A stretch of DNA of 20,000 nucleotides from positions 48,704-68,703 of the IMG/VR virus record IMGVR_UViG_3300030101_003124; one strand, written 5' to 3'. Positions 1 to 20,000 of the stretch are shown here, one piece after another. The stretch is from an uncultured virus (IMG/VR IMGVR_UViG_3300030101_003124) (taxonomy: Duplodnaviria > Heunggongvirae > Uroviricota > Caudoviricetes > Crassvirales). The position numbers and the translations under genes were made by a program. The notes beneath the pieces are model-generated. The model was not told the DNA's origin. It did no database searches and saw nothing but the letters and a program-made list of their open reading frames with translations. Each line of letters begins with the position of its first letter. Position 1 is the stretch's first letter.

Positions 1-1114
1 AAAACAGTTTTGGAAAGATTACACATATTTAATGAACTCTGATTTCTTAGTAGAAAGAAGGGGTGGTAATAGAATAAATGTTGCTGAAAATGAAATAGCA
101 GAAGCTGCTAATAAAAATGGTGTTGAAGGTGCTATAAGTTATTTACTCAATAAAGGTTTTGTATTAACAAGAGCAGCTGATAGTCATGCTATTGCTTCTG
201 GTGGTGCTGCTTTTTATAGAAACAGAACTAACAGATACATTAAAGAAGGTATGAGTAAAGCTGAAGCAGAGAAAAAAGCATTTGATGATTTTAGAGAAAT
301 AACAGAAGAGTCACAGCAGTCAAGTAGAGCTGATAGAATATCAATGCAACAAGCTAGTCATTTAGGTAGATTAGTTTTATCGTTTGCTAACACTCCATCT
401 CAGTATGCTAGAATAATGCAAAGAGCCGCTGATGATCTTAAAAACGGTAGAGGTGATGCTAGAGAGCATATGTCTAAAATAGCTTATTATGGTTTTATAC
501 AAAACCTAATGTTTAACGGCTTACAAAACGCTTTATTTAGAGATGCATTTGATGATAATGAAAAAATAGACGGTGACTATGTTAGAACAGCTAATGGTAT
601 GGCTGAAAGTATATTAAGAGGTATGGGTTGGCAAGGTGCCGCTGTGAATACAGTTAGAAGTATGATGTATGCTGCTATAAAAGAAAGTCAAAAGAAAAGA
701 TCTAAATATGCTAACGTAGGTTATAATATAATGGACATGGCTCCACCTATAGATTCTAAAGTATCTAAACTAAGATCTGCTGGTTTAAAATTAGATTATG
801 AAATGGATCAAATAAAAGAAAAAGGATTTTTAGATCCTACAAACCCTGCTTACATGTCTCTTGGTCAAGTTGTATCAGCTACGACAAACGTTCCTTTAGA
901 CAGATTATTTATAAAATACAATAACATAGAAGCTGCGTTAAGAGAAGATACAGAAGACTGGCAACGTATAGCTTTATTACTAGGTTGGACAGAGTGGCAA
1001 CTTGGCATGTTAGATAAAGACGAAACAGAGGATTTAAAAGATCTTATAAGGGAAATTGGTGAAAGATCAGTCGGAGAAAGAGAAATTGGTGAGAGAACAA
1101 TACAAGAACGTTAA
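1..1114 (+). CDS. C-terminal part of a large phage protein, probably an internal virion/ejected structural protein (5'-truncated by the window)
   Basis: Frame is open from base 2 (KQFWKDYTYLM...), so the ATG at 32 is internal. Helical Ala/Gln/Glu-rich sequence (EESQQSSRADRISMQQASHLGRLVLSFANTPSQY) typical of large podovirus-type internal proteins; lies upstream of lysis genes. Confidence 0.6.
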   Translation, partial: KQFWKDYTYLMNSDFLVERRGGNRINVAENEIAEAANKNGVEGAISYLLNKGFVLTRAADSHAIASGGAAFYRNRTNRYIKEGMSKAEAEKKAFDDFREITEESQQSSRADRISMQQASHLGRLVLSFANTPSQYARIMQRAADDLKNGRGDAREHMSKIAYYGFIQNLMFNGLQNALFRDAFDDNEKIDGDYVRTANGMAESILRGMGWQGAAVNTVRSMMYAAIKESQKKRSKYANVGYNIMDMAPPIDSKVSKLRSAGLKLDYEMDQIKEKGFLDPTNPAYMSLGQVVSATTNVPLDRLFIKYNNIEAALREDTEDWQRIALLLGWTEWQLGMLDKDETEDLKDLIREIGERSVGEREIGERTIQER

Positions 1115-1157
1115 AAAAAACTAAAAACAAGTAATAATAAAATAAAACCCCTACAAC

Positions 1158-2354
1158 ATGAGACAATTGCTAATTATAGTATTTTTACTATCAAATATCA
1201 CTGTTTTTGCACAAGAAAACAAAAAAAGTATATTTAAATCAATTTATGATGAATTTTTTAAATATAGTACTTTTTACATAGCTGGTGATATAGATAATCC
1301 AAAAGAAGAAGTTAAAGATTATTTTGTAAGAACAAATCCAGATGGTGGTCTGTATGATATACCCGTTGTAGTAGACGGAACAGATTACTATGACTTTGAT
1401 TATAGATATGGTTTTGGTGTGCGTAAACTAGCTAGGTTTGATTATGAATTTAAAGGTAAACATTATTATGATGGTACTGAAAGTAGTGTAGGCTTAGCCG
1501 CAACTAATTCACCTGTAAAAGGTTTTGAATATTTATTCCACTGGGAAAAGGAAAGAGAAAGAGACGAAGTATTTGACAATCATAGATATTTTTTAAAACA
1601 TAGTGGTAAATACCATGTTGTTAAAATAGAAAGTAGAAAACAAGGTAAAGTTGATTTTAACTATAAGTCAGCTGAAGTAAAAGCTAAATTACCTATTGGT
1701 AATAAATTTAGTTTATCTGCAGGCGCTATATACCGTACACACGAAAGACCTTATGGATATAATCCTATTGAAATATGGTTAAATGAAACAGAAATAATAA
1801 ACGGTCAAGAATATCCTGTTAACTATTGGTACGAACTAGGTTTCTTATATGGTTATGATGATGTATATTATACACAGCAAGATGAGTTTGGCAACGAAGT
1901 ATATGACTGGTATTGGATAGATCCAGATGGAAATATAGTTGCTGATAGTGATTTAGAGTTTCGTGATGGTGTGTTTGCAGATCTTATGAACCGATACAAT
2001 AATGAGATATTTGAAAACATCGATGCGTTTGGTGTAATATCACCTGTTGTCGGTTTTGACTTTTACCACTATAAAAATAATTTCTGGCTCCATGCTTATG
2101 GTAACTACCTATTACCATATCACAAGTATGTTCAAGGTGACGAAGACTTTAGTTATTTAAATAGAAATAACTGGGGTAAAGGTGGACTAAAACAAGATTC
2201 TGAGCCAGAACAATGGGAGGATTATCAAGCTGGTGTTGTATTTGGTTGGAAGCTAAGTAAATCAATTGGTTTGTTTGTAGAGGGTGAATATACTAAATTC
2301 TGGGATAGTAAAATCTATAACAGTTCTGTTGGACTAAATATAACACTAAGATAA
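1158..2354 (+). CDS. Secreted protein, likely an outer-membrane beta-barrel
   Basis: Signal peptide MRQLLIIVFLLSNITVFA|Q; Tyr/Trp/Gly/Asp-rich with alternating beta-strand patterns; ends in the barrel-like strand YNSSVGLNITLR. Confidence 0.55.
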   Translation: MRQLLIIVFLLSNITVFAQENKKSIFKSIYDEFFKYSTFYIAGDIDNPKEEVKDYFVRTNPDGGLYDIPVVVDGTDYYDFDYRYGFGVRKLARFDYEFKGKHYYDGTESSVGLAATNSPVKGFEYLFHWEKERERDEVFDNHRYFLKHSGKYHVVKIESRKQGKVDFNYKSAEVKAKLPIGNKFSLSAGAIYRTHERPYGYNPIEIWLNETEIINGQEYPVNYWYELGFLYGYDDVYYTQQDEFGNEVYDWYWIDPDGNIVADSDLEFRDGVFADLMNRYNNEIFENIDAFGVISPVVGFDFYHYKNNFWLHAYGNYLLPYHKYVQGDEDFSYLNRNNWGKGGLKQDSEPEQWEDYQAGVVFGWKLSKSIGLFVEGEYTKFWDSKIYNSSVGLNITLR

Positions 2355-2638
2355 TGGCAAATCAAATTGGAGAAAACACAAAGGTAACATTAGACCTTAA
2401 AACAATAGGTATTATTGTAGGTTTTACAATTACTTTAGCAAGTATGTATTTTGTAATGCAAGCAGATATAGCTAAAGCTATGGAACTACCAGCACCTGTT
2501 ATTGATAGAGTTGAATATGATTTAAAAGATGAATTAATTCGTCAGACAATTATGGATACGCAAGAAGACGTAGAAGAAATTAAAGAAACTATTGACAAGA
2601 TAGATCAAAGATTATACGAAATACAAAGAAACAGGTAA
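2354..2638 (+). CDS. Single-TM protein with C-terminal coiled coil (membrane/lysis accessory)
   Basis: TM segment IGIIVGFTITLASMYFVM; heptads VEEIKETIDKIDQRLYEI; TAATG coupling at both ends. Confidence 0.6.
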   Translation: MANQIGENTKVTLDLKTIGIIVGFTITLASMYFVMQADIAKAMELPAPVIDRVEYDLKDELIRQTIMDTQEDVEEIKETIDKIDQRLYEIQRNR

Positions 2639-3081
2639 TGAAAGAAAAAACTAAAATTTTTATAATGTATATGCTTATTTTAATACTAGCATTTACAGCT
2701 AGCCTTGCAATGGCACAATCAGACGTGCCAGAAAAATATTGGATAGATGATACTAATTTTGAAGAAAAAATAAATATAAAAGAGGCTTTTGGAGACGATA
2801 ACAACAAACCTGTTGTAGTTGAGTTTTGGGCAAAGTTTAACGAAGTAAACTGTTTTGCTGAGTGGGATCAGTTAGAAGATGCTATTTATTATAGAGTTGA
2901 TATAGCTAAAGCTCCAACAGCTAAAAAGAAATACAAAGTCCGTATGGCACCAACTATTATAATATATAAAGATGGTTTTAAAGAAGAAGTTTTTAAAGCA
3001 GGTTTAGATCTTGAATTACCTGCAGGTCTCGAAGAAATTCAAGAAGCAATAAATGAAGTTAATAACGCAAGTAAATTTTAA
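2638..3081 (+). CDS. Secreted thioredoxin-fold protein lacking CxxC
   Basis: Signal peptide ...ASLAMA|Q. KPVVVEFWAKFN (Trx VxVxFWAxWC equivalent), YRVDI, KKYKVRMAPTIIIYKDG (cis-Pro motif). Confidence 0.7.
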   Translation: MKEKTKIFIMYMLILILAFTASLAMAQSDVPEKYWIDDTNFEEKINIKEAFGDDNNKPVVVEFWAKFNEVNCFAEWDQLEDAIYYRVDIAKAPTAKKKYKVRMAPTIIIYKDGFKEEVFKAGLDLELPAGLEEIQEAINEVNNASKF

Positions 3082-3439
3082 GCTATGTGTCCTTTTTGTC
3101 CTATTTGCATTTGTAAGTAATGCACAATTATTAAGTGAAAAAGATAAACAGTTACATTTTGTAGCTGGTAGCTTGGCTAGTGCAACCGGCTATACGTATG
3201 TGTGGAACAAAACAAAGGATAAAAAATTATCTTTAATGGCTGGTATAGGTACTTCTATATTAGCTGGATCAATAAAAGAAATATTAGACTCTACTCAACC
3301 AGGTAACAAGTTTGACACAAGAGATCTAACCGCTACAGCACTTGGCGGTATAACTGTAAGTGTTACAATTAATTTATTTAATAATGATAAATCTAATAAA
3401 AAAGTTCGTAAAAGACGTTTGGGCGTATTTATGGAGTAA
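3053..3439 (+). CDS. YfiM/DUF2279-like membrane protein
   Basis: DKQLHFVAG ... GSIKEILDS ... FDTRDLTATALGG motifs; signal-like N-terminus ending SNA|Q. Confidence 0.6.
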   Translation: MKLITQVNFKLCVLFVLFAFVSNAQLLSEKDKQLHFVAGSLASATGYTYVWNKTKDKKLSLMAGIGTSILAGSIKEILDSTQPGNKFDTRDLTATALGGITVSVTINLFNNDKSNKKVRKRRLGVFME

Positions 3440-3623
3440 AACTACAGTAGATGAAAAAGCAATTGCTACTGTAAAAGAAATAAAGAAAAGATATAAGCTA
3501 ACTGCAGAAGAACTTGCAGATGTAGCTAAAGCAATAAAAGAAGTTGGAAACCAATTAGGTGACATTGATGACGCTATTGCTGGTAAAGCACGTAAAGGTA
3601 GAAAAAGTGGAAAGACTAAGTAA
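3384..3623 (+). CDS. Hypothetical helical protein
   Basis: ORF 3360..3623; ATG at 3384 (MINLIKKFVKDVWAYLW) preferred. Amphipathic N-terminus, coiled coil, basic tail. Confidence 0.55.
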   Translation: MINLIKKFVKDVWAYLWSKTTVDEKAIATVKEIKKRYKLTAEELADVAKAIKEVGNQLGDIDDAIAGKARKGRKSGKTK

Positions 3624-4071
3624 ACACGTAAGTTATCGCGAAGGTGTGTATAGCAGAACAGCAGAGAGACTTGGATTAAAAAATGATCCCTCTGATGTTC
3701 ATTTAACAAACATGAAGCTTATTGCAGAAAAAGTATTTGAACCTCTTAGAGAGTTTGTAGGAGGTCCTATAAAGATAAATTCATTTTATCGTGGACCTGA
3801 ACTTAACAAAGCTATTGGTGGTTCATCAAAATCTCAACATTGTCATGGTCAAGCAATTGACATTGATGATACATTTGGACATGCTACTAATGCTGTTATG
3901 TTTAAATGGATAAGAGAAAACATAGACTTTGATCAGATGATATGGGAGTTCGGCACTGACAAAAATCCTAACTGGGTTCACGTTAGTTACGTAAGTCCTG
4001 AGTCTAATAGAAAAAGATGCTTAAAAGCATATAAAGACAAAAACAATAAAACAAACTACAAAATAATATAA
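3607..4071 (+). CDS. Peptidase M15A-family (Zn D-Ala-D-Ala carboxypeptidase-like) endolysin
   Basis: INSFYRGPELNKAIGGSSKSQHCHGQAIDI and WVHVSY carry the His/Asp/His Zn ligands. Probable GTG start at 3607 (ORF open from 3559). Confidence 0.85.
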   Translation: MERLSKHVSYREGVYSRTAERLGLKNDPSDVHLTNMKLIAEKVFEPLREFVGGPIKINSFYRGPELNKAIGGSSKSQHCHGQAIDIDDTFGHATNAVMFKWIRENIDFDQMIWEFGTDKNPNWVHVSYVSPESNRKRCLKAYKDKNNKTNYKII

Positions 4072-4073
4072 CT

Positions 4074-4343
4074 ATGGCAAAGAAAAAAGGTAAAGGTTTA
4101 AAAAGCGCTTGCTGGTCAGGTTACGAAGCTATCGGCATGAAGAAAAAAGGCGGTAGGATGGTACCTAACTGCGTTCCTATAACTAAGAAAGTAAAAAAAT
4201 CGCCAGCTAAAATAGCTCCATTATTAGCAGCTGCTGTACCAATGGTTGGTAAAGCAATTGCGGGTGCTGTTGCAAATAAAGCTGTTAACGCAGTATCAAA
4301 ATACTCACCTGCTAAAGCTGGTTGTGGTAATCATAAAAAATAA
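4074..4343 (+). CDS. Small basic phage protein with CWxGY...VPNCV motif
   Basis: ACWSGYEAIGMKKKGGRMVPNCVP motif seen in small phage proteins; Lys/Ala-rich. Confidence 0.6.
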   Translation: MAKKKGKGLKSACWSGYEAIGMKKKGGRMVPNCVPITKKVKKSPAKIAPLLAAAVPMVGKAIAGAVANKAVNAVSKYSPAKAGCGNHKK

Positions 4344-4346
4344 GAT

Positions 4347-4763
4347 ATGTGGTTAAAAAGAGTTAATAGCACTACAAACAATACGTTTAATTACGACTGT
4401 CATACAGAGTGTAAAACCTGTGGTAGTCCAGCTAAACATTGTGGTTGTGGTATTATAGGACCTAAAAAAATAGGTGACGCACCATATCCATCTCCAGCTA
4501 AAAAGAAAAAAAGTAACGAACCTAGAAAAACTACTAAAGGTAAAGGGCGTAACTTTCGTACTACAAAAGAAGGTGCAGGTATGACTGAAAAAGGTGTAAA
4601 AGAGTATAGAAAGAAAAATCCTGGTAGTAAATTAAAGACAGCTGTAACAGGTAAAGTAAAACCTGGTAGCAAAGCTGCTAAACGTAGAAAATCATTTTGC
4701 GCTAGATCAAAAGGTTGGACCGGTGAAAGAGGTCGAGCTGCTAGACGTAGATGGAAATGCTAA
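4347..4763 (+). CDS. Very basic protein with DUF6321-like C-terminus and Cys/His-rich N-terminus
   Basis: GMTEKGVKEYRKKNPGSKLKTAVT...KRRKSFCARS...RRRWKC; N-terminal CHTECKTC...HCGC. Confidence 0.6.
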   Translation: MWLKRVNSTTNNTFNYDCHTECKTCGSPAKHCGCGIIGPKKIGDAPYPSPAKKKKSNEPRKTTKGKGRNFRTTKEGAGMTEKGVKEYRKKNPGSKLKTAVTGKVKPGSKAAKRRKSFCARSKGWTGERGRAARRRWKC

Positions 4764-4767
4764 AATT

Positions 4768-4983
4768 ATGTGGAAATTATTTGAAGATAAAAACAACATT
4801 AACGAAAAGAACATAATAGGTTTTGCTTCTTTTATAGTAATGGTTTTGTTTGCTGTGGCTGACTTACTAACAAGTCTTATAGCAGATAAAGATCTTATTA
4901 TTAATGAAGTAGTTTATAATTCTTTCGTGTGGGTTACACTTGGATGTTTTGGCATATCTGCTGTAGAAAAAATAAAGAAATAA
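4768..4983 (+). CDS. Two-TM membrane protein, holin candidate
   Basis: ATG 4768 follows the upstream stop at 4763; two hydrophobic helices and a basic C-terminus EKIKK; near the endolysin. Confidence 0.5.
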   Translation: MWKLFEDKNNINEKNIIGFASFIVMVLFAVADLLTSLIADKDLIINEVVYNSFVWVTLGCFGISAVEKIKK

Positions 4984-5012
4984 AAAAAAGGGGCTTTCGC
5001 CCCTTTAATTTT
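4982..5012. terminator. Intrinsic, probably bidirectional terminator between the convergent arms
   Basis: AAAGGGGC-TTTC-GCCCCTTT (4987-5006). On the - strand it has a GAAA tetraloop followed by U8; on the + strand it is followed by TTTAATTTT. Confidence 0.9.
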
Positions 5013-6732
5013 ATCCATCGCAACTTAAACAATCTTCACTCATAGCTTGTTTAGCTATATCTCCTCTGAGAACTGATTCTGTTCTCATATAATACAAAGT
5101 TTTAATTCCTTTCTTCCAAGCTTCTAAATGTATTTTATTTATCCATTTAGGTTCTGCTTGTGAAGGAAAAGCTAAGTTTAAACTAACAGACTGATCTATG
5201 TACTGTTGACGTATACCCGCCTGATTAACTAGTTCTAGTTGATTTATTTCCTTAAATGTTTTGTAAACTTCTTTTATAGGCACGTTGTGTTCTCCAATAG
5301 TAATTTTGTCTAATTGTTTTATACCTTGTACTGAACCACCGTCTTTTAAAATTTGATTCCATATTTTATCTGTATTTAAATTATTCTTTTTTAATTCTTG
5401 TACCAACGTAGGGTTCTTACGAATGAACGTACCTTTAGCAGATTGCTCTGTAAAAACATTAGCAGCCCATGGCTCAACTCCAGGGCTAATATTACCAGAG
5501 AGCTTGCTATTACTAACAGTAGGAGCGATAGCTCTAAGATGTGTGTTCCTAAATCCTGTGCCAACGCACCAAAGCGGTTCGCCGAACGTTTCAGCAAGTG
5601 CCATGCTTGCTCTTTCCGATTCAATTTTGATTTGTGAAAATATTCTTCTTGTTTCATATTGTGCTAATAATCCTTCAAAAGGTAAACCTTTTTGTTGTAA
5701 ATAAGTATGCCAACCTAATACTCCTAATCCTAGTGCTCTACCTTTTTCAGCAGATCTTATAGAGTTTTCAAAACCTTTTCTATATTTAGCTTTTTGTATA
5801 AACTCTTCTAACACTCCATCTAAAAACCATATACTATCGTATATTAAATTAGAGTTTTTCCACTCTTTATATTTAGCTAGATTTAAACTAGATAAACAAC
5901 ATACAAAACTATGGTTTTCATCTGTATGTAATACTATTTCACTGCATATATTAGTCATAAACACTTTTAAAGCATTGTCTTTATACGCAGCAGGGTTGTT
6001 CTTGTTAATATTACCTTTAAACATTATATAGGGTTCGCCTGTAGCTTTACGCTTTTGTAATAACTTACCCCATTTACGTCTTGCAACTTTATCACCAGCC
6101 ATGAGTTTACGCATAAACTTATCGCCAATAACAGTACACTGATGCATGTTTAGTGATTGTCTATTAATATCACCTTTAGGTTCTCTTATTTCCAACCAGT
6201 CTTCCCAATCTTTATGTTCTATATTCAAGTTAACTGACGCAGCACCTCTACGGACAGCACCTTGATTTGTAGCTAATATAGTTGAATCATATATTTTACA
6301 AAAAGGTACTACTCCGTCCGACGTGCCATTCATTGTTATCTCTGCACCTGCAGGCCTGATCTGGTTAATACCAATACCAACACCACCTCCGTGCTTTGCG
6401 AGTAACATCATCTCTAAATTTTTAGTTCCAATATCAATTATACTATCTGCAACATCAATACCAAAACAACTGATTGGTAAACCCCTATCAGTTCCTGTAT
6501 TAGAGAGTACAGGAGACGCTAAGCATAACCAACCTTTCCATATATAATCAAAGAAAGTTTCAGCCATCTCAGGTCTTTTTAAACGTTTAGCTACAGTTGT
6601 AGCCACACGCATGTAAGCTTCTCTAGGTGTTTCACCGTTATATAAGTAACCACCTTGTATTGTTTTTTTATATACGTCAGCTTCTGCCCAATCTGGGTAG
6701 TCCTGACCTTTTATCCATCTATTACTCCACAT
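5011..6732 (-). CDS. nrdA: Class I ribonucleotide reductase alpha subunit (no ATP cone)
   Basis: LPISCF, TNICSEI (thiyl Cys), AIAPTVS, KTLYYMR, C-terminal CLSC. Start at 6732 (MWSNRW) via TAATG overlap rather than 6795. Confidence 0.95.
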   Translation of the reverse strand: MWSNRWIKGQDYPDWAEADVYKKTIQGGYLYNGETPREAYMRVATTVAKRLKRPEMAETFFDYIWKGWLCLASPVLSNTGTDRGLPISCFGIDVADSIIDIGTKNLEMMLLAKHGGGVGIGINQIRPAGAEITMNGTSDGVVPFCKIYDSTILATNQGAVRRGAASVNLNIEHKDWEDWLEIREPKGDINRQSLNMHQCTVIGDKFMRKLMAGDKVARRKWGKLLQKRKATGEPYIMFKGNINKNNPAAYKDNALKVFMTNICSEIVLHTDENHSFVCCLSSLNLAKYKEWKNSNLIYDSIWFLDGVLEEFIQKAKYRKGFENSIRSAEKGRALGLGVLGWHTYLQQKGLPFEGLLAQYETRRIFSQIKIESERASMALAETFGEPLWCVGTGFRNTHLRAIAPTVSNSKLSGNISPGVEPWAANVFTEQSAKGTFIRKNPTLVQELKKNNLNTDKIWNQILKDGGSVQGIKQLDKITIGEHNVPIKEVYKTFKEINQLELVNQAGIRQQYIDQSVSLNLAFPSQAEPKWINKIHLEAWKKGIKTLYYMRTESVLRGDIAKQAMSEDCLSCDG

Positions 6733-6983
6733 TATGCTATTAAGTGTTTTGTCCAAGCAACTAAACCATTGATGTTTAGCGCTACTAAGTTCCATTGTTT
6801 TCTAGCTGCAACCTGTATTAACACGCAGCAAAAACCAGCTATGTATAATTTAGGTTCTAACGTCCAGTGTGCTGCTAATAAACAGCCCGCACCAAAATAA
6901 CCTACCCTACTAGCTAGTCTTTCGCTAGGTGTTAATTTTTTATTACGTACTAGAAACTTCATTATTTTATATTTAGTTCCCAT
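6732..6983 (-). CDS. Small ~3-TM membrane protein (PnuC/SemiSWEET-like half-transporter candidate)
   Basis: Hydrophobic segments VGYFGAGCLLAAHW, LYIAGFCCVLIQVAA, QWNLVALNINGLVAW; translationally coupled to nrdA. Confidence 0.55.
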   Translation of the reverse strand: MGTKYKIMKFLVRNKKLTPSERLASRVGYFGAGCLLAAHWTLEPKLYIAGFCCVLIQVAARKQWNLVALNINGLVAWTKHLIA

Positions 6984-7036
6984 TATTTATATAAATCTTT
7001 ATATATATCATCTTCTGTTATATCGATATTATTCAT
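6983..7036 (-). CDS. Possible 17-aa micro-ORF MNNIDITEDDIYKDLYK
   Basis: Fills the gap after the nrdB stop; AT-rich leader; TAATG coupling to the next ORF. Confidence 0.3.
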   Translation of the reverse strand: MNNIDITEDDIYKDLYK

Positions 7037-7049
7037 AATATTTAATCTA

Positions 7050-8009
7050 TTACCATATATCTTCGAAATCTTCTCCTTCATTCGCTTTGCTGTAGTCTGT
7101 TGGGCGTATCGCGAAAAAGTCAGTATGAGTATGCCCGCCGGTAAGATGGTAAAACCAATCAAGATTATTTGCTGAAGCCTCGTCATACTTGAAAACTCCT
7201 TTATAACCGAGTTCAACAAGTTTTTCATTTAGTCTTTTTTTAATAAATTGTTTTAAATCGTTTGCTTTTAAATTTTCTATGTCACCCATTTCAAACATTT
7301 TATCAATATACTTCATTTCAGCATCGTGCATTGCGCTAGCCGCATCAACAACAGCTTCTTTGCAATCTTTTAAAAGATCTTTATCTTCTTCACACATATG
7401 TCTAAATAATCTACATCCCATTTTACTATGTAATGATTCGTCTCTTACAGACCATTTCATTTGTTGTCCAATTCCTTTGAGCATGTTTCGCATTTGAAAG
7501 CTGTACAATACTGCAAAAGCGGAGTATAAAGAAACACCTTCAGCAAAAGCGGAAAATACCGCCAAGCTTTTAGCAATTTCTTTTTTATCATTTCCTTCAT
7601 ATCCTACTAAATTATCAAAACGTTCCATTGTTGCTTCGTCTTGCAAGAACGCTTCAAAGTTTTCTAATCCTAATGTTTCATTTAAGTAACTATAAGCTAC
7701 TGCGTGTATTGTCTCTTGTGATCCAAACATCATAGCCATTTGTTGTATCTCGTGTTTAGGAAACCATGATACAACTTTTTGTGTCCAGTAATCACTTACT
7801 GCACATTCAGTCTGAGCAAAACCTAGTAGTATATTTCCTACTAAGTTTTTTTCAGCTGGTGTTAACTTTTCGTTCCAGTCTTTTACATCTCCACTCATTG
7901 GTATTTCTGTATGTAACCAAAACGCCTGAGCTTGTTTTAACCAACCTTCTGTGTAATACTCAGGGTACTCAAAAGGTTTATATGGTATTCTTTGATCAAA
8001 TAATCCCAT
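7050..8009 (-). CDS. nrdB: Class I ribonucleotide reductase beta subunit
   Basis: FWLHTEI, QETIHAVAY (ExxH plus radical Tyr), FAEGVSLYSAF, RDESLH. Start at 8009 (MGLFDQR). Confidence 0.95.
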   Translation of the reverse strand: MGLFDQRIPYKPFEYPEYYTEGWLKQAQAFWLHTEIPMSGDVKDWNEKLTPAEKNLVGNILLGFAQTECAVSDYWTQKVVSWFPKHEIQQMAMMFGSQETIHAVAYSYLNETLGLENFEAFLQDEATMERFDNLVGYEGNDKKEIAKSLAVFSAFAEGVSLYSAFAVLYSFQMRNMLKGIGQQMKWSVRDESLHSKMGCRLFRHMCEEDKDLLKDCKEAVVDAASAMHDAEMKYIDKMFEMGDIENLKANDLKQFIKKRLNEKLVELGYKGVFKYDEASANNLDWFYHLTGGHTHTDFFAIRPTDYSKANEGEDFEDIW

Positions 8010-8013
8010 TTTC

Positions 8014-8154
8014 TTAATAATATGTTGTGTAACAAATATCAAAGAAGCCTAAGTATAATACATAGTCTATCTTTGAGTTATCTATATCTTCGTACTGTCT
8101 TATTCCAAACAGTACTCCTGGCACTAAGCCAATATTAATTTCCCATGCTTTCAT
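8014..8154 (-). CDS. Hypothetical 46-aa protein (not in ORF track)
   Basis: MKAWEINIGLVPGVLFGIRQYEDIDNSKIDYVLYLGFFDICYTTYY; ATGA overlap with the upstream ORF; ends 4 nt before nrdB. Confidence 0.65.
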   Translation of the reverse strand: MKAWEINIGLVPGVLFGIRQYEDIDNSKIDYVLYLGFFDICYTTYY

Positions 8155-8285
8155 CTACCTTGTCCTTTATAACGTTTAACATAATTTTTACTACCTTTGC
8201 ATTTAGACGTTTTAGTTTTAGCATGAACGCCTGGTCGTTTTTTTCTAGCTGGTTTATATATATGCACTGATACTTTTCTAGCCAT
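8151..8285 (-). CDS. Small basic 44-aa protein with KxY(R/K)GQG-type C-terminus (not in ORF track)
   Basis: MARKVSVHIYKPARKKRPGVHAKTKTSKCKGSKNYVKRYKGQGR; overlaps both neighbours. Confidence 0.7.
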   Translation of the reverse strand: MARKVSVHIYKPARKKRPGVHAKTKTSKCKGSKNYVKRYKGQGR

Positions 8286-8736
8286 TTTTCATTTGTTTTA
8301 ATATTAGTTCTACAGTCATATCACACTCTTTTTGGTTTTGTGGTTTATATAGTGTAAAAGGTCCTAATCTTCTTTCAGCTACTAACTTTTTAAATATTTT
8401 CCAACGTAGTGGAAAAGACTCATTAGCTCTACCTTTACACTCAATAATCCAGCCTTTACCTATAAAGTCTGGTGTGTATTTCATGTTTAATATTTTCTTA
8501 TTACCTCTGTCTTTATAATCACCTTTACCATTGCTACATCTTTCGTAACATGAAAAAGGAAAATCAAATGATTCTATAAGTTCAAAGGTTTGGCCTTCGT
8601 ATAAAGCGTGTATTTTAGCTTTCTTTAAAGCTTGATACATATACTTTTCTAAACCAGAAGCAAAGGTTATCCCGTCAACAGTAATTTTCTTACTATTAAC
8701 AGGACCTTTCTTTTTTCTTCTATAATTCTTCCTCAT
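8278..8736 (-). CDS. T7 endonuclease I-like PD-(D/E)XK nuclease/resolvase
   Basis: FASGLEKYM...YE...YTPDF...IIECKG. Confidence 0.8.
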   Translation of the reverse strand: MRKNYRRKKKGPVNSKKITVDGITFASGLEKYMYQALKKAKIHALYEGQTFELIESFDFPFSCYERCSNGKGDYKDRGNKKILNMKYTPDFIGKGWIIECKGRANESFPLRWKIFKKLVAERRLGPFTLYKPQNQKECDMTVELILKQMKNG

Positions 8737-9019
8737 CGTTTACAATATATTCTTTTCCAGTTTCAGGGTCTTTCCCATAATACCGTTGAATCATAGCTTC
8801 TTCAACTTCATCTTGCAAACATCTTTTTGCTGCTTCAATATATAATAACGCATCCATTATTTCTTCTTGTACATCTGTAAGAAACATATGTAAATCTTTT
8901 TTACCTGTTTCTATTTCGTCTTGCATTGTTTGACCATATTTTTTTTGACCAATAATACTTCGACTATCCATTTTTTGTATTACCGCTTGTACAATAGCGT
9001 CTGTTGTTTTAATTTTCAT
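8720..9019 (-). CDS. All-alpha (MazG-like) NTP pyrophosphohydrolase candidate
   Basis: RSIIGQKKYGQTM...LTDVQEEIMDALLY (EExxD metal-binding helix). Confidence 0.55.
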   Translation of the reverse strand: MKIKTTDAIVQAVIQKMDSRSIIGQKKYGQTMQDEIETGKKDLHMFLTDVQEEIMDALLYIEAAKRCLQDEVEEAMIQRYYGKDPETGKEYIVNDEEEL

Positions 9020-9804
9020 CTTTTACAAATGTTCCGTTAATCATTTTACCTTTTCGTTTACTTATCACGTTGTATGCTTCTGCTATACACGTTTCTATAT
9101 TTGTTCCGTGTAAATGTGCTAGGTTTGTTAATACAACAACCATGTCACCGATAGCGTCATTTATCTCATCATGATCGTTATTTAATAATGCCTGAGCCAG
9201 TTCGCCAGCTTCTTCTTGAAGTTTTACATANNNNNNNNNNGATTGTGTTACCTTTATCATAAAGACCTCGTTGCTCTGCCCAGTCTCTAATATTTTGAAA
9301 CATTTTTAAAGGTTTTTTGGAGCACTTGGCTGTTGTTGGTTTTTCGAACACATCATTGTTGTCGTAAAACCTAGCAAATGCTTTGTTGTACACATAACAT
9401 CTTTCGTTATTATACATTGAAGTTTTTACGTTTCTCATTATCCAGTCTATTGTTTTAGGCGTTACATCTAGTTGACCGTGCTCGGTTTTCCAGTTCATAC
9501 CTATATTGTCAAACAATCTACCTTTTAATTTGTCAACAGGACAAGGAAACGTAGTGGTCTGTTCAGTAATATTTATATTCATTTTTTTATTTGGTTTAAG
9601 GTTTTTATATGGTACCATATCTACACGATAACCATATTCTTTTTGTAATTCTAGTTCTTTAGAAGATATAAAATCTACATCTTCTGATTTTTCTAGTATT
9701 TCATACTCATCAGGATTATAGCCTTGTTGAACAGTGACCCGGTTATTAAGATCACACGTAACACCTATCTTTTTACCTGGTATATGATAAATATAATATG
9801 TCAT
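9009..9804 (-). CDS. Multidomain protein: GIY-YIG-like N-terminus plus C-terminal MazG-like NTP pyrophosphohydrolase, split in silico by the 10-N gap
   Basis: YYIYHIPGKKIGVT at the N-terminus. IRDWAEQRGLYDKG [gap 9231-9240] YVKLQEEAGELA...DAIGDMVVVL...AYNVISKRKG reads as one continuous MazG domain across the gap. Confidence 0.75.
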
Positions 9805-10442
9805 AGTTTATCTTCGTATATATGCATGTTATGCGCGTGATGATAATACCATCCAATGTCAATATTTAATCTCTCTGCAATTAATTCTTGTAATGATGCA
9901 AATTGGTATTGATCGTTACAAAAACCGTACCAGAGGTCATTAGAACGCATATAAACAGACATATTTAGTTTATTGTTAAGTATTGTAAATTGAACAGCAT
10001 ATGTACAAGGAGTATCAAACTCATATGTATTATGTTCTTTACAGTCATATATACTTATTGCTGCATGTCTAGTATTAGGGTTTGACTTTAGCTTGTTAAC
10101 TACATAATCTATTTGATGATTACGTTGCCATTGCCAACCATAGTTACTTCTTACAGTACCGTTCTCATCAGCCATACGTTGCCATATCGCTGGTATTTTT
10201 CCATAAATCTCTCCTAGTTTTCCAATACTTGGATTACCTGATAGATACCACTGCCACTCAGCCTCAGCATATTCTTTTTTCCATTTACGCCAAGTTGCTG
10301 TAATGTTTTTATCAGAAGGATCGTCTAAATAAAAACCGCAGTTAAATATAGCTTTTGTGTTATCAAACGGTATACCTTCAAACGCTATATATTCTTGAAG
10401 ATATTCAAAAGCTTCGTTTGCATTAAAAAAATTATCTTTCAT
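9801..10442 (-). CDS. Thymidylate-synthase-fold pyrimidine methylase/hydroxymethylase, probably dCMP-specific
   Basis: SNYG, TRHAAISI, DTPCT (catalytic Cys), MRSNDLWYGFCND, NMHIYE. Start at 10442 (MKDNFF). Confidence 0.85.
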   Translation of the reverse strand: MKDNFFNANEAFEYLQEYIAFEGIPFDNTKAIFNCGFYLDDPSDKNITATWRKWKKEYAEAEWQWYLSGNPSIGKLGEIYGKIPAIWQRMADENGTVRSNYGWQWQRNHQIDYVVNKLKSNPNTRHAAISIYDCKEHNTYEFDTPCTYAVQFTILNNKLNMSVYMRSNDLWYGFCNDQYQFASLQELIAERLNIDIGWYYHHAHNMHIYEDKL

Positions 10443-10704
10443 ATTTTTTATAATAATAGTTATAATATTCGTACATTTTCTCCCAGACATCTGTTGGTCC
10501 ATAAGCTTCAGGGCTCATATATTTTCTACCGTTGATACTTATTTCTAATTTCCAAAGCCTGTGTCTGTAACCTGTTTCTACAGGAGTAATAAATATTTTA
10601 TTTTTAAAACACCATAGATGAGCTTCTTGATTTGCTTGATCAAAAGCAAATTTGTTTTCACCCATATATTTCTTTTTATTACTACTCCCAAGGTAAGGCG
10701 CCAT
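10432..10704 (-). CDS. Hypothetical protein
   Basis: Fills the gap between helicase and the TS-like gene; real start may be the ATG at 10665. Confidence 0.6.
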   Translation of the reverse strand: MAPYLGSSNKKKYMGENKFAFDQANQEAHLWCFKNKIFITPVETGYRHRLWKLEISINGRKYMSPEAYGPTDVWEKMYEYYNYYYKKYER

Positions 10705-12406
10705 CGTCTACTATTTCATCTGTTATTTGTGGTACAAATGAACCAGATCTTGGCTCCCATGTGAAATATGATTCACCACCGTTTTCGCCTAGATTTTGAA
10801 ACTTAACTTTTAATACTTTTACTTTAGTATTTTTAGCTTCATAATCTCTGTGTACTAATATACCGTGATAGCTAGCATCATACCATTCGCCACCACCTTT
10901 TATGTTATACATTGTTGGTTCTTGTATTTTACCGTTTTGGTCTCTCATCATTTTAGTCGGATGTGCTACAATAAACGTTAAAACGTCATACTTTTTACAA
11001 AATGATTCTATCTTTGATAGATAATCCATAGTATATCTGTTAACATCATCTGACACAGCGTTTGTGTCTCTAACTTTATTATAAGGATCTATTACTAGAC
11101 ATTTAATACCTTTACGTTTAACCAACTCAGCACCTTTTCTTAAAACTGATTCTAAACTATATTTATCCATGTCTATAAAATAGTAGTTATCATTAACATG
11201 GTTTGCAACTTGTTTCCATTTACTACCTCCAATATCAGATCTACTAGGCATATCACCCCAATGCTTACGCATTAGTTTATGTGCATGTAAATATATTGGT
11301 TGATTTTCTGGACTTGCAAAAGCTGTTTTCCAGCCATAGTTATTATTATAACCTACAACCATTTGGTCAACAAAATCAGACTTACCGCTACTAGGTATGC
11401 CAGTAACAGTAATGAACTGACCAGTGTATGTACTGAATATTTTGTCAAAGTTTTGTAAACCGACTTGAAAGCCAGGTTTGAAACCGTGTTTAACAAAGTC
11501 TTTAAGGTCATTCTCTACAGTTTTTAAGGTTGATACGTTTTCTAGTGGTACTTGCTGCGAGTTGTGTATAGCAGATTTGAGGTCGTCTGCTCCATACTTA
11601 ATTAAATATTCATTAGCATCTTTGCAGTCTAAAAAATCTACTATATAACAGTTCTCAGCGCCAAGCCTACGTATAAACTCTTGTTTTAACATAGTGCCAG
11701 GTTCATCAGCGTCTACCGCTAGTATTATCTTGTCTTTGTCTTCAAAGTAATCTATACAATTGTCAAGATAATCTAAGTTGTTGTGATTTAACGTAGCACC
11801 GTTAGGTACTGATATTACGTTAGGCACACCTGCCTCATGTAAAGATAACGCATCTATTTCACCCTCTACAATTACAACTGAGTTGTGACCTACAATACTA
11901 TTAATATTATAGAATACCTTTTCAGCTCCTTTATATAGTTTAAAATTCTTACGTCCATCTCTGTATTTAATATTTATGAGTTGATTACCCATAAAATAAT
12001 TAAACTTAATTGTGTTCTCTTGTTTGCCAGTTTGCGGCATGAACTCAGAACCTTCAGAAACATTTAATGCCTCCAAAGTGTTCTGAGATATACCTCTAGA
12101 CTTAAACCATTCTACAACTTTACTACTAGGTGCTTTATGAGTCTTTGTAGAAAAACTCGGGCGTACGTATTCACGTTCACTAGCACCCTTACGTTCGTAA
12201 GTGTGTAGTTGAAAAGTTGAATTACAGTTGTGGCAAGTACCGAGACCACGTTCCCAATCATAAGAAGCACATTTAAGCTTCTGATTTTTAGGTTTCCTGT
12301 TGTGAGAGCACAGAGGACAAATCCCCTGTGTCTTACCCACTTCAAGACCATGTTGATTGAACTCGTCAATCAAAAATCCATTAATCTCTCTATTTTCTAC
12401 TTGCAT
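10682..12406 (-). CDS. Bifunctional primase-helicase (T7 gp4/Twinkle-like)
   Basis: Zn finger CPLC...CHNC; TOPRIM VEGEIDALS and DAD; Walker A GIPSSGKS; VIDPYN; VAHPTK. Confidence 0.93.
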   Translation of the reverse strand: MQVENREINGFLIDEFNQHGLEVGKTQGICPLCSHNRKPKNQKLKCASYDWERGLGTCHNCNSTFQLHTYERKGASEREYVRPSFSTKTHKAPSSKVVEWFKSRGISQNTLEALNVSEGSEFMPQTGKQENTIKFNYFMGNQLINIKYRDGRKNFKLYKGAEKVFYNINSIVGHNSVVIVEGEIDALSLHEAGVPNVISVPNGATLNHNNLDYLDNCIDYFEDKDKIILAVDADEPGTMLKQEFIRRLGAENCYIVDFLDCKDANEYLIKYGADDLKSAIHNSQQVPLENVSTLKTVENDLKDFVKHGFKPGFQVGLQNFDKIFSTYTGQFITVTGIPSSGKSDFVDQMVVGYNNNYGWKTAFASPENQPIYLHAHKLMRKHWGDMPSRSDIGGSKWKQVANHVNDNYYFIDMDKYSLESVLRKGAELVKRKGIKCLVIDPYNKVRDTNAVSDDVNRYTMDYLSKIESFCKKYDVLTFIVAHPTKMMRDQNGKIQEPTMYNIKGGGEWYDASYHGILVHRDYEAKNTKVKVLKVKFQNLGENGGESYFTWEPRSGSFVPQITDEIVDDGALPWE

Positions 12407-12419
12407 TTATTTAATTATA

Positions 12420-12740
12420 TTAAAATGGTAAATCGTCATTTGCTGGTGCAGCTGCTGCAGGTTGTGCTGCTGGCTGCGCAGGCATAGCCTCTTTAGGTGC
12501 AACGCCTACATTTACATCATTTGTCCATACTACCTTTACATTACCTAAATAAACTTTTTCAGTTTTAGCATCTCTTTCCTCTTTAGTTTGTTGAACTACG
12601 ACAGGACCGTTGTTGCCAAACTGATCAAGCTCATCATTTAATGTAATTGTAATAGGTAAGTATTTACCTTTTTTACCTTCGATAATTTTATCTTTAGGTA
12701 TTTTAGTAAGGTCAATACTAGTTGCTATTATACTTGCCAT
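12420..12740 (-). CDS. Putative single-stranded DNA-binding protein
   Basis: Compact beta-rich domain, Ala/Pro/Gln linker and acidic DDLPF tail; adjacent to helicase, exonuclease and ERF. Confidence 0.7.
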   Translation of the reverse strand: MASIIATSIDLTKIPKDKIIEGKKGKYLPITITLNDELDQFGNNGPVVVQQTKEERDAKTEKVYLGNVKVVWTNDVNVGVAPKEAMPAQPAAQPAAAAPANDDLPF

Positions 12741-12741
12741 A

Positions 12742-12921
12742 TTATGCGTATTGATTTATTTGATTAAACATTCTTTCTAATTGCTCTTTTGTAGCATTAG
12801 TATTTCTTCTCATATTATCTACAGCTTTAACGTGGTTTTGATTAGCATAAAAATTGTTTACGCTAGTTTCTAAACCTGTTACGCTGCATACTTTAGTTTG
12901 AGTTCTTTTTCTTCTTGCCAT
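12742..12921 (-). CDS. Hypothetical 59-aa protein (not in ORF track)
   Basis: MARRKRTQTKVCSVTGLETSVNNFYANQNHVKAVDNMRRNTNATKEQLERMFNQINQYA; exactly fills the intergenic gap. Confidence 0.7.
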   Translation of the reverse strand: MARRKRTQTKVCSVTGLETSVNNFYANQNHVKAVDNMRRNTNATKEQLERMFNQINQYA

Positions 12922-12931
12922 ATATTAAAAA

Positions 12932-13663
12932 TTAAAGTGTTTTGCTTATGAAATACTGTTTAGGATTAAAGTCCTTGGTTTTAAAGAACAACTCATAAGC
13001 TTCCATTGCTCTATCAACCTTGTCTTTACCTGATGCATAAAACTCAGGTGAGCAGTCAAACATACCGATCTGATGTGTCGTTTTATCTATAACCACAAAT
13101 AACATTTCGTAGCCAAATAATTTTTGGTAAATGTATGCTTGTGAATCGTAGTTATAACGATAAGCAGAATTTTTAAATTTATGAATATCTGCTGTTGTCT
13201 TCAGATCAACTACTAACTTCTCATTATGATTTACTATATCAGCCTTGCCTTTCCACATATATTTGCCGATTTTTGTTACTTCAGGTATTTCATATTCAGT
13301 GTTAGTGTCTTGTATTATACCTTTACAAATGTTGTTGCTTAATAACTTTTCAGTCATTAATTCTATATGATCAACTTCATGTTGTAATAAGCATAGTTCT
13401 CCGCCTGACATTTCTTTGTAAACCTTAGTATTTCTAGTTGTTGAAGGTATCACCTTGTATTTCTTAAGCTTATCTGGCTCAAGTATTGCAGTGTGAAAAT
13501 ACCCGCCAACTAGAAACGCTGAGGTTGGTTTACTTGGTTGCCCTAATGCTAGTGGATTATTTAGTAATGTACTAATATCAGAGTTACTCAAGTATTTCTT
13601 GCCAAATTCTCCATAATAATCTTCATCATTTTTTAATTTAGCTAAGATCTCTTTTTTATTCAT
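12932..13663 (-). CDS. RecE/exonuclease VIII-like PD-(D/E)XK nuclease (DUF3799-like)
   Basis: YLSNSDI, GGYFHTAILEP, KGKADIV, VDLKTT, YNYDSQAYIY. Confidence 0.85.
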   Translation of the reverse strand: MNKKEILAKLKNDEDYYGEFGKKYLSNSDISTLLNNPLALGQPSKPTSAFLVGGYFHTAILEPDKLKKYKVIPSTTRNTKVYKEMSGGELCLLQHEVDHIELMTEKLLSNNICKGIIQDTNTEYEIPEVTKIGKYMWKGKADIVNHNEKLVVDLKTTADIHKFKNSAYRYNYDSQAYIYQKLFGYEMLFVVIDKTTHQIGMFDCSPEFYASGKDKVDRAMEAYELFFKTKDFNPKQYFISKTL

Positions 13664-13664
13664 T

Positions 13665-14180
13665 TTATAGTGTTGTTAATTCCTTCTCTTGTTGAGGAGT
13701 TAATTGATACTTCTTTTTGATAGCATCTAATTTACCACCTGATTGAATATAACTTTTAGCCTTCGCGAGGTCTTGTAGTTTATCTTTACCATGTTTATTA
13801 GTTGCATCGCTATCTTGAGTATCATCAATTAAAAATAAATTCCCAAGAGCATACTTTTTACCGTATGAACTAGCACTACCAAACTGTTGTGGAACCTGCA
13901 TACCTTTTTGATTTAAGTCTACTCCGACTATAGCTGAGGTTTGCATTGTCATGCCTTTCTCATCATGTATAGTTGCTGTAGTTTTAATCACAGGTACAGG
14001 ACCTTCAACGATTAATTCTTCGTCAACAGTTACGGTAATACCGTACTTCAATAAAAAGGGTTTGATTGCTTCGAGAATATCTTCGGCACTACGAAAGTAA
14101 TACTTACCGAAGGAGTTAAATCTACTCTTTTTCGATTTAAACTCAGTCTGGACTTGAGCCAGCTTTTGTTGTAAAGTCAT
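13665..14180 (-). CDS. erf: ERF-family single-strand annealing protein
   Basis: FNSFGKYYFRSAEDILEAIKP and QQFGSASSYGKKYALGNLFLIDDTQDSD motifs. Confidence 0.88.
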   Translation of the reverse strand: MTLQQKLAQVQTEFKSKKSRFNSFGKYYFRSAEDILEAIKPFLLKYGITVTVDEELIVEGPVPVIKTTATIHDEKGMTMQTSAIVGVDLNQKGMQVPQQFGSASSYGKKYALGNLFLIDDTQDSDATNKHGKDKLQDLAKAKSYIQSGGKLDAIKKKYQLTPQQEKELTTL

Positions 14181-14254
14181 ATTTAATTTAATTTTAGTCT
14201 ATATATATAATTACACATTAGCGAACATAATTTAAATTATTTCCGCTCTATAAC

Positions 14255-15022
14255 TTACAGATAATCAAGCACTTGCGAGTGATCGACATTCTCTATTAGT
14301 TTATCTACGGCTTGCTTTTTTAACTGTGAAACCCTAACATATGAGCTGCTACCTTCAATACCTAATTTCTTAGCTATTTCTTTAGCAGAATGTTTATCAC
14401 AGTTTAAACCGTAACTTAAAACCAGTACGTTATATTCTTTTTCTGTTAAATGTTTTCTTAACAAACCGTCAAGATAAGCATTTAGCAGATCCATATTATA
14501 AGGTTCTGATTTATCAGGAATTTGCATTATCATGTCTTCTTCCTGATTGTTCTTAGGTTTTTCATCTATACTTAAAAATATAGAGTTAAAGAACATTGCT
14601 ACCATTTTTTTATCTTTACCGAAGTTTCTACGTATTTCATTTAGTTTGTGCTCAGGTATTCTCATGTCACCACGATTAATATCTATAGCTCTACGTATTG
14701 CACCTCGTATACGTTTAGATAAAAATGATTTCATTGTTTTTTCTTTGTCTTCTGATTTATCAAATAATTCCCAGTCTATTCTGTCAACAGCTTTTGTTAA
14801 ACCAGCATTACCCTCTTGTATGAGGTCCATGATAGTCATAACACCTGAAGCTTGTTGACTAGTTGAAAATTTTCTTGCTATGTTTTCAGACAAAGGTAAG
14901 AAGTTTACAATCAACTGATCTCTTGTTAATTCTTTATATTCTTTGAATTTAGGCAAAGCCCAGATCAGTTCTTGTATCTGCTTCTTGTAAATAACATAGT
15001 TTCGTATATTATAACTCTTCAT
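14255..15022 (-). CDS. Phage sigma70-family RNA polymerase sigma factor
   Basis: Region 2 MDLIQEGNAGLTKAVDR...IRGAIRRAI...MRIPEH; region 4 LTEKEYNVLVLSYGL...SAKEIAKKLG...VRVSQLKKQAVDKL. Confidence 0.88.
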   Translation of the reverse strand: MKSYNIRNYVIYKKQIQELIWALPKFKEYKELTRDQLIVNFLPLSENIARKFSTSQQASGVMTIMDLIQEGNAGLTKAVDRIDWELFDKSEDKEKTMKSFLSKRIRGAIRRAIDINRGDMRIPEHKLNEIRRNFGKDKKMVAMFFNSIFLSIDEKPKNNQEEDMIMQIPDKSEPYNMDLLNAYLDGLLRKHLTEKEYNVLVLSYGLNCDKHSAKEIAKKLGIEGSSSYVRVSQLKKQAVDKLIENVDHSQVLDYL

Positions 15023-15626
15023 TTAATGTTTGTTTTTCTTGTTTTAAAGTGTCACACATATGTCTGTGTATTGTTCTTGCAGAGCAATTAAGTAAACCAG
15101 CAATACGACTAATAGTAATTTTATTACCCATATCGTTTAAATCTATCATAGTTTCATATATCATATCTTTATCAATACTAGATCTACCTATTAATTTACC
15201 TACAATTTTTAATTTACCACTCAAGTCTAAACCTGAGTATGGTTTAAAAACTACTTTACGTAGCTTATTTGCAGGTGGATCACCACCTTGCATTAATACA
15301 TCTCTAATCATGTCTTCTAGTAATTTATTTTTAATAAAAAAGGTAACAAAACCATTTTCTTTATTAGCTATAAATCTAGCTACAGTTACAAAATCAGAGT
15401 TTATTATATTATCCATGTTAAGATAATATAATACAAGCATGTGCCACTTTAAAGATTTGTATGTGGTTATTTTAGCCTTACTATTAAACAAATGATAGCA
15501 CTGATACGTACCATTTTCGTAGTATCTGTACTGATTTGTTTCTATAGTAGGTACATCAGTATCAGGATCTTTCCTGTATATAATGCGTCTATCATTTAAC
15601 CATTTTAAATTTCTTTCGTATGACAT
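15009..15626 (-). CDS. DNA-binding protein with C-terminal HTH (possible replication initiator or regulator)
   Basis: KITISRIAGLLNCSARTIHRHM helix-turn-helix. Confidence 0.6.
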   Translation of the reverse strand: MSYERNLKWLNDRRIIYRKDPDTDVPTIETNQYRYYENGTYQCYHLFNSKAKITTYKSLKWHMLVLYYLNMDNIINSDFVTVARFIANKENGFVTFFIKNKLLEDMIRDVLMQGGDPPANKLRKVVFKPYSGLDLSGKLKIVGKLIGRSSIDKDMIYETMIDLNDMGNKITISRIAGLLNCSARTIHRHMCDTLKQEKQTLNEEL

Positions 15627-15637
15627 TTGCCTATTAC

Positions 15638-16195
15638 TTATTTATTCTTAATACCTATTGTCATATTTGGTTTTAAGGTAAAAAAAATAATTTTATTATT
15701 TTTCTTAATGTTATTCTCATAAAATTCCATTGTATATAATGTTTCGTCTTTTGCGGCTATCCTCTTTTTATCATGTACGTAGTATTGCCAGTACGCGTGT
15801 ATAGCACAATTGCACTTATACTCGTCTGGCATAGCCTGTGGTGGTTGTGTAAACTCATCACCTTGTATATGTACTGGAGGTTTGGCTAAAAACTTTTCAC
15901 ATTTAATTATTGTCAAATGTTTTCTGTTGTAACGTCTTGTGTACTCGTGGCCCAGAGCTAACATATGCTCATACAACCACATATAAGTTGATCTTGATTG
16001 CCTAGCCCATATTGTAGATGGGTGGTTCAAGTGTGCTTGCTTATATGGGACATTCTCTTTCTGATCTCTATCACCGTAACAGTGATGAGCAGTACACAGC
16101 ATCTGGGCTGACTCGAGTATCATCTTGACAACATGTTTATTATATTGTAATTGCGCAGCTTTCACTGGGCATTTATCTAAATAAAATATATTCAT
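15638..16195 (-). CDS. Pyrimidine-dimer DNA glycosylase (DenV/endonuclease V)-like protein
   Basis: MNIFYLD...KHVVKMILESAQMLCTAH...YKQAHLNHPSTIWAR...EYTRRY...PPQAMPDEYK. Confidence 0.75.
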   Translation of the reverse strand: MNIFYLDKCPVKAAQLQYNKHVVKMILESAQMLCTAHHCYGDRDQKENVPYKQAHLNHPSTIWARQSRSTYMWLYEHMLALGHEYTRRYNRKHLTIIKCEKFLAKPPVHIQGDEFTQPPQAMPDEYKCNCAIHAYWQYYVHDKKRIAAKDETLYTMEFYENNIKKNNKIIFFTLKPNMTIGIKNK

Positions 16196-16302
16196 TTGTA
16201 TCTCTTGTGTTCTAGTCTATTATAATGTTTATCTAACAATAAATTAGCTACTTCATAGCTTATCATATTATCGTTATATAATTGCCATATTAACTTACTC
16301 AT
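16192..16302 (-). CDS. Hypothetical 36-aa protein (not in ORF track)
   Basis: MSKLIWQLYNDNMISYEVANLLLDKHYNRLEHKRYK; ATGA overlaps at both ends. Confidence 0.65.
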   Translation of the reverse strand: MSKLIWQLYNDNMISYEVANLLLDKHYNRLEHKRYK

Positions 16303-16514
16303 TTTATTTTTATTAATTCGCCAAATATAATTAGCTCTACATCTGATTGACTGTAGCACTCTGATTCTGGCCAGTTTAAATATCTATTGTATATATTATT
16401 ATGCTCATCAATAGGTTGATGGTAACAAAAATACATAGCACTAAATACTCCTGCAAAATAGAACAAAGCTATTATACAGAATTTATCTATTAACTCTAGT
16501 TTTATTTTATTCAT
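16299..16514 (-). CDS. Hypothetical single-TM protein
   Basis: TM FCIIALFYFAGVFSAMYFC; overlaps neighbours. Confidence 0.55.
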   Translation of the reverse strand: MNKIKLELIDKFCIIALFYFAGVFSAMYFCYHQPIDEHNNIYNRYLNWPESECYSQSDVELIIFGELIKIK

Positions 16515-17385
16515 AATTTCTTATACATTTAAATAACGGGTGTCTGTATGAACCTGCTTGTGTTCGTTGAAAATAGGTAAAGGTTGCACGCTTGCCAATG
16601 TAGTCAGTGATGTTGTTAAGCATCTCCGCAAGATCCTTGTAGTTGTAGCCTTTGCCCGGCGGACAACCGAACTCTACACCTTCGTCATCTTGCATAATGA
16701 ACTTGCCAAGTGTGCCTGTCCTTTTGCCTTTACCTGTTTCATAACCAATGATAGTTGCTTCAGTATCGCTGAAGTCTTTGAACTTCATTAGATCGTAAGA
16801 CCTACCGTGTTTGTATAGACCATCTAGTCTAATGATAGAGCCTTCGTAGCCCTCACTTAAGAACGTGGCATGAAGATCTCTAGCATAATTGTAGCTGTCA
16901 ACTAGTTTTGCAGGTACATACTTTATCTGCGCATCATAAATATCAGAGCAAACAAGGTTATGCATACGAGTTTTGTAGCTGTCGTAAACCGGAGCTGATA
17001 TATAATCGTATACATGAAACTGTACAAGATGTTGAGCTTCTAGTCTATCATCTGCAGTAGGCTTTTGCTTACGAACTAATGATATAATTTTTTCGAAATC
17101 ACGTTTTAGTTTGTGATTATATAATTCGCCATCGAGTGTTACATCAGGGTTATTAAAGAAAAACGGTTTTAAAGCATTTGTAATATGCCTTACGTTTTTA
17201 AATTCTTTACCAGTACGTGAATACGCTTTAACACTGAACGAGGCTAAGTTTTCTTGACCAGGAAAGTCTGATACTCTTTTGATTAGACAGCGGACGCCGT
17301 CTAGTTTAGGTTGTATGTACACAGGTAACGACCAGTCAACTCTGTTGTCGTCGAACTTGTGTGCTAGCATTGGTTTTAATGTCAT
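16507..17385 (-). CDS. ATP-dependent DNA ligase
   Basis: QPKLDGVR (motif I), LDGELY, FHVYD, EGYEGSIIR, LMKFK, C-terminal OB fold ending YRHP. Confidence 0.93.
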   Translation of the reverse strand: MTLKPMLAHKFDDNRVDWSLPVYIQPKLDGVRCLIKRVSDFPGQENLASFSVKAYSRTGKEFKNVRHITNALKPFFFNNPDVTLDGELYNHKLKRDFEKIISLVRKQKPTADDRLEAQHLVQFHVYDYISAPVYDSYKTRMHNLVCSDIYDAQIKYVPAKLVDSYNYARDLHATFLSEGYEGSIIRLDGLYKHGRSYDLMKFKDFSDTEATIIGYETGKGKRTGTLGKFIMQDDEGVEFGCPPGKGYNYKDLAEMLNNITDYIGKRATFTYFQRTQAGSYRHPLFKCIRNYE

Positions 17386-17684
17386 AGGTTATTAAGTTTA
17401 TTTTGTATTATATCTAATTTTCTTTTTATTATTGCGGCCTTCATATATTCTTCTTGGCCTTCATACATATTCATAAGTGTTGTTAGTCTAGCTAATTCAC
17501 CGACTAAAAACTCTTCTTCTGTTTCTTTAAATGGCAATTGTCCTTTTATTAATTCACCGATTGTCATTGGTGTGTTATACTGATGCCATTTAGGACTAGC
17601 AGATTTTTCTATTAGTATATCTAATACTTTATCAGCTAGTATATTTAATTCATCTTCGGTCATATTATTATTATCCGACTTCAT
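17382..17684 (-). CDS. Hypothetical protein with UVR-like C-terminal helical hairpin
   Basis: MYEGQEEYMKAAIIKRKLDII resembles the UvrB/UvrC 'E.YE.AA..RD.I' motif. Confidence 0.5.
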   Translation of the reverse strand: MKSDNNNMTEDELNILADKVLDILIEKSASPKWHQYNTPMTIGELIKGQLPFKETEEEFLVGELARLTTLMNMYEGQEEYMKAAIIKRKLDIIQNKLNNL

Positions 17685-17690
17685 TCGTAT

Positions 17691-18146
17691 TTAGTTTGTA
17701 TATACTTTTTCATATCTAGTTTTACCGTTAGCAAAATCAGTATACTCCATATCTTCCATATACTTAGATATAATCTTTTCTGGTTTTAATACAAATACAT
17801 TTCTACTTGAGTAGTTGTCATAACAACTTACCCACCTGTCTTGTTTACCTGTAAATATAATATAAGTATAATGGTGATCTATATGAGCAGGGTCTCTATA
17901 TAAATAGCAGCTGTCATAGTACATATCATGAACTAATTTTGCAGCAAGTCTTGCGCCATCTTGACTAGGATTAGCGTGTAACCAGTTTGCTATTTGTACG
18001 CCTTGCCATTGTGGATAACCATCGTGATGTAAATACATATTTACATAGCTTTTGTCACTGAACCATGCAGGAACTTCTGCAAAACCTAGCTCAGTATCTT
18101 CTGCGTGTCGTCTATCTACGACCATTGTTAAGTTTCTTGTTGCCAT
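17691..18146 (-). CDS. Conserved phage hypothetical protein (YxHxDGYP motif)
   Basis: MATR...MYLHHDGYPQWQG...HYTY pattern. Confidence 0.65.
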   Translation of the reverse strand: MATRNLTMVVDRRHAEDTELGFAEVPAWFSDKSYVNMYLHHDGYPQWQGVQIANWLHANPSQDGARLAAKLVHDMYYDSCYLYRDPAHIDHHYTYIIFTGKQDRWVSCYDNYSSRNVFVLKPEKIISKYMEDMEYTDFANGKTRYEKVYTN

Positions 18147-18149
18147 ATT

Positions 18150-18464
18150 TTATAAATTATCTCGTTCTACAAATAATGCATAGCCAAGCTTTGCATAATT
18201 AATTATATCGCCAAACCTACTAATCATAGGCTCTGCTTTGTTTAGATCATGGTTGCTAACGTGAGCAGCAACTGAACTAACTTGCTTATCAAAGTAAGCA
18301 TACCATACAACTAAAGGGTCTACATTTAGCTTTTTAGCTGTAGATTTAAAGTTGTTTAATACGTCGGTGTCCTGCATAGTATATTCAGGACCTTTTTTTC
18401 TCATAGTCTCTCTAGCATATTCGTCTAGTTTACCTACTAATATATCAAAATGTGTGTCTTTCAT
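18150..18464 (-). CDS. DUF1599/nucleotide-modification-associated all-alpha domain protein
   Basis: RKKGPEYT...VLNNFK...FDKQV...ISRFGDIINYAKL. Confidence 0.6.
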   Translation of the reverse strand: MKDTHFDILVGKLDEYARETMRKKGPEYTMQDTDVLNNFKSTAKKLNVDPLVVWYAYFDKQVSSVAAHVSNHDLNKAEPMISRFGDIINYAKLGYALFVERDNL

Positions 18465-18470
18465 AGTTAT

Positions 18471-18704
18471 TTAATCTAGTAGTACCATGTATGCTTTAGG
18501 GTTAGCTGATCTGAACCAGTCTAAACCTTTTGCGGTTATATCATAGTGACCTGTTACCTGACTACCCATAATTAAATCATACATAGCTAACTCGTTAGCA
18601 TTTAGTTGATATGATTCACCTGAGAAAGGATTAGTAACTGTATCACCTTCTGTATAGTTAGCACCATCGTACCATTTTGGTAATTCTTTATTATTCTTCT
18701 TCAT
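18471..18704 (-). CDS. Hypothetical phage protein
   Basis: VTNPFSGESYQL...GLDWFRSANPKAYMVLLD; tightly packed. Confidence 0.65.
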   Translation of the reverse strand: MKKNNKELPKWYDGANYTEGDTVTNPFSGESYQLNANELAMYDLIMGSQVTGHYDITAKGLDWFRSANPKAYMVLLD

Positions 18705-19146
18705 AGTAATCTTCTGAGTCTAATAACTCATCTTTTTTATCGTTAAACAAATCTTCGTATATATCTTGCCACCATTGTTCTAGCTCGTGGTTAAAATCCC
18801 ACTCCATATCGTCCCATAAGTGAGGTTCTACCCACACATCACTACCTGATGTTAACTCGCTAATAGCTCGTTCTGACCACTCTGGATAATTTTCATATTG
18901 ATAACCATCTTGTGATACATAAGGTCTCTCATCATGAGTACACCAGTATATATCATAACTATCAGCTGTTGATTCGCTGTATATTTTTAGTTTGTACTTA
19001 CTATCACACCAGTCAGATTTAGTGTCTAGTTTGCCGCCATATTCCGTATCGATATATTCAAGAAGCCAAGGCGCATCTGGTTCTTCCATTATACCATCAT
19101 CGACTAATGCCGAAGTGATAATATCGTCTGTTAGTAATTCTGCCAT
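18691..19146 (-). CDS. Highly acidic hypothetical protein
   Basis: Asp/Glu/Trp/Tyr-rich 151-aa ORF, coupled to the upstream ORF by TAATG. Confidence 0.7.
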   Translation of the reverse strand: MAELLTDDIITSALVDDGIMEEPDAPWLLEYIDTEYGGKLDTKSDWCDSKYKLKIYSESTADSYDIYWCTHDERPYVSQDGYQYENYPEWSERAISELTSGSDVWVEPHLWDDMEWDFNHELEQWWQDIYEDLFNDKKDELLDSEDYYEEE

Positions 19147-19385
19147 TATTCTTTTATTGTAAACTTACTACCGTACATAACATCGTGTGCTGTTACTTCA
19201 TGCGTATAAAGACCTGAGTATGTCATTAGGCTACTAACATCACTAAGTGATAAGTCGTGCCATAATGTTGAACTCATGAGTTTATACTTTAGCTTTTTAG
19301 CACTGTCATATTTTCTAGCACTAGCTTGCAACTCTGATTTGATATGAGGTTGCAGTAAGTCGTAAATTGATTTAATTTTACTCAT
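19146..19385 (-). CDS. Hypothetical protein
   Basis: ORF 19146..19427; ATG at 19385 (MSKIKS) preceded by an A-rich leader is preferred. Confidence 0.6.
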   Translation of the reverse strand: MSKIKSIYDLLQPHIKSELQASARKYDSAKKLKYKLMSSTLWHDLSLSDVSSLMTYSGLYTHEVTAHDVMYGSKFTIKE

Positions 19386-19452
19386 ATTGTTTTTATTATA
19401 TTTAATTATACTGATTATATTATCCATCTACATTCGTATTTATATTGTAATA

Positions 19453-19575
19453 CCGGGGGTGACGCCGTGCACGACGCCCACGCTTTCAGGGGAAAATAAG
19501 TTGAGTCATCGAGCGCCTCGATAAAGCGTCTTGTATTCTCGAACTTATTAACCGTCCTTCGTGTTTTAACCCTGT
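19453..19575 (-). ncRNA. Candidate structured RNA with crossing stems (pseudoknot or switch)
   Basis: Stems 19495-19505/19538-19549, 19480-19486/19523-19529, 19508-19513/19517-19522, 19487-19491/19570-19574, plus hairpin 19461-19478 whose G.U pairs form only on the - strand. Confidence 0.5.
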
Positions 19576-19578
19576 TAG

Positions 19579-19678
19579 TGGATGTGGCAGGAATCGAACC
19601 TGCGTTAAGCGTCACAGAAGACATCCAGTACTCTTTCAACTGTTCCAACTGTTCTTAGCTTCTAACCATTTCACACCC
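19579..19678 (-). ncRNA. tRNA-like RNA resembling the tmRNA tRNA-like domain, without an mRNA-like domain
   Basis: Acceptor GGGUGUG/CACAUCC with G3.U70 and discriminator A; T arm GCAGG-UUCGAUU-CCUGC; stemless D-loop AAAUGGUUAGAAG; no U8 and no anticodon arm. Confidence 0.7.
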
Positions 19679-19875
19679 ATAAAGCAGCAGTTGTAGACAG
19701 GTAGTTAACTAGTATTGTCATTTATCTACAATTTCTGTTTTGCGAACCATAGTAGGAATTACCGCTAACGTGACCTGTACGCCGCCACTAAACCGCCTCA
19801 CATAATACACTTCCGTACGCTCGCTTATACCCGTCGGCAGTCGGCACCACAAATGTTATTGGCGAAATTTATTAT

Positions 19876-20000
19876 TTAGTTACCGTGTTCTATAGTTTTT
19901 TCACTTGTTACCATCCACTCACAGTCATTTACTTTGTGACCTGCGCCGTATAAAAACGCTTCACAAGACTCTGAGTCAGGATTCCATTTATTTTCATCAC
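19876..20000 (-). CDS. C-terminus of a hypothetical protein entering from the right edge
   Basis: Open frame DENKWNPDSESCEAFLYGAGHKVNDCEWMVTSEKTIEHGN* ending at TAA 19876-19878. Confidence 0.6.
   Translation of the reverse strand, partial: DENKWNPDSESCEAFLYGAGHKVNDCEWMVTSEKTIEHGN

Follow-up and report, generated by a model that had tools for sequence, protein, structure and literature searches.

Our study confirmed a phage-encoded tmRNA head of alanine identity, carrying no message, as a real and conserved feature of the window, by which we mean the whole 20,000-nt stretch of DNA that was analysed. The gene, referred to here as a mini-tmRNA, was represented by 90 distinct homologues of 68–185 nt (median 95 nt) on about 100 uncultured viral contigs, and in these the G3.U70 wobble pair was found in 88/90 and the discriminator A73 in 90/90. 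The initial annotation had proposed exactly such an object, an alanine-identity tRNA-like domain (TLD) of a tmRNA without a message, and this proposal was supported by the comparison with Rfam, by covariation and by the homologue set.

The window is the final 20 kb of a 68,703-base IMG/VR record rated 100 % complete, and 74 bases are repeated at both ends of that record, so the assembly closes into a circle. The genome encodes a primase-helicase, an ATP-dependent ligase, Erf, an exonuclease, ribonucleotide reductase and thymidylate synthase, together with a sigma factor, an endolysin, GroEL/GroES, a crAss-type muzzle domain and BACON domains. Among cultured phages, those closest in their primase infect Cellulophaga, Tenacibaculum and Flavobacterium, at no more than 41.5 % identity, and DNA of this phage was found in marine sequencing runs. 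The host is likely to be a member of the Bacteroidota.

Structure of the gene and its genomic setting

The mini-tmRNA and its parts are as follows.

19579..19678, minus strand: mini-tmRNA (CDS-less tmRNA made up of the tRNA-like domain and helix 2), 100 nt from G1 to discriminator A73
19672..19678, minus strand: 5' strand of the acceptor stem, GGGTGTG, with its partner at 19580-19586
19662..19671, minus strand: stemless D-loop analogue, AAATGGTTAG, whose GG would meet the T loop
19658..19661, minus strand: 5' strand of helix 2a, AAGC, with its partner GCTT at 19607-19610
19611..19657, minus strand: variable insert, 47 nt inside helix 2a, with no tag frame (from the MFE fold and the homologues)
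19607..19610, minus strand: 3' strand of helix 2a, GCTT, followed by the linker AAC at 19604-19606
19587..19603, minus strand: T arm, GCAGG / TTCGATT / CCTGC, with a T loop that is invariant in alignment A1 (below)
19579..19586, minus strand: 3' strand of the acceptor stem, CACATCC, plus discriminator A73 (19579)
19576..19578, minus strand: 3' trailer CTA, read from the sequence, where an encoded CCA would be

Pairing of 19678-19672 with 19586-19580 gives G1-C72, G2-C71 and G3.U70, and the window copy thus carries the features of alanine identity, namely a 7-bp acceptor stem, G3.U70 and A73. The letter-level reading of 19579-19678 in the initial annotation was exact in all but one respect. The 7-bp acceptor stem with these pairs, A73 and the following CTA are all present in the sequence; the T arm is canonical and the D-loop stemless, in the window and in the homologues alike; and the description was also correct on the CAGT/ACTG hairpin, on the GAACAGTTG tandem repeat and on the 44 nt that separate TAAG from CTTA. 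The exception was the register of the short helix 2. The helix itself stands, but the TAAG/CTTA pairing given for it was four bases off, as comparison of homologues gives AAGC/GCTT and places the first pairs so that the 5' strand adjoins GGTTAG and the 3' strand adjoins AAC. Within the insert, the MFE fold contains an internal loop, an ACAG/CTGT helix and the repeat and hairpin already mentioned. The fold of the window copy was set against shuffled sequences (z -1.56), of which 17/200 were equally stable; this stability is unremarkable, and the case for the gene therefore depends on comparison, not on energy.

The canonical T arm, the D-loop analogue without a D stem and helix 2 are those of a tmRNA, and the window copy has neither the pseudoknots nor the mRNA-like region (resume codon, tag frame and stop codon) of one. 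With the tRNA-like domain and a short helix 2 in standard order, no CDS and a closer similarity to tmRNA than to tRNA, it has the make-up of the CDS-less tmRNA type.

Along the minus strand of the circle, a tRNA(CAT) gene is followed by a 47-nt acceptor/T-arm minihelix, four small ORFs, approximately 200 non-coding bases and then the mini-tmRNA, which places the tRNA(CAT) and minihelix genes about 1.4 kb upstream of it; downstream lie about 150 non-coding bases and then early/replication genes. The six ORFs at 17382-19427 gave no Pfam match and one PHROG match, of unknown function. No integrase was found among the 37 window ORFs searched against PHROGs or the 53 ORFs searched against Pfam (43 of them outside the window), and a six-frame search of the phage genome found no SmpB. 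Scanning 19300-20000 for sigma-70 promoters and terminators, with Bacteroidota-type and phage promoters outside the scope of the scan, returned no minus-strand promoter and no terminator.

Homologues, model scores and covariation

The top Rfam family for the window copy was tmRNA (RF00023), at 38.4 bits and an E-value of 8.5e-14 in an E-value search, and it was also the best-scoring member of the Rfam tRNA clan. Both ends of the 374-position model were matched, with 265 central positions reduced to 11 bases, and the D-loop analogue was aligned with the unpaired 5' segment of the model, again with no D stem. The tmRNA assignment expected by the initial annotation was in this sense borne out, but the score lies below the Rfam tmRNA gathering cut-off of 47 bits, and at gathering thresholds Rfam listed nothing for the window. 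ARAGORN called no gene in the window and left 86/90 homologues uncalled, the remaining four calls being mutually inconsistent; its intron mode agreed, with 87/90 receiving no call (86/90 in the other mode). The standard tRNA with an anticodon arm that would have countered the initial annotation was not found by ARAGORN, and an ordinary or intron-bearing tRNA-Ala was rejected for want of a D stem, an anticodon arm and a consistent ARAGORN call.

Three family members passed the Rfam tmRNA cut-off (L094, 71.7 bits; L022, 65.9 bits; L026, 59 bits), with lengths of 78-103 nt, and the L022 and L026 genes are syntenic with the mini-tmRNA of the window. Other family loci scored 25-37.7 bits. A D-loop motif, TGGTTTTGAC, is common to L022, L026 and the full tmRNAs of two Bacteroidetes MAGs, and one of these two MAG genes also has no encoded CCA. 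A permuted, two-piece tmRNA (RF04321) that would recruit a downstream GGACGGT segment was rejected: the match was partial, at 16.5 bits and an E-value of 0.41, and the candidate second 5' strand is unpaired with the acceptor 3' strand in the sequence.

Homologues were collected through a ligase search, which gave 50 related loci, and a loose two-motif pattern, which gave 60 further stretches. Forty-three distinct sequences drawn from these two sources formed alignment A1, from which a covariance model, R1, was built. R1 scored 81.2 bits on the window copy, which is in its training set. Matches to R1 of at least 47 bits were found in 26/51 sources, the window counted, and each of these matches lies upstream of the ligase, on the same strand as that gene. 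Among the 25 sources without such a match, upstream DNA is shorter than 2.6 kb in 10 and reaches 3.8 kb or more in the other 15; the gene is therefore common in the clade but not universal. The ligases of the carrier phages are approximately 60-90 % identical.

A 27-base 3' core occurred in 86 stretches of the viral_contigs collection, and 80/80 of the loci returned contained a complete mini form within 200 nt (82 matches, 68-185 nt), with no full-length tmRNA among them. A 25-mer from the 3' end gave seven matches in 185,579 species genomes. MAG contigs accounted for six of these, all mini forms, and the last was a weak match of 59 nt on a 272-kb contig; no host tmRNA sharing the 3' end was among the seven. 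The window's own 25-mer, which carries a rare acceptor variant, for that reason had no match in viral_contigs. For cultured phages, blastn queries of 701 bases and of one 110-base member gave no family hit in 50,697 phage records, only T-arm-sized matches to tRNAs.

Comparison of these sequences revealed both the constraint on the head of the molecule and the freedom of its insert. In A1, all seven acceptor pairs and all five T-stem pairs are kept in 43/43 sequences (100 % of cells). Pair 4:69 is C-G in 36, A-U in 3, G-C in 2 and U-A in 2; pair 6:67 is U-A in 41 and C-G in 2; and pair 3:70 is G.U in 42 and A-U in 1. Double-sided changes were seen in 4/5 T-stem pairs and at all five counted pairs of helix 2, and A8, G13 and T14 of the D-loop analogue are invariant (n=43). 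None of 500 shuffles matched the observed pairing and covariation, and sliding the partner strands reduced pairing from 92.9 % to at most 52 %. A further 74 distinct rows, aligned by fitting to the model, agree, although a fitted alignment of this kind leans towards structure. The compensatory changes in acceptor and T stems and the uniformly short length that the initial annotation had looked to among related phage contigs were thus both observed, the 90 distinct homologues being mini forms without exception.

Alanine identity requires the G3.U70 wobble. Pairs 4:69 and 6:67 switch between Watson-Crick types and G3.U70 stays, which argues that the wobble pair itself is selected; two of the 90 copies carry A3-U70 instead. 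One acceptor sequence is common to 79/90. An alignment of four members with their flanks showed a block of identity whose two edges, at G1 and at CTAA, are both abrupt, with the insert largely replaced, and across the family the insert is hypervariable, differing almost wholly from one homologue to the next. The first base after A73 is C in 90/90, and the three bases following it are CTA in 80/90, CAA in 6 and CCA in 1; ordinary tRNA(CAT) genes in the clusters of related phages have the same 3' ending. No conserved reading frame was found in the insert, with a chance alanine-rich peptide frame ending in AA-stop in 1/43. An antisense role for the insert against the phage's own genome was rejected, as its complementarity to the phage genome extends to at most 11 bases, which is the chance level.

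Companion RNAs and transcription

Four further conserved elements lie around the mini-tmRNA.

19679..19786, minus strand: companion structured RNA of 108 bases, abutting the 5' end of the mini-tmRNA
19793..19864, minus strand: conserved non-coding module with CCGACGGGTATAAG, 93 % identical to L028:2439-2511 and L005:2925-2983
19543..19578, minus strand: conserved trailer starting CTAACAGGGTTAAAAC, which follows tRNA-like genes
19401..19452, minus strand: AT-rich intergenic element present several times per genome, with up to four copies per related locus (e.g. L003)

The companion RNA has a closing helix (GGCGGCG/TGCTGCT), a variable hairpin and a pseudoknot formed by the crossing helices ACAGGT/ACCTGT and GTAGA/TCTAC. 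It was found in 17 distinct copies, most of which end 0-6 nt before a mini-tmRNA. In these, 96.5 % of cells are paired, against at most 55.5 % in slid controls, and five pairs show double-sided changes; no Rfam family matched it. A tag frame located in this upstream RNA was considered and rejected, since its variation tracks base pairs and not codons. In L005 and L006 the trailer immediately follows mini-tmRNAs, and in L016 and L021 it comes straight after 47-nt minihelix genes. The AT-rich element is a candidate phage promoter, which would drive the gene that follows it (ATG at 19427). The L028 and L005 copies of the CCGACGGGTATAAG module sit elsewhere in their tRNA-like clusters.

In related phages the mini-tmRNA often abuts other structured RNAs or starts 6-8 nt past the stop of an ORF, and one locus (L071) has three tRNA-like genes 4 nt apart. 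The same phages carry further anticodon-less tRNA-like RNAs that have a Watson-Crick 3:70 pair and no alanine identity.

Four metatranscriptome runs were examined as contigs, a form in which ends, strand and level are not readable and in which DNA may be present in RNA libraries. One contig (X17; 323 nt, depth 294) spans 19662-19820 and then continues for 168 nt unlike the window, and a contig from a different study (X19) spans 19670-19829. These give a weak hint that the companion leader and the mini-tmRNA are co-transcribed. By eye, the 168-nt continuation of X17 resembles the insert of the mini-tmRNA at another locus (L007).

Known systems and candidate functions

The implied novelty of a message-free tmRNA head was overstated in the initial annotation, as the TLD-only tmRNA of a mycobacteriophage is already in print. 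An entry 'Mycobacterium phage DS6A (TLD only)' is given by Hudson, Lau and Williams, who, in the passages drawn on here, describe a DS6A-like molecule, chargeable or not, as a strong inhibitor of tmRNA, perhaps through titration of SmpB (PMC4131195). The inhibition is repeated in passages of the 2025 tmRNA database paper (PMC11915505), and the tmRNA inhibited is given in both as that of E. coli (PMC4131195, PMC11915505). According to the same passages, the database holds nine 'Standard, no CDS' entries among 97,179 and 79 phage sequences, with DS6A the single CDS-less case from a phage, and CDS-less tmRNAs are also reported from jakobid and other mitochondria and as two genes of about 65 bp from Mallomonadaceae plastids (PMC11915505). 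We located the DS6A RNA at JN698994.1 28478-28560, in the unannotated gap between gp33 and gp34 (tmRNA Website tmID 11587). It scored 43.2 bits for Rfam tmRNA, below the cut-off of 47, and 40.5 bits for R1 (E-value 1.4e-8), and is followed by CTA. The primary source for the inhibition by a DS6A-like molecule is reportedly Mao et al. 2009.

The two RNAs share a phage origin, a G3.U70 acceptor stem, a stemless D-loop, a short helix 2, a T arm, the lack of a tag frame, a score under the Rfam tmRNA cut-off (43.2 bits for DS6A and 38.4 bits for the window copy) and the adjoining CTA. They differ in that DS6A is represented by a single sequence of about 80 nt, with 70 % G+C, from an actinobacterial phage, whereas the marine family comprises at least 90 distinct sequences of 68-185 nt with a hypervariable insert and companion RNAs. 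The D-loop motifs suggest that the DS6A RNA and the marine family probably arose separately from the tmRNAs of their hosts. No description of the marine mini-tmRNA family was found in the literature searched, the scope of which ended before the supplementary tables of PMC11915505 and PMC10690425. As the kind is already known from DS6A, the family is not a new class but a new and much larger membership of the DS6A kind.

Standard tmRNAs (RF00023), such as those of the Bacteroidetes MAGs (371 and 400 nt; 174 and 142 bits), have in common with the mini-tmRNA the alanine-identity acceptor stem, the D-loop analogue, the succession of ACGC, T arm and acceptor strand, and helix 2; the mini-tmRNA differs from them in having no pseudoknots, resume codon, tag frame or stop, approximately 265 model positions being gone. 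Organellar CDS-less tmRNAs likewise consist of the tRNA-like part alone, with no tag frame and SmpB as the presumed partner. However, the mitochondrial forms are permuted, two-piece molecules of reduced genomes, whereas the mini-tmRNA has the standard order and belongs to a virus infecting a host that retains its own complete tmRNA. Full-length phage tmRNAs are, like the mini-tmRNA, phage copies of a host rescue RNA, and include those of the Bxz1 group, Bacillus phage G and the two-piece ssrA of OM43 phage Melnitz, with which we also count the annotated SsrA of the crAss-like phages cr10_1 and cr125_1. These keep their tag frame and presumably complete trans-translation, which the mini-tmRNA cannot do.

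As candidate roles the initial annotation had offered titration of SmpB, EF-Tu or AlaRS, a block of trans-translation, ribosome release without tagging, and a nuclease decoy. On balance, we lean towards the mini-tmRNA competing with host tmRNA for SmpB and stalled ribosomes and so suppressing tagging, a reading drawn from sequence comparison. Of a Bacteroidota-type tmRNA, the gene would copy no more than the tRNA-like domain and the helix-2 base, and it would be transcribed early together with its structured leader. Cleavage by RNase P at G1 would then be accompanied by trimming of the 3' end and its completion to CCA, and the product would be charged by host AlaRS through G3.U70 and A73. SmpB would be that of the host, as the phage genome has none, and once bound by it the charged RNA would be carried to stalled ribosomes by EF-Tu. 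Trans-translation could not finish there, because the resume codon, tag frame and stop codon are absent, and the outcome would be less tagging and degradation of proteins made during infection. Several points count against such inhibition. The window copy scores under the Rfam tmRNA cut-off, its fold is no more stable than those of shuffled sequences, and the 15 related loci with 3.8 kb or more of upstream DNA gave no strong match. Furthermore, the two copies of 90 with A3-U70 should not be charged; the gain for a lytic phage from blocked ribosome rescue is not obvious; and a general role for tRNA 'top halves', for example as processing signals, could cover the mini-tmRNA, as the same phages carry non-alanine, anticodon-less tRNA-like RNAs.

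CDS-less tmRNAs have been treated as rarities, and a single clade of abundant marine phages here yields 90 constrained copies. Interference with host trans-translation by a tag-less head is suggested as a recurrent and under-annotated phage strategy, under-annotation being indicated by the fact that ARAGORN (86/90) and the Rfam cut-off (window copy) miss the gene.

An unlikely, though credible, alternative is that the RNA rescues ribosomes without tagging. Here the charged RNA and SmpB would enter stalled ribosomes and take over the nascent chain, freeing the ribosomes; the peptidyl-RNA would drop off or be hydrolysed, and the protein would be left unmarked for proteolysis. A role of this kind has been proposed for CDS-less organellar tmRNAs. 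The structural evidence is the same as that for inhibition. Furthermore, according to passages of the database paper, mitochondrial tmRNAs without a CDS are found together with SmpB and probably continue to assist with incomplete mRNAs (PMC11915505), and G3.U70 in 88/90 suggests that charging matters, whereas titration of SmpB alone needs none, according to a passage of PMC4131195. This strict retention favours an active role on the ribosome over pure titration. Against rescue, we know of no release mechanism for a peptidyl-TLD without a stop codon. In addition, the sole relative to have been tested is reported, in the passages cited above, as an inhibitor (PMC4131195, PMC11915505).

There is a small chance that the mini-tmRNA serves as a processing or stability element, that is, as an RNase P or 3'-end site at which an early polycistronic transcript would be cut, freeing an upstream structured RNA or shielding a 3' end, with its likeness to tmRNA reflecting ancestry only. 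Such tRNA-like signals are known from tRNA punctuation, plant mitochondrial t-elements and mascRNA, which resemble the mini-tmRNA as anticodon-less acceptor/T-arm mimics beside coding or RNA units. The close spacing in relatives described above, to structured RNAs, to ORF stops and among the three genes of L071, is in keeping with this, as are the other anticodon-less tRNA-like RNAs of the same clusters and the CTA trailer of 80/90, which resembles a common processing signal. However, a processing signal has no need of alanine identity (G3.U70, A73) or of a tmRNA-type D-loop, yet the mini-tmRNA has held all of these as neighbouring pairs covaried, and the companion tRNA-like RNAs have a Watson-Crick 3:70 pair.

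We attach a similarly slim chance to the mini-tmRNA belonging to a set of anticodon-less tRNA 'top halves' that serves the phage as a toolkit, each member catching a different host factor. Its parts may be the alanine-type tmRNA head, the 47-nt minihelix with discriminator U, an AACTAGG-type RNA of 78-150 nt and the pseudoknotted leader released by RNase P. The targets, according to the tRNA or tmRNA identity mimicked, may include SmpB, RNase R, synthetases and immune sensors, and the helix-2 insert may evolve through an arms race with the head frozen.

Less probable again is a role as sponge or cofactor for another host factor that reads the tmRNA head, such as RNase R or an immune nuclease, which is suggested by analogy. 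According to passages of PMC11662646, tRNA halves and a piece of tmRNA some 90 nt long co-purify with the phage anti-CRISPR AcrIIIA1 and bind RNase R; a hypervariable insert beside a near-frozen head could likewise reflect an arms race. Neither an AcrIIIA1-like nor any other partner protein was recognised near the mini-tmRNA, and it has no anticodon loop for anticodon nucleases, so that the decoy role raised in the initial annotation is unlikely where enzymes of this kind are concerned.

The weakest reading, also allowed for in the initial annotation, is that of a full tmRNA gene that has decayed, or of an attP fragment left by integration in a host tmRNA gene; tmRNA genes are frequent integration sites for phages, which can carry pieces of them, according to passages of PMC9004378 and PMC11590407, but the reading is contradicted by the data, as both acceptor strands are present, all 90 distinct copies are mini forms across phages with such divergent ligases, the covariation marks selection on structure, the scanned ORFs contain no integrase and 0/7 species-genome matches is a full tmRNA.

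The family also provides a natural set of variants, in which the head is frozen, the insert is free and two copies carry A3-U70, for the requirements of SmpB, AlaRS and the ribosome, and its loci lead in addition to companion RNAs without a known family.

Anticodon-less RNAs and a leader RNA near the mini-tmRNA

Our study revealed a second family of anticodon-less tRNA-like RNAs, termed AACTAGG-type, which is often found immediately on the 5' side of the mini-tmRNA. Its members, listed here by related or fetched locus (L-numbers), are 78–150 nt in length, have a normal T arm and are without an Rfam family.

L006:2513-2662; L016:1655-1732; L023:2985-3096; L050:2052-2185; L060:407-504; L064:321-413; L071:562-594, AACTAGG-type anticodon-less tRNA-like RNA

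The acceptor strands are AACTAGG/CTAGTTA, with covariation seen in L016, and in L071 the AACTAGG-type RNA, the mini-tmRNA and tRNA(CAT) are spaced 4 nt from each other. A 47-nt acceptor/T-arm 'minihelix' gene was identified outside the window in the phage's own genome (G000:C1), where tRNA(CAT) is followed, after 54 nt, by the minihelix.

G000:C1:1148-1194, - strand, 47-nt minihelix gene
L016:2099-2145; L023:1160-1206; L021:2671-2717; L025:2844-2890, further minihelix copies

The minihelix, which found no match in Rfam, consists of a 7-bp acceptor stem that covaries from phage to phage, a 15-nt connector with GG, the T arm and a discriminator T, and is followed by CTA.

The mini-tmRNA is also adjoined by a conserved, pseudoknotted leader RNA.

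Window 19679-19786, - strand, pseudoknotted leader RNA

The leader, with the loop core AATACTAGTTA, was represented by 17 distinct copies with some covariation, and one copy (L016:1907-2030) was located apart from any mini-tmRNA.

Variants and a possible separate lineage of the mini-tmRNA

On some contigs, two distinct mini-tmRNA genes are present, separated by a few hundred bases.

L074:595-688 and 1079-1168; L118:266-353 and 423-525; L193; L205, paired mini-tmRNA genes

Two of the 90 family members (L071:595-698 and one row of the family alignment) have A3-U70 in place of G3.U70, and, as predicted from this pair, both should not accept alanine. A G+C-rich mini-tmRNA of 103 nt (L094:595-697) on an unrelated 39-kb viral contig scored 71.7 bits against Rfam tmRNA, above the cut-off of 47 bits, and looks like a distinct lineage of the same kind. 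The TLD-only tmRNA of mycobacteriophage DS6A lies between gp33 and gp34, a gap in which GenBank record JN698994.1 holds no annotation for it.

JN698994.1 28478-28560 (L127:679-761), DS6A TLD-only tmRNA

Other elements and genes of the window phage

An AT-rich intergenic element is repeated ahead of genes, occurring at several places per related locus (for example, L003 at 1067, 1989, 3034 and 4703), and is possibly an early promoter of the phage clade.

Window 19401-19452, - strand, AT-rich element of ~50 nt

Downstream of the mini-tmRNA, 1.4 kb of small ORFs is apparently missing in a relative; a single metatranscriptome contig links window 18152 to 19574, with 7 other bases at the junction. 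The phage also encodes a GroEL/GroES pair and a sigma factor.

G000:C1:3779-5594 and window 14255-15022, GroEL/GroES pair and sigma factor

A crAss-type muzzle domain and BACON domains are encoded as well.
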